A stretch of DNA of 64,000 bases from Bdellovibrionota bacterium FG-1 (GTDB taxonomy: Bacteria > Bdellovibrionota > UBA1018), in the NCBI GenBank assembly GCA_051382295.1, contig JBBCAW010000008.1:128001-192000 (forward strand). The letters run 5' to 3'. The position numbers were made by a program, and so were the translations under genes. Position 1 is the stretch's first letter. Every line of letters begins with the position of its first letter. The notes under the pieces were generated by a model. That model did not search any database and was not told the DNA's origin. It saw only the letters and a program-made list of their open reading frames with translations. Of the stretch, positions 1-64,000 are shown piece by piece.

Positions 1-1512
1 TCGGCTAGAAATCGCATGATTTTGAACATAATAATAAATCGGCACCACAATCGCTTCATCCTGAACCAAGAGTTTTTGGGCTTCGATCAGTTTCTGAACC
101 TTCCGGGGTCCGGAAGGAAGGGTGCTGATTTCCATAATCAGTTGATCGTATCGTTGATTGGACCAGTTCAGATAGTTATTGGGATCTCCCGTGACGAAAG
201 ACTGCAAAATTTGAATCGGATCCCTGAAAGGAGACAGAATCCCCAATCTAAATAAATGAGGCGGATCCGTCTGTACGGTTTTCAAATAGGTCTTCCAATC
301 TAGGTTATTCAAACTGAGTTTGATCCCCAGCGTAGCTCGAAGATCCTGCTGAATTTTTTCCATCAAAAGACTATTTCTTTGACTGGTATCGAAGGCCCCC
401 CTCAAGTTAACCGTGCCGTGCACCTGGGAACGAACCGCCGCAATAGCTGGGGCAAAAAGTTGCGCGAGGTCCTGATTTTCAATATGACCTTCAAGGCCGG
501 GAGGTAACCAGCTTGTAGCCACGACCCCGCCCGAATCCAGTGCCTTGACGAGCTCAACTCTGCGAATAGCCCCAGAAACCGCCTGACGCCAAACCCGATC
601 GTTAAAAGGCGGTTTTCGCCAATTGAACGCCAAATAATAAGTGGCAAAAAAAGGATCGGTTCGAATGACTCCTTGTTTACGGAGTCGAGCCAAATCAGCC
701 GTGGGCACCTGCGTTAGTATATCTAATTTACCCTGCTCAAAAAGATGAAGTCCTGTGGTTTCATCGGCAATAATCAAAAACTCAACCCAACCTCGCTTGC
801 GGAAAGTATCCCAATAAAAAGGGTTCGGTTCAAAAACGATTCGCTGGTCAATTTCGTGCCGCTGAATTCGATAAGGTCCAGTGCAAGGCGCGGTGTCAGG
901 CCATTTTTGACCATGAGAATTCAAAATATCTTCACGCTCAGGAAGTGCCACAGGAAGTGTCAAAACCTCGACAAAATAATGAGTTACACGCTCCAGTTCA
1001 ATAATCAGCTTTCCCTTCTCATCACGCACCCCCAGAGAAGAAGCTGGAGTTTTACCTTCAAAAAAAGATCGTGCTCCGCGGATCGGAAAAAACATGCCGG
1101 CCAACTTTGAGCCGCTCCGGGGGTGAAGGGCGCGTCGGATCGCAGTGACGAAATCAGCCGCCACCACAGACTGGCCATCGGACCAGCGAGCCGACGGCCT
1201 TATTATAAATTCATAACGCCTTCCGTCAGAAGAAACCCTATAGGACTGAGCAAGTTTGTTTTGAAGGTTTCCCGCACCATCGTACCCCACTAGCCCCTCC
1301 ATCGTGTTCATCAAAACACGCAAGGAGGCTCCGTCTTCAGCCAATGCCGGATCCAGTGACGCGGGTTCGGCAGGAAGCTGAATCCGGATGATCTCTTTTA
1401 AGGGGGCCCGAGTTTTGGTGCGACAGGATGCAAGAAGAAACAGGAGTAAAAGCAGACCTATTGGCCCCCAAAAACGTCCCTTCGGGCGGGCTAGCAAAGA
1501 CCAAACTCCCAT
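1..1512 (-). CDS. Peptide ABC transporter substrate-binding lipoprotein (OppA/family 5), 3' end runs off the window
   Basis: Not in the ORF track; parts translated by hand: MGVWSLLARPKGRFWGPIGLLLLLFLLASC (lipobox LASC), IQLPAEPASLDPALAED, MEGLVGYD, ARWSDGQSVVAADFV, and DEAIVVPIYYYVQN in the same frame at the window edge. Exact start uncertain. Confidence 0.85.
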   Translation of the reverse strand, partial: MGVWSLLARPKGRFWGPIGLLLLLFLLASCRTKTRAPLKEIIRIQLPAEPASLDPALAEDGASLRVLMNTMEGLVGYDGAGNLQNKLAQSYRVSSDGRRYEFIIRPSARWSDGQSVVAADFVTAIRRALHPRSGSKLAGMFFPIRGARSFFEGKTPASSLGVRDEKGKLIIELERVTHYFVEVLTLPVALPEREDILNSHGQKWPDTAPCTGPYRIQRHEIDQRIVFEPNPFYWDTFRKRGWVEFLIIADETTGLHLFEQGKLDILTQVPTADLARLRKQGVIRTDPFFATYYLAFNWRKPPFNDRVWRQAVSGAIRRVELVKALDSGGVVATSWLPPGLEGHIENQDLAQLFAPAIAAVRSQVHGTVNLRGAFDTSQRNSLLMEKIQQDLRATLGIKLSLNNLDWKTYLKTVQTDPPHLFRLGILSPFRDPIQILQSFVTGDPNNYLNWSNQRYDQLIMEISTLPSGPRKVQKLIEAQKLLVQDEAIVVPIYYYVQNHAISSR

Positions 1513-1530
1513 GCTACTTCTATAACACCA

Positions 1531-2313
1531 ATGACTGATTTTCTAAGCAAGCTTCTTTCGCCTGAAACTGGAACCCTGACCTTAGGCCAAACCTTCATCG
1601 CCCTAGGCCTCGCCTATGTCGGCGGAATTTTGGCCAGCCTTACCCCGTGCGTTTATCCGATGATTCCCATCACGGTCAGCGTGGTCGGAGGCTTTGGGCG
1701 GGCCAAAAAGTATCGTTTAAGCGAGGTCTGGCTGCGCGGCCTTGCCTATGTCGGCGGCATGACCGTTATTTATTCATTTTTGGGAGTGCTCGCGGGACTC
1801 ACTGGCCGAGTTTTTGGTTCTTTTACAAACACGCCAGGGTGGTACCTATCGCTCGGCATCATCATGACTCTTGCTGCGCTGATGATGCTGGATATCATCC
1901 CGTTTGACCCTCAAGTTGGGTGGGAAGGGATCAAGCGGCGTTTTGGCAAACCCACCCCTCACCATCACCACCCGCATAACGATGCCCACGAAAAAGAGGC
2001 GACTCTCATCGGCGCATTTACATTGGGCGCATCATCCGGATTTATTGCAGCCCCCTGTACCACCCCGGTCTTGACCTCCATTCTCGCTTATATCGCCAAA
2101 ACTCAATCGATTGGTTTGGGCCTAGGATTGATGTTCTTTTTTTCGCTCGGCCTGGGTACCATTCTTCTAATCATTGCAGGTTTTGCTGGCGCCATGACTG
2201 TTTTGCCTCGTTCGGGCCAGTGGATGAAAACGATTAAAATGTTCAGTGGATTCTTGCTCCTCGGTTTTGCCGAGTACTTGATCTACATCGCTGGTACTCA
2301 CGGAGGCCTTTGA
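1531..2313 (+). CDS. Cytochrome c biogenesis CcdA / DsbD transmembrane-domain protein
   Basis: SLTPCVYPMIP and AAPCTTPVL redox Cys motifs, about 6 TM helices, His-rich loop. Confidence 0.88.
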   Translation: MTDFLSKLLSPETGTLTLGQTFIALGLAYVGGILASLTPCVYPMIPITVSVVGGFGRAKKYRLSEVWLRGLAYVGGMTVIYSFLGVLAGLTGRVFGSFTNTPGWYLSLGIIMTLAALMMLDIIPFDPQVGWEGIKRRFGKPTPHHHHPHNDAHEKEATLIGAFTLGASSGFIAAPCTTPVLTSILAYIAKTQSIGLGLGLMFFFSLGLGTILLIIAGFAGAMTVLPRSGQWMKTIKMFSGFLLLGFAEYLIYIAGTHGGL

Positions 2314-2316
2314 TTC

Positions 2317-3498
2317 ATGACTCATTCGGTATCTCGGCCCGCTCCCCGTCGTTTTTGGGTTCTTGCTGCTCTAGCCTTAGCTGGGGTTGGATTCTCAGTT
2401 TCCTTGACACAACACTTTTATGAAATGAGAAATGGCTCGGCCGCCTTTCGCTCTTTTTGTAATATCGGGTCAACGATCAACTGCGATGTAGTGGCGGCCA
2501 GCCGCTATGCTGAAGTGTTTGGAGGGCTGCCCCTCGCGAGTTTTGCCACTGGCTGGTTTTTGGCACTTTTTGCGATTGTACTGAAGGCCAGGAATCCGTT
2601 CTGGCGCCGCGAGTGTGTTCGCGCCGCTTTAGGAATTGCCGTTTCGGGGATGCTGTTTTCGCTCGGCTATCTTTTGATCATGGTGAATATCCTCAAGACC
2701 CTTTGCCTGTTTTGTTTGGTCATTGATGGGATCAACCTCATCATCCTAGGGCTTGTCCTAAGCCTCAAACCAGAGGGATTCTCCCATCACAAACCCGACC
2801 GCGCGAAATGGAAACTTCTGCTAGGCACAGTGGGCGCTTCCCTCGTAATCGCGGTGCTCGGACTTCGAACTTTGGATGCCGGAGCCTTGCCGACGTCGAC
2901 GGTGGATGACTACGCCAATGCGGCCCTGGGTAACCCGATCCTACCCGTCAATGCTGGGCCCGAGTTTCCATCGTTCGGCCCGGCCCAAGCACCGATCACC
3001 ATTGTTGAGTTTAGCGACTTTCAATGCCCCTTTTGCCACAACGGTGCCCTCATTCTTCATTCAGTGATGGAGCGCTTTCCCAACCAAGTGAGAGTGGTCT
3101 TCCGTCATTGGCCTTTGGATCATACTTGTAACCGCAAAGTGGAGCGCCCCATGCACGCCTATGCTTGCGAAGCAGCGCGGGCCGCGGCTTGTGCTCAAAA
3201 ACAGAGCAAATTTCAGGCGGTTTATGAGACCTATTTCGAAAACCAAGCCGGCTTAGGTCTCGGGCGCGCTATTCAGCTTGCGGAACAAGCTGGCGTCAAT
3301 GGATCCGAGCTCATCACATGTATGAATTCGCCCGAAACCGCCAATATTGTGAGCCGTGACCTTGAAGAGGGCATCCAACTCGGCGTTGGCACCACGCCAA
3401 CCTTTTTTATTAACGGCCACAAAATGGAGGGCGCCATGCCTCCGTCCGTTTGGTTCAAGATCATCAATACGCTCTTAAAACAGCCGAGCCTTCACTAA
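2317..3498 (+). CDS. VKOR-DsbA (thioredoxin-fold) fusion, disulfide bond formation protein
   Basis: VKOR loop Cys pair CNIGSTINC and CLFC; C-terminal EFSDFQCPFC and cis-Pro GTTPTFFING. Confidence 0.9.
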   Translation: MTHSVSRPAPRRFWVLAALALAGVGFSVSLTQHFYEMRNGSAAFRSFCNIGSTINCDVVAASRYAEVFGGLPLASFATGWFLALFAIVLKARNPFWRRECVRAALGIAVSGMLFSLGYLLIMVNILKTLCLFCLVIDGINLIILGLVLSLKPEGFSHHKPDRAKWKLLLGTVGASLVIAVLGLRTLDAGALPTSTVDDYANAALGNPILPVNAGPEFPSFGPAQAPITIVEFSDFQCPFCHNGALILHSVMERFPNQVRVVFRHWPLDHTCNRKVERPMHAYACEAARAAACAQKQSKFQAVYETYFENQAGLGLGRAIQLAEQAGVNGSELITCMNSPETANIVSRDLEEGIQLGVGTTPTFFINGHKMEGAMPPSVWFKIINTLLKQPSLH

Positions 3499-3512
3499 TC
3501 GGTCTACGCGAT

Positions 3513-4322
3513 ATGGAACTGCCCACGGAATTACCCGAATTGATCGACACTCATTGCCACCTCAATTATGATTACGCACCCAAGAGTGCTGATGATCTGG
3601 TTCGAGAAGCGCAAGACACAGGAATCACGACGCTGATCACGATCGGCACCAATCTTGAGGCGCTGCCCAGTATGGTTGCGATCTCTGAACGACATGCCCG
3701 AGTTTTTCATACAGTGGGAGTTCATCCTCACGATGCCGTGACCTTAGGTCCCAACGATCTTGAAAAACTGGCCATTGCCGCAAAACATCCTAAGTGCGTA
3801 GCCATCGGCGAAATCGGACTGGATTATCACTACGATCACTCTCCGAGAGACATCCAACGACAACAGTTTGAGATCCAGCTTGAGCTCGCCCTTCAAATGG
3901 ATTTGCCAGTCGTGATCCATGCAAGAGAGGCCGAAGCCGATCTACTAGAAGCCCTAAAACGCTACGCCAGCCGGCTCAAACCTGCCTCAATCCCTGGCAT
4001 TATCCATTGTTTTAGCGGCACTCAAGTTTTTGGCCAGGCTTGTGTCGAGCTAGGCTTTTACATTTCCTTTTCTGGAATCATCACTTTCAAGACTGGCGAA
4101 GACCTGCGAAAAGCAGCTCAAACCTACCCCCTGGATCGGCTTTTGGTCGAAACAGATTCGCCCTACTTAGCGCCGATTCCGTACCGCGGTAAAAAATGTG
4201 AACCCACGATGGTGCGTCTCACCGCGCAGAAACTAGCCGAAGTGAGGGGACTCCCTCTTTCAGAAATTGCAACCATCACGACCACCAATGCTCGCCGAGT
4301 CTTTAAACTTGACCAGTCTTGA
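3513..4322 (+). CDS. tatD: TatD family hydrolase/DNase
   Basis: IDTHCHL, GVHPH, IGEIGLDY, IHAREA, IHCFSG, ETDSPYL; start moved to ATG 3513. Confidence 0.93.
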   Translation: MELPTELPELIDTHCHLNYDYAPKSADDLVREAQDTGITTLITIGTNLEALPSMVAISERHARVFHTVGVHPHDAVTLGPNDLEKLAIAAKHPKCVAIGEIGLDYHYDHSPRDIQRQQFEIQLELALQMDLPVVIHAREAEADLLEALKRYASRLKPASIPGIIHCFSGTQVFGQACVELGFYISFSGIITFKTGEDLRKAAQTYPLDRLLVETDSPYLAPIPYRGKKCEPTMVRLTAQKLAEVRGLPLSEIATITTTNARRVFKLDQS

Positions 4323-5316
4323 GCGCCCAATCTGGCTTCCAGAAAAACCGCTCATATTGCCGGCTTAAGCCGGTCCAACGTCCCGGGGTCTGATCTTGCT
4401 CAATCCAAGAGGCGATTGAATTGACCTTTGAATCGAGGTCATCAATCATGTGCACGATCAAAGCCTCGATGCACTTCGGCCGTTTAGGCGAACCATACTC
4501 CAAGATACCGTGATGGGCTAAAATGACGTGTTTAACGAGCAAAGCTTTCTCCTGCGGAAACTTTGCCGGCAGCCGCCCTTCTTGCAAATCCAGCTCCCGA
4601 ATTTTGCGATCCACAAGTTCCACGCCCATGACGAGATGGCCGATCAATTTTCCCTCATCGGAGTAGTCGGTCACCCGATCATAATTCAATTCCCAGAGTT
4701 TGCCGATATCGTGGAGAAACCCACCCAAAAACAACAAATCACGATCGACGATTATACCATAATGACCAGCCAAATGGTCCAAAGTCCCAGTGATCGAAAC
4801 AACGTGCTCCAGTAACCCCGTTTTATAGGCATGGTGAAGACTCTTAGCCGCAGGAGCGCGCTTCACGCGGTCAGCAATGTCAGCATCATCGCGCAAAACA
4901 GACTCGGCCAGCGCTTTGTAAAAAGGATCTTGCATCGAGGCCACATACTCGAGGAGCTGAGCGTAAAGAGCCTCTGCATCAAGCTTGCTTTCAGCAACAA
5001 AATCGGCCACTTGAACCTGGTCCTCCCGTAAGATCAAAAGCTGATTGATCACAATCTGCCGACGTCCCTGGTAAACCTGGCATCGACCTTCGACCCGCAC
5101 AAAGGTATCGCGAACGGCCTGGCCCGAATGTTTGCTGACGTCTTCCCAAAGCCGAGCTTCCAGTTCACCCGACTTATCCATCAAAACCAAATTCATGTAG
5201 GGTTTGCCGTTTTTACCGACTGCCACCGCGCTGTATTTGATTAAAAAGGGGGCGGAAATGGCGTCTTTTTCTTTGAGATCGCAAATAAACTGATTTTTTT
5301 CCATCATTCCATTCAT
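4303..5316 (-). CDS. yhaM: 3'-5' exoribonuclease YhaM/Cbf1 family (OB fold + HD domain)
   Basis: KNGKPYMNLVLMDKSG OB-fold start, APAAKSLHHAY, LHDIGK, HHGILEYGSP, DDLDSK; start could be 5304-5328. Confidence 0.88.
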   Translation of the reverse strand: MNGMMEKNQFICDLKEKDAISAPFLIKYSAVAVGKNGKPYMNLVLMDKSGELEARLWEDVSKHSGQAVRDTFVRVEGRCQVYQGRRQIVINQLLILREDQVQVADFVAESKLDAEALYAQLLEYVASMQDPFYKALAESVLRDDADIADRVKRAPAAKSLHHAYKTGLLEHVVSITGTLDHLAGHYGIIVDRDLLFLGGFLHDIGKLWELNYDRVTDYSDEGKLIGHLVMGVELVDRKIRELDLQEGRLPAKFPQEKALLVKHVILAHHGILEYGSPKRPKCIEALIVHMIDDLDSKVNSIASWIEQDQTPGRWTGLSRQYERFFWKPDWALKTGQV

Positions 5317-5461
5317 TTGCGACGACAATTAACCCGGCGGAGGGCGCCTAGCAAGCCTAGAAATGGGTAAATTTGAGTAGACACACCAAAGGCCCATGTT
5401 AGCTACGATAACCTCTCGGTAGTCGCCAGCTTTGGAATTTATCTGTAAAAAAACAGTGCCT

Positions 5462-7120
5462 CTAGGCCTTCTCAAGTGCCCGCAGCTCTGTGTCTGTTTG
5501 TCTGAGACGTAGCGCCAGCGCTCGGGAAAGCCGTAAGAACACCATGCCCTCGACCTGAGGATTTTCGCTGGCAACCCGGTCAAACGACGCACGGGACAAC
5601 ACAAAAAGCTCGCATCCCCCCGGGGCAATGGCATCGGCCGAGCGAGGTTGCTGATCTAAAAACGACATGTCGCCAAAAAAATCACCGCGACCAAACGACG
5701 CCAAATGAAAGCTCTTACCGTGGCCGAGTGACAACATAATCCTGACACTTCCCTTTCGGATCAAAAACATCTCGTCTCCGGTGTCACCTTGTGAAAAAAT
5801 CTTGTCCCCTGGAGAAAGTGAACGTTTTTGGACGCATTTTTCGAGTAAAGCCAAGCCGCTCGACGGCAGCCCAGAAAGGAGATCAATATCGCCTAACCCG
5901 AGTGGCGACTCCTCTTGCAAGGTCTTCATTCCATCGTGCTCCAAAAGTCGGTCCTCTGCCCACTCTAACGCATCCCGAAGGTCAGAGAAAATTCGCACAT
6001 GACTTTTAGGGCGGACCAGCCCCACTTGATCGAAATAGGCACCCAAATCCTGCCCAGTAGGCAGGCTTAAAGGCAGATCTGCAAACAAAAGAGATCCGCC
6101 ATTTTCAGAAATCTGGCCCTCAATTTGTTCGAGCATATGGATCGCCGTAAAGTCAACCGACTGGACCCGATGCATATCCAGAATCACAAATTTACAGTGT
6201 GAAAGATGGGGCTCAATTTCTGAAAAAAGCTGATCCGTGGTTCCAAAAAACAATGATCCTTGCAACTCAAAAATAGCAGTTTGAACCCCCTTCACTTCGA
6301 GCCATGCGACTTCGGCGGGTAGACGGCGCTTTTTAGAGAACATTTTGTCCCCAGTAGTCTTGCGCCGCACCACAGAACCCCGAATTTGTTCTCGCAAAAA
6401 CAGCAGAATAGCTAAAGCCAGCCCCACCCCGGCCGCGGCAATCAAATTCAGGGTTACGGCCGCGACCACCACCGCCGCAATCACGGTAAAATCTAAGATG
6501 GTTGAACGTTTACGAAGAAGTTTAAAACTCTTGCGTTCAACCATTCGGGTGGCCACGACTAAAAGAATTCCCGCTAACGCAGGGAGTGGAACCCAAGCCA
6601 CCAGCCGACCTAGCACCACAAACGTCGCCAAAGAAAAGACGCCTGTCAAAATTCCTGAAAGCCGGGTGCGTCCCCCACTACTCAAATTCACCAAAGTCGC
6701 ACCCATCATGCCGGCACCGGCCATTCCGCCAATCAGCGCTGAGGCCATGTTTCCTACCCCCTGGCCAATCAGTTCTCGATTCGAATTATGACGACTTCGA
6801 GTCAGGGCATCGACGATCACACAAGTTTTGAGCGTATCAATAGACAAAAGGACCGCGAGCGTAAAGGCCGGGGCCCCCAGTACCGCAGCCGCGGGCGCAC
6901 AAGGCGCTGAAATGAGCCGAGGCGCGCCACCCAGCACAGGTGCAATCAACCCAATAGCGATCGCCCCTAAGATACCCACGACCGCACCTTGAGCCGCAAA
7001 GGCCGGTCCCAAGGGCGAATAGACCAATAGTCCGAAGGCAATGGCGGATGGAAACGCCACCAACATGGACGCAAGGCCCCCAAAAACCTCACCGATGACC
7101 GTCACTTTCTGATTCGTCAT
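5462..7120 (-). CDS. SulP/SLC26 anion transporter with STAS and cNMP-binding domains; appears internally deleted
   Basis: NRELIGQGVGN, GGRTRLSG, STAS (LFFGT...LDMHRVQSVDFTA), cNMP (IFSQGDTGDEMF...GDFFGDMS...RSADA). TM domain is only about 245 aa. Confidence 0.85.
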   Translation of the reverse strand: MTNQKVTVIGEVFGGLASMLVAFPSAIAFGLLVYSPLGPAFAAQGAVVGILGAIAIGLIAPVLGGAPRLISAPCAPAAAVLGAPAFTLAVLLSIDTLKTCVIVDALTRSRHNSNRELIGQGVGNMASALIGGMAGAGMMGATLVNLSSGGRTRLSGILTGVFSLATFVVLGRLVAWVPLPALAGILLVVATRMVERKSFKLLRKRSTILDFTVIAAVVVAAVTLNLIAAAGVGLALAILLFLREQIRGSVVRRKTTGDKMFSKKRRLPAEVAWLEVKGVQTAIFELQGSLFFGTTDQLFSEIEPHLSHCKFVILDMHRVQSVDFTAIHMLEQIEGQISENGGSLLFADLPLSLPTGQDLGAYFDQVGLVRPKSHVRIFSDLRDALEWAEDRLLEHDGMKTLQEESPLGLGDIDLLSGLPSSGLALLEKCVQKRSLSPGDKIFSQGDTGDEMFLIRKGSVRIMLSLGHGKSFHLASFGRGDFFGDMSFLDQQPRSADAIAPGGCELFVLSRASFDRVASENPQVEGMVFLRLSRALALRLRQTDTELRALEKA

Positions 7121-7138
7121 ATCCTATTTATCCGCTCA

Positions 7139-8725
7139 ATGTGGATTCCGATTAAGATCATCCGTGCTAGATTCTCTCCTATGCGCCAATTTAGGGCCGT
7201 TTTTATATTTTGGATCATCCTTACAGTCCTGATTCAGCCTTGGCGAAATTCTTTATCACAGGATGACGCTGTCTATGCAGTCCAGGCTCTTTCTTTTGCC
7301 CAAGGGAGCTTTCATTTTCATCCTGATCCGATGGCCGCAGCCCTCCCGCAAAGCGTGCTCGGAGGTTTGGCCATTCGTGCGTTTCCGTTTTTCAAACCCC
7401 TCGTCGTCCTCAATAGCTTGACCTGGCTATTGAATCTGGCGGTCATGTGTGTGCTCCAAGCCGCCACGGGGGCGTCAGCCCTATTGATCTGTGGCCTTTT
7501 TTCGATCCCCTTTTGGACTCAATATAGCGCCAGTTTTCTTTATGACCTCTATGCCGTCTTGTTGCTATCCCTGCTTTTGTGGACTCTACAAAAACAAGCT
7601 CGCCTCGCCACGATCGCCGTCGCTTGCCTTTCCTTCCTCCTCTTTCTACAACTGCAATCTTTGCTCGTTGTTTCTTTGTTGCTCAGTGCTGCTTATTTTT
7701 ACTCCAAAAAATATCGACAAGGCTTAGCTCTTTTGCTCGGAGTAATCATTGGAGTCGAGGTATTTTCGTCGATCCCACACGGCCTTTACCAACAGGCGGC
7801 TCCCTATTTTTTATTTCACCCCTCGCGCTCTTGGAAAGTCATGGCCTATTGTTTTTTGCAGCTTCTTGTAGGCTTAGGATTTTTCTTACTCCCCGCCACG
7901 CAAGGGTTTTCGCAGTGGCCAGTTCGACTTGGAATCCTGGTGGGAGCGCTGCAACTTGCCTTCATTGGTTTCCTTCTGTTCGTTCAGGCGCCGGTCTTAG
8001 CCGCGGGAGTTTTCTTTTCAGATTACCTCCCCAAGATTTTAGCCCTTTCGATCACGAGCCTGGGGGTTTTGGGTTGGGCTGGCGCCGTGAGCTTACGCCC
8101 CACTCGGTGGTCTCCTCAACAAATAGCCTTGGCCGCCGCCGCCTTGATCATCGTCGTACTCAATGCCTATCGAGGGGCCAACGACATTCGCTACATGATG
8201 CTGCTCGTACCGTTAATCTTGATTATTTTTCGGGAAAAACTTTCCCAACGACCCCTTGCGACTTCAAATCGAATCATCTTTGCGCTAAGTTTTTTTCTTT
8301 CCATTGTCTTGAATCGATACTCTCTCGACACCACCGAAGCCCGCTGGCACCTTGCCGCTCTTTTAGAATCCCAAGGCACCCCTCAGAAGCAAATCTCCGC
8401 CGGTTATGGACGGGATCTTTTTATGTTCGAAGAGGAATGTACAATGGCCGCTTATCAAAAAATCGGACGCCCCCCCTTGGATAGCCCTGTTTTTTTCGAG
8501 CGAGTTTTTAGCAAAATCCCCAGGGTCTACGCCGACGAATGGATTCCTCAATTCGTCATAAAACCTTACATCGCTTTCGGAAAAACCCTGGCACTCAAGG
8601 TAAATCGAGCCCAGGGACAAGAGGGTACAGCCTCCGTCGTTTACCCCTATTCATCATTAGGAGTAAAACATGCGCTTGCCGCGTTTGAAAATAAGGATTT
8701 TAGAAACGCATGGTGCTTTCGATGA
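7139..8725 (+). CDS. Polytopic membrane protein, possibly a GT-C (ArnT/PMT-like) glycosyltransferase
   Basis: QDDAVYA acidic motif after TM1, about 12 TM helices, RYMMLLVP motif, soluble C-terminal domain. Confidence 0.55.
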   Translation: MWIPIKIIRARFSPMRQFRAVFIFWIILTVLIQPWRNSLSQDDAVYAVQALSFAQGSFHFHPDPMAAALPQSVLGGLAIRAFPFFKPLVVLNSLTWLLNLAVMCVLQAATGASALLICGLFSIPFWTQYSASFLYDLYAVLLLSLLLWTLQKQARLATIAVACLSFLLFLQLQSLLVVSLLLSAAYFYSKKYRQGLALLLGVIIGVEVFSSIPHGLYQQAAPYFLFHPSRSWKVMAYCFLQLLVGLGFFLLPATQGFSQWPVRLGILVGALQLAFIGFLLFVQAPVLAAGVFFSDYLPKILALSITSLGVLGWAGAVSLRPTRWSPQQIALAAAALIIVVLNAYRGANDIRYMMLLVPLILIIFREKLSQRPLATSNRIIFALSFFLSIVLNRYSLDTTEARWHLAALLESQGTPQKQISAGYGRDLFMFEEECTMAAYQKIGRPPLDSPVFFERVFSKIPRVYADEWIPQFVIKPYIAFGKTLALKVNRAQGQEGTASVVYPYSSLGVKHALAAFENKDFRNAWCFR

Positions 8726-9822
8726 TAGGCGGCCGAAAAATCATCCACGTCGATATGGATGCGTTTTTTGCGTCCGTCGAGCAGCGCGACCATCCGGAGC
8801 TTCGGGGAAGGCCGGTTATTGTCGGCGGAGATCCCCACGGCCGGGGGGTCGTGGCAGCCTGTTCGTACGAAGCCCGAAAATTTGGCGTTCACTCGGCGAT
8901 GAGTTCCGCAAAAGCCTATCGCCTTTGCCCTCAAGCCGTAGTCGTGCACCCTCATTTCAGCGTCTATCAAGAGGCCAGTGAGCAAATTCATAAAATCTTC
9001 GAAGAGGTCACCGATCAGATCGAACCCCTTTCGCTCGACGAAGCCTACCTGGACGTTACCGTCAATAAGCTGAGCGAACCCCTCGCTCGAAAAATCGCAG
9101 CCCATCTGAGGGCCCGAATTCAGGAAGTGACTGGGCTAACCGCTTCAGCCGGAGTAGGCCCAAATAAATTTATTGCCAAAATCGCAAGCGATCTGCGCAA
9201 GCCCGATGGTTTGGTCGTCGTGCCGCCCGAACGAGTGATGGAGTTTATCGAGCGGCTGCCCGTCGAACGCTTGTGGGGAGTGGGCCCCGCCACGGCTAAG
9301 ACCCTTCACGAATTGGGGCTTTTCCTCGTTTCAGACATTCGTAAACGCCCGCTGGCAGAGATGGAACGCTCCCTCGGAAAATTTGGGACTTTTCTTCATC
9401 AGCTCTCTCATGGTCAAGATGACCGTGAAGTTGAATCCGAATGGGAACCCAAAAGTAGTGGCACTGAGACCACCTTCGAAAAAGACGTGCGAGATACCCA
9501 CTTTCTTTTGGAGACTTTAAACGATCAAGCTGAAGACATCGTCGTCCACTTACGCAAGCTCGACCGACGAGCCAAAACCGTAGCGCTGAAATTGCGCTAT
9601 TCAGACTTTACCACCATCACGCGCAGCCGCACTCTTTGGCACTACACGGACGATCCGATGCTCATTGCCGATACAGCTCAGCAGCTTCTTACCCAGTCCA
9701 CCGAAGCAGGACACCGGCCAGTGCGCCTCATCGGGATCACGATGAGCAACCTGATTCATCCCAACGAACCCGAACAGCTTTGGCTGGATTTGCGATATAC
9801 GTCGGGGCTAGCGGTTGGATAG
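8710..9822 (+). CDS. dinB: DNA polymerase IV
   Basis: IIHVDMDAFFASVE, SYEARKFGV, SLDEAYLD, KIASDLRKPDG, little-finger domain. Confidence 0.96.
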   Translation: MVLSMIGGRKIIHVDMDAFFASVEQRDHPELRGRPVIVGGDPHGRGVVAACSYEARKFGVHSAMSSAKAYRLCPQAVVVHPHFSVYQEASEQIHKIFEEVTDQIEPLSLDEAYLDVTVNKLSEPLARKIAAHLRARIQEVTGLTASAGVGPNKFIAKIASDLRKPDGLVVVPPERVMEFIERLPVERLWGVGPATAKTLHELGLFLVSDIRKRPLAEMERSLGKFGTFLHQLSHGQDDREVESEWEPKSSGTETTFEKDVRDTHFLLETLNDQAEDIVVHLRKLDRRAKTVALKLRYSDFTTITRSRTLWHYTDDPMLIADTAQQLLTQSTEAGHRPVRLIGITMSNLIHPNEPEQLWLDLRYTSGLAVG

Positions 9823-10728
9823 CGGTTTCTCCACCGACGGCTCATTGACAAAAATCACATACTCCGCCAAATCTCCGTAACGCGAATCTCTCAGGAGCCC
9901 AGGCAATTCGGACTCGAGATAATCAGAGGTATCAATCAAACGCACCGTGATTGCGACTTCCCCTTTTTGGCGATCCCGCAAGCGGGCCACCACCCCATCC
10001 GAGTATTCAGCATGAAAACTCCCCACCACCAAAAACTTCAATGCGGTTTTGACGTCGTTCACCAAATGATACGCAATCACATCATCCGTTAAGCATTGGG
10101 CCGCAAAATAATTTTCGATTTGCGCAGGAGTCGCATGCCCCCCCTGTTCCATCACCTCTTTGAAGCGGTCATGATAGCCCACGCTTCCCATGACAAAATC
10201 AGGTGGCAACAACCGAGGATCAAGCGCTTCGATACCGCCTGTGACCACCGGGGCTTTTTCTTCCCGCGTCAAATTAACGGCCGCAAGAGCCCCACCCAAC
10301 TCTCGCGTGACTTCCATAATCGGCGCGTAAGTCTCACTGCCTAGGCCATGCTGAAGTCGCTTCAAAAGCTCGCCCACCGTGAACTGACCGGCTTGATACC
10401 TTTGAAAACTGTCATCCACCGACTCGCGTTCAGAAAAACTCAAGAACTCCCATGCGGTAGTAAAGTTTTTCTGCGCAGCTTTCGCACCCACCACTGCACG
10501 AATCACCTCGGCTTGCGCCTGCTGTACTCCAAAATTGTAATGCTTTTCCGCCAAAATCCAAGTTTGCGCAGACCTAGCCACGAGAGGGAGATCGGAGATT
10601 GTCATCTCATGCCCTGTCCTCACCTCGATGACCTTGCCTGCCCACTGGCCTGCCCCCTCGAACGCGAAGCCGCGATGCGAAAAACTCAACATCACCATAA
10701 CGCACACCCCTAAAAGTCGAATCGTCAT
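9808..10728 (-). CDS. ChaN family (EreA/ChaN-like) exported protein
   Basis: Signal peptide, ILAEKHYN, AWEFL, AAQCLTDDVIA, VVGSFHAEY match the ChaN pattern; start set at ATG 10728. Confidence 0.7.
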   Translation of the reverse strand: MTIRLLGVCVMVMLSFSHRGFAFEGAGQWAGKVIEVRTGHEMTISDLPLVARSAQTWILAEKHYNFGVQQAQAEVIRAVVGAKAAQKNFTTAWEFLSFSERESVDDSFQRYQAGQFTVGELLKRLQHGLGSETYAPIMEVTRELGGALAAVNLTREEKAPVVTGGIEALDPRLLPPDFVMGSVGYHDRFKEVMEQGGHATPAQIENYFAAQCLTDDVIAYHLVNDVKTALKFLVVGSFHAEYSDGVVARLRDRQKGEVAITVRLIDTSDYLESELPGLLRDSRYGDLAEYVIFVNEPSVEKPLSNR

Positions 10729-10789
10729 CCTAGAATCTCCCTTCACACCCCTAGCAAATACCATCGGCTTCCATTAGAAACTAGGGATC

Positions 10790-13700
10790 ATGAAAAATTT
10801 TGCAAAAAATCGGACGATTCCTTTTTTGTTTTTTTTCGCGTTGAGCACCTTAAGCCAAGCGCAAACCCGGGTTCACCATCAAATCCAAGTTCAACTCGAC
10901 CCTGCTGCTCATCATTTAGAAGTGGACGATCAAATCACCCTCCCTGCCGAATGGACCAACGGTGATGCACTTCGTTTCACACTCCATGACGGACTCAACC
11001 CAAAAACCTCAGATTCTACGATTCAACTCACCGCCGAAGATCGCGTAGGCGACCAAGATCCTCTCGCGCGCTATTACCATTTGACGCTGCCCCGAGGAAC
11101 GCAGTCCTTTACGCTTCATTATTCGGGCGAAATCTACCATCCCCTTTCGACTCCCGGCGAAGAATATGATCGCGGCTTTCAAGATACCCCTGGCCTCATT
11201 GCCGCTGAGGGCGTTTTTCTTTCCAGTGCCACGTCCTGGTACCCACGATTCGACAGCGAATTAGTGACCTTCTCAATCCAGACCAATCTTCCCGTCGAGT
11301 GGAAGGCTGTTTCACAGGGCAATCGCATCGAAAATCATTGGGAATCGCCCGAGCCCCAGACCGAAATTTACCTGATTGCCGGCAAATGGACCGAATATGA
11401 GCAAAATGCCAATGGCCTCAAAGCCCTGGCTTTTTTGCGAACCCCGGACCCCACACTGGCCCAACAATACCTCGACGCCACCCTTCAATACGTCAAAATG
11501 TACAATGGGCTAATCGGAAATTACCCCTATCAAAAATTCGCCTTGGTCGAAAACTTTTGGGAAACCGGATTTGGGATGCCATCGTTCACTTTATTAGGGC
11601 CAAAAATCATTCGTTTTCCCTTTATTATTAACTCGTCTTATCCTCACGAAATTTTACATAACTGGTGGGGAAATGGTGTTTTCGTAGATTATCAGGGAGG
11701 CAACTGGTGCGAGGGGCTGACTGCCTATTTAGCGGATCACCTGCTTAAAGAGCAGGTTCAGGGAGGAACCGAATACCGCAGGTCGACCCTTCAAAAATAC
11801 ACGGATTTTGTTTCGGCCAATAACGATTTTCCATTGATGGACTTCAAAGAACGATTTAGTTCTTCAACTGAAGCCGTGGGTTACGGCAAAGCCCTGATGT
11901 TCTTTCATATGTTGCGGACTCAATTTGGGGATGAAACCTTTCAAAAGGCGGTGCGGGCGCTCTACACTACCCACAAATTCAATCGCGTCAGTTATGACGA
12001 TATTCGTAAAATCTTTGAGGGAGTCACACAGACCCCCCTCCAACCCACCTTTGACCAATGGGTCCACCGGACTGGCGCACCCGAACTAGCCGTGTCGAAT
12101 GCCCAAGCCCGCCCCGTGGACGCGGGATATGAAATCACGGCTACCCTCCGACAAGTCCAACCTGATGCCGCTTACGAACTCAAGATTCCCGTCGCTATTC
12201 ATCTCGAAGGCCACTCGCGCGCTTTTCAGGCGGATATTACCATGAACACCCATGAAGAAAAGGTGCGGTTCATCGTACCCGCGCGCCCTTTACTATTCGA
12301 TGTCGATCCGGAGTTTGATGTCTTCAGACGGCTCAATCATTTTGAAATTCCACCCGCACTTTCTCAAACCTTTGGGGCGAGTAAAGTCTTAGTCGTGGTT
12401 CCTAGCGATGCCCCTCTTGCACTAAAAACAGCTTACGAAGCCCTCGCTCAATCCTGGTCCCACTCGGCCGATGCCAAAGAGTACGAGGTAAAACTCGACC
12501 GCGAACTGATCACCCTCCCGTCTGATCGAGCCGTTTGGATTTTAGGATTTGAAAATCGATTTGCCTCTCAAATTGCAGGAGGTCTCGAGGAATACAACAG
12601 CGCAGTTACCGATACGACCTTACGAGTGAATGATCAGGTTTTTCCGCGCTTGTCGCACAGTTTTGTGGCTAGCATCCGCGCCCCAGGGCATCCCGATCAG
12701 ACCTGGTCGTGGGTCGCTGGCGCCTCGCCCTCCGCGATCGCCGGTCTTGACCATAAGTTGCCGCATTATGGCAAATATAGCTTTCTGGTTTTCAAGGGTG
12801 ACGAGCCTCAAAACCAAGCCAAAGGAATTTGGCCCACCCTCCATTCGCCGATGTCAGTGGGGGTGTTACAGTCCGATGGAACCCTGACCTCCGGACCTCG
12901 AGCCGCCTTGAAGCCTCGCTCTGCTTTGGCCCCTCTCGCTCCCGAATTTTCTGCGACCTCTATGAAAGAGACCGTCACCTACTTAACTCAAGACCGCCTC
13001 AAGGGCCGCGAACTGGGGACTCCTGAACTCGACGAGATTTCAGTCACCCTTGCCGAAAAATTTGAGAAAGCCGGACTCACGCCTGCTGGAAACCCAGGAT
13101 TCTTTCAAATTTGGAATGAACAACTCCCCACCCCCAAAGGGCAGGCGCTTCTTAAAAATATCGTAGGCGTAATCCCGGGGGCAAATCCTGCTCTCACAGG
13201 ACAAAGCCTAGTGATCAGCGCTCATTATGATCACCTTGGACTTGGATGGCCCATAGCCCACGAGGGCGATGCAGGTAAAATCCATCCCGGGGCGGATGAC
13301 AACGCAAGCGGCGTCGCTATCCTGCTTGAGGTGGCGCGAGTATTTGCTCAGGCCGCAAAGAATGGCCTGCCCCCAGAGCGAACGCTCGTATTTGTCGCCT
13401 TTACCGGTGAAGAATCCGGCCTCTTGGGTTCGAAACATTTTGCACAGCTTGGGGCAGCGCCTTTTGCACCGGTTTCCGGTTTCTTTTCGATGATCAACCT
13501 CGATACCGTGGGCCGGTTAGGGCCAAATAAACTGACGGTTTTTGGAGTGGGGACAGCCCAAGAATGGAATGAAATTTTGTCCACCGCGAGCATGCGCACG
13601 GGGCTTTCGATGGATCCAGTGATGGCGAATATCGGCGCCAGCGATCAAAACAGATTTTGGGCGATCGGCGTGCCAGCACTTCAGTTCTTTAGCGGCGCTC

Positions 13701-14155
13701 ACGCGGACTACCACCGCCCCACCGACACCATTGATAAACTCGACTGGAAGGGAATGACCCAAATCGCTGCCGCCACCTACGAGATCACAAGAATTTTATC
13801 CAATCGAAGCGCCCCACTGACCGCGACCCTCAGCCCGGCGCCAGGCCCATCGGAGCCTGATCATCCACGCAAAGTGTTCTTAGGAACTGTGCCTGATTTT
13901 GCATTTAGTGGACCGGGCATCAAAGTGAATTCAGTCGTTGCGGGATCGCCAGCGGACCAAGCGGGGCTAAAAAGCGAAGACATCATCATTCAAATTGATC
14001 AGGTTAAAATCGCTAATTTAAAAACGTATTCGGATTTTCTCAAGACGCTCAATCCCGGAGATTCAATCGAAATCATTTTTTTGCGAGAAGGCGACCAGCA
14101 CCTGACTCACGCCACCCTCAGTCCGCTTTACCAATCGCAAACGGCCTCGAACTGA
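10790..14155 (+). CDS. Secreted M1 aminopeptidase - M28 peptidase - PDZ fusion
   Basis: GFGMP, HEILHNWW...WCEGL (M1); SAHYDHLG, GADDNASG, FTGEESG, NLDTVG, YHRPTD (M28); FLGTVPD...GSPADQAGL (PDZ). Confidence 0.9.
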   Translation: MKNFAKNRTIPFLFFFALSTLSQAQTRVHHQIQVQLDPAAHHLEVDDQITLPAEWTNGDALRFTLHDGLNPKTSDSTIQLTAEDRVGDQDPLARYYHLTLPRGTQSFTLHYSGEIYHPLSTPGEEYDRGFQDTPGLIAAEGVFLSSATSWYPRFDSELVTFSIQTNLPVEWKAVSQGNRIENHWESPEPQTEIYLIAGKWTEYEQNANGLKALAFLRTPDPTLAQQYLDATLQYVKMYNGLIGNYPYQKFALVENFWETGFGMPSFTLLGPKIIRFPFIINSSYPHEILHNWWGNGVFVDYQGGNWCEGLTAYLADHLLKEQVQGGTEYRRSTLQKYTDFVSANNDFPLMDFKERFSSSTEAVGYGKALMFFHMLRTQFGDETFQKAVRALYTTHKFNRVSYDDIRKIFEGVTQTPLQPTFDQWVHRTGAPELAVSNAQARPVDAGYEITATLRQVQPDAAYELKIPVAIHLEGHSRAFQADITMNTHEEKVRFIVPARPLLFDVDPEFDVFRRLNHFEIPPALSQTFGASKVLVVVPSDAPLALKTAYEALAQSWSHSADAKEYEVKLDRELITLPSDRAVWILGFENRFASQIAGGLEEYNSAVTDTTLRVNDQVFPRLSHSFVASIRAPGHPDQTWSWVAGASPSAIAGLDHKLPHYGKYSFLVFKGDEPQNQAKGIWPTLHSPMSVGVLQSDGTLTSGPRAALKPRSALAPLAPEFSATSMKETVTYLTQDRLKGRELGTPELDEISVTLAEKFEKAGLTPAGNPGFFQIWNEQLPTPKGQALLKNIVGVIPGANPALTGQSLVISAHYDHLGLGWPIAHEGDAGKIHPGADDNASGVAILLEVARVFAQAAKNGLPPERTLVFVAFTGEESGLLGSKHFAQLGAAPFAPVSGFFSMINLDTVGRLGPNKLTVFGVGTAQEWNEILSTASMRTGLSMDPVMANIGASDQNRFWAIGVPALQFFSGAHADYHRPTDTIDKLDWKGMTQIAAATYEITRILSNRSAPLTATLSPAPGPSEPDHPRKVFLGTVPDFAFSGPGIKVNSVVAGSPADQAGLKSEDIIIQIDQVKIANLKTYSDFLKTLNPGDSIEIIFLREGDQHLTHATLSPLYQSQTASN

Positions 14156-15138
14156 GGGTTGGCACCGTGAAATTCAGCGTATTTTCCTTCATCCGTTCGT
14201 AGCGCGGCATCCATCTGCGTTTCACCTTTAATGATGATTTGGGTCGGAGAGATCGCCACGGTTAATCCATATTGAATATCAGCATCGCCATGGGCATATT
14301 TCTGGTTTCCAAGGTCGACGTTGGCCACCCGAAGATGCGCCCTGAGATTGTCCTTAAACTCAACGTACTCGGGACGATCGGCAACGAGCTCATAGGCCGA
14401 GCCTTTCAGAACGGTCAGATCTTTGCTCGGATCAAATCGAAAAATCTCTTTGCCCTTTTGCAGCGCTACTTCGGCCGCGCCATGAGGGAGGACCATCGTC
14501 ATTTTCGCCTCGGGTGCGCCGATGCTCCAGCCTGTAAACCCAAAACTACCCGATAATTTTCCGACGGTGCCTACAGCACTCTGTTTAAACGAAACCAAGG
14601 CAAGACCATTAAAGGTCTGAGTCGATTTTCCATCGACCCCCAAAACCTTGAAAGTCACGCGACCTTCCAACCCTCGTTTCAGAAGACCTGAATTGTATTC
14701 AAGCCAATGGGTTCCATCGAAACTCAGAATGCCGCCGATTGCCCCGCCTAACTCGCGAGCATCTACGAAGTCAAGGGACACCAGAGACTTCACCGAACGA
14801 ATGACTCGAAGCGTGCCGTTTTGAAGATTGGCTTCCATACCTGAAACATCAGCAGACGAAGACAGGGCGGAAAGACCACCCGCAAAAGTGCCTTGGGCCA
14901 AAACCGCATCCGAGCCCAGTTCGCGAACCTCAACTGAGACAGAAGGCCCTTTTTGGGCTAATAACAAGAGTGCCTCGTGCTTGCCGAAATTGCCCTTAGC
15001 CTGAAGAAAAACATCACTTTCGGACTCGGGCATCAAGCTTTCACAGGCGGAAAACAGAAGAACAAAAAAAAGGCCTAACAAGATGAAAAGACTGATCTTT
15101 ATCTTGTAAATTAGCTTTTGCGACGACATAAATAGCAC
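14128..15138 (-). CDS. Hypothetical lipoprotein
   Basis: 336-aa ORF, signal with lipobox-like FSAC, beta-rich composition. Confidence 0.6.
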   Translation of the reverse strand: MLFMSSQKLIYKIKISLFILLGLFFVLLFSACESLMPESESDVFLQAKGNFGKHEALLLLAQKGPSVSVEVRELGSDAVLAQGTFAGGLSALSSSADVSGMEANLQNGTLRVIRSVKSLVSLDFVDARELGGAIGGILSFDGTHWLEYNSGLLKRGLEGRVTFKVLGVDGKSTQTFNGLALVSFKQSAVGTVGKLSGSFGFTGWSIGAPEAKMTMVLPHGAAEVALQKGKEIFRFDPSKDLTVLKGSAYELVADRPEYVEFKDNLRAHLRVANVDLGNQKYAHGDADIQYGLTVAISPTQIIIKGETQMDAALRTDEGKYAEFHGANPQFEAVCDW

Positions 15139-15233
15139 CTCGATAGAACCTCAGGGCATGCCAGTTCTTTCATATTTAACGCTATTTGTCAAATTTGGTA
15201 AAAACTCGCTTTGTTAAGCAATTAACATGCTTC

Positions 15234-15261
15234 TCAAGTCATCTGGTTTTCTCGACGATAG
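15234..15261 (+). promoter_or_regulatory. Candidate sigma28 (FliA) promoter
   Basis: TCAAG-N15-GACGATAG resembles TAAAG/TCAAG...GCCGATAA, just upstream of the RBS AAGGA and start 15286. Confidence 0.45.
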
Positions 15262-15285
15262 GAAATACAGAAGGGAAGGATACCT

Positions 15286-16548
15286 GTGGGCCGGCTTCGT
15301 GCTTTTGCCATCACTGCAACCCTGGGAACCGCTTTGCTCCTCTCCAATAGCAACATGAATGCAGCCTGCCTTTCAAACATCCTGAAGGGCCTCCAGCAAT
15401 GGCCAGGTTCAAAGATAATTGCTTTTCAAGCCGAGGATAAGATCCTTCAAGAACAACTAAAAATCCTTAAAAGTCCGACTAGCGAATTTCTTCTGACCCA
15501 TACCCAAGTCGGTCACACAATCCTTTCACACTTGTCGGATAATAAAATAACACCTCATCCCAAAAAGGACCTCGGTTTTGATTCTGCCGCCTATTTTTCA
15601 TATTTTTCACTCAAAAAAAACATCCGAGGTCATGAAAAAACAGAAGACATCCAACCCTTACTCATTCGCCTCAAAGAGGCGGAAGACGGACTGGCCCACG
15701 TACGGAACGTGAACGGCCGGACGAGCGCGGACCCTCGAAAACTCAACGACGAAGAACGCGCAATGCTCGAGGAATATGCGAAGACCAATCTCATCATCAC
15801 CGAAGGCAAGCCGTTCGAGCTTGCCAAACCGACTAAAGACGCCGAAATTATTTTTGCGGAACGATTCAAACCGTTTGAGGACCCTCCTCCTCACCTGACT
15901 GGCAAAGAAGCCGCCGAGTGGCAGGCCAAAAGCTACTTCGATAAAATGAAGGCCTGCCTACGTTCTATGCCCTCTCAAGCCAAAAAAGAAAAAACCCTTC
16001 GAACCGCCTTGCAACAATTTGTCGTGAACGAGGCTTTTACGGTCGTCGGATATGTGACAGGCTCAGGTCGAAGAAAGGTCGATTGGATCAATCTGCCAAC
16101 CGACTTAGCAGTGGGAGGAGCAGCGTCTTTTATAGAACCCTATTTATCCACGGGAACAGGAACCCTCGGCGTTCGTTATGTGAAAATGGTGGCTTTTGGG
16201 GCGAACAAATCGGAGCTTGAAGGGATCATTTATTATCTCAACCCCAAAAGTGATCCCCATGGCCGCCCAAAACATGAGGTGGCCCGCGAACGGGCCACCT
16301 ATTCAGCTACCTGGGCCGTAGGCAACTCAGCCATCAAAATCGGCCTCTTCACCTTTATCCTGGGCTTGCAGTGCATGAACCAAAGCGTGAAGATGGACAT
16401 GGTCGCGAGTGGCTTACAAATCAGCCATCGCATCGCCTCATCTTGGGGATATTTCTATTTGCGAAATCACATTCTTTCTTCAAGCCCCGATAGTCGCGCC
16501 ACTCCCATCGCCACACCCAGCTCCTCAGATGCAGGGTCTATGAAGTAA
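15286..16548 (+). CDS. Hypothetical exported protein with hydrophobic C-terminal helices
   Basis: 420-aa ORF, RBS, N-terminal signal; no recognisable catalytic motif. Confidence 0.65.
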   Translation: MGRLRAFAITATLGTALLLSNSNMNAACLSNILKGLQQWPGSKIIAFQAEDKILQEQLKILKSPTSEFLLTHTQVGHTILSHLSDNKITPHPKKDLGFDSAAYFSYFSLKKNIRGHEKTEDIQPLLIRLKEAEDGLAHVRNVNGRTSADPRKLNDEERAMLEEYAKTNLIITEGKPFELAKPTKDAEIIFAERFKPFEDPPPHLTGKEAAEWQAKSYFDKMKACLRSMPSQAKKEKTLRTALQQFVVNEAFTVVGYVTGSGRRKVDWINLPTDLAVGGAASFIEPYLSTGTGTLGVRYVKMVAFGANKSELEGIIYYLNPKSDPHGRPKHEVARERATYSATWAVGNSAIKIGLFTFILGLQCMNQSVKMDMVASGLQISHRIASSWGYFYLRNHILSSSPDSRATPIATPSSSDAGSMK

Positions 16549-17857
16549 CAACCATGCGCTTTTCAAACGTGGCGACAAAGCAAACTGCGCCGACGAGTGC
16601 TGAAATGGTGAAAAAAATAAATCCCCCACCCCAACCAAAATGATCGACGATCCACCCCGTCCCTACCCCGGATGCGATGCTGCCCAGATATCCAAACAAT
16701 CCAGTAAATCCCGTCGCAGTGGCCGCAGCATGCTTGCCTCCCGCATCCGCAGCGCACACGCCCACCATCATTTGAGGGCCATAGACTAAGAACCCAACAG
16801 CCCCGAGAGCCAAAGCATCCATCCACGGATAGCCAGGCGGAATCAGCCAAAATTCAAGGACTGCAAAAGCAAGAAGCACCATATAAACGACATTGATGAT
16901 TCCACGGCTATTTTTAAAATATTTGTCAGACAGCCAGCCAGCGAGAACCGCACCACCGATTCCTAAAAACTCAAAACTCGCCGCTTTAATCGAAGCGTTC
17001 GCTACACTTGAGTGCTTCACCTCGACCAAGAAAGTGGGGGCCCAATCCATTGCTCCATAGCGAACCAGGTAGACAAAAAAGTTGGCAATTGCCAGAAACC
17101 AAATCTGCTTATTTTTTAGGACGTGATTAAATAAAATGTCCTTGATGGGATGCTGGTTGTCTAAATTCAAGGTGACCGGAGGATAATCATTGCGATACTC
17201 CTCAATCGAAGGCAACCCCAGTGATTCGGGAGTATCACGTAAACGTTCCCAAAGAAAAACAGCCGCAACTAAAGCAATTGCGGCTGGCACAAAGAAGCTC
17301 GAACGCCACCCAAACTGCTGGGTCAAGACGCCACCCAGAATCAGAATCACCCCGCCGCCCACCTGATGCGCCGTATTCCAGATAGCCCACTTAGTTCCAC
17401 GTTCATTTGGGCTATACCACTGAGTGAGCAAGCGCGCACAGGGAGGCCACCCCATCCCCTGAAACCAACCGTTCAATCCCCAAACCAAACCCAGCATAAC
17501 CAAAGATGAACTAAACCCAAATAGGATGTTAGTCAGTGCCGAAAAAAACAGGCCAATGGCCATAAAATAGCGAGGATTGGCACGGTCGCCGAGGACGCCG
17601 TTAGCCATCTTGCTCACACCATAGGTCAGATATAAGATTGACCAAATGGCACCTATCTGCGTTTTAGAGTACCCGAGATCCTGGATCAACGCCGGTGTCG
17701 CGGCGGATAAATTTTTGCGGGTAAAATAAAAAATCGCGTATCCGATAAACATCGCGTACATCGTCCGAATACGCCAGTGCGTGTACAAACGTTGAATCTG
17801 AGCCGAATCTTTAATTCGTGGCGCCGCCGGTTGAGCCTTCAGGAAAGACCAGTTCAT
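16538..17857 (-). CDS. MFS organophosphate:Pi antiporter (GlpT/UhpC/PgtP family)
   Basis: YFTRKN, QGMGWPP, WYSPNERG, WNTAHQVGG, RDTPESLGLP, YGPQMMVG. Confidence 0.92.
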   Translation of the reverse strand: MNWSFLKAQPAAPRIKDSAQIQRLYTHWRIRTMYAMFIGYAIFYFTRKNLSAATPALIQDLGYSKTQIGAIWSILYLTYGVSKMANGVLGDRANPRYFMAIGLFFSALTNILFGFSSSLVMLGLVWGLNGWFQGMGWPPCARLLTQWYSPNERGTKWAIWNTAHQVGGGVILILGGVLTQQFGWRSSFFVPAAIALVAAVFLWERLRDTPESLGLPSIEEYRNDYPPVTLNLDNQHPIKDILFNHVLKNKQIWFLAIANFFVYLVRYGAMDWAPTFLVEVKHSSVANASIKAASFEFLGIGGAVLAGWLSDKYFKNSRGIINVVYMVLLAFAVLEFWLIPPGYPWMDALALGAVGFLVYGPQMMVGVCAADAGGKHAAATATGFTGLFGYLGSIASGVGTGWIVDHFGWGGGFIFFTISALVGAVCFVATFEKRMVVTS

Positions 17858-17967
17858 GCCGCTTCCTCTTTCTCGATTTGCTATCCTATGCTATAGAGTC
17901 AACGCAACACATGGCATTACGCAATTGGAATTTTGCTTTTTAATCAACTAGATCCTTTTTACCCTTT

Positions 17968-18942
17968 ATGATTTTTACCTTCAATCCCACGCCAGCTCAT
18001 TCTCATTGGATCACTCTTTCAGGACCTGATTCGGAGGATTTTTTACATCGCCTCACGACTGTGAACGTAAAAAGTCTCCCAACAGGCTCGGGACACCCAG
18101 GTTTCTTTCTAACCGCCCAGGGAAAAATTCGAGCGATTTTTGATCTTTGGCATTTTGGACCACAAGATTTCGCTTTTGAAATCAACCCGGGCAAAGGGGG
18201 GCATTGGCGGACTGAACTTTTGGCCGCAATTGATCAATACACCTTTGCCGAAAGATTCACTCTCACTGAGGCCGCCTCACTCGAGTGCCGTTGGTTTTTC
18301 GCTGAAAGCGCTTACGCTTCTGAACTTCTTCAAACTTTGGGAACCCCCCACTTAGCGGCACATCATACCACGGCCCTGGATGAGGAAATTCGCCTTTGCC
18401 ACCATGGCGAACGCCATTATGGCCACACCTGGGTCAGCGCGTGGGGGAGACCCGCACGACTAGCCCAATGGTTCGAACGCGCGCTTGGCTCATCCCCGAC
18501 CACGCCACTCAAATTCGAACAGCTTGAAGCTTGGCGAATCCAAGCCCTTCAACCCGAACTCGATCACGAAATTACTTTTGATACCATCCCACTCGAAGTT
18601 GGCCTAATCCATGGTCTCGACGAGGCAAAAGGCTGTTATCCAGGGCAAGAGGTGATTGAACGCATTCTCTCTTTAGGTTCCCCTGCACGTCGCCTGGCAC
18701 TCATTCATGGACAAGGCACCCCGCCCAAACCGGGAGATCCGATTTTCAATCTAGCTGAACCTCCCATCGAAGTAGGCCAAGTGACAAGCGTGCTGGTGAG
18801 CATCGCGTCCCCCACCCAAGCGGAGAATTTTACCGCTCTGGGTTTTGTCCGAAAAATTCACGCCAAACCCGACCTAGAAGTCCAGTTCACCCCCTCGGAA
18901 AGCCGCGGCCGGATCGACCGGCTCGCGCCTTATGGCCGCTAA
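17968..18942 (+). CDS. ygfZ: Folate-binding Fe-S repair protein YgfZ/GcvT-like
   Basis: GPDSEDFLHRLTT and the signature KGCYPGQE. Confidence 0.85.
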   Translation: MIFTFNPTPAHSHWITLSGPDSEDFLHRLTTVNVKSLPTGSGHPGFFLTAQGKIRAIFDLWHFGPQDFAFEINPGKGGHWRTELLAAIDQYTFAERFTLTEAASLECRWFFAESAYASELLQTLGTPHLAAHHTTALDEEIRLCHHGERHYGHTWVSAWGRPARLAQWFERALGSSPTTPLKFEQLEAWRIQALQPELDHEITFDTIPLEVGLIHGLDEAKGCYPGQEVIERILSLGSPARRLALIHGQGTPPKPGDPIFNLAEPPIEVGQVTSVLVSIASPTQAENFTALGFVRKIHAKPDLEVQFTPSESRGRIDRLAPYGR

Positions 18943-21856
18943 AAAGCTTCTGATTTTATTTACGTTCTGCTTTTTTTGGAATATGTCCTCCGCTCGAGCC
19001 ATCCTCGGAGATCAGCTGGGTTTATCTCCTTTTTGGCACTGGCAGACCCTCGAATCAGAGCATTTTCGCGTTACTTTTCCGGCCGAACTTTCGCCCGTTG
19101 CCCAAAGAATGGCGGGCCACTTGGAGCAAGCCCATTCGATTTTAGCCCCACGACTCCATTGGCAACCCTGGCACAAAACTCAAATCCTGGTGATTGATAA
19201 CGCGGATCTGGCTAATGGCCTAACCACCGCCGTAGCCCGGCTAGGCATTGTTTTGTATGTTACGCCCCCGGACTCTTGGTTCAGCACGGCTTATTACGAC
19301 GATTGGCTAAGGCTGCTGGCTATCCACGAATACACCCACTTTTTGAATATGGACGCGACGGATGATTTTTACATTCCCCTGAGATACCTCGTCGGCGATG
19401 TCTTGCTCCCGAACTCGGCTTGGCCCTCTTGGATGCTCGAGGGATTGGCCGTCTATATGGAAACCCGGTTTACTCATGCCGGCAGGGGCCGAAGTCCACT
19501 GTACGAGATGATCCTTCGCACCGCCGTCGAAGCCAATCAACTCGATTCCCCCCAGTTCATGACTTTGGACCGACTCAATGGAGGCAATCCCTGGAACCCA
19601 GCCGGCGAGACACCCTACCTTTTTGGCTATCAGTTGATGAACCAGATTGAGCAGGAGCACGAAGACGCCCTGGGCAGTTTATCGATTCGTTCGGCGGGGC
19701 GAATCCCGTTTTTCATCAATGGAAATCTTGAAAACATTACGGGAAAAGACTGGCCCCAGTATTGGAAAGAATGGGTTGAGCAAACCCAAAAGCGCATGAC
19801 CACTCAATTGGAGCAAATCCGAGCCCAACCCGTCACCCCGGTAGAGATTATTTCTCCGGACACCTCCCTTGAAGGCCTCGGAGCCACACCATCGCCCGAC
19901 GGCAAATGGCTTGCCTATACCAACGATTCTGCCGACCGCCGCTCCGGCCTTTATCTGATGGACTTAACCCACACCGCAGAGCGGCCCAAAAGGATTGCCG
20001 ACAAATTTTTTGGCGCCACCGCCGCCTTTACTCCAGACTCTAAAAACCTCATTTACAGTTCCATTCACCGATCTGATACTTACTATCTCTGGAGCGATTT
20101 AGCCGTCTACGACCTCAACCAAGATTCAACTTACTGGCTCAGCGACCATTTGCGCGCGCGAGATCCCGATGTTTCGCACGATGGGCAATGGGTCACCTTC
20201 ACCCTCACCGAAGTTTTAACAACCTCCCTGGCCCTGGCGCCTCTTCAACGGGACAAAAACGGTCGTTTGCAATTAGGAGCACCTCAGCGCTTAGCGACGA
20301 CGCAACCGTACGATCGTGTGTCCTCTCCGCGATTTTCACGGGATGGCCGGACCATTTATTACTCTCTTCACCAAAATGGCCAGGCCAGCGAAGAACTGAT
20401 GAGCTGGAATATTTCAGAAAACCGCGCAACCGTGCTCGTATCTAATGGCAAATTCAATCGGAATCCAGCGGTTTCACCTCAGGGCGAGGTCTACTTTGTT
20501 TCGGACCTAAACGGAGTGGACAACCTCTATCGACTAGTCCCGTCCGCCCCGCCCCAGGTTGTCACAAACGTGACCACGGGACTTGCGTTTCCCATTTTTG
20601 GCCCGACTCTTTACGCTACCTATTACACCTGGCAAGGGTGGAAGATTGGCCGAATTTCACTCGACCCCAAGGAATCACGCGTCTCTTCGTCCGCTCCTCT
20701 CATCCAATCGCCCCCCATGCCAGTGCTGGATTCGCTCTCGGACGACATGATCCCATCCACCTCCTATCCTGTGCACGACTACTCACTTTTTCCGTCCTTA
20801 TTACCGCGTCAGTGGCTCATTGCTCCATTGTTTTTCCCAGGTGGAATTTTTGTTCTGGGTGAAATCGCCGGGTTCGACGCCACGGACCGCCACTCCTATA
20901 TCGCCGGACTAGGTTATAATTCGAACCTTCACCGATGGGACTGGCAAACGACCTATTCTAATCGCTCCTGGGGTCCCACCCTTAGCCTCAACGCCTCCCA
21001 GCGCACCAGCAACTTCGAAACCAATGACAGCGAAATCACTCAATATACGCGTAGAGATAGTGCATCGGCCGCTCTTTCGTTTCCATTTCGCTGGACTTAT
21101 TCTTCCCTCACTCCTGTCTTTGGCTTGAGTGCCGAACGCAGTTATGATTTCTTAAGTCCAGAGACCACAACGCCGGATGTGCTAGTATCCCAAAGTCGCT
21201 ATGTGCCCATCGCAGACTTTTCACTTTTCTACTCCGCGGCCGAATTCTCAAGACTCGCCATCAGTCCAGAACATGGGCGCAACTCCGCGGCGGGCATTCG
21301 GCTCTATGAGGACTCCGGGCGAGCCATTTGGAAGGGATCTTTAAAGGACGAAGAATATTTTGAAATTCTCCCTCATACCGTCTTAATCCCATCAGCCAAA
21401 GCACTTTGGACATCGAGTTTTGACTCCAACTACGGTCCGGCTAACTCCGTGGTGCAAGGCCGTACCGCGGGCCTTTCGAGTGTTTTCCCCAATAGCACAT
21501 TTGATGAAATTGGCTTACGTGGTTACCCTTTTCAGATCTTTTATTCCCAGGCGGTAGCCGTAGGATCGCTGGATTTGCGCTTTCCCTTATCATGGATTTA
21601 TCGCGGCTGGAGCACCCATCCATTTTTTGCCAAAAACCTTTATGGCTTTACTTTTGCCGAAGCAGCGTACTTTCCCACTTCTCGCCTGGACATACCGGTC
21701 CTGCCGTCTGCTGGGGTCGGCATTCGACTCAACACCGAGGTCTTACTCAGGGTACCGCTCATCTTTTCACTAGAATACCACCAAGGCTTTCGGACCAGCC
21801 TGGGTGGAAAGTCGGATTTCTTTGCGACCGTCAACCTAGGGCAAATTCAGCTTTAA
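18932..21856 (+). CDS. Outer-membrane protein: gluzincin peptidase-like + PD40/TolB propeller + Omp85-like beta-barrel
   Basis: Signal peptide, HEYTH...WMLEGLA, SPDGKWLAY/FSRDGRTIYY repeats, C-terminal LRGYP and DLRFPL barrel motifs. Confidence 0.7.
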   Translation: MAAKKLLILFTFCFFWNMSSARAILGDQLGLSPFWHWQTLESEHFRVTFPAELSPVAQRMAGHLEQAHSILAPRLHWQPWHKTQILVIDNADLANGLTTAVARLGIVLYVTPPDSWFSTAYYDDWLRLLAIHEYTHFLNMDATDDFYIPLRYLVGDVLLPNSAWPSWMLEGLAVYMETRFTHAGRGRSPLYEMILRTAVEANQLDSPQFMTLDRLNGGNPWNPAGETPYLFGYQLMNQIEQEHEDALGSLSIRSAGRIPFFINGNLENITGKDWPQYWKEWVEQTQKRMTTQLEQIRAQPVTPVEIISPDTSLEGLGATPSPDGKWLAYTNDSADRRSGLYLMDLTHTAERPKRIADKFFGATAAFTPDSKNLIYSSIHRSDTYYLWSDLAVYDLNQDSTYWLSDHLRARDPDVSHDGQWVTFTLTEVLTTSLALAPLQRDKNGRLQLGAPQRLATTQPYDRVSSPRFSRDGRTIYYSLHQNGQASEELMSWNISENRATVLVSNGKFNRNPAVSPQGEVYFVSDLNGVDNLYRLVPSAPPQVVTNVTTGLAFPIFGPTLYATYYTWQGWKIGRISLDPKESRVSSSAPLIQSPPMPVLDSLSDDMIPSTSYPVHDYSLFPSLLPRQWLIAPLFFPGGIFVLGEIAGFDATDRHSYIAGLGYNSNLHRWDWQTTYSNRSWGPTLSLNASQRTSNFETNDSEITQYTRRDSASAALSFPFRWTYSSLTPVFGLSAERSYDFLSPETTTPDVLVSQSRYVPIADFSLFYSAAEFSRLAISPEHGRNSAAGIRLYEDSGRAIWKGSLKDEEYFEILPHTVLIPSAKALWTSSFDSNYGPANSVVQGRTAGLSSVFPNSTFDEIGLRGYPFQIFYSQAVAVGSLDLRFPLSWIYRGWSTHPFFAKNLYGFTFAEAAYFPTSRLDIPVLPSAGVGIRLNTEVLLRVPLIFSLEYHQGFRTSLGGKSDFFATVNLGQIQL

Positions 21857-22928
21857 TGAGGGCTTGGGACGTCAAATAATCGTAGCCTTGCTGGCTCTCG
21901 AGTGGAAATCGCCCCAGAGTCCGCTGAGCATCGTCGTAAAGTTCAAAGTCGACCAGAACCTCAATCACATAGCGAAGAAACTTGGTTCTTTCAGCCGCGG
22001 TTTTTGCCGCTTTCTCAAGCGCAACGAGCCCCCGCGAACCATGACAGCTCAAAAGAAAATATTTTCCCGTCACAATCAGTGCCGAACAAATCGAACGCAC
22101 GAGTTCATCATGTCGTCCGCCGATCAGCTGAAAAACTCGATAATATCCCTCAATATCGTCATAATTCTGGGTCATGATGGCCAACCTCAAAACGGAGGCA
22201 AGCCGTGTGGGATTGGCTGGAAAATATTGCACTAATTTTTTGGCAACGTCGTATGCTTCCGGATAGTCCTGATTTTTATAATGCAGCTCAAAAAGTCCAT
22301 TCAGACATTTGTAATGAATTTTATTGAACTCAAGTCCGAGTTGATAATCCTCGGTAGCCGATTTGACTGCCTTTTTGAGAGCCTCCGCCTGTCCCTTATA
22401 AAAACAGGCCAACGCCGGCTTGGCAAAAACCTTCATGGCTTCATTTAAATGGACAATTGCCGCATCATAATCTTGCCGCGCGATCATGGTTTTGGCCTGG
22501 TCGATCATCTGACTATAGTCACTCGGAAACAATTTTGCTTGAATCGCCAGGGTCAAAGAGCGCTTAAGCGTCGCCGAAGAATACGGTTTAATGATAAAGG
22601 TATCGACATCTTCTTCCGCGGCGGCGGCTACGGCGGACTGCGAAGTATTACCTGTAATGAGGGCAAAAACACTTTTCCGTGAGTCTGGATTTATTTTTCG
22701 CTGTTCTTGAATTAAATCCAAACCCGAATACACACCCAACTTAAACTCACACAGAAGGATTTGTGGCTGTTGCTTTTGAATGCAGGCCAACGCCTCATGA
22801 TAATCCCCCGAAGAAATAATATTGGTTTCCAAAAATCCAAGCTCTTTAAGCATGGACATCAAACGAGTTCTCGATCCGACACTAGGATCAGCAATCAGAA
22901 CACGGGCCTGAGATGCGAAATCAACCAT
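21831..22928 (-). CDS. Atypical receiver-domain + TPR protein
   Basis: REC fold (VLIADP, ILLCEF, LITG, FIIKP) followed by helical TPR-like repeats. Confidence 0.75.
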   Translation of the reverse strand: MVDFASQARVLIADPSVGSRTRLMSMLKELGFLETNIISSGDYHEALACIQKQQPQILLCEFKLGVYSGLDLIQEQRKINPDSRKSVFALITGNTSQSAVAAAAEEDVDTFIIKPYSSATLKRSLTLAIQAKLFPSDYSQMIDQAKTMIARQDYDAAIVHLNEAMKVFAKPALACFYKGQAEALKKAVKSATEDYQLGLEFNKIHYKCLNGLFELHYKNQDYPEAYDVAKKLVQYFPANPTRLASVLRLAIMTQNYDDIEGYYRVFQLIGGRHDELVRSICSALIVTGKYFLLSCHGSRGLVALEKAAKTAAERTKFLRYVIEVLVDFELYDDAQRTLGRFPLESQQGYDYLTSQALIKAEFALG

Positions 22929-24261
22929 GACCCGTCGCCTCCATTAAAAATCGCGTGATTTCTAATTGCTTTTGCTCAATTGTGGCATCGATTTCATCCA
23001 GCTGCGGATACGAATCTTTTTCCATCTCGACCAAGACGAGCTCTCGACCGCTATCTGTGCTCGCCAGAGATGAATGAATTTGTCTCACTCTACCCTTCAA
23101 TTCGAGGACGCGGAGACTGTCCTTCTCGATGAGCGATAGTCTGAATGAAAGCAGCTCGTCTGGCTGAATTCCAGCGCTCGGGATCTCTAACCAAATCAAG
23201 CCATTTTCTCGTTCCAACATCACGGCATCAACCAAAGAAGCCCCATTTGGACTTTCGACTCGAGTCACGCTGATGGCCAATCGTGTTTGATCAAATGTTT
23301 TCTCGCCGGTGAGCCATTCGTGAGGCTGGGCTGGATGGACAGGATCCTTGGCAAAACTACTCCGAATAGCCTGAAGCTTCCGCTCAGCGCTCTTTGAATT
23401 TTCCGCCAAATCGAGGATGTCATCTTGTCTTGAACGAAATCGAAAGGAGGCGCTCTCGCCTGGCGCCTTATAAAACAAGGCGGGACTAGGACTCACAAAA
23501 CGCCAACATTCATTTTTCCAAATAAACTCGGGTTTTCGGCCCACAAAAAACCAAGTCCCCCGCCCCGGCAGAAAAGGATCTTGCCCCGCCGGAAACTTCG
23601 AAACCCACTCAAAGACCGAACGTCCTTTTTGCGACTGAGAAGGCACCTCAACCCAACTTCCAACGGAAGGACCAGGCCCGAGCATCTCGCAAAGCCAGAC
23701 CCCACGGACACATTTAAAGTCGCTGGCGTCAGTGGCCAGCCAAAAATCCTGCTCGAGTTCAAGCGCTGAGGACATTTGAACTTGAGTTTTTGACCGGCCC
23801 CCTTTTGTAGGAGGAATAGAAATTTGGGCAGGAGGAGGAGAAGCAATTTGCTGAAGATGCTGCTGAACCTTTAAAATCAAAGTTTTTTGCGGCAACCCCT
23901 CTTGAATGACTTCAGAAATGCCCAGTTTCGAAAGCACGGAATCGAGGTTGAAGGAAGAGTCTGCCTTGAGCAAGGAATAAACTACAATGCGAAGACTACC
24001 TTGATCGATATCCTTTTTGAAAAGCGGAATCACACTCATCAAAGAACTGAGTTCAGCCTTATGGCTTAATAGAACAACCATCAGTCCCTGATTCATTCCG
24101 CGGGTTTTGTCTTGGATCTGGTTGACGAACAGGCATTGCCGCGCAAAAATATTCTTGATTTGTTGAACATTGGCAAAAAGTGCGTCGTATCCTACCGATC
24201 GAGTCGGTGTTCCGAAAAACCAAACCATGACCTTGCCTGAGGGCGAATCCGCGTTCTCCAT
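22921..24261 (-). CDS. Hypothetical protein; degenerate REC-like N-terminus, PilZ-like C-terminus
   Basis: 446-aa ORF overlapping the start of the downstream gene; LRIVVYS...LGISEVI and LELKGRVRQI resemble REC and PilZ folds. Confidence 0.55.
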   Translation of the reverse strand: MENADSPSGKVMVWFFGTPTRSVGYDALFANVQQIKNIFARQCLFVNQIQDKTRGMNQGLMVVLLSHKAELSSLMSVIPLFKKDIDQGSLRIVVYSLLKADSSFNLDSVLSKLGISEVIQEGLPQKTLILKVQQHLQQIASPPPAQISIPPTKGGRSKTQVQMSSALELEQDFWLATDASDFKCVRGVWLCEMLGPGPSVGSWVEVPSQSQKGRSVFEWVSKFPAGQDPFLPGRGTWFFVGRKPEFIWKNECWRFVSPSPALFYKAPGESASFRFRSRQDDILDLAENSKSAERKLQAIRSSFAKDPVHPAQPHEWLTGEKTFDQTRLAISVTRVESPNGASLVDAVMLERENGLIWLEIPSAGIQPDELLSFRLSLIEKDSLRVLELKGRVRQIHSSLASTDSGRELVLVEMEKDSYPQLDEIDATIEQKQLEITRFLMEATGHG

Positions 24262-24361
24262 CCCTCTATATTACAAGACCAATTCAAACGGCCAAGAGGC
24301 AGATTTTGCCTTGTGCCGCACCCCCTCGGAAAGTTACACAAAAGAGAACCAGGAGATACCC

Positions 24362-25144
24362 ATGCCCAATACACTTTCGTCTTCCCCACTTGAAGGAAAA
24401 AAAGCTCTTATTTTGGGAGTTGCCAATGAAAGAAGCCTGGCTTGGGCTATCGCCCGACACCTCCATCAAGGGGGAGCGAAGCTCGCATTCAATTTTCTAG
24501 GAGAAGCTCTGGAGCGCCGGGTTCGCCCCCTGGCCGAAAGCGTGGGGGCCGATCTCATTGAGCCGTGCAATGTAGCTGACGATGGGGAGCTAGACGCCTT
24601 ATTTGGCAAAATCCAAAAAAAATGGGGTTCGCTCGATATCTTGATCCACTCAGTGGCTTTTGCCAACCGTGAGGACCTGGATGGGCGTTTTGTCCAAACC
24701 TCTCGCGAAGGCTTCCGAGTCGCGCTGGATATTAGCGCCTATAGCCTGATTGCAGCAGCTCGCCGTGCCGAACCCCTGATGGAGGGAGGCGGAACGATTC
24801 TTACCCTGTCTTACTATGGCTCGCAAAAAGTGGTCCCCAATTACAATATCATGGGCGTGGCCAAAGCTGCCCTAGAAGCCAGTGTTCGATACCTAGCGTG
24901 GGATTTAGGCAGTAAAAAAATCCGGGTGAATTCGGTTTCTGCGGGGCCAGTCAAGACCCTTGCCGCTGCTGGGGTGCGAGACTTTCGAACCCTTCTCGCC
25001 TCGGCTGAGCAAAAGACCCCGCTCAAGGAAAATATTTCGGCGGACGATGTTGGGGCGTTAGCAGCGTTTTTATGCGGACCGGGCGGAAAACACATCACCG
25101 GCAGTAATTTAATGGTCGATAGTGGCGCCCATATCATGGCGTAA
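24362..25144 (+). CDS. fabI: Enoyl-ACP reductase
   Basis: GVANERSLAW, HSVAFA, YNIMGVAKAALE, AGPVKTLAA; RBS AGGAG before ATG 24362. Confidence 0.96.
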   Translation: MPNTLSSSPLEGKKALILGVANERSLAWAIARHLHQGGAKLAFNFLGEALERRVRPLAESVGADLIEPCNVADDGELDALFGKIQKKWGSLDILIHSVAFANREDLDGRFVQTSREGFRVALDISAYSLIAAARRAEPLMEGGGTILTLSYYGSQKVVPNYNIMGVAKAALEASVRYLAWDLGSKKIRVNSVSAGPVKTLAAAGVRDFRTLLASAEQKTPLKENISADDVGALAAFLCGPGGKHITGSNLMVDSGAHIMA

Positions 25145-25156
25145 TGAGGGCCAATC

Positions 25157-26140
25157 ATGACGTCGAACCCTCAAACGATTCCCCAAACTGAGCTTCATCG
25201 TCATCTGGATGTATCCATCCGCTCCAGTACGCTTCTGCGTTTGGCACAGGCCCGCGGACTTGAAGGACAAAGCACCAGTCTTGAACAATTTCGAAAAAAG
25301 ATCCTGATTACGCAGCCCATGCGGGATCTCAATACGGTTTTGGCTCAATTTTCCCTGTTTTCCAAGGTTCTGGATCGACCCGAAGTTCTCGAACAGGTGG
25401 CCTTCGAGTGCGTCGAAGATTGCTTTCGTGAAGGTACCCGCCAGGTGGAACTTCGATTTTCACCGACTTTTGTGACCGAATTCTCAAAACTTCCTTGGCC
25501 TGAGGTTCTGGATAGCTTTGAGCGTGGCCTAGAGCTGGGCATGAAAAAATACCCGGAAATTCGGGCGGGCCTCATTTGCATTGCATCGCGTGAATTCGGA
25601 ATAGATGAGGTTGCTAAGACTGTTGAATTTTTCCTCGACCATTCCTCGCGTTTTATTGGGCTAGATATGGCCGGCAACGAGGCTGATTTCCCTTGCCGTC
25701 TTTTTGAGTCCATTTTCAAGAAACCACGGGCTAAACACGCCAATATTACCATTCATGCCGGCGAGGCCTCAGGGCCAGACAATATGTGGGCCGCGATTGA
25801 ACTCCTGGGCGCACGTCGGATCGGCCATGGGTTGGCCTGTATTCAAGACCCTCAATTGATCGAATATCTTCGTAAGCATCGGATTTATCTAGAAATGTGT
25901 CCCACCAGCAACTGGTTGACCCAGGCGTCTCCAGACCTGAAACGCCATCCGCTACCCACCCTCCTTCGAGCGGGGGTTGCGGTGAGTATCAACACCGACG
26001 ATCCTGGAATTTTTGATGTTACGCTTCCCGGTGAAATCAATGTATGCAAAAATCACATGGACATGACTTCCTCAGAAATTGCCCAATGTCTGCGTCACGC
26101 GGCCGAAGCCAGTTTTTTTGATTGCGGTTCTTACAACTAG
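25157..26140 (+). CDS. add: Adenosine deaminase
   Basis: ELHRHLD, HAGE, RIGHG, EMCPTSN, NTDDP. Confidence 0.92.
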   Translation: MTSNPQTIPQTELHRHLDVSIRSSTLLRLAQARGLEGQSTSLEQFRKKILITQPMRDLNTVLAQFSLFSKVLDRPEVLEQVAFECVEDCFREGTRQVELRFSPTFVTEFSKLPWPEVLDSFERGLELGMKKYPEIRAGLICIASREFGIDEVAKTVEFFLDHSSRFIGLDMAGNEADFPCRLFESIFKKPRAKHANITIHAGEASGPDNMWAAIELLGARRIGHGLACIQDPQLIEYLRKHRIYLEMCPTSNWLTQASPDLKRHPLPTLLRAGVAVSINTDDPGIFDVTLPGEINVCKNHMDMTSSEIAQCLRHAAEASFFDCGSYN

Positions 26141-26218
26141 CGAGCTATAAGTCGCCTAACAGTTTGTCATTCACGGGCACCCCACTTCCCCCCCACACAC
26201 AGAAGCGGTACCCGTGGT

Positions 26219-26260
26219 ATAAAGGACTCTGAGGCACGCCCTCAGGGTCCTTTATTTTTT
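26219..26260. terminator. Intrinsic terminator between convergent add and GGDEF genes
   Basis: ATAAAGGACTCTGAGG-cacgc-CCTCAGGGTCCTTTAT 16-bp stem followed by a T-tract. Confidence 0.85.
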
Positions 26261-26868
26261 TACGCTGCCGCACTCACACGGTTTCGGCCGCCTTGTTTAG
26301 CATCATACAAGGCTTCATCGGCCTTCTTGAGTTGAACGCTGGCATCGTAACCGGCCACTAGAACCGAAGACATCCCCACGCTGAGGGTGCATTGAATCGG
26401 AGCATCGGATTTCTCCGCCGTTCGCCGAATACTTTCAGCCACGCCCAAGATCTCAGCGTCGGATCCCCTGAGAGCGACAGCGAACTCCTCGCCGCCCAAA
26501 CGGCTCACCACACAATCTGGGGATTCAAACTGCTTGAGAAGACCGGCCACCCTTTTGATGACCTCGTCGCCCGCATCATGCCCATGGGTATCGTTTACTT
26601 TTTTGAAATGATCGATGTCGATCATCAAGACGCCACAAGACTCGTTGAGGCTTTGACATTTTTGAAGGAGCGCCTGCCAGGTCTGGAAAAAAGCTCTGCG
26701 CCGTAAGAGACCTGTTAAATCATCAGTGTTTGCGACTCCCTCAACTTTTTTGAGAACCGAGAGCACGGACTCGTAACTCGCCCCGAGGGCGGTGACTTCA
26801 CCGTGGAGATGTGAGAGAAGGTGTCGAATTTCCTCAAGGCTGATTTCAATCGTATGCTCTCGGTTCAT
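26260..26868 (-). CDS. Diguanylate cyclase (short coiled coil + GGDEF domain)
   Basis: DDLTGL, DIDHFKKVNDTHGH, RLGGEEF, ADEALYDAK; RBS AAGGAGG. Confidence 0.93.
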   Translation of the reverse strand: MNREHTIEISLEEIRHLLSHLHGEVTALGASYESVLSVLKKVEGVANTDDLTGLLRRRAFFQTWQALLQKCQSLNESCGVLMIDIDHFKKVNDTHGHDAGDEVIKRVAGLLKQFESPDCVVSRLGGEEFAVALRGSDAEILGVAESIRRTAEKSDAPIQCTLSVGMSSVLVAGYDASVQLKKADEALYDAKQGGRNRVSAAA

Positions 26869-26897
26869 AAGGGCCTCCTTTTACGCCCTCAAGAAAA

Positions 26898-26914
26898 AGC
26901 ACGACCGATGCCAA
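26898..26914 (-). promoter_or_regulatory. Sigma54 (-24/-12) promoter for the diguanylate cyclase
   Basis: TTGGCATCGGTCGTGCT = GG-N10-GC; IHF-like ATTCAACCACTTA at 26930-26942. Confidence 0.7.
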
Positions 26915-27009
26915 CGCATGAATGAACGAATTCAACCACTTACAAAATACCGTGTCACCCACTGCCCGAGGTCACCCACGACACAGGGGGTCCCACGGAC
27001 GGCTACGAC

Positions 27010-28491
27010 TTAAGCAACCTTGCGGTATTCCTCAGAGCGTAAATGATGCCGCCGTAGCAGACGCAAGAAATTACTCCGGTCCAGCTTGGCCTCGCGAGCT
27101 GCAGCCGAAACGTTGCCCCCATTCCGATTAAGCACCGCTGCGAGGTATTCCCGCTCAAACGAATCGGACCATTTTTTCTTCAACTCCGTATAGCTTTCCA
27201 CCCCAGCTGCACCCGGCGTCTGATAAGGGGAGGTCACCGATTCCAATCGAGGCCCAATTGAAATGCCGGCAGGCTGCGCGGGAAGAGACAGTGCTTTAGC
27301 TGAAAGTGTTCCGTTACCCGTCCAAATCAGCGCCACTCGCTCCACGACATTGAGAAGTTCTCGGACATTCCCGGGCCAGGAATAGGCTCGCAAAGCGGTC
27401 TCGGCGTCCGGAGAAAATCCTGAAAAAGTTTTACCCCGGGCTTGAAAAGCCCGCTCCGCAAATTGCATAGCCATTAACACAATATCTTCCGATCGTTCTC
27501 GAAGGCTAGGCACCTCAATCACCACTCGACTGAGCCGATGATAAAGGTCATCTCTAAAGCCTCCTGCCTGAACTCTTTCGCTTAAGTCACGATTGGTCGC
27601 AGCCACCACTCGTACCTCGGTTTCCAAATCGACCGTTCCACCGACTCGTCGGAATGTCTTTTCTTGCAGTACGCGCAAAAGCTTGGCCTGAAGTTTGACA
27701 TCCATCTCCCCAATTTCGTCCAAAAGCAGCGTTCCCGATTTAGCAATTTCAAAAAGCCCGCGCTTCATCACGTTAGCGCCCGTAAAAGCCCCGCGCTCGT
27801 GCCCAAAGAGTTCGCTCTCCAGCAATTGTTCACTAAAATTAGCGCAGTTCACCGCGACCCAAGGACCCTTGCCACGACGAGATCCCGCGTGGACCATGCG
27901 AGCGATCCCTTCCTTGCCGGTGCCGCTTTCGCCCAAAATCAAAACTGTAGGTTCTTCCGCATCGCCTCGCATCGCCTCGCGCCTGAGTACCGTCATCCAC
28001 TCATTCACCTTAGCCATGGATTGCGCCTTTGAGACGAACCAATACTTGTCCTCGGCCTTTCCCTCCACCCGTTCCACACGAGCCTCCAGGCGACCGACCA
28101 AGTCCGCATTTTCGCGCTCTAATTGATACTCGCGAAGACCCCGCTTGACGGCATGACTAAACTCATCCAGGTCAAAGGGTTTTTCTAAATAATCAGAAGC
28201 CCCGGACCGGAGAGCCTGCACCGCCACGTCTTTTTCACCATGACCGGTGATCACGATCACCCGCAGTAGTGGATATTTTTCTTTTGCCCACGCCATCAGG
28301 CCAAATCCATCTTTTCCCGGCATTTTAAGATCGGTGACCAATACGCCCACCTCGCCACCTGACGAAAATTTTGACTCAGCTTCGTCAGCGCCACCGGCTA
28401 CGACCACATCATAACCTTCGCGCTCAAGCCGTCCCTTGAGTAATTTACGAATTGTATCTTCATCATCGACCACCATTACACGTGCTTTCAT
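27010..28491 (-). CDS. NtrC-family sigma54-dependent response regulator
   Basis: REC (VVDD, TDLKMP), GESGTGKE, GAFTGA, WPGNVREL, Fis-type HTH. Confidence 0.95.
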   Translation of the reverse strand: MKARVMVVDDEDTIRKLLKGRLEREGYDVVVAGGADEAESKFSSGGEVGVLVTDLKMPGKDGFGLMAWAKEKYPLLRVIVITGHGEKDVAVQALRSGASDYLEKPFDLDEFSHAVKRGLREYQLERENADLVGRLEARVERVEGKAEDKYWFVSKAQSMAKVNEWMTVLRREAMRGDAEEPTVLILGESGTGKEGIARMVHAGSRRGKGPWVAVNCANFSEQLLESELFGHERGAFTGANVMKRGLFEIAKSGTLLLDEIGEMDVKLQAKLLRVLQEKTFRRVGGTVDLETEVRVVAATNRDLSERVQAGGFRDDLYHRLSRVVIEVPSLRERSEDIVLMAMQFAERAFQARGKTFSGFSPDAETALRAYSWPGNVRELLNVVERVALIWTGNGTLSAKALSLPAQPAGISIGPRLESVTSPYQTPGAAGVESYTELKKKWSDSFEREYLAAVLNRNGGNVSAAAREAKLDRSNFLRLLRRHHLRSEEYRKVA

Positions 28492-28511
28492 GCTCTATTT
28501 CTCCATCCGGT

Positions 28512-29672
28512 TTAAACGAGTTCTCTAAAATCCAACGGAATACGAATCAAAAATGCGGCCCCTTTTCCCACTTCACTCTCCACCACCACCGAAGCCTGAA
28601 GTTTGGAAAGAATTCCATAGCTCAAGCTCAGCCCCAGCCCCATTCCTTTGCCCACCTCTTTGGTCGTGAAGAAGGGATTAAACACTTTGCTCTTCGTGCG
28701 CTCGGACATCCCAACGCCGTCATCCTTGAATGCCACTTCTACAAATTTTTCAGTGAATCGCGTTCGAATGGACACGGATCCGCGCCCTCTGCCGGTCGCA
28801 TCGATTGCGTCACGGGCATTAGTCGCCAGATTGATGAACACCTGCTCAAGCTGAAGGGGATTGGCGTAGACTGGAGGAATATTCGCCTGAAAATCACGCA
28901 CCACTTCAATGCCCCGGACAGTAAATTGTCGGGCCAGCATTTTGAGGGCCTCATCAATTGCCTGATGAACGTCCGTGAGTTCATAATTTTCGTTCGATTT
29001 ACGAATAAAGGCCCGCATATGTTCGATAATTTGGGCCATTTTATCCACACCCGAAATAATCTCCCGAAGCGCTTCGTCCTGCTGACCTGCGCCTCCCTGA
29101 AGTTCTTGTGCGTAACCGCGAATGGCCTGAAGCGGTTGGTTGAGTTCATGGGCGATACCCGCCGCTAGCTCACCCAGCGCCGCCATCTTTCCAGATTGAA
29201 CGAGCGTTTCTTGCAACGCTTGCAGCTCGGCATTTTTACGCTCCAGTTGAAGGTAGGCATTGCGCAGCTCCGTATGCTTTGTGATGAGCTCGCGTTCCAT
29301 GCGTTTTTTTTCGGTCACATCCCTGAACAACGCCAGCGCCAGCGGCGCGGCCCCGTTGGGCACCAAACGAACGCTCAAATCGACAAATCTCACATAACCA
29401 TCTTTTCGAATGACTGCGACGTCCTCATACGTCCCCGGCGTCTGCAACAACACCTGGGTCAACGGACGGCCATGCAGCTGCCCCCCTAACTTCTCCGCGG
29501 CAGGGGTTAAGATCGAGATATCTGCCCCCACCAGCTCCGCCTTGAGGTAACCCGTCATTTCTTCCACGGCCTGATTAACGGCGTCCATCCGCCCGTTTTC
29601 AAAAACGGTGATGATCGCATCTGAGGCGTGATCAAATAAAGTTTCATAGGAAAGTTGCCTAGCGGTAGACAT
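28512..29672 (-). CDS. Cytoplasmic PAS-domain sensor histidine kinase
   Basis: PAS, AHELNQPL, NLATNA, DDGVG, FFTTK, GMGLGL; no TM helix. Confidence 0.93.
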   Translation of the reverse strand: MSTARQLSYETLFDHASDAIITVFENGRMDAVNQAVEEMTGYLKAELVGADISILTPAAEKLGGQLHGRPLTQVLLQTPGTYEDVAVIRKDGYVRFVDLSVRLVPNGAAPLALALFRDVTEKKRMERELITKHTELRNAYLQLERKNAELQALQETLVQSGKMAALGELAAGIAHELNQPLQAIRGYAQELQGGAGQQDEALREIISGVDKMAQIIEHMRAFIRKSNENYELTDVHQAIDEALKMLARQFTVRGIEVVRDFQANIPPVYANPLQLEQVFINLATNARDAIDATGRGRGSVSIRTRFTEKFVEVAFKDDGVGMSERTKSKVFNPFFTTKEVGKGMGLGLSLSYGILSKLQASVVVESEVGKGAAFLIRIPLDFRELV

Positions 29673-30579
29673 TCAGGAATGCACCCGCCCTTTCCATTCC
29701 GGCCATCAACTCTTGCTCGATTTGCGGAATGACCTCAGCACTCAATCGGATATTATGCAAAAGATCAGGGGTGATCTGGCCCCCCGAACAATCTCCCGAA
29801 TGTCCGATATTATTTTTAAGACAAATTTGATTAGCAAGCCTCACCACGTGCACAAACGGCTTAGCCGACGACAGAATACTATCCATTTTACTGACGTCAA
29901 AATGATGATAGCGAATCGCCAGTCGGATCGTCTGAGGGAGCCCCCACTTGGCGGCGAGGAGTTCCCCCATGAGAGAATGCCCGGGCAGATCCATTTTCCT
30001 TTCAACCTCTAAATAAGACTTCTGGCTGCTCCGGGCCTTGCTCACGACTTCAATCAGACGATGGCGATCTACCTGATAAAGCGCGAGTTTTCCGACGTCA
30101 TGGAGCAGCCCACAGGTAAAGGCCTCTTCGGGCTTTTTGAAAGAGAGCTTTTTAGCCAGAATCTCGCTACAAACCGCGGTACCGAGCGCATGCCTCCAAA
30201 ACTCGACAATCGAAAATACTTCGGTTTCTTCTGAAGAAAATACCGAAAAAACAGAAAGCCCCAGAACCAATTGCGCGAGCGTATTGAATCCCAAAAAGGC
30301 CAGTGCCCGTTGCACATCGGCGACGCCGCCCGGAATGGCATAATAAGCGGAGTTCACCAGCCGCAAGACCTTGGCTGTCAGGACCTGATCGTTTCTCATG
30401 ACCTCGGCAATGTCGGCACCTGAAGATGCGGGGTTGTCGATCAACTCATTGACCTTTATCGCCACGGTAGGCAACGTTGGAATGTCACTCAACTTGGCGA
30501 GAAGTTCAGAGTATTCAGAATCAGTTTTTTTCTTTGGCGCACGTTGCCCCATGATTGTCTTTTCGGACACATGAGTCAT
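29659..30579 (-). CDS. HDOD domain protein
   Basis: IPTLP, DQVLTAKVLRLVNSAYY, FWRHA, GLLHDVGK, WGLP, YHH; start set at ATG 30579. Confidence 0.92.
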   Translation of the reverse strand: MTHVSEKTIMGQRAPKKKTDSEYSELLAKLSDIPTLPTVAIKVNELIDNPASSGADIAEVMRNDQVLTAKVLRLVNSAYYAIPGGVADVQRALAFLGFNTLAQLVLGLSVFSVFSSEETEVFSIVEFWRHALGTAVCSEILAKKLSFKKPEEAFTCGLLHDVGKLALYQVDRHRLIEVVSKARSSQKSYLEVERKMDLPGHSLMGELLAAKWGLPQTIRLAIRYHHFDVSKMDSILSSAKPFVHVVRLANQICLKNNIGHSGDCSGGQITPDLLHNIRLSAEVIPQIEQELMAGMERAGAFLNVYR

Positions 30580-30656
30580 TTCCTTTACTTTCTTTACAGT
30601 TTTATTATCAGGTATTTTTAGTGAGTCATAACGGGTGGTTAATAAGGTAGAAACCG

Positions 30657-30672
30657 GGGCATGTTTTGTGCT
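30657..30672 (+). promoter_or_regulatory. Candidate sigma54 promoter
   Basis: GGGCATGTTTTGTGCT = GG-N10-GC, 46 nt upstream of ATG 30719. Confidence 0.55.
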
Positions 30673-30718
30673 TTCATTACAGACAACAAACCTCGTAAAA
30701 AAACCGGAGACAAGATCC

Positions 30719-31051
30719 ATGAAAAAAATTCACCTTTTATTATGCGCCCTTTCGATAGTGGGAACTTCGGCGCTCGCCGCGGACAAAACGGCTCAAGCAC
30801 CGGCCACTGCCAAACGGCCAGAACCCACCGCCGAACAACGGCAGAAGATGGCCACCCTTCATGAGAAAATGGCCGCCTGTCTCAGGACCGATCGAAAATT
30901 GTCGGACTGTCGTCAAGAAATGATGAAAAGCTGCAAAGAACAAATGGGTAAGGACGGGTGCCCGATGATGGGAAGAGATGGAATGCATCATCATGGAATG
31001 GGTATGGGCCACGATAAGATGACTCCGCCACCTGAAGCGGCGAAGAAGTAA
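30719..31051 (+). CDS. Small secreted Met/His/Cys-rich protein
   Basis: RBS GGAG, signal MKKIHLLLCALSIVGTSALA, HEKMAACL...CRQEMMKSC...CPMMG...MHHHGMGMGH. Confidence 0.8.
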   Translation: MKKIHLLLCALSIVGTSALAADKTAQAPATAKRPEPTAEQRQKMATLHEKMAACLRTDRKLSDCRQEMMKSCKEQMGKDGCPMMGRDGMHHHGMGMGHDKMTPPPEAAKK

Positions 31052-31054
31052 GGG

Positions 31055-31350
31055 CTAGGCCGCAGGCTCGACTTCAACCCGGTACTTTAACCCAGCAGAA
31101 CGCAAACTTTCCTCTATTGAAAGCCGCACTAAGAGCGCTGGAGGAACTCCAACCGTTAGAGCGATTTGTTCTGCTTTTTCGGGGCTCACGCCTTTTCGCC
31201 CTTTTTCGATATCACAAAGATTTGCGACCGAAAGACCGACAAGTTTGCCAAAATATTTGAGGGTCATTTCCTCAGACACCTGCCAAGTATGCAAAAATTC
31301 GCCTACCGTAAGCGCGCCATAATATTTATCCAAATCCTTAAACAAGTCGA
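31055..31350 (-). pseudogene. XRE-family HTH (HigA-like antitoxin), 5'-truncated
   Basis: LTVGEFLHTW...LSVANLCDIEKGRKGVSPEKA; no plausible start before it merges into the antisense strand of the HNH gene. Confidence 0.6.
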
Positions 31351-31969
31351 GTCCCTCAGTCAGCGTGAGTGTGAGGTTAAGCTTCACGATATTTCGCCGG
31401 AAATTCTCCCTCAAGAACGGGAACGTATCGTGTCTGCCAAGAAGGATCACGCACTAAAACTCGTGATCTCGGACGAGGTCTTCGAAAATTTGCAGCGAAT
31501 CAAGTCCCTCCTCGCGCACACAAAGCCCAACGCCAGTTATGCTGAACTCATCGAGTACCTGGTCAATGAAACCCTGTTCCGTCTTGAAAAGAAGAAGGGC
31601 ATTATGCCTGCGGTGAATTCTACCGCCGCTGTGGCGGTGACCGAGAAAACCACTCTACTTCCCACAGATCCCTTGCCTGAGGGCCAGCGTGTTTATCTAC
31701 CTGTAGCGCTCAGGCGTCAGGTTTTCGCTCGATCGGAGGGCCGGTGCGAGTACACCCACGATGGCAGGCGATGTACCTCGCGTTATGCCCTTGAATTAGA
31801 CCATGTCACACCGCTGGCGCTTGGGGGATCTAACGAGCCCTCGAATTTAAGGGTGCTCTGCAAATCCCACAATTTACAACAGGCGGCGGCAAATCAGGTC
31901 TTTGATTCATACAAAATCAAGAGAGGTCGGTTCCACGATGGAGGGCTCTTGGACGAGCGCTCACATTGA
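31331..31969 (+). pseudogene. HNH endonuclease, 5'-truncated
   Basis: RCEY...CTSRYALELDHVTPLALGGSNEPSNLRVLCKSHN; upstream part of the ORF is just the antisense of the XRE gene. Confidence 0.65.
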
Positions 31970-31970
31970 G

Positions 31971-32012
31971 AAACAAAAACCCCGGACTCTCGGCGTTTTG
32001 AGAAATCCAGGG
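31971..32012 (-). terminator. Intrinsic terminator
   Basis: Minus strand CCCUGGAUUUCUC-loop-GAGAGUCCGGGG followed by UUUUUGUUU. Confidence 0.7.
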
Positions 32013-32050
32013 CCAAAAATTGCTGAATTCAAGCGATCATCCAATAATTT

Positions 32051-33118
32051 TTATTTTTTGCGACGTTGATAAAGGCAATTGCTATTAACCACGTATTTAT
32101 TGGCACGGTGATTAATATTGTAATCAACAACCTGAAGTTTACCGGGAGAAATGGAGATTAAATCGATTCGATCATAAATAGCCTTACCCAGAAGCGACGG
32201 AAGCGGAATTACGCCAAATAATGCTTCAGCACACCGCTCCTTTTGCATCAAAACAGTGCGATTCCCTTGAACTTCAATTATTGCTTGGGTCGTGCAGTTT
32301 GTAATTCCATTTTGAGTCTGCTGCGATGGTCGCGATATTTCCACAGGCTTATAAATTCCATACCTATGAGAGAAAAAAACAAACTCATCTTCGTCGATAT
32401 TCAATGAAATATGCATCTCCGAGTTACAGTATGCTCCTTGAGAAGCCACCAAATCATATTCGCTTACTAAAGTCGCAGGTTGGATTGAAGTACTCGCTAC
32501 TTCTTTCACCGCCAACCGCAACACCGTCTCCGGCACAAGGTAGTCCGTGATCTGGTTCGAAACCCCATAATCCGAAGACGCGCCCACGTTCTGTTCTGCT
32601 CCTGCTAGCCCAGCAAACTCGTGATGCACCAATCGATATTGCTCAGCCTGCGAAGCCGCCGCAAAGCGTTCGGTGTTACAAAGCAAATGAGGCAATGGAT
32701 CACCATAGGCAACAAAGCCACGGCAAGTCTTTGGCTGACCATCGACACTCACTTTAAGATTAGGATCAAAGGTTTTACTTTCTTGATCCGTGGTCACAAA
32801 CCCTATCACCACTGCGTGAGGAGCAAGAACCTCGGTCATCGAAGATCGATATGATTCATAGCTCAATCTTTGGGGAAACTTAAGCCCTTGCCCGCCACCG
32901 GCGCTGATCCACTTGAGAATATCCGCACGAATCTCATCCACTCGAGGTTCAGATGCATCTCCCCCACCACCCACTCCACTCCCACCACCTTCACGGGCAA
33001 AGACCGGGGACTGCGCTGCGATCAGCAGTGAGGCCGCCAAACTCAGACTCGTGGCCAGATTTAAACTCAACTTTTTATTTTCATTAATTACAGTTTTCAT
33101 TTTCATTTTTCCTTTCAT
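32051..33118 (-). CDS. Secreted hypothetical protein
   Basis: Signal peptide then REGGGSGVGGGGD; LVHHEFAGLAGAE motif; several possible starts (MKGKMKMK). Confidence 0.8.
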   Translation of the reverse strand: MKGKMKMKTVINENKKLSLNLATSLSLAASLLIAAQSPVFAREGGGSGVGGGGDASEPRVDEIRADILKWISAGGGQGLKFPQRLSYESYRSSMTEVLAPHAVVIGFVTTDQESKTFDPNLKVSVDGQPKTCRGFVAYGDPLPHLLCNTERFAAASQAEQYRLVHHEFAGLAGAEQNVGASSDYGVSNQITDYLVPETVLRLAVKEVASTSIQPATLVSEYDLVASQGAYCNSEMHISLNIDEDEFVFFSHRYGIYKPVEISRPSQQTQNGITNCTTQAIIEVQGNRTVLMQKERCAEALFGVIPLPSLLGKAIYDRIDLISISPGKLQVVDYNINHRANKYVVNSNCLYQRRKK

Positions 33119-33142
33119 TCTCTCGATTTATTTTTGAAACAT
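33119..33142 (+). repeat. 24-bp direct repeat, copy 1 (TCTCTCGATTTATTTTTGAAACAT)
   Basis: Exact match to 36523-36546. Confidence 0.9.
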
Positions 33143-33226
33143 TCCGATATAAAGCAGACTCGCGGCGAGACTCAGAACAAAACTCACCACGTTGATTTCC
33201 ACGAACTTAATCACTTGCTTACTCAT
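33128..33226 (-). CDS. Small 32-aa hydrophobic ORF MSKQVIKFVEINVVSFVLSLAASLLYIGMFQK
   Basis: AAGGAG RBS 5 nt before ATG; ATGA overlap with the TIGR02147 stop. Confidence 0.55.
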   Translation of the reverse strand: MSKQVIKFVEINVVSFVLSLAASLLYIGMFQK

Positions 33227-34113
33227 ACAGACTCCTTAGAAACAGCTTGGGTTAAGGGGAAAATTTGTACATTCAGTTGATAAACTTCGTCGCAATCCCC
33301 TTCGGTTGCGAAGGCCGCGAGTTCTTTTTCGAATTCCTGGATTCTGCGCTTGGCCTCTTCCACACGAGAACGGGGAATCGCGATCGTAAGTCCGCTGATC
33401 CGCCGCGCCTGAAACGATGCCTCATCCGTCTTACCCAGCTGATCCAGCGCTTTGCCGATCATTTGGCGATGAAAGCTACGAACCGCCACTTCAGAACGAG
33501 TCGTCGGAAAATAAATCTTGGCTTGCGCCTTACAAAAAATTCCATTTTCGAGACGTGCCAAACCCAAACTGACCAACCGATCCATCGCATCACGCGCCTC
33601 GATCGGACCAATACCTAAGCGGCGGCTGATCCACACCGGATCACTCACAAACCCCTGCGTCGTGCTCAAATCCAGAATTGCGAGATGATACCACTGACTG
33701 ATCGCCTTAAATCTCTCGATCTCAAGATTGATAAAGAGCGGTTCACTTGCCACCTGAGCCGCTAAACCTTGACGACGGGCGCGCTGAATCCTTTTGAGCG
33801 CCTTGGAGTTCTCGGGCAACGCCATGAGCGCGCTCTCAATAAACTGCTCCGCCTTAGCCTTTGAAAAATTCAGAAGAACCGAAATCTGTGTCGCTTGCTT
33901 CAACGTCAGCGGACGCTTGCCGTTAAACACCAAACTCACCAGCGCCTGACTCATTCCAAGATCGCGCGCAAAGGCCCGCGTCGAGTAGGCTGAATTCTTA
34001 GACTTACGCTCCAAAAAGACCTCCCGAAGAATTTCGGAAGGCTTGCGAGGAGTCGCCACCGCTGGGTCCGCGACTGAAAGCCTATTCGAGGTGATGGTTT
34101 GTTGCTCGTTCAT
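33223..34113 (-). CDS. TIGR02147 family protein (HTH + DUF4423)
   Basis: KNSAYSTRAFARDLG...NGKRPLT, WYHLAILDL, FHRQMI, VYQLNVQIFPLT. Confidence 0.9.
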   Translation of the reverse strand: MNEQQTITSNRLSVADPAVATPRKPSEILREVFLERKSKNSAYSTRAFARDLGMSQALVSLVFNGKRPLTLKQATQISVLLNFSKAKAEQFIESALMALPENSKALKRIQRARRQGLAAQVASEPLFINLEIERFKAISQWYHLAILDLSTTQGFVSDPVWISRRLGIGPIEARDAMDRLVSLGLARLENGIFCKAQAKIYFPTTRSEVAVRSFHRQMIGKALDQLGKTDEASFQARRISGLTIAIPRSRVEEAKRRIQEFEKELAAFATEGDCDEVYQLNVQIFPLTQAVSKESV

Positions 34114-34169
34114 AACGAGCGCAGATGTATCGCATCCTAATGCAGTGCGCTATATAATTTTAATCAAAG

Positions 34170-34187
34170 TGATTACAAATGTAATCA
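34170..34187. promoter_or_regulatory. Perfect palindrome, candidate operator
   Basis: TGATTACA-AA-TGTAATCA in AT-rich DNA 56 nt upstream of the TIGR02147 start. Confidence 0.65.
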
Positions 34188-34259
34188 TGAGGAAAAAATC
34201 AATTAAATTCATCTAGTTAATACCATTAACCCTACCCAGTCTAAATCTATACACCGCTC

Positions 34260-34350
34260 TTATTGACGAGAATCTCCAAAAAACATACTGAGGAATTGAG
34301 AAAGGGTGGGGGCGATCTCAATCATTCGATCATCACCGGATTTAGATGAA
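34260..34350 (-). pseudogene. Possible tyrosine-recombinase remnant
   Basis: Reads SSKSGDDRMIEIAPTLSQFL, resembling the K-x-G-x-x-R-x-(V/I) hairpin segment of integrases; very short. Confidence 0.3.
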
Positions 34351-34472
34351 ATGAATGTGACTCTGGCAGCTTCATTTCTATAGACCACCACGACATTTCT
34401 ATCGACCATTTCAGCGACTGTCCGATAGAATTTGTCTTTGCTTTTGCCAGGTTACAACCAGCGACCGAACCT

Positions 34473-36164
34473 CTATTGGCCATCACTGCCTTGTCGGTCA
34501 ATAGATTTTTGCAGGCGATAACGGCTCCAGCGACGCTCGCCAGCCTTCATAAGATCGCCGGCCTCTTCCATAGACTTCAGGGATCGACGAAGCGTCCTTA
34601 GGGATATTTCCTGACCAATGCGCCTTTGAATCTCGGATATGGATGACTCTGGGTAGCGTTCGAGATCCTCGATAATCAACGCACGAAGCCGGTGCGGTTG
34701 TATTCGCGTTAGAGTCGTCCGCCGATCAAGTCCAGCGCGGCGCAAGAGGTCAGGGGGCACAAAATACCGCATCGCACTAGTTCTTCCTGTCCGCTGCACC
34801 AACCCTAAGTCAACGAGTCTGTCGATCCAGCCGCGCAACGAAACCGAATCATCCCCAAGCTCTAGGCTGCGGGCGAATTCTACGGCAGAAAGTCCGTCAC
34901 CCTGGGCGAGAAGTGCGAGAGCAATACGTTCCCTTTGCGTAAGTTGGTACTGTCGGTCCACCTCCGAGATAAACGCAATCACCTCAGGCCTCATGACACG
35001 CCTTGGGATCGTTACATGGACAGAGTCGGTCCCTTCCCTGGCGGTTGGTGCAGATCGCCCACTGGTGAGAAGGCGCTCGTACATCAAATCAAACCCGCTA
35101 CCCTCGCGTTCCATAAGTTTGAGATCATGAAAAACCCGGGCAAGGGCGTCGTTTCTCCGCCGACTTGAATGAAGAATGTTCCGCGATGTTACACCAAGAG
35201 GCAGGCGTCCTGGATTGACCACTTCCAAGCGATCTGGATGAAGATTCAGAAATATATCGCCGCGCTGAGTATATGGTCGGTGCACAAACGCATTCACAAG
35301 CAATTCGCGAACGACCACCTCATCAAACGCGGGGATCGTCGTGCGCAACATACCCTCAGGAAGCTCGTAGCTTTCACGAAAATCTGGAATCGAGCTCCAA
35401 ACAGCATCCAAAAGTTCAAGCGGTGAAAGTGTATTATCATCCCAAACAATCTTGTGGACCTTGACCCCCTGCTCGTCATACTTGATGGCTTGAACGATTG
35501 GAGCGACACCCAGCTTTGCGCGATCTGACGCCCTTCCCAGCAACAGCAGTCCAAGGTTTGTAAGCAATCCAGATGTCATAAGTCCGTAATGATCGAGAAG
35601 CTCGTCATTCGATTTTTGTTTGACCGATGCCTTGACCCGATCTGATGCGCGAATTTTAGAAACCAGCTCATTGACCTTGGTTGGATCTGCGGAATCACGT
35701 ACCACGCCTAATGCGGTCATCATCTCCCATGGAGTCGCCGGCCGTTCATCGGCAAGACGAAGTACGGCGTCACCAACGATCGGACTACAGGTATCGCCAA
35801 TCCGCAGAAAGTAACGGCCATCACTGGTCGAGGCCACCCCCGGAGAGCGAGATACTGTCAGGCAAATGTAAGATCCCCCATTTTCATCGACAATAATCTC
35901 CGGCAAAATCTGAACGTTAACCGTCAGCTCTCCAATTCTTTTACGCAAACGATCCGGCAAGGCTTGGTCAATCTGCTGTTCAGACGGCGGGTGGTCCATC
36001 CCGTCTTCAATACCACCGAGGATCCGCCCGCCCGCACCGTTCGCAAAGCAAACACAAGTCGCCGCGAGATCACGCAAGTTCGCCCGGTCACCCGTGACTA
36101 GACGAAGCGATTTTCGCTCGACATACTGAGTCTCGGCTCCGCCCGAGTGTCCGACAGCGCTCAT
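34473..36164 (-). CDS. Schlafen/AlbA_2 + HATPase_c_4 (RecG C-terminal-like) + winged-HTH protein
   Basis: ETQYVERKS...CFANGAGGRILGGIED; RELLVNAFVHRPY, NPGRLP, RRNDALA, MEREGSG; start 36164 by ATGA overlap. Confidence 0.85.
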   Translation of the reverse strand: MSAVGHSGGAETQYVERKSLRLVTGDRANLRDLAATCVCFANGAGGRILGGIEDGMDHPPSEQQIDQALPDRLRKRIGELTVNVQILPEIIVDENGGSYICLTVSRSPGVASTSDGRYFLRIGDTCSPIVGDAVLRLADERPATPWEMMTALGVVRDSADPTKVNELVSKIRASDRVKASVKQKSNDELLDHYGLMTSGLLTNLGLLLLGRASDRAKLGVAPIVQAIKYDEQGVKVHKIVWDDNTLSPLELLDAVWSSIPDFRESYELPEGMLRTTIPAFDEVVVRELLVNAFVHRPYTQRGDIFLNLHPDRLEVVNPGRLPLGVTSRNILHSSRRRNDALARVFHDLKLMEREGSGFDLMYERLLTSGRSAPTAREGTDSVHVTIPRRVMRPEVIAFISEVDRQYQLTQRERIALALLAQGDGLSAVEFARSLELGDDSVSLRGWIDRLVDLGLVQRTGRTSAMRYFVPPDLLRRAGLDRRTTLTRIQPHRLRALIIEDLERYPESSISEIQRRIGQEISLRTLRRSLKSMEEAGDLMKAGERRWSRYRLQKSIDRQGSDGQ

Positions 36165-36403
36165 TGTGCCGCGCCACCAACTTCTTCCGTACCAACCGGG
36201 CTTGACGAGCCAAGAATGTCCGGCACACCTGCACCACCAGAACACACCCAGCCGTCGACCTCGGAGGCCTTGAACTTCCAGAGTCGCCCCATTCGGTGAG
36301 CAGGGATCTTTCCTGCATCCAGCCAGCGATAGATGGTTTCCTTGGAAACGCCGAGATGCGCCGCAATTTCCTCGACTGAAAGCCACCGTTCAATATGGGT
36401 CAT
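36161..36403 (-). CDS. Excisionase-family (HTH_17) DNA-binding protein
   Basis: RWLSVEEIAAHLGVSKETIYRW...IPAHRMGRLWKFKASEVDGWV. Confidence 0.9.
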   Translation of the reverse strand: MTHIERWLSVEEIAAHLGVSKETIYRWLDAGKIPAHRMGRLWKFKASEVDGWVCSGGAGVPDILGSSSPVGTEEVGGAAQ

Positions 36404-36522
36404 TAATATAACTATGGGGGACTGCTGGTGACAATTCAAGACTATTTCAGAACCGCTCAGACAAAGACAAATGACGTTTGCCTCGGCAGATGTTGGGCCG
36501 CTCGAATCACTAACCTAACCAC

Positions 36523-36546
36523 TCTCTCGATTTATTTTTGAAACAT
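36523..36546 (+). repeat. 24-bp direct repeat, copy 2
   Basis: Exact match to 33119-33142; IHF consensus AATCAAATATTTA at 36564-36576. Confidence 0.9.
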
Positions 36547-36606
36547 CGTAAAATAATGTATGAAATCAAATATTTATGATCATGGTAGTTTGTTAGCGTT
36601 TTCTTC

Positions 36607-36635
36607 TTGCCACGATACTGTGTTCACAGTATTGT
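36607..36635 (+). promoter_or_regulatory. Sigma70 promoter with palindromic operator in the spacer
   Basis: TTGCCA-N17-TATTGT enclosing ATACTGTG-TT-CACAGTAT (36615-36632). Confidence 0.7.
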
Positions 36636-36667
36636 AAATTCGTAAAAAACATCATTTGGGATGGCAC

Positions 36668-37270
36668 ATGAAGCAACGCTTTTGCCCGCACTGTGAGGAC
36701 GACACGAACGTAATTGAGAAGAAGGTTTCGATCCCCGTCGGGGCCGAGTCCTTCTCTATCCACACCCTAGTTTGCAAGAAATGTGGCCACTATGCCCTGA
36801 CGCCCGATCTCCGCAAGGAAATGGACCAGTGGGGCCGCAGCCTAACCAAAAACATCGTGGAACCACAGCCTGTATTCAGCGAGGCTACGCACCGTTTCGC
36901 CGAGGAGATGGCGACCCAATACGGGCTCAAACGCGTCCCATTCTTTCGCGTCTTGACGGCCTTCTATCTCAATCGTGTCGTCAACAGAGATGACTTTCAG
37001 GAACTTAAGAAATTCTGCGACGCGCACGCGCCACGGAAGCTGCTTGACGAAGGCACACGCTCCAAGGTGAGTGTGCCCATTCGGTATCTCATGTATCGGA
37101 AGCTTCAGACGTTTAGCGAGGTCTGGGAGATTTCGCATGCAAGGGCGATCGAGGAAGCCGTTCTATTTGGGCTGACGGTCTTGAGCTGCAAAGAAGCGAA
37201 TTTTGAGAAGCTTAAGACGATTGCGGATAGTCTACAGCAATATATCACGGACATTGCAGAGGCTGCATGA
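36668..37270 (+). CDS. YgiT/MqsA-type zinc-finger protein
   Basis: CPHC-x26-CKKC N-terminus, helical C-terminus. Confidence 0.65.
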   Translation: MKQRFCPHCEDDTNVIEKKVSIPVGAESFSIHTLVCKKCGHYALTPDLRKEMDQWGRSLTKNIVEPQPVFSEATHRFAEEMATQYGLKRVPFFRVLTAFYLNRVVNRDDFQELKKFCDAHAPRKLLDEGTRSKVSVPIRYLMYRKLQTFSEVWEISHARAIEEAVLFGLTVLSCKEANFEKLKTIADSLQQYITDIAEAA

Positions 37271-37464
37271 CCACTCAAGGCAAAATCATTCAAAATCAAC
37301 TTGCCGAGGATTCTGAAGAACTCCTGAAGTCAGCAATCCTTTCTAATCTTGACATGACTTTTGAAGAACGCATCAGCGCGCATGAAAATGCTCGACAACT
37401 CATGCTCGACTTAGAGGAAGCAGGAAGGGCATGGCGTGCAGCAGAATCTAAAAAGTCTACTTGA
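37267..37464 (+). CDS. Small protein, putative partner of the nucleotidyltransferase
   Basis: 65 aa, ATGA-coupled, NLDMTFEERI motif, overlaps the next gene. Confidence 0.7.
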   Translation: MTTQGKIIQNQLAEDSEELLKSAILSNLDMTFEERISAHENARQLMLDLEEAGRAWRAAESKKST

Positions 37465-37921
37465 GCGTCTCCTTTCTTTTAAGGTCGATTTCGTTCTTAT
37501 TGGTGGTTTTGCGGCCGTAATTCACGGTTCCACGCTAGTGACCCGAGACCTCGATATTTGTGCTGCCATTACTGAAACCGAAATTGCTAAACTGCGAGAT
37601 GCACTCAAAGACCTCCATCCACGTCACCGAATAAATCCGAACGCAAAGCATTCTTTCCTCGAATATCCAGCCGACATTCGCGGAACTAACAACATCTATC
37701 TTGAAACGGATCTTGGGGTTCTTGATATCCTTTCTAAAATCCCACCCGCAGGGGATTTTAACGAAATCAAGAGCCGAGCCTTTGAGATTTCGCTCTATGG
37801 ACACATATGCAAGGTGATTTCAATTGATGACCTGATCGAGATCAAGAAGGCAATGAACCGGCCGAAAGACCAGCAAGCCGTCCGAGAACTCACGTTGATC
37901 CGGCAAAAACAGAAAACCTGA
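37436..37921 (+). CDS. Pol-beta superfamily nucleotidyltransferase (DUF6036/AbiEii-like)
   Basis: LIGGFAAVIHG...TRDLDI, GVLDIL, KKAMNRPKD. Confidence 0.85.
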   Translation: MQQNLKSLLERLLSFKVDFVLIGGFAAVIHGSTLVTRDLDICAAITETEIAKLRDALKDLHPRHRINPNAKHSFLEYPADIRGTNNIYLETDLGVLDILSKIPPAGDFNEIKSRAFEISLYGHICKVISIDDLIEIKKAMNRPKDQQAVRELTLIRQKQKT

Positions 37922-37933
37922 ATCATCCCATCC

Positions 37934-37966
37934 TTGACTTCATATACGACATCTGGTATCGTATAT
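37934..37966 (+). promoter_or_regulatory. isc promoter with candidate IscR/Rrf2 operator
   Basis: TTGACT-N17-TATCGT overlapped by ATATACGA-N9-TCGTATAT. Confidence 0.7.
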
Positions 37967-38061
37967 CGGAAAGGACCAGTAAATCACCTTACTCTTGATA
38001 TCGGACTCACTTTGTCGTAGATCAGTGTCGATATCCATTTTAAGAGAAACACTCAGTTTTT

Positions 38062-38538
38062 ATGATTAAACTCAACCGAACTACTGAATACGGTTTAATG
38101 GCTCTTCGCCACATGAACCGAAAGCGCGCAGCAGCCGGAGTCGGCGAACTCTCCGAGGTGACCAGTGCCCGTGAGATTTCGGATTCTTACGGCCTTCCTT
38201 TTGAAATCACCGCCAAGACCTTGCAGCGTCTCAAGGACACCGGCTTGATTCAATCCGCGCAAGGAGCTCGCGGAGGCTATACCCTCAGTCGTTCTCTCGC
38301 GGATATCAATGTGGCGGAGTTTCTCGCGCTCATGGAAGGGCCCCAATCCGTCGTCGCGTGCGCCGGATCAATATCCCCAGACCCGGTTCATTCCACCTGT
38401 GCCTATAAGGGCCGTTGCGAAATCAAACATATGATGAACGATTTGAATTCACGTCTCTCCGGCTTTCTTGCTGGAATTAGCTTAATCGAACTCGCCCATT
38501 CTCCCCTGATTGCCCCCCCTATCGAAGAGAGGAATTAA
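38062..38538 (+). CDS. iscR: Rrf2-family regulator (IscR-like)
   Basis: TEYGLMAL, SAQGARGGYTL, three Cys; heads the isc operon. Confidence 0.82.
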   Translation: MIKLNRTTEYGLMALRHMNRKRAAAGVGELSEVTSAREISDSYGLPFEITAKTLQRLKDTGLIQSAQGARGGYTLSRSLADINVAEFLALMEGPQSVVACAGSISPDPVHSTCAYKGRCEIKHMMNDLNSRLSGFLAGISLIELAHSPLIAPPIEERN

Positions 38539-39753
38539 ATGAAACTCCCCATCTATCTCGACAATCACGCCACTACGCCGATGGATCCCGAAGTCCTCAA
38601 GGCCATGCTACCCTATTTTACCGATATTTTCGGCAACGCTTCGAGCCGCAACCACGAGTACGGCTGGACCGCTGAAGCCGCCGTCGAGCGCGGGCGCGAA
38701 CAAATTGCCAAACTCATCGGTGCTTCTGAGAAAGAAATCATTTTTACGAGCGGTGCGACTGAAAGCGACAACTTGGCCTTATTTGGTGTGGCCGAGATGT
38801 ATAGAGAAAAAGGCAACCACATCATCACCACGACCATCGAGCACAAAGCCATTCTCGATAGTGCCCATCACCTAGAAACCAAGGGCTTTGATGTAACCTA
38901 CTTGCCCGTAGACTCTTTCGGACGAGTCAGCGCCGAGGACGTCCGCAAAGCGATCACTCCACGCACCATTTTGGTATCCATCATGTTTGCCAACAACGAG
39001 GTCGGTTCGATCAACCCCATCGCCGAAATCGGCAAGGTCTGTAAAGAAAAGGGCGTCCTTTTTCACACCGACGCCGTTCAGGCCGCCGGAAAAGTCCCCG
39101 TGGATGTCAACGCCATGGGCATTGATCTCCTCTCGCTGTCGGCGCATAAAATGTACGGCCCTAAAGGAATTGGGGCACTGTATGTGCGACGCAAGAATCC
39201 GCGAGTTCGGCTCACCCCCATGATTTATGGTGGCGGACACGAGCGCGGAATGCGCTCGGGCACCCTCAACGTGCCGGGGATTGTAGGTTTTGGCAAAGCC
39301 GCTGAAATCGCGATGCGAGTCATGACCCAAGAATCCCAACGAATCCAGGAATTGCGCGATCGGATGTGGAACGCGCTCGGGACGCAGCTCGACGAGATTT
39401 ACCTGAATGGTCACCCCACCGAACGTCTGGCAGGTAACCTTAATGTCAGCTTTGCTTATGTCGAGGGAGAATCCTTGATGATGGGCATGAAAGAACTGGC
39501 CGTATCGAGCGGCTCAGCCTGTACCTCGGCGAGCCTAGAGCCGTCATATGTGCTCAAAGCCTTGGGAGTCGGTGAGGATCTCGCGCATACCAGCATCCGT
39601 TTTGGCTTGGGCCGTTTTACGACGGCAGAAGAAATCGATTTCGCAGTCAAGAAAGTGGTGAGCACGGTTCGTAAACTTCGGGATCTTTCGCCGCTTTACG
39701 AAATGGTTAAAGACGGGGTCGACCTCAAGAACGTCCAATGGACCGCGCACTAA
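38539..39753 (+). CDS. iscS: Cysteine desulfurase
   Basis: [27 protein letters not shown]. Confidence 0.97.
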
Positions 39754-39772
39754 AGAAAGAGGATTTTAAACC

Positions 39773-40165
39773 ATGGCATACACCGAAAAAGTCGTAAAAC
39801 ACTTCGAAAATCCAGTAAACGTCGGCTCGCTCGACAAAAGTAAAACCAATGTTGGCACTGGCTTAGTCGGTGCCCCCGAGTGTGGCGATGTCATGAAGCT
39901 GCAGGTCGAGATTGACGAAGTCACGGGCATCATTAAAGACGCCAAATTTAAGACCTTTGGCTGCGGGAGCGCCATTGCGAGTTCGTCGCTCGCCACCGAG
40001 TGGATTAAGGGTAAAACCATCGATCAGGCCTTAGCGATCAAAAACACGGATTTTGTGCAGGAGCTTTCGCTTCCGCCGATCAAAATCCATTGCTCGGTTT
40101 TAGCCGAAGACGCAATTAAAGCCGCCATCGGTGATTATTTGAAAAAGAAAAAGGAGGCTCGCTGA
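39773..40165 (+). CDS. iscU: Fe-S scaffold
   Basis: GAPECGD, FGCGSA, LPPIKIHCS. Confidence 0.96.
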   Translation: MAYTEKVVKHFENPVNVGSLDKSKTNVGTGLVGAPECGDVMKLQVEIDEVTGIIKDAKFKTFGCGSAIASSSLATEWIKGKTIDQALAIKNTDFVQELSLPPIKIHCSVLAEDAIKAAIGDYLKKKKEAR

Positions 40166-40181
40166 TCGCGCGTTCATCTTT

Positions 40182-40511
40182 ATGATTAATATTACCGAAA
40201 AAGCAGTCAAGGAAATCAAACGAATCCAAGCCAATGACCCCGCCGGCAGCGAGGCCGCCCTTCGAGTACAAGTCGTAGGCGGTGGATGCTCAGGCATGAG
40301 TTATAAACTCGATTTTGATAAAGCGCCCGCAAGGACCAATGATAAAACCTTTGAAAAAGAGGGCATCAAAATCATCGTGGATGCCAAATCGTTTTTATTT
40401 TTGAACGGCATAGAACTTGATTTTTCTGACGGCCTGAACGGAACCGGCTTTACCTTCAATAATCCCAATGCAAAACGAACCTGTGGCTGTGGAACCAGTT
40501 TTTCAGCATAA
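40182..40511 (+). CDS. iscA: A-type Fe-S carrier
   Basis: GGCSG, CGCGTSF. Confidence 0.92.
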   Translation: MINITEKAVKEIKRIQANDPAGSEAALRVQVVGGGCSGMSYKLDFDKAPARTNDKTFEKEGIKIIVDAKSFLFLNGIELDFSDGLNGTGFTFNNPNAKRTCGCGTSFSA

Positions 40512-41133
40512 GGCCGGCCAAACGCCGGATTTTTTCGAGCTTTTTAGCTTGAAGCGTCGATTTCAAATCGATCGCCAAGCACTCGAACGTCGATTTTACG
40601 AACTTTCCAGAAATTCCCATCCGGATCGATTTACCACCGCGAGCCCCGATCGAAAATGTCAAGCCATGGAGCAAATGACACTGCTCAACGACGCCTATCG
40701 CACACTCAAGGATCCCAGCGCCCTTCGACGGTACTACCTTCAATTGGAAGGTTTTGACACCCCTTCTGAACAACCTCATGCTCCCGGATGTGTGACCGGC
40801 ATTTCCGTGCAAACGACCCGGGCCGTTCCCGGCGAGAGCATTCCAATCGACTTAGCGGAAAGCTGGTTTGATTTACAGGATGCACTTTTAGAAGATCCCG
40901 GTGCCAGCTCCTCAAAAATTGCCGAATTTGAGGGACATTTGGCCACCTTGAGTAAAAAAGCGATCGAACTCCTCAATGAAATTGAGCAAACAATCGACGG
41001 TACCGCGGATACCCAAGGCTGTGCCCCCCGTGAGTTGTTCGAGAAACTGGCGCAAGAAGTCCGCGCGCAGAGTTATTTTAAGTCTATGAAAAGGGACGTA
41101 GAACGAATCAAGAAACGGCTCTCCTCACCATGA
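40468..41133 (+). CDS. hscB: Fe-S co-chaperone (J-domain)
   Basis: DFFELF...HPDRF...[11 protein letters not shown]; operon position; start overlaps iscA. Confidence 0.85.
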
Positions 41134-42956
41134 ATCACATTCAAACCACAACCCCCATTGTCGGGATCGACTTAGGAACCACCAATAGTTTAGTCGCCAT
41201 TGTACGCGATGGCATTCCCGTCGTGTTAGATACGAGACAAGGCGGGCATCTGGTACCCTCAGTCGTTTCACTGATCGGAGAGACGCCGTTGGTGGGCAAT
41301 GAGGCTAAGCGACTTAAAGTGCGTGATGCGGCTCATACGGTATTTTCAGTCAAACGCTTGCTCGGGCGTGGATTTGATGACCTCAAAGAAGTGGCAGGCC
41401 AACTTCCTTATGAAATCGTACCCTCCGAGGGTATTGCGCGAATTCGGGTGGGTCAGCGCGAGTTCACGGCCATTGATATTTCTGCCATGATTTTGAGAGA
41501 ACTCAAAGCGGGTGCCGAAAAGGCCCTCGGCCAACCGGTCACCAAAGCCGTACTTACCGTGCCCGCTTACTTTAACGATAGCCAACGTCAAGCCACTCGT
41601 ACGGCCGGACGGTTGGCAGGCCTCGACATTCTGAGAATAGTCAACGAGCCGACTGCCGCAGCCTTGGCTTATGGGCTGGACCGCAAAAAACAAGGGCTCA
41701 TTGCCGTTTACGATTTAGGCGGCGGCACTTTTGATGTTTCCATCCTCAAGCTCCAGGATGGTGTTTTTGAAGTTCTCGCCACCAACGGCAACACCGCACT
41801 CGGGGGTGACGACCTCGATCTGGCTCTCGCCCATGTGGTCGCAACCGCCATCAAAGACCAATGGGGTATCGATCCGTGGGCTGACATCGGCTTGAAAGCC
41901 TCACTGCTAGAATCAGCCGAAAACTGCAAGATCGCGCTTTCGACTCAGAAAGAGGCGACGTTTTTTCTGAAATACGAAAAACGAAAAATAGAAAAAAAAT
42001 TCACGCGTTCTGAATTTGAGGCATTGGTCCGCCCCATCCTTGAAAGAACCTGCGAACCTTGCCTCATGGCTCTCCGAGATGCGGGCATTGAACTCTCCGA
42101 ACTTTCGGATCTGGTGATGGTAGGCGGTCCCACTCGGCTCAATATTGTGCAACAGGTGGCTCGCGAAATTTTTCAGCGCGAACCCAACACCTCGGTCCAT
42201 CCAGATGAGGTCGTTGCTGCCGGCGCCGCAATTCAAGCTGATATCCTAGCGGGTCATAATCAGGATTTATTGCTTCTGGATGTTGTTCCGCTCAGCCTAG
42301 GACTTGAAACCTATGGCGGCCTGATGGCGACGCTTATTTCACGAAATACGCGAGTACCAACCGTGGCTCGTGAGGTCTTTACGACTTTTGTGGACAATCA
42401 AACCGGAGTGGATATCCACGTCTTGCAAGGCGAACGAGAGAAGGTTGCGGATAACCGCAGCTTGGCCCGCTTCAAACTGATGGGCATTCAACCGCAGCCC
42501 GCTGGGCTGCCTCGGATCCAGGTCACCCTCCTGATCGATGCCGATGGAATTCTTCAGGTGGCCGCGCGGGATCTCAAGACCGACCGCGAAGCCTCAATCG
42601 AAGTGCGTCCGAGCTTTGGGCTCACTGATGCCGAAGTCGAGAAAATGCTCGCGGCCAGCGCCCAGCACGCGGCCGAAGACCTCGCCTACCGGCGACTCGT
42701 TGAAGCGCGCACGAATGCGGAGCCCGTTCTTCGAGCCTCTGAAAAAGCTTGGACGGAGAACCAGCAGCTCTTGCCGCCTCAGGAAGCCGCCGAAATTCGA
42801 TCCTGTTTAGATGAATTACATCAGGCAATGGGCCAAACTGATCCCGAGGCCGTTCAAAAGGCTAACTTTCGCTTGAGCCGCTCGACCAATCGACTCGCGA
42901 ATCTCATTCTAAAAAACGCGATTAATCAAGCCAAGACACAGGAACCGCAGGAATAA
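41130..42956 (+). CDS. hscA: Fe-S chaperone Hsp70
   Basis: [31 protein letters not shown]; isc context. Confidence 0.93.
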
Positions 42957-42961
42957 AGCCC

Positions 42962-43258
42962 ATGCCAAAAGTCACTTTCATGCCCATGAACCAAAGTTTC
43001 GAAGCCAGCGCGGGAGACAGCCTTCTCGACGTAGCCCTTCAACATGACGTCCCCATGCAGCACGCCTGCGGAGGCTTTTGTGCTTGCACCACCTGCCATG
43101 TCGTTGTTCAATCGGGCGAGGACCAACTTTCGGATATCGAGGCAGACGAAGAGGAACGCCTGGATCGAGCGATGGGCATTACGCTGCACTCTCGCCTAGG
43201 CTGTCAGGCGAAAATTAAAGGCGACGTCGTGGTTGAGATTCAAAACATCGGGAGCTGA
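42962..43258 (+). CDS. fdx: 2Fe-2S ferredoxin (ISC type)
   Basis: HACGGFCACTTCH...RLGCQ. Confidence 0.93.
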   Translation: MPKVTFMPMNQSFEASAGDSLLDVALQHDVPMQHACGGFCACTTCHVVVQSGEDQLSDIEADEEERLDRAMGITLHSRLGCQAKIKGDVVVEIQNIGS

Positions 43259-43264
43259 CATTGC

Positions 43265-44857
43265 ATGTTTCGTAAAATCGGCATTGCCGGGTTAGCGTTG
43301 GCCCTATGTGCCACTTTTGTGGGCTACCGGGAACACCGGGCCAAGGCCGCTAATACCCTTTCACCGGATTCTTCTAAAATTTTTACACTTCGAATTCAAG
43401 GGGAACCTGAAACCTTGGATTGGAACAAAGCCCATACTCCCATTGAGACTTACATTCTGATGAATTTGATGGAGGGGCTAATCACTTACGATTCAAGTCT
43501 CAAGCCCATTCCTTCACTTGCTCAAAGCTGGACCATCAGCCCCGATGGACGCACCTATACTTTCAAACTTCGTGCTGGCGTCAAGTGGTCAGACGGCGTT
43601 CTTTTACGCGCGCAGGATTTTGTCTATAGCTGGAAGCGTCTTTTGTCTCCGATGACTGCGGCTTCTTATGCTTATTTTTTGTTTGATATCGAAGGAGCCG
43701 AATACTTCAACAAAGGCGCCATTCACGATTTCAATCAGGTCGGTGTCAAGGCGATTGATGACCTGACCTTACAGGTCAAACTCACCCGCCCCGTCGCTCA
43801 CTGGATTCATATTCCGACGTTTTGGGTGACCTTTCCTCTCCGCGAAGACGTGATCGAAAAATTTGGCGCCGCTTGGGATACTCCAGGCAGAATGGTTAAC
43901 CTGGGCCCCTACAGTTTGGTCACCCATGATTATGATTCCAAAATAGTTCTAAAAGCCAACCCGCTCTACTGGGGTACCCGCGGCAACATCGATCAAGTCG
44001 TCTGCCAAATCGTCAAGGACGACTCCACAGCCCTCAGCCTCTACGAGTCGGGCAAACTCGACTTTTTAACGGACATTTCAACGCTTGACCTCCGACGCCT
44101 AGCCGGAAGGCCAGAGCTGAAAACTTTTCCCTATCTCAAAACAGGATACCTCGGTTTTGTCACGACCAAATACCCCTTGACGAACCTCAAAGTGCGCAAG
44201 GCCATTGCGATGGCGATCGATAAAGCCAAATTAGGCGACATCCTTCATGGAGGTCAAAAATTGGCGGGTTCATTAGTCCCGCCCCAAATGCTCGGCCACC
44301 AACCCAGCTTCGGACTCCCTTTTGACGTCATCCGGGCCAAAGCCGAATTGAGGACCTCTGGGCTCGATCTCAGTAAACCGCTTGCGATCGAGCTCCTGCT
44401 CCCGAACTGGGATAAACAGCTCACGCTTGCGCAATTTATGCAAAATGAGCTCAAGAAAAACCTCGGCATCAAGGTCACTCTTCAGCCTTTTGATAACAAA
44501 ACCTTTCGCGCCCAATTGGATCTTCGAACCTTTCCGCTTTTTGAGGCAAGTTGGAGCGCGGATTACCCGGACCCGGATAATTTTTTGTCCGTTTTCTTAG
44601 GCTCATCTGGAAATAATCGCACGAACTGGAAGAGCGAAAAGTTTGACGAACTTGTCATTTCGGCCCGTAATCATATGGATATCAAAGAACGCGCCAAGCT
44701 CTATTTAGCCGCACAGAAAATGCTCATTGAGGACGAGGCCATTATTGTGCCGCTGTACTACGAACCCAATATGGCGCTTGTGCGAGCTCGGGTGAAAAAT
44801 CTGGAACTCAATCCACTCAATTACTTACTGCTACGTAAAGTACTGTTGGCGAATTAA
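43265..44857 (+). CDS. Peptide ABC transporter substrate-binding protein (OppA-like)
   Basis: GEPETLD, MEGL, KWSDG, WSADYPDP. Confidence 0.92.
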   Translation: MFRKIGIAGLALALCATFVGYREHRAKAANTLSPDSSKIFTLRIQGEPETLDWNKAHTPIETYILMNLMEGLITYDSSLKPIPSLAQSWTISPDGRTYTFKLRAGVKWSDGVLLRAQDFVYSWKRLLSPMTAASYAYFLFDIEGAEYFNKGAIHDFNQVGVKAIDDLTLQVKLTRPVAHWIHIPTFWVTFPLREDVIEKFGAAWDTPGRMVNLGPYSLVTHDYDSKIVLKANPLYWGTRGNIDQVVCQIVKDDSTALSLYESGKLDFLTDISTLDLRRLAGRPELKTFPYLKTGYLGFVTTKYPLTNLKVRKAIAMAIDKAKLGDILHGGQKLAGSLVPPQMLGHQPSFGLPFDVIRAKAELRTSGLDLSKPLAIELLLPNWDKQLTLAQFMQNELKKNLGIKVTLQPFDNKTFRAQLDLRTFPLFEASWSADYPDPDNFLSVFLGSSGNNRTNWKSEKFDELVISARNHMDIKERAKLYLAAQKMLIEDEAIIVPLYYEPNMALVRARVKNLELNPLNYLLLRKVLLAN

Positions 44858-45747
44858 CTGGTCGCTACCCCAACGCCGAGTTCGAGGTAAGTCTCACGCC
44901 CCTGCGCGGTGTTGGCGAGGATATCCGAATCCACCCGCCACCGTCCCGTCTGACCCAGCAAGATGACCGTCGAGGCTCCAAACAAGAAGTACCCCTTCTC
45001 ATCCCCGCGCGTAAAAGGTTGGTTCGACTCGTGCGTTTGCATAATCCGCCCCACACACATGGCTCCCACTTCAATGTAGGCAAGCTTTCCAAATTCTTTG
45101 GTATCCAAAATCGAAACGACGCGCTCATTCGTGCATAAAACAGCGCCGTGAGCATGGAGCGCCATCGGGTTGACCGAATGTAATTTACCGGGGAGCCGAT
45201 ACTGCTCCAATGTTCTTCCATCCGTCGGATAATGAAAGCGATGGTAATCGACTGGACAAAGACGCGCAATCAACAGTGGACCGCCCTCGAACTCCTGCGC
45301 AAGGTCCGCGCGTTCCAACAAGGTCCGCGCGGTGAGATACTGCCCCTTCACCGGATAAGTCTGCTCAAGCGAAATTTTGTCCCATCCTAGGTAGCGGGCT
45401 TCGGCAAATGCGCCCAACCGCTTGGGATCTGAAATGAACGGACGCACTCCAGGCCTAAAACGACGAATGAAAAATTCGTTGAACGTCTTGAACCGAGTGT
45501 CTTCATAGAGTTCCATTGGAATCTTGAAATGTTCAACAAATGAAGCAATTTTACGACGACTCAACGACGAAGACTGAAGAACACCATAAAGTCGACTCAG
45601 CCAATAACCCGCCAGCACGCGGTCTGCAAAAAACTTACCGAGCGTGTTTCCATAGAGCAGCCGGACAAAGGTCTCACCGTATACCTGTTCGGTTTCTTCG
45701 CATTTTTTAGCGCGGTTCCAATACCTAATTTGCATCATTACGCTCAT
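44854..45747 (-). CDS. psd: Phosphatidylserine decarboxylase
   Basis: FNEFFIR, RLCPVDYHRFH, SVNP, NER, FGASTV; TAATG coupling to proC. Confidence 0.92.
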   Translation of the reverse strand: MSVMMQIRYWNRAKKCEETEQVYGETFVRLLYGNTLGKFFADRVLAGYWLSRLYGVLQSSSLSRRKIASFVEHFKIPMELYEDTRFKTFNEFFIRRFRPGVRPFISDPKRLGAFAEARYLGWDKISLEQTYPVKGQYLTARTLLERADLAQEFEGGPLLIARLCPVDYHRFHYPTDGRTLEQYRLPGKLHSVNPMALHAHGAVLCTNERVVSILDTKEFGKLAYIEVGAMCVGRIMQTHESNQPFTRGDEKGYFLFGASTVILLGQTGRWRVDSDILANTAQGRETYLELGVGVATS

Positions 45748-46547
45748 TACACTCCGCGAAGACTCTTGCTTCGCTTGGTGGCCGCCAAAACCGCCTTGAT
45801 CAAAGTCACGCGCAGCTTTCCTTCTTCCAAGGCCATCAACCCATCGATGGTACATCCGGCCGGCGTGGTCACTTCGTCTTTGAGTGCCGCCGGATGCACG
45901 CCACGATCCAAAACCATTTGCGAAGCACCCGCCAAAGTTTGCGCTGCAAGCAAGGTCGCAGTCTCGCGTTTAAGACCGATTTTAACGCCGGCTTCACTCA
46001 GCGCTTCAATGATCAGGTACACATAAGCGGGGCCACAACCACTGAGTCCCGTTACCCCGTCCATGAGTGACTCTTCGACAGTAGCCGTGAGCCCCAATGG
46101 ACCAAAAATTTGCTCGGCCAGTTTAAAATGCTCTTTCAGCGCGCCGGGGCCCGCGCAAAAAACGGTCATCCCCTTGCCGATCAAACAAGGGGTATTGGGC
46201 ATGGCTCGAATAATAGCCGCTTTTCCACCCGACCACTGAACCAACTGTTCGGTCGTAATGGAAGCACAGATCGATAAAAGGAGTTGTCCCTTCGTTAAGG
46301 CCGGGGCGATTTCGCGCGCGACTTTTTCAGCCTGATGCGGCTTCACACAAAGAAGCACCACATCCGCGTCGTGCACTGCCTGAACACTATCCGTAGTACA
46401 ATGAACTTTAAGCCGCTCGACCACCCCTTGAGCGCTTTCAGGAGTTCGAGTGGAACCTCGAATCGAAAGCCCGGGAATCCGCTGTTTTAAAAGCCCTTGC
46501 GCCACGGCCTCACCCATTTTACCCATTCCGATGATTCCGATTTTCAT
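45747..46547 (-). CDS. proC: Pyrroline-5-carboxylate reductase
   Basis: GMGKMG, RAMPNTP, SGCGPAY, VTTPAGCT. Confidence 0.95.
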   Translation of the reverse strand: MKIGIIGMGKMGEAVAQGLLKQRIPGLSIRGSTRTPESAQGVVERLKVHCTTDSVQAVHDADVVLLCVKPHQAEKVAREIAPALTKGQLLLSICASITTEQLVQWSGGKAAIIRAMPNTPCLIGKGMTVFCAGPGALKEHFKLAEQIFGPLGLTATVEESLMDGVTGLSGCGPAYVYLIIEALSEAGVKIGLKRETATLLAAQTLAGASQMVLDRGVHPAALKDEVTTPAGCTIDGLMALEEGKLRVTLIKAVLAATKRSKSLRGV

Positions 46548-46565
46548 AAGATAGCTCCGTGAAAT

Positions 46566-47117
46566 TTATTCAAGATAGGGACCGAGACCCTGGGCTTTAC
46601 GAATGGCGTCCGCCACCTCGCGAACCGCCCCCCAACCGCCGAGAGACTCCGTCACATAGTGGGCGCGACGTTTGACTGGATCCACGGCATGAGGAACCGT
46701 GGCGCTAAAGCCGACTTTCTCAATCACCGGAATATCAAAGAGGTCATCGCCCATGAACGCCATCTGCTCAAGCGCAAGTCCCGTCGTGACAATGATCTTA
46801 TCAAGGGCCTTGAGCTTGTCCTCATCGCCCAAGAACACGTGTTTGATTTTCAAGAACTCCATGCGCGTGCGCACATCTTTGGAGTCCCCCCCGCTAATAA
46901 TGGCGACGTCGATCCCGCACTTCATCAGAATTTTAAGGCCATAACCATCTTTGATATGAAAGTGCCGAGTCCAACCATGCCCGTCGAGCCAAAAGATGCG
47001 GCCATCGGTCATCACGCCGTCGACATCGAGAATGAGTAGGCGAATTTTTTTCAATCGATTTTGAATATCGGTGGTTTCTAGGAGTTTCGATGCGGCTACA
47101 GAACTAGGCGGTATCAT
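46566..47117 (-). CDS. kdsC: KDO-8-phosphate phosphatase (HAD)
   Basis: DVDGVMTDG, KDGYG, GDDLFD, GGWGAVRE. Confidence 0.9.
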   Translation of the reverse strand: MIPPSSVAASKLLETTDIQNRLKKIRLLILDVDGVMTDGRIFWLDGHGWTRHFHIKDGYGLKILMKCGIDVAIISGGDSKDVRTRMEFLKIKHVFLGDEDKLKALDKIIVTTGLALEQMAFMGDDLFDIPVIEKVGFSATVPHAVDPVKRRAHYVTESLGGWGAVREVADAIRKAQGLGPYLE

Positions 47118-47204
47118 TTGAATTCAGCTTATCGAAAAGAAGCTATTAAAACCAACGATTTATGTGTTCTTGACTTATTTGGTTTATTATTGTAAATCAG
47201 ATCA

Positions 47205-47690
47205 ATGCTTCGCCCCGAGTTCTTAAAACGAATCTTCGGTTTGCTTTTGATTTTGCTCATTTGTGGGGGAGCCCTGTTTGGACTCTTTGGAACAGAACAC
47301 TGGGGTCTTCCATCACCCATGATCTCATCAACTCCAAGTGTCGTCGCAGAATCACAAAAAACATTGCCGCCATCAGAGGAAGCCGGCTCGTTGCCGACTG
47401 CATCCCCAATCGAAGAAGACCAAGACTCCATCGTCGCCTTTGCGCATAGCCAAGCCGGAATAATGCAAGAGGCTTTGGAATCCGAAACCGCCGCTACGGC
47501 GGTGTTTACCAAACTCGAAACCTGTGTCAACTCGGCTTCGGGTCAAATCACCAATCAGGAGCGACTGATCTGCCTGGCCAATGCAAAGCGCTTGGCCGAG
47601 GACTATTCGGAGAAACTGGGCGCACGATTCAACCGTCTAGGTAGCCAGCACCCCCAGTTGATAGGCACGCTGGAGGCTACGGGGTTGTAG
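47205..47690 (+). CDS. Hypothetical membrane-anchored protein
   Basis: N-terminal TM helix, acidic linker, Cys pair. Confidence 0.65.
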   Translation: MLRPEFLKRIFGLLLILLICGGALFGLFGTEHWGLPSPMISSTPSVVAESQKTLPPSEEAGSLPTASPIEEDQDSIVAFAHSQAGIMQEALESETAATAVFTKLETCVNSASGQITNQERLICLANAKRLAEDYSEKLGARFNRLGSQHPQLIGTLEATGL

Positions 47691-47703
47691 GTTTGGGAGC
47701 GCC

Positions 47704-48693
47704 TTAGAGTTTAAGCTCCGGACGCCCCAGGATTTGAAGGTATTTCTCCATTGTTAATTTAACCGGTGGGCCATCGGGCGTCATTCGGATTTCTCGTCCC
47801 CCCAAAATGGATCCAAGGGTCACCAGAGCCGCGTCCTGAATTTCCCAGGTCTTGACCCGCCTCCGGATAAACTCCACATAGGAGTCGCCCTTCAGATACT
47901 CATCGTATTCTGCTTTGTCAGAATAGCCGATCATAAAGTCCTGCGCCAGACCACTCAACGAGGCCCCTTGCATCGAAACGATCTTATCATCGCCTCGCAC
48001 AAAAAAAGTAGCTACTTCGGCCGTCCTGTATTGCATCACGCTGGCAGACTGATCGGTGTAATCGGTCAAATCCACCATTCGGATCCCAAATCGCTTCACG
48101 TATTGTAAAAACTCTAAGGATTTATTTTGAATGACCTCGTCTGTTTGCGGCTCGATCACCAGATAGGATTGAAAATCCTTCGGGGCCGCCTCATTCATAA
48201 GAACCGCATTGAAAAAATGCCCGGGATAGGTGGCCATCACCAAGGGAATCTGAAATTTCAGTTCCTTTCTGGTTGCATCTACCTTCGCCGTAGCAAGGCG
48301 CTTTCTCGCCCCCGGATCCAGCATGCCTCGATTACTATAACGCGAATAAACCTGCGCTGCAAATCCAGTACAAAGACTATCAAAGGATTCATATTTTCTC
48401 TGACTGGTGTCGTCACGGACCAGAATGAACCTCACCAGTTCTTCACGCGCAGATCTGGTTTTCAGATAGGGCCAGATCGGAAGATCATTGGGCCATTCGT
48501 CAATCGCCTTTTTATAATCCTTTGATTTTGCGGGCTGGCCACTCAAAACAATCAGAGGTTTTTCCAAAATTTTAGTTTGAAGGTCATTGATCTTGGTGAC
48601 TTCTACCATACCCCCTAGGGGCTTTGCACAATCCTGGGAATCTCCAAAAACTGAGTTGAATCCGGCAAGAAATACCATAAAAACGAAGATCAT
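47704..48693 (-). CDS. Secreted protein with papain/transglutaminase-like motifs
   Basis: Signal peptide; LCTGFA, GHFFNA, IEPQTD. Confidence 0.6.
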   Translation of the reverse strand: MIFVFMVFLAGFNSVFGDSQDCAKPLGGMVEVTKINDLQTKILEKPLIVLSGQPAKSKDYKKAIDEWPNDLPIWPYLKTRSAREELVRFILVRDDTSQRKYESFDSLCTGFAAQVYSRYSNRGMLDPGARKRLATAKVDATRKELKFQIPLVMATYPGHFFNAVLMNEAAPKDFQSYLVIEPQTDEVIQNKSLEFLQYVKRFGIRMVDLTDYTDQSASVMQYRTAEVATFFVRGDDKIVSMQGASLSGLAQDFMIGYSDKAEYDEYLKGDSYVEFIRRRVKTWEIQDAALVTLGSILGGREIRMTPDGPPVKLTMEKYLQILGRPELKL

Positions 48694-48940
48694 CGACTGC
48701 TCTTTCTTTTAAGCAAGGGCTCGGGTCTTCAACTCGGAGATCACTAGGGGGTCGACGCATCAGGCAGATGCGTGCTTTGCGCCGAATGCCCATCAAAGGT
48801 CTTCCTCGTGAGCCTCTTTTCACAAACAATCCCCTCCGGCCATTTAAGTGTTACATAATTACACCTAAATGCTCATACTTATTATTGTCATTTAAAATCA
48901 ATCACTTATAAAACAAACCCCTCAACCTGTGACGCAGACC

Positions 48941-49828
48941 TTAACCAAAAGGTGCGGAGCACCTTAGAAGCTTAGGCATCCCTTGCACAAGCTGGCGGAT
49001 TTCAAAAATCTGTTTCACAAACGCGCCGACATGTTCGAGGTAAAACGCATTGGGGCCATCGCTCTTGGCTTGGTCCGGACGGGGATGAGCCTCCATAAAC
49101 AAACCATCGGCGCCGGCGGCAAAAGCAGCCCGGGCTAAGACCTCGAGATTTTCGCGTTTTCCACCCGTACTCTTGCCACCCGCCCCGGCTCCGGGGGACT
49201 GAATCGAGTGAGTAGCATCATAAATGGCCGGGACGCCAAACCGTTGAATTGTCTGAAAGGAAGTCATGTCCACGACCAGCGTATTGTACCCAAACGAAAC
49301 GCCGCGTTCCGTGATGCAAAACCAATCGTTAGAGGGTGCCGAAACCTGGCCACTCTCCACGAGCGACTTCTGAACTTCGTGAACTTTTTCGACAATGTTT
49401 TTAGCATCCCAAGGCGCCAAAAACTGCCCTTTTTTGACGTTCAACCGCGCACCCCGCTTCAAAGCCACCTCGGCACCCGCGACGATCATATCCGTCTGCC
49501 GACATAAAAAAGCCGGAATCTGGATGAAATCGCAGATCTCACCAATGGCCTCAGCCTGATCGGGCGTGTGCATGTCCGTCAAAAGCGGCAAACCCGTTTT
49601 CTCTTTGACCTTGGCCAGGATCTTAAGACCGGCTTCCATCCCAGGTCCGCGAAACCCGTGAATCGAAGTACGATTGGCCTTATCAAAAGAGGCCTTAAAA
49701 TAAAGCTGCAGCGGTAAACCCGCCAACTGCCGCTTCAGTTCTTGCGCCACCTCAAGACAGAGCCCCTCATCCTCAATCACGCATGGACCTGCAATCAACG
49801 TCATAGGTCTCATCTTAAACCGCTCCAT
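48941..49828 (-). CDS. kdsA: KDO-8-phosphate synthase
   Basis: [34 protein letters not shown]. Confidence 0.96.
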
Positions 49829-51566
49829 CCAACGCTTTAGTCTTAAAGGCGGACTTTCCTTCCGTATCAGACGACCCCAAACCGCGAGAACCCATACCAG
49901 GCAGCGTGCGCTGGGTCACTCGCGCCGCTTCTTTTGCAGCCTTAATGAACGAAACAAACAAGGGATGAGGATGTAAGGGACGGCTCAAAAACTCGGGATG
50001 AAACTGACAGCCTAAGAAATAAGGATGTTGAGGGAGTTCGACCATTTCGACCAGCTCAACTTCCGCAGCTCCAGACGAAGCCGCCTGCAGAAGATGTTTT
50101 CCGCTGACCACTAAACCCTTCTCTTCGAGCTGAGGGCGAAACTGATTGGAGACCTCAAAGCGATGCCGATGTCGCTCAGAGATTTGTTCTTTCCCATAGG
50201 CCTTAAAAGCTTGCGTCGGTTTACCCTGAAATTTAGGGGTAATTTGACAGCCATAGGCTCCTAGGCGCATCGTCCCGCCCATATCCTTCACGTCTTTTTG
50301 GGATTCCATCAAGTCCACTACATTGGCCACGCCACCCGGAGTAAACTCAGCCGAACTCGCATTCTTGATGCCAGCCACATGGCGAGCAAACTCGATCACG
50401 GCGAGTTGCATTCCCAAGCAAATCCCAAAATAAGGGACATTCTCTTTGCGAGCGTACTCAATGGCTCGAATCTTTCCCTCTACGCCACGATCACCAAAGC
50501 CTCCCGGGACCAAAATCCCATCCACCGAGCGCAAGAGATCGAGATTTTTTCCATTTTCGAGTTCTTCTGAATCAATGTAGAGCATATTGACTTTGACTTC
50601 GTTAGCCGCGCCACCATGAATCAAAGCCTCGTTCAGCGACTTATAACTTTCGCGCCAATCCGTGTACTTACCCACGACGCCAATGGTGACTTCGCCCTTG
50701 GGCTTGCGAAGCTTGGCGACCATCGCTTCCCATTTGGAAAGATCAGGACGCCCGGTCCAGATTCCCAATTTTTCAACGATTTTTTCATCCAAGCCTTCTT
50801 TATGAAAATAAAGAGGGACTTCGTAAATACTCGCCACGTCCACGGCACTGAAAACCTGTTCGCCAGGAAGATTACAGAACAACCCGATCTTGTCCTTCAC
50901 GTCCTTAGGCAGCGCTCGATCTGAGCGACAAAGCAAAATGTCAGGCTGAATCCCGATTTCCCGAAGTTCCCTGACTGAATGTTGAGTTGGCTTAGTCTTG
51001 AGCTCAGCGGCCGCTGAAATATAAGGCACCAAGGTGACGTGAACAAACATCACGTTGTCGCCCCCTTGCTCGACCTTCAGCTGGCGAATGGCCTCCAGAA
51101 ACGGAAGGCTTTCGATATCCCCGACCGTTCCACCGACTTCAACAATGGCAAGATCGGCCTCTTGAACCGCATCAAAGATGTGGCGCTTAATCTCGTCAGT
51201 AATATGGGGAATGACCTGAACGGTTTTGCCCAAATAACCACCGGCGCGTTCGCGGCGAATGACGGTGTCGTAAATACGGCCCGTCGTAAAACTGTTTTTG
51301 CGGGTAAAGCGCGCGTCTTGAACAAAACGCGAGTAATGCCCCAGATCGAGATCGGTTTCAGCGCCGTCGTCTAGGACAAAAACTTCGCCATGTTGAAACG
51401 GGCTCATCGTACCGGGGTCAACATTAAGGTACGGGTCCATTTTGACCATCGTGACCTTGATGTTGCGGTTTTCCATCAACATGCCGATCGAAGCAGCGGC
51501 TATGCCTTTTCCGATACTTGAGAGCACACCACCCGTGACAAAAATGAACTTTTTCTGCTTCGCCAT
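49815..51566 (-). CDS. pyrG: CTP synthase
   Basis: [30 protein letters not shown]; start ATG 51566. Confidence 0.97.
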
Positions 51567-51607
51567 GAACGGCAGTTTAACCGGCCAGGGGATCAAAGCA
51601 AAGGGGG

Positions 51608-52342
51608 TTAAGCCAGAAGTTTTCTAACTTTTTCAAGATCCTCGGGAGTATCCACGCCCACTGAAATAAAGTTGACTTCCGCGATTCCAATGGGGATTCC
51701 TGCCTCAAGGGCGCGCAACTGTTCTAGAATTTCACCTTTCTCAAACGCGGACGGCGCCAAGGAGCGAAATTTCATGAGGGTAGCGCGATCATAGACGTAA
51801 AGTCCGACATGGCGCATACAGGCAAACTTTTCGCCCGCAGAGGGTTCGGCACCCCGACTGTAAGGAATGGGGAGCCTCGAAAAATAAATCGACCGCCCCA
51901 GGCTATCCGAGATGACTTTGACCACGGATGAATCATGGAGTTCACGTCGATCTCTCAGTGGAGTCATCGCGGTCCCCATCGGAAACCGACCTGACTTGAC
52001 TAAATCAACGGCTTTTTCAATGGCCAGTGGGTCCATCATGGGCTCATCACCCTGGATATTTACATAGATATCCGCAGGGATCTGATCGGCGACAGCTCCA
52101 ACGCGATCCGTGCCACTCTGAAGGTCACTCGAGGTCATCACAGCCTCACCGCCAAAACTCCGCACAACGGTCGCCACCCGCTCGTCATCCGTAGCCACGA
52201 CGACTCGATCCAACCCTCGCGCTGCCTTGGCCCTTTCGTAAACCCACTGAATCATCGGTTTACCATGAATGAGCGCGAGCGGTTTGCCAGGGAGCCGCAC
52301 AGAGGCGTAGCGAGCAGGAATGACAGCTAATACTGAGGACAT
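51608..52342 (-). CDS. kdsB: CMP-KDO synthetase
   Basis: [28 protein letters not shown]. Confidence 0.96.
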
Positions 52343-52376
52343 AGAGCGACCTTTCTTATGAATCGAAACAACACGT

Positions 52377-53039
52377 TTAGTGATGACAATGCGGACATGG
52401 AGCCCCTTCGCCGGATTTAGCCATCATCAGCGATGATGCGCGGACACCAAGCGCCAGTACTCCCGCCGAGATCAGCAAGAGTGCACACAACCGAGGAACT
52501 CGCTGAGCAACAGGCCGAAGCACCCGATCCACTAACCACGGAGCAAAACTCAACGCCGGGACAGTGCCCAACCAAAAAGCAAAAAGGAAAACCACCCCGG
52601 CTAAAGCACTGCGAGTCGCAACCGCCCCCAGCACAAAGCCGTGTAACCACCCGCAGGGCAAAAGCGCGGATAAAAGCCCGACCGACAAAGGCTGCCCCCC
52701 CGCCTTTTTAAAAAGCACCGAAATCACCCTGTTCGGAAGCGCAAAAAGATGCGCGCCCTTTCCGCGCCACACATGAACACCCAAGGAAATAAAACCGGCA
52801 GCCAAAAAAACCGTGGCGACCCACGAGACCACGCTCATTTCATTGCCCGAAAGCACCGCTTGCCCCAGGCTCCCCGCCAAGGCCCCCAAACTCAAATACC
52901 CGATCAGCCTACCGAGATGATACTGCACCACCGCACCGGAACTCCGCCCCACCGAAATTGCCAGACCACCGCACATACCAACGCAATGCCCGCTTCCGAG
53001 CAAACTCGCGCCCACCACGGCAAACGGGATGGCATTCAT
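52377..53039 (-). CDS. DsbD_2 / sulfite-exporter-like membrane protein of cbb3 clusters
   Basis: HCVGMCGG, LLPCGWL, FWLGTVP; start ATG 53039. Confidence 0.85.
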   Translation of the reverse strand: MNAIPFAVVGASLLGSGHCVGMCGGLAISVGRSSGAVVQYHLGRLIGYLSLGALAGSLGQAVLSGNEMSVVSWVATVFLAAGFISLGVHVWRGKGAHLFALPNRVISVLFKKAGGQPLSVGLLSALLPCGWLHGFVLGAVATRSALAGVVFLFAFWLGTVPALSFAPWLVDRVLRPVAQRVPRLCALLLISAGVLALGVRASSLMMAKSGEGAPCPHCHH

Positions 53040-53055
53040 CCAATCATTTGCGTGG

Positions 53056-54474
53056 CTAATTGAAAGGACCGACAAGTTTAACCTCCCGGATGATTTCGGC
53101 ACCACTGCCATCTTTTCGATCAAAGGCCACTTGAATTGGCACCGCCAGTTTACCCATCTTAAGTAGAATTTTTGGAAACCGCACGAAAATATCCATACGA
53201 TAATTCGCCCCCGCGTCCAACCGAGGTGGACTCGGCGCCATAATCATCTCGGCGCCCTGGGAACGGAGCGTCTCAGGCAACGCAATACGAGGCTGCATCG
53301 AAGCGAAGGACTGATTTCTCAAATCAACCCTGAAATGATTGACCACCCAAGCCGATCCGCCTGGACCCACGATCTCTTGGTAGGGGGCCTCAATACCCCG
53401 AATAAAATCGGCCGAAATATCCTGACGCCCCCGGAGGGTGACCACCAACCCCGCCACCAGAATCGTAATAATGACCAAATAAAACATCGGACGAGGGCGA
53501 AAAACTGAGAATGCCTTTTTAGTTTTTCCGGCTAAAGCATCGTATCGAATTAAACCCCGAGGCTTATTAAAACGAGTCATCACCGCATCGCAAGCATCCA
53601 TGCAAGCCGTACACGCGATACACTCCAACTGGGTCCCCCGGCGAATATCGATGCCGGTAGGACAAACGCCCACGCAACGATAACAACTAATACAATCGCC
53701 CTGATTTTTTAAATCCGTCACCGAAGACTTACGAGGCTCGCCTCGACTGGTGTCGTAGTACACCACCATCGACTCATCATCCATGAGTACGGATTGGAAG
53801 CGCGCATAAGGACATACCACCACGCAAAACTGCTCGCGGAACCACCCAAAATCAAAAAGACTAAAACTCGTCACAAACCCCATGACCAAAAAACTCGCGG
53901 GATATTCGGACGGGGAGGACCGAAGCATCTGCCCGATCTGTTGAGGACCAACGAAGTAAGCTAAAAAACTATGGCTAATGACTAAAGAAATCGCGCCAAA
54001 AATCAGCCACTTCAGGCCTTTCAGTAGAATTTTATGTAGGGTCCAATTCCCCTGATCGAGCTTTTTACGATCCCGCCAATCTCCTTCGATCCAGCGTTCA
54101 ATTTTTCTAAACACAGAATCAACAAATACGGTCTGGGGGCAGGCCCAACCACACCAAACTCTACCCCAGACCGCGGTAACAAAAGCCCAACTAAAGACGA
54201 TGCCCCCGAAAATGAAAAACAACATCGGAGCGTCATGAGCCCAAAACATCAGACCTAAAATTGAAAAACGACGTCCGGCAATATCCAAGAGAATCGCAGG
54301 TTTTCCAGCCACTTTAAGCCAGGGCAAGGCAAGAAATAACAGGATCAATCCCGTACTTACTCCACTTCGAAGGGACCGAAACTTTCCAGCCACATCTTGC
54401 GGATAAAGATAAACCCGATGACCTTCTTGATCCGTCGTCGCTAAATGATCTGAGGGGAGCTCATTGATATTCAT
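53056..54474 (-). CDS. ccoG: cbb3 oxidase accessory polyferredoxin
   Basis: CGWACPQT, CPYARFQ, CISCYRCVGVCP, CIACTACMDAC. Confidence 0.95.
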   Translation of the reverse strand: MNINELPSDHLATTDQEGHRVYLYPQDVAGKFRSLRSGVSTGLILLFLALPWLKVAGKPAILLDIAGRRFSILGLMFWAHDAPMLFFIFGGIVFSWAFVTAVWGRVWCGWACPQTVFVDSVFRKIERWIEGDWRDRKKLDQGNWTLHKILLKGLKWLIFGAISLVISHSFLAYFVGPQQIGQMLRSSPSEYPASFLVMGFVTSFSLFDFGWFREQFCVVVCPYARFQSVLMDDESMVVYYDTSRGEPRKSSVTDLKNQGDCISCYRCVGVCPTGIDIRRGTQLECIACTACMDACDAVMTRFNKPRGLIRYDALAGKTKKAFSVFRPRPMFYLVIITILVAGLVVTLRGRQDISADFIRGIEAPYQEIVGPGGSAWVVNHFRVDLRNQSFASMQPRIALPETLRSQGAEMIMAPSPPRLDAGANYRMDIFVRFPKILLKMGKLAVPIQVAFDRKDGSGAEIIREVKLVGPFN

Positions 54475-55010
54475 TCGATGATCACTTTTTCACCCTGCGG
54501 GGCTTTGGGATTCGGAGGATTTGTTCCGCGAAGCGAACGAATATACCCTGCGACCGAGTAAATCTCGTCCGGTTTAAGCAGCGGCCCCCACGGCGGCATC
54601 CCCTTGTCCGCCACCCCGGTAGTGATCGTTTTAACGATATCGGTCAGCTGACCTCCATGAATCCAATAATCATCCGTCAGATTCGGACCAATGTTTCCCT
54701 GCCCTTGAGGACCATGACAAGGAAGGCATTTACCCTGAAATATCTGTTGTCCCAAAGCACGATGCTCCGGCTGCTTGATATAAGTCTTGAGTTCGTCTTC
54801 AGTCATGGCTTTTGCGCTACTCCCCACCGCCGCCTTTTTTTGCTCAATGCTTCGCATGTCAGCGGCGTATTCCTGAACCAACGATGGTCCTGTGCCAAGG
54901 CTGTAATAGGCGAAATACCCTGCCGCAAAAATAATGGAGCCGTATAGGATACCTAACCACCAACGAGGAAGAAAATTATCATGCTCCTCAATGCCATCGT
55001 AATCGGTCAT
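54471..55010 (-). CDS. ccoP: cbb3 oxidase subunit III (mono-heme)
   Basis: YDGIEEHDNFLPRWW, CLPCH, GPNLTD, GMPPW. Confidence 0.92.
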   Translation of the reverse strand: MTDYDGIEEHDNFLPRWWLGILYGSIIFAAGYFAYYSLGTGPSLVQEYAADMRSIEQKKAAVGSSAKAMTEDELKTYIKQPEHRALGQQIFQGKCLPCHGPQGQGNIGPNLTDDYWIHGGQLTDIVKTITTGVADKGMPPWGPLLKPDEIYSVAGYIRSLRGTNPPNPKAPQGEKVIIE

Positions 55011-55183
55011 GATTCATCCACTCCTTGCTCCCTCAGCGGAGCGGCGGACATCTCGGCGTAAAAAGCGGAGCTTCCCTTTCGAAAAACCCAACCCACCGCA
55101 CCTAAAAAAACCGTTAAGAAAAGAAAAAGCCCCAAGCAAGTCAACCAGGGAAACGGAAACTTAGAAACGACTTCCGCCATCAT
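55007..55183 (-). CDS. ccoQ: cbb3 oxidase small subunit, 58 aa
   Basis: Hand translation MMAEVVSKFPFPWLTCLGLFLFLTVFLGAVGWVFRKG...APL; ATGA overlaps on both sides. Confidence 0.85.
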   Translation of the reverse strand: MMAEVVSKFPFPWLTCLGLFLFLTVFLGAVGWVFRKGSSAFYAEMSAAPLREQGVDES

Positions 55184-57342
55184 TTGATGCCACCCTTCTT
55201 AAAGTCAGCGCCGAGCCTTTGGAGATAGGAAATCAGAGGAATAATTTCCTTATCTTCTATACCAGCAGGAGCGCCTTGAATTTTAAGTCCGTTAGCAATT
55301 TGCTGGGCTTCCGCCTGTCCATCGGCCACCGCGTGCTCCAATTCTGCATCCGTATAAGGAACCCCCAACTGTTTCATGACTTGAAGCTTTTTAGGAAAAA
55401 TCGCAAAATCTGTTTTGTCGCTAAACAGCCATGGGTAAACCGGCATAATCGATCCGGCAGTCACATCCCGGGGATCCATCATGTGGCGATAATGCCATAG
55501 ATCCGGATATTTTCCACCCACGCGAGCCAAGTCAGGACCGGTTCGCTTGGAGCCCCACTGAAACGGATGATCGTACACCGACTCCTCCGATCGAGAATAA
55601 GCGCCAAAGCGTAAAGTTTCTGCAACCAGCGGCCGAATCATTTGCGAGTGACAAAGATAGCAACCCTCGCGAACATAGATATCCCGGCCATGAAGCTGAA
55701 GTGCCGAGTAGGGTTTGATATTAGGGTGCGCTTCAACCAATTCCCCGATCAAGAAGGTGGGCACGATCTCAATCAAGCTACCAATGGCCACCGCCACCGT
55801 CGCAAGAACCGTGAAGACGTAAGGCAAGCCTTCCAGCTTGCGATGCACGCCATCACCAAGTTCAGCAAGCTTAGGCGTACGAAAAGCGAGCGCCGAAACA
55901 ACGTCAGGCCCGGTACTTTTGGGCGCCAAACGGATGGTTTTGAAAATATTATAAAGCATGGTGAGAAAACCCGTAAAGTACATCATCCCACCGCAAGCAC
56001 GAACCCAGTAAAGCGGCACAATCTTCGTGACGGTTTCGATAAAATCCGGATACACAAGATGGCCAGATGAATCCATTGCCCGAAGCATCAACCCTTGGGT
56101 AATCCCAGCGGCCCACATCGACAAGTAATACATCAGGATGCCAATCGTACCGATCCAGAAGTGGATATTGGCCAAACGCCTACTGAAAAGCTCGGTTTTC
56201 CAGAGTTTTGGAACTAAATAGTAAATCATGGCAAAAGACAGGAAACCATTCCAACCTAAAGTACCGCCATGGACATGACCAATAATCCAATCAGTATAAT
56301 GGGCCAGGCCATTGACCGACTTAATCGCAAGCAGCGGCCCTTCGAACGTTGTCATCCCGTAAAACGTAATAGCCGTAACGAACATTTTGAGTATCGGATC
56401 AGCTCGCACCTTGTCCCAAGCACCACGAAGCGTGAGCAAGCCATTGATCATCCCACCCCAACTCGGTGCCCAGAGCATGACTGAAAAAACCATCCCCAAA
56501 GTCTGAGCCCACTCAGGAAGAGCGGTATAAAGCAGGTGATGGGGACCCGCCCAAATGTAAATAAAAACCAAGGACCAAAAATGCACAATGGACAGTCGAT
56601 AGCTGTATATGGGTCGATTGGCCGCCTTCGGCAAGAAATAATACATCAGACCCAAAAATGGCGTGGTCAAAAAGAAAGCCACGGCGTTGTGGCCATACCA
56701 CCATTGAACCAAGGCATCCTGCGCACCGGCATAAATGGGGTAACTCTTCCAAAAGCTGACCGGAAGATTGATCGTATTGATCACATGCAAAAGCGCAACG
56801 GTGACAATCGTGGCGATATAAAACCAAATCGCCACATACATATGCTTTTCGCGTCGTTTGGCAATAGTACCAAAGAAATTGACTGCAAAAACCAGCCAAA
56901 TGACCGTGACCATAAGACTTATCGGCCACTCCAGCTCCGCATACTCCTTGCCCACGGTCAATCCGAGCGGCAAAGTAATCGCCGCCGAAACGATAATGAG
57001 CTGCCAACCCCAAAAATGAAGCTTACTTAAAAGATCCGAAAACATCCGGGTTTTCAATAAGCGCTGGGTTGAGTAATAGATCCCGGCAAAAATCGCATTA
57101 CCCGCAAAGGCAAAAATAGCAGCATTAGTATGCAAAGGCCTCAGACGGCCGAAGGTCGTCCAGGGAATCCCGAGGTTAACGCGCCAATCCGCCAATTCAA
57201 GCGCGATAACAATGCCGACCAAAAATGCGACCAAACCAAAAACCAAAGTCGCTAAAATAAATTTTTTGACGATCTCGTCGTCATATGAAAACTTTTCCAT
57301 CACTTCGGACTGAGAGCCCAAGGCTTTTGCACTGATATTCAT
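55180..57342 (-). CDS. ccoN: cbb3 cytochrome c oxidase fused subunits I/II (CcoNO)
   Basis: RLRPLHT, WWYGHN, GPHH, GHVH; CYLCHSQMIRP, WGSKRTGPDL; start ATG 57342. Confidence 0.96.
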   Translation of the reverse strand: MNISAKALGSQSEVMEKFSYDDEIVKKFILATLVFGLVAFLVGIVIALELADWRVNLGIPWTTFGRLRPLHTNAAIFAFAGNAIFAGIYYSTQRLLKTRMFSDLLSKLHFWGWQLIIVSAAITLPLGLTVGKEYAELEWPISLMVTVIWLVFAVNFFGTIAKRREKHMYVAIWFYIATIVTVALLHVINTINLPVSFWKSYPIYAGAQDALVQWWYGHNAVAFFLTTPFLGLMYYFLPKAANRPIYSYRLSIVHFWSLVFIYIWAGPHHLLYTALPEWAQTLGMVFSVMLWAPSWGGMINGLLTLRGAWDKVRADPILKMFVTAITFYGMTTFEGPLLAIKSVNGLAHYTDWIIGHVHGGTLGWNGFLSFAMIYYLVPKLWKTELFSRRLANIHFWIGTIGILMYYLSMWAAGITQGLMLRAMDSSGHLVYPDFIETVTKIVPLYWVRACGGMMYFTGFLTMLYNIFKTIRLAPKSTGPDVVSALAFRTPKLAELGDGVHRKLEGLPYVFTVLATVAVAIGSLIEIVPTFLIGELVEAHPNIKPYSALQLHGRDIYVREGCYLCHSQMIRPLVAETLRFGAYSRSEESVYDHPFQWGSKRTGPDLARVGGKYPDLWHYRHMMDPRDVTAGSIMPVYPWLFSDKTDFAIFPKKLQVMKQLGVPYTDAELEHAVADGQAEAQQIANGLKIQGAPAGIEDKEIIPLISYLQRLGADFKKGGIK

Positions 57343-57364
57343 GAATGCTGACTCCTGATGTTTC

Positions 57365-57508
57365 TCATTCTTCTTCCTCAAGTAAAACTCGATGCGCCGG
57401 GGTTTCCAAGTCTTCGAATTGTCCACTGGATGCCATCCAAATAAACCCGGCCACAAAACTTCCCCCTAGCAATAACGCAATTGGGAGCAAAATATGAACT
57501 ACATTCAT
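57365..57508 (-). CDS. ccoS: cbb3 oxidase maturation protein, 47 aa
   Basis: Hand translation MNVVHILLPIALLLG...FIWMASSGQFEDLETPAHRVL. Confidence 0.9.
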   Translation of the reverse strand: MNVVHILLPIALLLGGSFVAGFIWMASSGQFEDLETPAHRVLLEEEE

Positions 57509-59922
57509 GGCGACTCTTCCTTTAACGCTTCACGCAAGCTTCGAGTTCCCCAAGTCGCCGAAGCAAAAACGGCAAATGCACTGATCGGCATCAAGACGGC
57601 CGCAAAAAGGGGACTCACTTTTCCAGTGGCTGCTGCCGAGATCACTCCCATGTTGTATATCAACGAAATGAAAAAATTACGACGGACCACTTTCATGGTT
57701 TCCCGTGCGATGCGCACCACTTGTGGGACACGGATCAGACCCGGCCTCGAAAGATAGACATCCGCAGCCCGAATGCTCGCCTCCAATCCGCCGTGAACTG
57801 CCATACTCACGAACGCAGAGGCCAAGGCCACCGCATCATTAGCCCCATCACCCACCATCAATGACTGTGACTCGCCCCCGACCACCGCTTTTTTCCGCTC
57901 CGGTGTCGCCCCAGAAAAGGCAAAAGAAGAATCCACACCCAATCGACGAGCCACCTGCGCTACAGCTTGAGCCGAATCACCGGACAAAATCGCTAGCTTT
58001 AATCCTAGCGATCTCATTTCGTCGATCGCCCGACCCGTATCCTGGCGAAGTGGATCCCCCAAGGAGGCGGTACCTAACAAGTCCAAGCCCCCCCAAAGAG
58101 AGACGCGGGTTTCAGGATCGTTTGAATGTGCTCCCAAACCTACCGCCCCCCCGCGGACGTCCGCCGCTCCCAACCGATAACTTTGACCAGAAACAACCCC
58201 CGAAACCCCTTCTCCCATGCGCTCGATAAAATTCGAAACCTCCGGCAAATCTGCACCGAGCAAAGGTTTAAAATGCCTCATCAAAGCCTGCGCAATCGGA
58301 TGTACGGAACGTGACTCCAGCGCGACAATGACTTCTGCTATCTCTGCCTCGGGCCGCTCAGATTGCCAAGTCAAAACACTGAAGCGCCCCTCAGTCAAAG
58401 TGCCGGTCTTATCTAAAAATACAGTCTTGATACGACTGAGACGCTCTAACACGTCCGCTCCTTTGATCAAGACTCCGCCACGCGCACAGCGCCCCAATGA
58501 AACCGCAAAGGTCAGGGGAGTCGCCAAAGCAAAAGCACAAGGGCAAGTCACCAGCGCTACTGCGAGCGCGCGGCTCAAAGCCTCTTCCCAACCGCCTGAC
58601 CATCCCGCCACAAAAACCAAAGGTAACAACAAAAGGGTCAAAGCAATAAAACCCTGGGAAACCCGGTCTGAAAAGGCCACAATCGGCGCCCTTTTTTGAA
58701 GACTGGCTTCCATGGACTCGAAAATTTTTCCAACGCGCGTTTCCCGTCCCGACCGAGACACGCGAATGACCAACGGGGATTGTAAATTCAGGGTACCCGC
58801 AAATATCCCCATCCCGACGTCGACACGCTCCGGACGGGCCTCCCCAGTTAAAAGCGAGGCATTAATGGCACTCCGCCCTTCAAGCACCTCGCCGTCCACA
58901 GGAATACACTCCCCGGCCCATACCTCGACCGTGTCGCCCTCAACAAGATCCTCAACCCGCACCCTGCCACCCCCCTGAGAAGACCTTAACCTTGCTAACG
59001 AGGGAATCAGAAAATGAGCGAGGCTCGAGGCATTCAACGAGGACAGCTGTACCCTCCTCAGGAAATAGCGACTGGCTAATAGCAAAAAGACTAAGCTCGC
59101 CACAGAGTCAAAATAAATTCTTTTGTCGCCCCGAAAAAGGTTCACCACACTCACGGCATACGAAACACCCACGCCCACCGCAATCGGAACATCGATTGAA
59201 AGCTGCCTCATTCGAAGGGCCGCCCAGGACGACCGATAAAAAGGCTGAGCGCAATAGAAAATCACCGGCAAACACAACAAAAAACTCGCCCAGCGGAACT
59301 CCTGAGCAAGGCGGCCATCAGCGCCGGCATAAAGTGAAATCGCTAAAATCATCAAATTGCCCGCGGCCGCCCCGGCAATCCCTAATTGAATCAAAAGACG
59401 ACGATCCTCTTTTTTTCGAAGTACCTCAGCTTCAGAAGTTTTGATCGGATGAGCTCGGTAGCCGAGCTTAAGAAACTCCTCAGCCGCAGCCCCGTAGAAA
59501 CCCCCGCCAGTACCAAGCCGCACAGTCGCTACCGCACTCGAAAGATCCAGCCGAACGGACTCAACGCCCGGAACGAGGCGTGGCAACTTTTCAACTAACC
59601 AAACACACGCCGCGCAATGAACCCCCTCCAAATAAAAACGCATAGCGCCATCTTTTTCATAGAGAGCGCGTGTTTCAACCTGATCCAAATAATCATAGAC
59701 GCTCGGCTCCAACTCCCCGATGGGACGAAAAGACGATCCCGTTTGGGACCGAATGTCATAATAGCGAGAAAGACCGGCGCCTTGTAGAATTTTGTAAACA
59801 GTTTCACACCCCGCACAGCAAAACTGTGAACGCATTCGAGAAGGGACCCCTGTAGAACAATGCAGACAACGCCGCGATTCAAGCACGGCCGAAGTGGAAC
59901 CTACCGACTCGCTTGAAATCAT
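57505..59922 (-). CDS. ccoI: P1B-type copper ATPase
   Basis: CLHC/CCAGC, HCAAC, TGE, CPCA, DKTGT, GDGAND; cco context. Confidence 0.92.
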   Translation of the reverse strand: MISSESVGSTSAVLESRRCLHCSTGVPSRMRSQFCCAGCETVYKILQGAGLSRYYDIRSQTGSSFRPIGELEPSVYDYLDQVETRALYEKDGAMRFYLEGVHCAACVWLVEKLPRLVPGVESVRLDLSSAVATVRLGTGGGFYGAAAEEFLKLGYRAHPIKTSEAEVLRKKEDRRLLIQLGIAGAAAGNLMILAISLYAGADGRLAQEFRWASFLLCLPVIFYCAQPFYRSSWAALRMRQLSIDVPIAVGVGVSYAVSVVNLFRGDKRIYFDSVASLVFLLLASRYFLRRVQLSSLNASSLAHFLIPSLARLRSSQGGGRVRVEDLVEGDTVEVWAGECIPVDGEVLEGRSAINASLLTGEARPERVDVGMGIFAGTLNLQSPLVIRVSRSGRETRVGKIFESMEASLQKRAPIVAFSDRVSQGFIALTLLLLPLVFVAGWSGGWEEALSRALAVALVTCPCAFALATPLTFAVSLGRCARGGVLIKGADVLERLSRIKTVFLDKTGTLTEGRFSVLTWQSERPEAEIAEVIVALESRSVHPIAQALMRHFKPLLGADLPEVSNFIERMGEGVSGVVSGQSYRLGAADVRGGAVGLGAHSNDPETRVSLWGGLDLLGTASLGDPLRQDTGRAIDEMRSLGLKLAILSGDSAQAVAQVARRLGVDSSFAFSGATPERKKAVVGGESQSLMVGDGANDAVALASAFVSMAVHGGLEASIRAADVYLSRPGLIRVPQVVRIARETMKVVRRNFFISLIYNMGVISAAATGKVSPLFAAVLMPISAFAVFASATWGTRSLREALKEESP

Positions 59923-59923
59923 T

Positions 59924-59954
59924 ATATTCCCTCATAATATTCCCTCATATTCCC
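59924..59954 (+). repeat. Short tandem repeat (ATATTCCCTCAT x2 plus a partial copy)
   Basis: ATATTCCC at 59924, 59937 and 59947. Confidence 0.8.
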
Positions 59955-60016
59955 ACCAGTAAAAGTTGCTGTTTTAACGCGCCTATGAGAGGTTTCATAA
60001 CAAATATTGGGGATTT

Positions 60017-61483
60017 ATGAACGCAAAAAAGGGAAGAATTGTCATTATCGATGATGATCATGAGATGCGGTCACTGCTCGAAGATTTTTTAAGCAGCGCG
60101 GGCTATCAAGTGACCAGTTTTCCATTGGCTACCGAAGCACTTCAAGCCCTCAGTCCTGACGGACGCCTATCGGCGTCAGCGTTGGAAGGAGAAATTGACG
60201 TCATTATCTCGGACATAAAAATGCCGCAAATGGACGGCCTCGAATTTACCTCACGGGTGCGTTCCCTCCGACCCGAAATCCCCACCATTCTGATCACAGC
60301 TTTTGGGAGTATCGAGACCGCAATCGAGGCTATGAAGCGGGGAGCTTTCCACTATGTGGTCAAGCCATTTAAGCTCTCCGAAATGGGCGTAAATGTTGAG
60401 AGGGCCCTCGAACATCGCAGGCTTCAAAGAGACAATATGGTTCTACGAAAGGAAATCAAAAAGACCTACAGCTTGGGTAGAACAGGTGACGTCATCGGCA
60501 GAAGTCCTGCCATGCGCCAGGTCTTCGACCTCGTCGCGCGAGTTTCACAGGCTACGGCAAATATTCTCATTACGGGCGAAAGCGGCACGGGAAAGGAAAT
60601 TATCGCTCGCGCGATTCACAACACCGGGCCGCGCGCGACTAAACCTTTTGTAGCCATTAACTGTACGGCCATTCCAGAAACCCTGCTTGAAAGCGAGCTT
60701 TTTGGTCATGCTAAAGGATCATTCACCGGCGCAATTCAACGCAAACGAGGACTATTTGAGGAAGCCCATGGCGGCACGCTCTTTCTCGACGAAATCGGAG
60801 ATATGGATGTATCCCTTCAATCGAAGCTTTTACGGGTAATTCAGGAGAAAAAGGTTCGGGCAGTGGGAGATAACGTCTCTCACGATGTGGACGTCCGGAT
60901 CATTGCCGCAACCCATAAAGACATCAAATCAGCCATGAAAGACGGTCGTTTTCGAGACGATCTCTATTATCGACTCAGTGTGATTCCCATTGTGATCCCC
61001 CCCCTGCGTCACCGACCCGAGGATATTCCGGCATTGGCTGAGCATTTTTTACGCAAATCCGCGGCGGCCAACAATGTGGCTGTTCACGGCTTTACCAAGC
61101 GTGCCATGGCCAAACTCCTGGGTCGTCGCTGGGAAGGGAATGTTCGGGAACTCGAAAACCTCATCGAACGGACGACGGTGCTTTGTCCGAACCCCTTAAT
61201 CGACGAGTCTGACATTCCAGCCCCGGATACTTCCAATGCCGAGCAATTTTTTGTAGGATCCACGCAGGATTCCCCCTCCATCGATCAGCTCGAGGAGCGA
61301 TATATCCGCCTTGTCCTTGAAAAAACCGGCGGCCGTAAGGATAAGGCCTCGCAGATTCTGGGCGTGAATCGACGAACGCTTTATCGAAAACTCAAGCAAT
61401 ATGGCTTATCGGATGGAACGGGCGAGGAGCATTTCGAGGAAGATTCGCACAACCACGACCCTCAAGATCACCACGAACACTAA
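60017..61483 (+). CDS. Sigma54-dependent response regulator (NtrC/AtoC family)
   Basis: REC, GESGTGKE, GSFTGA, WEGNVREL, HTH. Confidence 0.95.
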   Translation: MNAKKGRIVIIDDDHEMRSLLEDFLSSAGYQVTSFPLATEALQALSPDGRLSASALEGEIDVIISDIKMPQMDGLEFTSRVRSLRPEIPTILITAFGSIETAIEAMKRGAFHYVVKPFKLSEMGVNVERALEHRRLQRDNMVLRKEIKKTYSLGRTGDVIGRSPAMRQVFDLVARVSQATANILITGESGTGKEIIARAIHNTGPRATKPFVAINCTAIPETLLESELFGHAKGSFTGAIQRKRGLFEEAHGGTLFLDEIGDMDVSLQSKLLRVIQEKKVRAVGDNVSHDVDVRIIAATHKDIKSAMKDGRFRDDLYYRLSVIPIVIPPLRHRPEDIPALAEHFLRKSAAANNVAVHGFTKRAMAKLLGRRWEGNVRELENLIERTTVLCPNPLIDESDIPAPDTSNAEQFFVGSTQDSPSIDQLEERYIRLVLEKTGGRKDKASQILGVNRRTLYRKLKQYGLSDGTGEEHFEEDSHNHDPQDHHEH

Positions 61484-61491
61484 TCAACCGG

Positions 61492-62430
61492 TCATTTCGA
61501 GTTCCTCACCACCCAAACAGGACAGTGCGCCTCGCGCACCACTTGGCGAGCAATACTTCCCAAAAATGCTGACGTAAGCCGTCCACTTTGAGCAGCTAAC
61601 GCAATCATTCCCATTTTTTTATTTCGAGCCATTTCTAAAATTTCGCTCGCAACACTCGACACTTCTGAACTGAAAACAGCCTCTGCATCGACGTCCTCGG
61701 TTTTGGCTCGATCCACCCATTGCGCAGCCCGATCGCGCTTTTCTTTTTCTTCTCGCTGAAGAAAATCCCCCACCGGCATCCATCCGGGCCCGCCCATATA
61801 AACGCCGCCCTGTAACACGGGATCGATGGGTTGACGGACTGCGTGAAATAAAACCAGACGAGCGCCCAGCTGTTTTGCAAGCCTCAACACCAGCGCAAAC
61901 ACCTTATCAGAGCCAGGGCTAAAATCAGTCGAAAACAATATGCTATCGATCGGATTGAGTTCGACCTCTGGACCTACGGTCAGTAAAGGGATTTTGGCAT
62001 CCAGCAAAAGAGTTTCCGTAAAACTTCCTAAAAACAGACGACTCAACCCCTTGCGAGCGTGGGTTCCGACAGCGATCAAGTCTGCCTTGGTCTTTACGGC
62101 ATACTGAAGAAGCGCCCGAACAGAGTGCCGATGAGAAGCAGTCCGTCCGAACAAAACCACGGGCTTGGAAAGCTCAGAAAATTCAGCACCCGCCAAAACT
62201 ACTTTCAGCGCTTTTTCGGCCAACGGCCCATACTCTTTGAGCCAAGGGTCGGTAAAATTGATAGGTAAGTTGAACTCGGCGGGCCCCAGCACATAGACAG
62301 GCGCAACTCGCGCTCCGGTTTTTTTGGAAATCTGTTTTAAAAGATGAATCAAAGAAGATCGCGTCACGCTCTCCCCTTCAAAAGCATCCAAGGCCCAAAC
62401 AATTCGCCGCAAACCTTTTCTTTCAGCCAT
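61492..62430 (-). CDS. Tandem-domain universal stress protein
   Basis: GTHARKG...LGSFTE, STDFS, LGSIARQVVREAHCPV. Confidence 0.92.
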   Translation of the reverse strand: MAERKGLRRIVWALDAFEGESVTRSSLIHLLKQISKKTGARVAPVYVLGPAEFNLPINFTDPWLKEYGPLAEKALKVVLAGAEFSELSKPVVLFGRTASHRHSVRALLQYAVKTKADLIAVGTHARKGLSRLFLGSFTETLLLDAKIPLLTVGPEVELNPIDSILFSTDFSPGSDKVFALVLRLAKQLGARLVLFHAVRQPIDPVLQGGVYMGGPGWMPVGDFLQREEKEKRDRAAQWVDRAKTEDVDAEAVFSSEVSSVASEILEMARNKKMGMIALAAQSGRLTSAFLGSIARQVVREAHCPVWVVRNSK

Positions 62431-62606
62431 AAGTTTTTCCCTGCAAAAATTTTATCCGATTTTACTATTGATGTAACGTCCTATTCCTAGCGAGGTGCAA
62501 AAGAACCTTCGAAATGACCGAACACAAATACGGATGCGTGATTGTCAAACACCATAAAAGAGCACTATAAACATGAGTTGCAACATCATAAGGGAGCGAA
62601 TGGATC

Positions 62607-63782
62607 ATGAAGGTTTGGCGTGGCGGGTGGTTTTTGGGAGGTTTACTAATTATGCAGGGGGCTCAAGCCTCTCAGAAACCACACCAGAACGTGGTGATGA
62701 TAGACCTCTATCAGGCACTCGCGGAGCTTGTGACTGACCTGAGTAGCGATCAGCGTTTTTTGAACCCAGCTCATCAAGCAAGAATTGAAAAAAACACGAA
62801 GAAAATCGTACTTTTTGCGCATAATCTAAAAAACTCGGAGTCAGGTGCGGCAGATCAGGATCCTACCATCCAAATCGTGGGTGAGCTTTTTGCTGACGAA
62901 GCCAAGCGCGCCTATCAATCCTTAAAATGGGGACATAAAATCTACGCGCGCGAACTCCTGCGGGGCATGACCCATTATTGCATCGCCTGTCACACGCGGA
63001 CAGATCGGGGTGCCCGGTTTTCGGAACTCTCGATCAAACCGACCATCAACAACCTGCGACCAGCGGAGCTGGGAGAGTTTTATGCCGCAACCCGGCAATT
63101 CGACCGCGCCCTGACGGAACTTCAAAAAGTAATCGAATCTGGCGAAACTCATAACATCCGCCCCAACGAGTGGAACAACGCAGTTCGACAGGCGCTAGCG
63201 ATCGCCGTACGAGTCAAGCGTAGTCCTGAATTAGCGCTCAAGTTGGTTGAACAGGCCCTACAAGTCAAATCCAGCCCTTTCTTCTTTAAACAAGACGCTC
63301 AGGCTTGGCGTCTTTCCATCCAAGAATGGACCCAAGAACCCAAGCGACAGCCCCTAGACGAAGAAGGCTTGCATACCGAAGCCATTCGCCTTTTAACAAA
63401 AGCACACGAAACCCAAAAATATCCAGCCGATCGTACAGCAGATATTTTTTACTTGCGCGCGTCCTCAGTGGTTCATGATCTTCTTCAAAAAGGCCCTCAG
63501 AGTAAATACGCCGCCGAGGCCTATTTGATGGCCGGCATCTGTTATGATGTCTTGCGTCCCTTTGGCTTGGGTGAGCTGCACGAAATTTACTTCGAAGCCT
63601 GTATTCGGCGAGCATCCCATTCACCCTTGGCTGAAACTTGTTACCATCACTTACAAGAAAGTGTTTTTGAGGGCTTCACGGGAAGCGCTGGTACCGACAT
63701 TCCAGAAGATGTTCGTCAAAAGCTCAAACTCCTGGAAGCACTTGCGACCCCGCTTCCGATTACCAACACCGAAAAACCCTAA
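62607..63782 (+). CDS. Exported mono-heme c-type cytochrome with TPR-like region
   Basis: Signal peptide, CIACH at the end of a helical bundle, helical repeats. Confidence 0.65.
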   Translation: MKVWRGGWFLGGLLIMQGAQASQKPHQNVVMIDLYQALAELVTDLSSDQRFLNPAHQARIEKNTKKIVLFAHNLKNSESGAADQDPTIQIVGELFADEAKRAYQSLKWGHKIYARELLRGMTHYCIACHTRTDRGARFSELSIKPTINNLRPAELGEFYAATRQFDRALTELQKVIESGETHNIRPNEWNNAVRQALAIAVRVKRSPELALKLVEQALQVKSSPFFFKQDAQAWRLSIQEWTQEPKRQPLDEEGLHTEAIRLLTKAHETQKYPADRTADIFYLRASSVVHDLLQKGPQSKYAAEAYLMAGICYDVLRPFGLGELHEIYFEACIRRASHSPLAETCYHHLQESVFEGFTGSAGTDIPEDVRQKLKLLEALATPLPITNTEKP

Positions 63783-63786
63783 AGGC

Positions 63787-63999
63787 TTAGACAATGATAT
63801 CCATCTCAGGTCGCCAATACCCATTCCACTGTTTCATTCTCACCTTCGGTCGAGGCGAGGGCAGCACCACGCCCCCTTCTGGAGGAGCGGCCGAATGGGG
63901 GTACTCAACAAAAGCGTAGGTCAATCGGGTTTTTTGCCCGTAATCTCCCAATTCTAAATTGGTACACTCGTTCCAGCTTCCCTCATTAAAGTACTCTTT
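63787..63999 (-). CDS. C-terminus of a protein entering from the right edge, possibly a metallophosphoesterase
   Basis: Open frame KEYFNEGSWNE...WRPEMDIIV*; YFNxGxW resembles the last calcineurin-like motif. Confidence 0.5.
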   Translation of the reverse strand, partial: KEYFNEGSWNECTNLELGDYGQKTRLTYAFVEYPHSAAPPEGGVVLPSPRPKVRMKQWNGYWRPEMDIIV

Positions 64000-64000
64000 A

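Follow-up and report, generated by a model that had tools for sequence, protein, structure and literature searches.

Regulators of the TIGR02147 (Fsuc_second) and Pfam DUF4423 (PF14394) families have no assigned function; our literature search found DUF4423 as a table mention, did not find TIGR02147, and returned no published description of the glycine tag, the operators or the helix-operator code described below. Better characterized points of comparison are the controller (C) proteins C.AhdI, C.PvuII and C.Esp1396I, which are small, single-domain proteins heading operons with a restriction endonuclease. According to the published account (PMC2632904), C proteins have sites at their own promoters just above the -35 box, a leaderless message and a coupled downstream gene. 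They use two dimer sites, activating from the distal one and repressing from the one over the -35 box. A second comparison is the enterococcal cCF10/iCF10-PrgX system of the RRNPP group, in which PrgX reads both a pheromone derived from a signal peptide and an inhibitor encoded by a small ORF (PMC7117660). In RRNPP regulators, the bound peptide alters DNA binding.

The locus described here comes from a predatory bacterium of the Bdellovibrionota and lies in a 64-kb window, the whole stretch of DNA that was analysed (64,000 nucleotides), and all features given with coordinates below are on the minus (-) strand. The regulator (33223..34113, 296 aa) scores 112.8 bits against TIGR02147, with a curated cut-off of 50, and 122.4 bits against DUF4423, with a cut-off of 30, which upholds the initial call of a TIGR02147/DUF4423 HTH gene; the genome contains 32 profile matches. 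Its predicted structure (pLDDT 87.9) comprises an XRE/HigA-like HTH at approximately residues 20-110 and an ArsR-like winged-helix region at approximately 124-287, with fold matches to HigA (2ict, Z 9.4), 4g6q (Z 8.2) and CzrA (1r1u, Z 8.1). The modelled HTH is of the same XRE type as that of the C proteins (Z 7.7 to C.AhdI, 1y7y), and the locus resembles theirs in its own-promoter sites above the -35 box, its predicted leaderless message and its coupled downstream gene. Unlike a C protein, however, the regulator is 296 aa long, carries a DUF4423 domain and is coupled to an exported protein. The PrgX entry 2aw6 aligns to the model only over residues 22-97, and where RRNPP proteins have a C-terminal peptide-binding TPR domain, modelled residues 124-287 instead match the winged-helix proteins 4g6q and CzrA.

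To place the locus within its family, we gathered 150 distinct regulator ORFs. From these we dropped 53 in which our filter found no coupled hydrophobic partner (mostly a subgroup with divergently arranged genes, plus some truncated genes and some filter misses), 2 that were too short and 5 others, of which 3 had the divergent arrangement and 2 had insufficient DNA upstream. The final set comprised 90 loci. About half of the 90 were retrieved via the cargo, which biases the set toward tagged partners.

Upstream of the regulator is a putative operator of three half-sites, TGATTACA-TT-TGTAATCA-CTT-TGATTAAA (34159..34187), recognized by comparison among loci. The perfect palindrome reported in the preliminary description, TGATTACA-AA-TGTAATCA at 34170-34187, is present and has no second copy at 0 or 1 mismatch in the 4.44-Mb genome, but it covers only half-sites 1 and 2; the family-wide unit is an 8-3-8 dyad, here at 34159-34177 and centred near -51. 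A joint operator-promoter model across the 90 loci placed both the operator and a predicted sigma-70-type promoter, TAGCGC-17-TACATC (34124..34152, by model fit), with 6 bp between it and the operator above and 10 nt between it and the regulator start codon. A survey of TIGR02147 loci for upstream palindromes had been suggested, and the operator layout recurs among them, exceeding the 99th null percentile in 35 of 90 and tracking the recognition helix. A third half-site occurs in 34 of those 35 (shuffle mean 4.95), a 3-bp spacer is the commonest (35/90 loci; the next, 17), and the gap between operator and -35 box peaks at 6 bp (18.4/35 loci). The locus here has the same arrangement, a third half-site together with a dyad separated from the -35 box by 6 bp, and its operator is near-identical at loci L002, L003, L036 and L037. 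A near-leaderless transcript is predicted from the regulator promoter: the start codon falls 6-11 nt past the -10 box in 31 of the 35 loci, with a Shine-Dalgarno sequence there in none of the 35. Whereas the second dimer site of C proteins sits over the -35 box, no half-site here overlaps the predicted one. Since 6 bp separate the site from the -35 box, leaving that box uncovered, activation is somewhat likelier than repression.

Across family loci, recognition-helix residues appear to track the operator sequence. With the DUF4423 domain controlled for, operator similarity compared with five helix positions gave partial rho values of 0.35, 0.29 and 0.23, which random column sets reached in 0, 0 and 5 of 300 draws; against a helix code, the non-helix columns N281, R212 and W161 rank level with the helix columns in a per-column scan. 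Elsewhere in the genome the dyad matches at a single site, at the head of the closest paralogue's operon; this paralogue has the same S, Q, S and L at the helix positions tracked by the operator. Shuffled genomes yield 0-2 dyad matches, so that this second site counts by its place and not by its rarity. Secondary operator-like sites within partner genes are rare (3/45 loci). The upstream site is likely the regulator's own binding site, judging from sequence comparison, and the earlier suggestion of autoregulation gains comparative support from an operator that is conserved with the recognition helix and lies beside the regulator's own promoter.

The regulator stop codon overlaps the ATG of a 32-codon ORF (33128..33226) in an ATGA arrangement that is the family norm (53/90 loci), and an AAGGAG ribosome-binding site for this ORF (33232..33237) lies inside the regulator 3' end; coupling, binding site and ORF are all present as originally described. 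The encoded peptide has a basic N-terminus, a single hydrophobic stretch (19-residue hydropathy up to 1.97), no glycine tag and, by eye, no evident signal-peptidase site. Its codon adaptation index is 0.83 against 0.79 for the regulator, a weak measure on 32 codons. The ORF shares one reading frame with the downstream cargo gene, a single TAA standing between the two. We considered a secretion-monitoring leader of the SecM/MifM type, in which the arrest site lies far enough past the membrane segment to clear the ribosome tunnel, which spans 30-40 residues. This was rejected, the whole peptide being 32 residues long and its hydrophobic stretch stopping 3 residues before the end. A hairpin-opening relay over the small ORF and cargo start was likewise rejected because RNA structure there is weaker than in shuffles (z +1.88), and there is no Rfam match within 30000-38500.

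The secreted protein described downstream corresponds to an exported cargo of 349 aa (32051..33100), although its start is most likely 33100 rather than 33118, given its own ribosome-binding site AAAGGA (33110..33115, 9 nt before the ATG at 33100) and a database entry of 349 aa (P0001). It comprises a signal peptide, a glycine tag, EGGGSGVGGGGD (32957..32992), directly after the predicted cleavage site, a conserved zincin-like domain and, in the model, a variable beta-barrel-like C-terminal domain. The tag ends in GVGGGGD, like the tags of the partners at L002, L003 and L036, an ending found in only 2 of 100 tagged cargo homologues. The 165 cargo homologues cover mostly the N-domain, which carries HHEFAG (32609-32626) with H-H-E invariant. 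The modelled N-domain aligns to zincin folds of the deuterolysin/aspzincin-like metallopeptidases, with deuterolysin 1eb6 at Z 7.4 (rmsd 3.7 over 126 residues) and other zincins also matching; this score and that of the cargo model to 5b0u (Z 7.5) are both middling, below 8. The family consensus HHE[YF]AGL differs from the zincin HExxH motif in that the fifth residue from either histidine is not His. At E 0.001 Foldseek matched the cargo to none of the solved structures, and no Pfam family matched it. Beyond the cargo, the proposed terminator is likely a hairpin with a U tail at 31971..32014 (z -1.98, 5/200 shuffles); it is plausible as an intrinsic terminator, but a consensus terminator scan did not list it.

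In TIGR02147/DUF4423 cassettes the coupled slot normally holds an exported partner, tagged in 83 of 90 loci by a loose tag definition and, with a stricter motif, in 71. At the present locus the slot is taken by the tagless small ORF, and the tagged partner is displaced. The five closest regulators (L036, L002, L037, L003 and L043; 57-64% identity) lead straight to a glycine-tagged exported partner; at L036 both the cargo domain (63%) and the operator are shared with the present locus, and a small ORF is absent. The three-part module first envisaged lacks support as a conserved system: the small ORF occurs at none of these five and is unique among 90 regulator and 76 cargo loci. The search for coupled small ORFs at TIGR02147 loci likewise returned a tagless partner of fewer than 90 residues at this locus only (1/90). 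Tag similarity follows the regulator with rho 0.21, and signal-peptide similarity more weakly, with rho 0.08. For the tag, the HTH (rho 0.20, partial 0.12) and DUF4423 (rho 0.21, partial 0.14) behave alike, so that tag recognition is not placed in DUF4423, and shared descent can explain the values. Co-folding of a regulator dimer with cargo residues 40-73, which contain the tag, scored 0.00, a value that, lacking folded controls, carries no verdict on tag binding.

The small ORF has a single homologue (P0121, 94% identical), in a close relative whose regulator is 94% identical. The relative's peptide keeps 30 of 32 residues, with only the conservative changes V5M and I27V; it has an unchanged octapeptide (see below) and the same end residue, and is called as a gene in this second assembly. 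In the relative the regulator's N-terminal tail differs at 7 of 21 residues, a contrast with the peptide at Fisher p 0.022, or 0.031 with repeat-encoded residues left out. A neutral ORF would remain this intact with probability 0.002 at a divergence of 0.15 and 0.28 at 0.05, an estimate from one pair of protein sequences; a common contig for both proteins is inferred from their shared 1,789-bp length. As the relative keeps it nearly unchanged, the small ORF is not visibly decaying. Proteins of 62-200 aa included no fragment of the relative's cargo. When 400 further genomes from the phylum were searched with the peptide, three weak matches were returned (E 0.0096-0.09), the best of which is not a free-standing start-to-stop ORF, and a DNA search of 74 other genomes of the family returned short matches only.

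The octapeptide LSLAASLL occurs both in the small ORF (33152..33175) and in the cargo signal peptide (33023..33046), trailed by 7 residues in the former and 9 in the latter. By hand count, 16 of 24 bases agree and six of the eight codons differ, in line with the observation that the two copies use different codons; such divergence without residue change is what selection acting on each copy would give. Chance does not account for the shared octapeptide. An 8-residue match arose in 0 of 20,000 residue shuffles, the next best match to the peptide among about 1,263 other signal-like N-termini of the genome is 5 residues, and of 1,187 small-ORF/downstream-N-terminus pairs in the genome this one alone reaches 8 residues, the next reaching 5. 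At the DNA level the resemblance of the small ORF to the cargo 5' end is weak (72 of 5,000 codon shuffles score equally), and its best register falls on the neighbouring LNLATSLS and not on LSLAASLL.

The last four codons of the small ORF, its stop and spacer lie within a 24-bp sequence (33119..33142) that recurs exactly as a direct repeat 3,404 bp upstream (36523..36546). This is the sole exact repeat of at least 18 bp in the window, and the genome contains only these two copies at up to 4 mismatches. The second copy directly precedes HTH_17/MAD1-like and AlbA_2-ATPase genes; on a plasmid, this HTH/ATP-binding pair stands at the start of a type I restriction operon, and a search of 400 further genomes from the phylum gave no match to it at 1e-60. 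Its position beside foreign restriction-operon genes makes the repeat a likely junction, judged from sequence. Direct repeats flank the intervening segment, as in site-specific integration; none of 27 PF00589 tyrosine integrase matches is on this contig. This, together with a cargo tag tied to the regulator, means that a simple 3.4-kb insertion before an unrelated cargo is not a neat account of the repeat. That the repeat is the operator of another paralogue was rejected by eye, the partner half-site being absent.

The operator, the coupling, the in-frame layout, the missing tag and the 24-bp repeat from which the small ORF takes its last four codons and stop are all seen in the sequence. On balance, the 32-codon frame is probably a truncated, duplicated signal-peptide front end occupying the coupled slot of a cassette that is otherwise standard, rather than a ligand of the regulator. 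The preliminary description had named a decayed 5' stub of a former secreted gene as the alternative to its own proposal; a stub fits the origin, with its shared octapeptide and repeat, but "decayed" does not fit an ORF kept at 30 of 32 residues. Its proposal of a ligand for DUF4423 is weakened: where regulators have an identical or near-identical helix, their partners keep at best 3-4 of the 8 residues of LSLAASLL, while the glycine tag is kept, and the peptide is tagless.

Compatible with a stub origin, and possible though doubtful, is that selection now maintains the peptide as a small membrane protein tuning cargo export or processing, in keeping with the membrane/export modulator of the preliminary description. 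It might pair with the signal helix of the cargo, which is identical, or compete with the cargo for the translocon or signal peptidase. An SxxxS face on both helices would suit this, as would the kept length, conservative changes and unchanged octapeptide of the relative, the strong binding site and ATGA coupling, the codon adaptation index, and an octapeptide identity reached through different codons. Yet the case comes from one locus and one relative, and the selection estimate from one protein pair; DNA-level constraint by the repeat could give the same pattern. An unlikely variant is a tagless decoy copied from the cargo signal, one-to-one with the regulator, that would tune tagged-cargo export or processing and so set the gain of a self-activating TIGR02147 switch.

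Quite improbable, and argued by analogy with PrgX, is a pheromone-like pair in which an intramembrane protease frees the same octapeptide from the cargo signal and the small ORF for the regulator to read. The layouts are alike, with a hydrophobic 8-mer in an exported protein's signal and in a small ORF near an XRE-type regulator; enterococcal peptides of 7-8 hydrophobic residues are cut from a lipoprotein signal and a small ORF (PMC7117660), and remnant signal peptides as well as small membrane proteins are substrates of Escherichia coli RseP (PMC10470546). However, the active RRNPP peptide comprises the last 7-8 residues of the signal or small ORF, whereas LSLAASLL is internal and identical in both; the cargo of this Gram-negative host lacks a lipobox cysteine, and the family does not conserve the motif. 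The 3-4 residues matched in partners of regulators with an identical or near-identical helix, the weaker tracking of signal peptides than of tags and a modelled C-terminal region resembling winged-helix regulators rather than a TPR receptor also stand against LSLAASLL as a candidate ligand.

Very hard to sustain is the idea of a single gene whose signal region is doubled, with small ORF and cargo separated by a nonsense change or joined by occasional TAA read-through. The common frame and single stop would fit, but two reading frames agree one time in three, TAA read-through is rare, the relative's peptide ends at the same residue, and neither a binding site nor a complete signal peptide is missing from the cargo itself. 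Coincidence of A/T-rich spacer DNA and many scanned windows is scarcely credible for both ORF and octapeptide: the match was picked post hoc from a very large scan and L, A and S abound in hydrophobic segments, yet the shuffles, the genome pairs, the canonical coupling and the gene conserved and called in a second assembly all speak against it.

Under the preferred reading of a duplicated front end, the XRE helix of the regulator would bind three half-sites at its own promoter, its residues setting the half-site sequence, and one near-leaderless transcript would carry regulator, small ORF and cargo. Ribosomes leaving the regulator would restart on the small ORF and stop 27 nt before the cargo start, where translation would begin from the cargo's own binding site. 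The small ORF would be an old copy of its partner's 5' end, cut at the recombination junction marked by the 24-bp repeat, and its product may reside as an uncleaved, signal-like helix in the inner membrane, to be removed in the way remnant signal peptides are. Being tagless, the peptide could not carry what tracks the regulator in the TIGR02147 family, and what is constrained in the close relative may be either the peptide or the DNA beside the repeat.

TIGR02147/DUF4423 regulators are present in dozens of copies per genome in Bdellovibrionota without an assigned function. The operator layout and its link to the helix would provide exact protein-DNA pairs for testing, including predicted cross-talk with a paralogue of the same genome. 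The small ORF, as a natural variant with a tagless signal-like peptide in the partner slot, may help to tell apart what the signal peptide does and what the tag does. Were it no more than a stub, it would be a clean example, of modest interest, of cassette cutting and rejoining; if the decoy reading were true, it would add an inhibitor-peptide layer to a peptide-sensing regulator family without a described function.

The locus comprises a regulator gene (33223-34113, minus strand, 296 aa) that passes the TIGR02147 and DUF4423 cut-offs, a 32-codon ORF (33128-33226, minus strand), and an exported-protein gene, hereafter the cargo (32051-33100, minus strand, 349 aa). The regulator stop overlaps the start of the small ORF, which has an AAGGAG upstream; the cargo most likely starts at 33100, with its own AAAGGA 5' of it, and shares one reading frame with the small ORF. 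All elements named in the preliminary description were found in the sequence: the palindrome (34170-34187, single copy in the genome at ≤1 mismatch), the TIGR02147/DUF4423 gene, the overlapping-stop ORF with its AAGGAG and the exported gene. The predicted regulator structure (pLDDT 87.9) combines an XRE/HigA-like domain with a winged-helix region resembling ArsR-family proteins. In the cargo model, the N-domain is predicted with confidence and shows middling zincin similarity, although its invariant HHE motif falls short of HExxH; the C-domain is variable and β-barrel-like. This C-terminal domain (32051-32500) is 40% G+C versus 52% in the N-domain and is missing in the majority of homologues, a pattern suggestive of domain swapping. 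Sequence homologues put the organism in Bdellovibrionota, and 32 matches to the TIGR02147 profile were counted in its genome. A literature search of main texts, taking in few subscription papers, found no mention of TIGR02147 and nothing under Fsuc_second and related terms; DUF4423 occupies one table row of a Bdellovibrio proteome in the excerpted text (PMC12546842).

The palindrome runs on as CTT-TGATTAAA, followed by 6 bp and a predicted -35/-10 pair (34124-34152) that ends 10 nt 5' of the regulator start codon. From 150 distinct regulator ORFs, drawn from collected loci and this genome, we kept 90 whose hydrophobic partner is co-oriented and coupled and whose upstream DNA was long enough. 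An operator-promoter model (8-3-8 dyad, 5-7 bp, promoter) scored above the 99th null percentile in 35 of the 90, and a 3-bp dyad spacer was the commonest (35/90). When the dyad was set beforehand, its distance from the best -35 box was most often 6 bp (18.4 of 35). A third half-site lay 5' of the dyad in 34 of the 35 high-scoring loci, against a shuffle mean of 4.95. The start codon fell 6-11 nt past the -10 box in 31 of them, and none of the 35 had a Shine-Dalgarno between the two.

Every paralogue has a half-site of its own, and operator similarity tracked helix positions 55-57, 60 and 61, picked by analogy with 434 repressor after inspection of the loci; partial rho was 0.35, 0.29 and 0.23 across three sets, of which the third was thinned to <45% identity. 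Of 300 random draws of columns per set, 0, 0 and 5 did as well; some non-helix columns rank singly as high as helix columns, and kin among the loci are not independent. The genome has just one further dyad match, outside these three sets: it opens the closest paralogue's operon, 6 bp upstream of a TTGACT box, and the helix of that paralogue shares S, Q, S and L with the regulator; the two cassettes are predicted to cross-regulate. At the paralogue operator (contig C1 of this genome, about 47880-47920), three copies of the same half-site are present, and an exported-protein gene sits between the site and the paralogue regulator. A two-mismatch copy of the palindrome also occurs inside the cargo 3' end (32109-32126), 2 kb from the operator; operator-like sites inside partner genes were seen at 3 of 45 loci.

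We propose that the regulator would bind the three half-sites (34159-34187) above its own -35 box, probably activating a short-leader transcript spanning regulator, small ORF and cargo; possibly, binding to the upstream region acts as repression instead. Translational coupling would be relayed via the small ORF to the cargo, itself with its own binding site. The promoter logic resembles that of controller proteins of restriction systems in the excerpted text of PMC2632904, but defining features of those proteins fail here.

The preliminary description had proposed an autoregulated three-part module, and its self-operator part gains support from the comparison of loci; as a conserved system, the three-part arrangement does not hold up. 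The five closest regulators (57-64% identity) lead straight to a signal peptide and glycine tag, and at locus L036 this cargo domain (63%) and this operator occur with no small ORF. ATGA coupling of regulator and partner occurs at 53 of the 90 loci and a loosely defined tag at 83; five partners are shorter than 90 residues, the small ORF here being the sole tagless one. At 76 loci, 200 nt upstream of the cargo could be inspected; this locus alone has a small hydrophobic ORF there that comes with a binding site, a count that leaves out a 23-residue ORF on contig C147, just below the small-ORF threshold. That ORF, moderately hydrophobic and with a binding site, lies 140-48 nt 5' of a cargo paralogue; it and the signal peptide of another cargo paralogue on contig C85 both carry TVLNL. 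Of the 8 residues of LSLAASLL, just 2-4 recur in the partners belonging to the 15 regulators nearest to this one. The cargo tag ending, GVGGGGD, rare among cargo homologues (2/100), is common to the partners at loci L002, L003 and L036. Cargo and regulator are thus long-standing partners, and the small ORF was added locally. Two loci (L026, L027) have exported partners of 87 residues, a signal peptide plus repeated GSGAG(S/N)P tags resembling precursors with repeated peptide units. A second TIGR02147 subgroup is divergent from, and uncoupled to, cargo genes of the same family (contigs C54, C85 and C147; L054-L060 and others).

The octapeptide LSLAASLL, noted earlier as common to the small ORF and the cargo signal peptide, is no chance match: 0 of 20,000 shuffles reach 8 residues, the next best match among 1,264 signal-like N-termini is 5, and no other of 1,187 pairs of small hydrophobic ORF and downstream N-terminus in this genome exceeds 5. 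In DNA, the small ORF is only weakly like the cargo 5' end (an equal score came from 72 of 5,000 codon shuffles), and the best register falls on the neighbouring LNLATSLS, so the cargo signal contains an internal repeat. An old duplication would fit these features; a recent one would not.

Together, the last four small-ORF codons, the stop and the spacer make up 24 bp that recur without a mismatch at 36523-36546, at a distance of 3,404 bp, the sole exact repeat of ≥18 bp in the 64-kb window; the genome has these two copies and none further at ≤4 mismatches. Immediately after the twin come an HTH_17/MAD1-like gene and an AlbA_2-ATPase gene. On an Aeromonas plasmid, a similar pair stands first in a type I restriction operon; behind the pair here (34473-36439), methylase and specificity genes are absent. 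Given the plasmid-operon likeness, and since 400 further genomes from the phylum gave no match to it at 1e-60, the ATPase is likely foreign. We infer from the repeat that a recombination junction ends a signal-like 28-codon front end. The spacer also resembles a gene-to-gene junction of another cassette in the genome (contig C10), and no tyrosine integrase was found on the small-ORF contig. That the regulator landed in front of an unrelated cargo is argued against by the cargo's cognate tag.

These genes belong to an accessory-gene island (30600-37950) with an XRE HTH, an HNH nuclease, the regulator cassette, the AlbA_2-ATPase, HTH_17/MAD1-like and zinc-ribbon MqsA-like genes and a nucleotidyltransferase-like ORF, flanked by signalling genes and an Rrf2/IscS/IscU cluster (flanks and last ORF named by eye). 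The stretch separating the HTH_17 gene from the divergent MqsA-like gene contains an 18-bp near-palindrome with 7-bp arms (approximately 36605-36622; ATACTGT-GAAC-ACAGTAT, minus strand). HNH-type ORFs, alike as judged by eye, occur just past TIGR02147 cassettes at more than one locus (31166-31969; contig C106; L024), which may bear on cassette movement.

A search of 1.84 billion representatives returned one small-ORF homologue, P0121 (32 residues, 94% identical). It is recorded on a 1,789-bp ENA contig, as is P0124, a regulator 94% identical to ours, and presumably the contig is the same one. A 5' stub, the refuting case of the preliminary description, would account for a signal-like front end that stops at a junction; plain decay sits less well with P0121, which has all 32 residues and just two changes, V5M and I27V. 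Against our regulator, P0124 has 11 changes among 274 core residues and 7 among the 21 of the N-terminal tail, a higher rate in the tail than in the peptide (Fisher p 0.022). Family dN/dS of 0.06-0.13, where computable, suggests a neutral divergence of at least 0.15, at which a neutral ORF stayed intact with ≤2 changes in 0.2% of simulations (28% at 0.05). This single pair, compared as protein, suggests constraint, whether from peptide function or from DNA alike.

We would expect the peptide to sit in the inner membrane as a signal-like helix that lacks a tag and is not cleaved. Its layout recalls enterococcal pheromone/inhibitor pairs (PMC7117660, excerpted text), but defining features of those pairs fail here. 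E. coli RseP removes remnant signal peptides and also cuts small membrane proteins (PMC10470546). As the DUF4423 ligand once suggested, the peptide is a poor candidate, since regulator similarity tracks the partner tag (rho 0.21) more than the partner signal peptide (rho 0.08). The tested core of the locus is a self-operator cassette of an uncharacterised family, and the small ORF is probably a local signal-peptide copy, ended by the junction and possibly under constraint.
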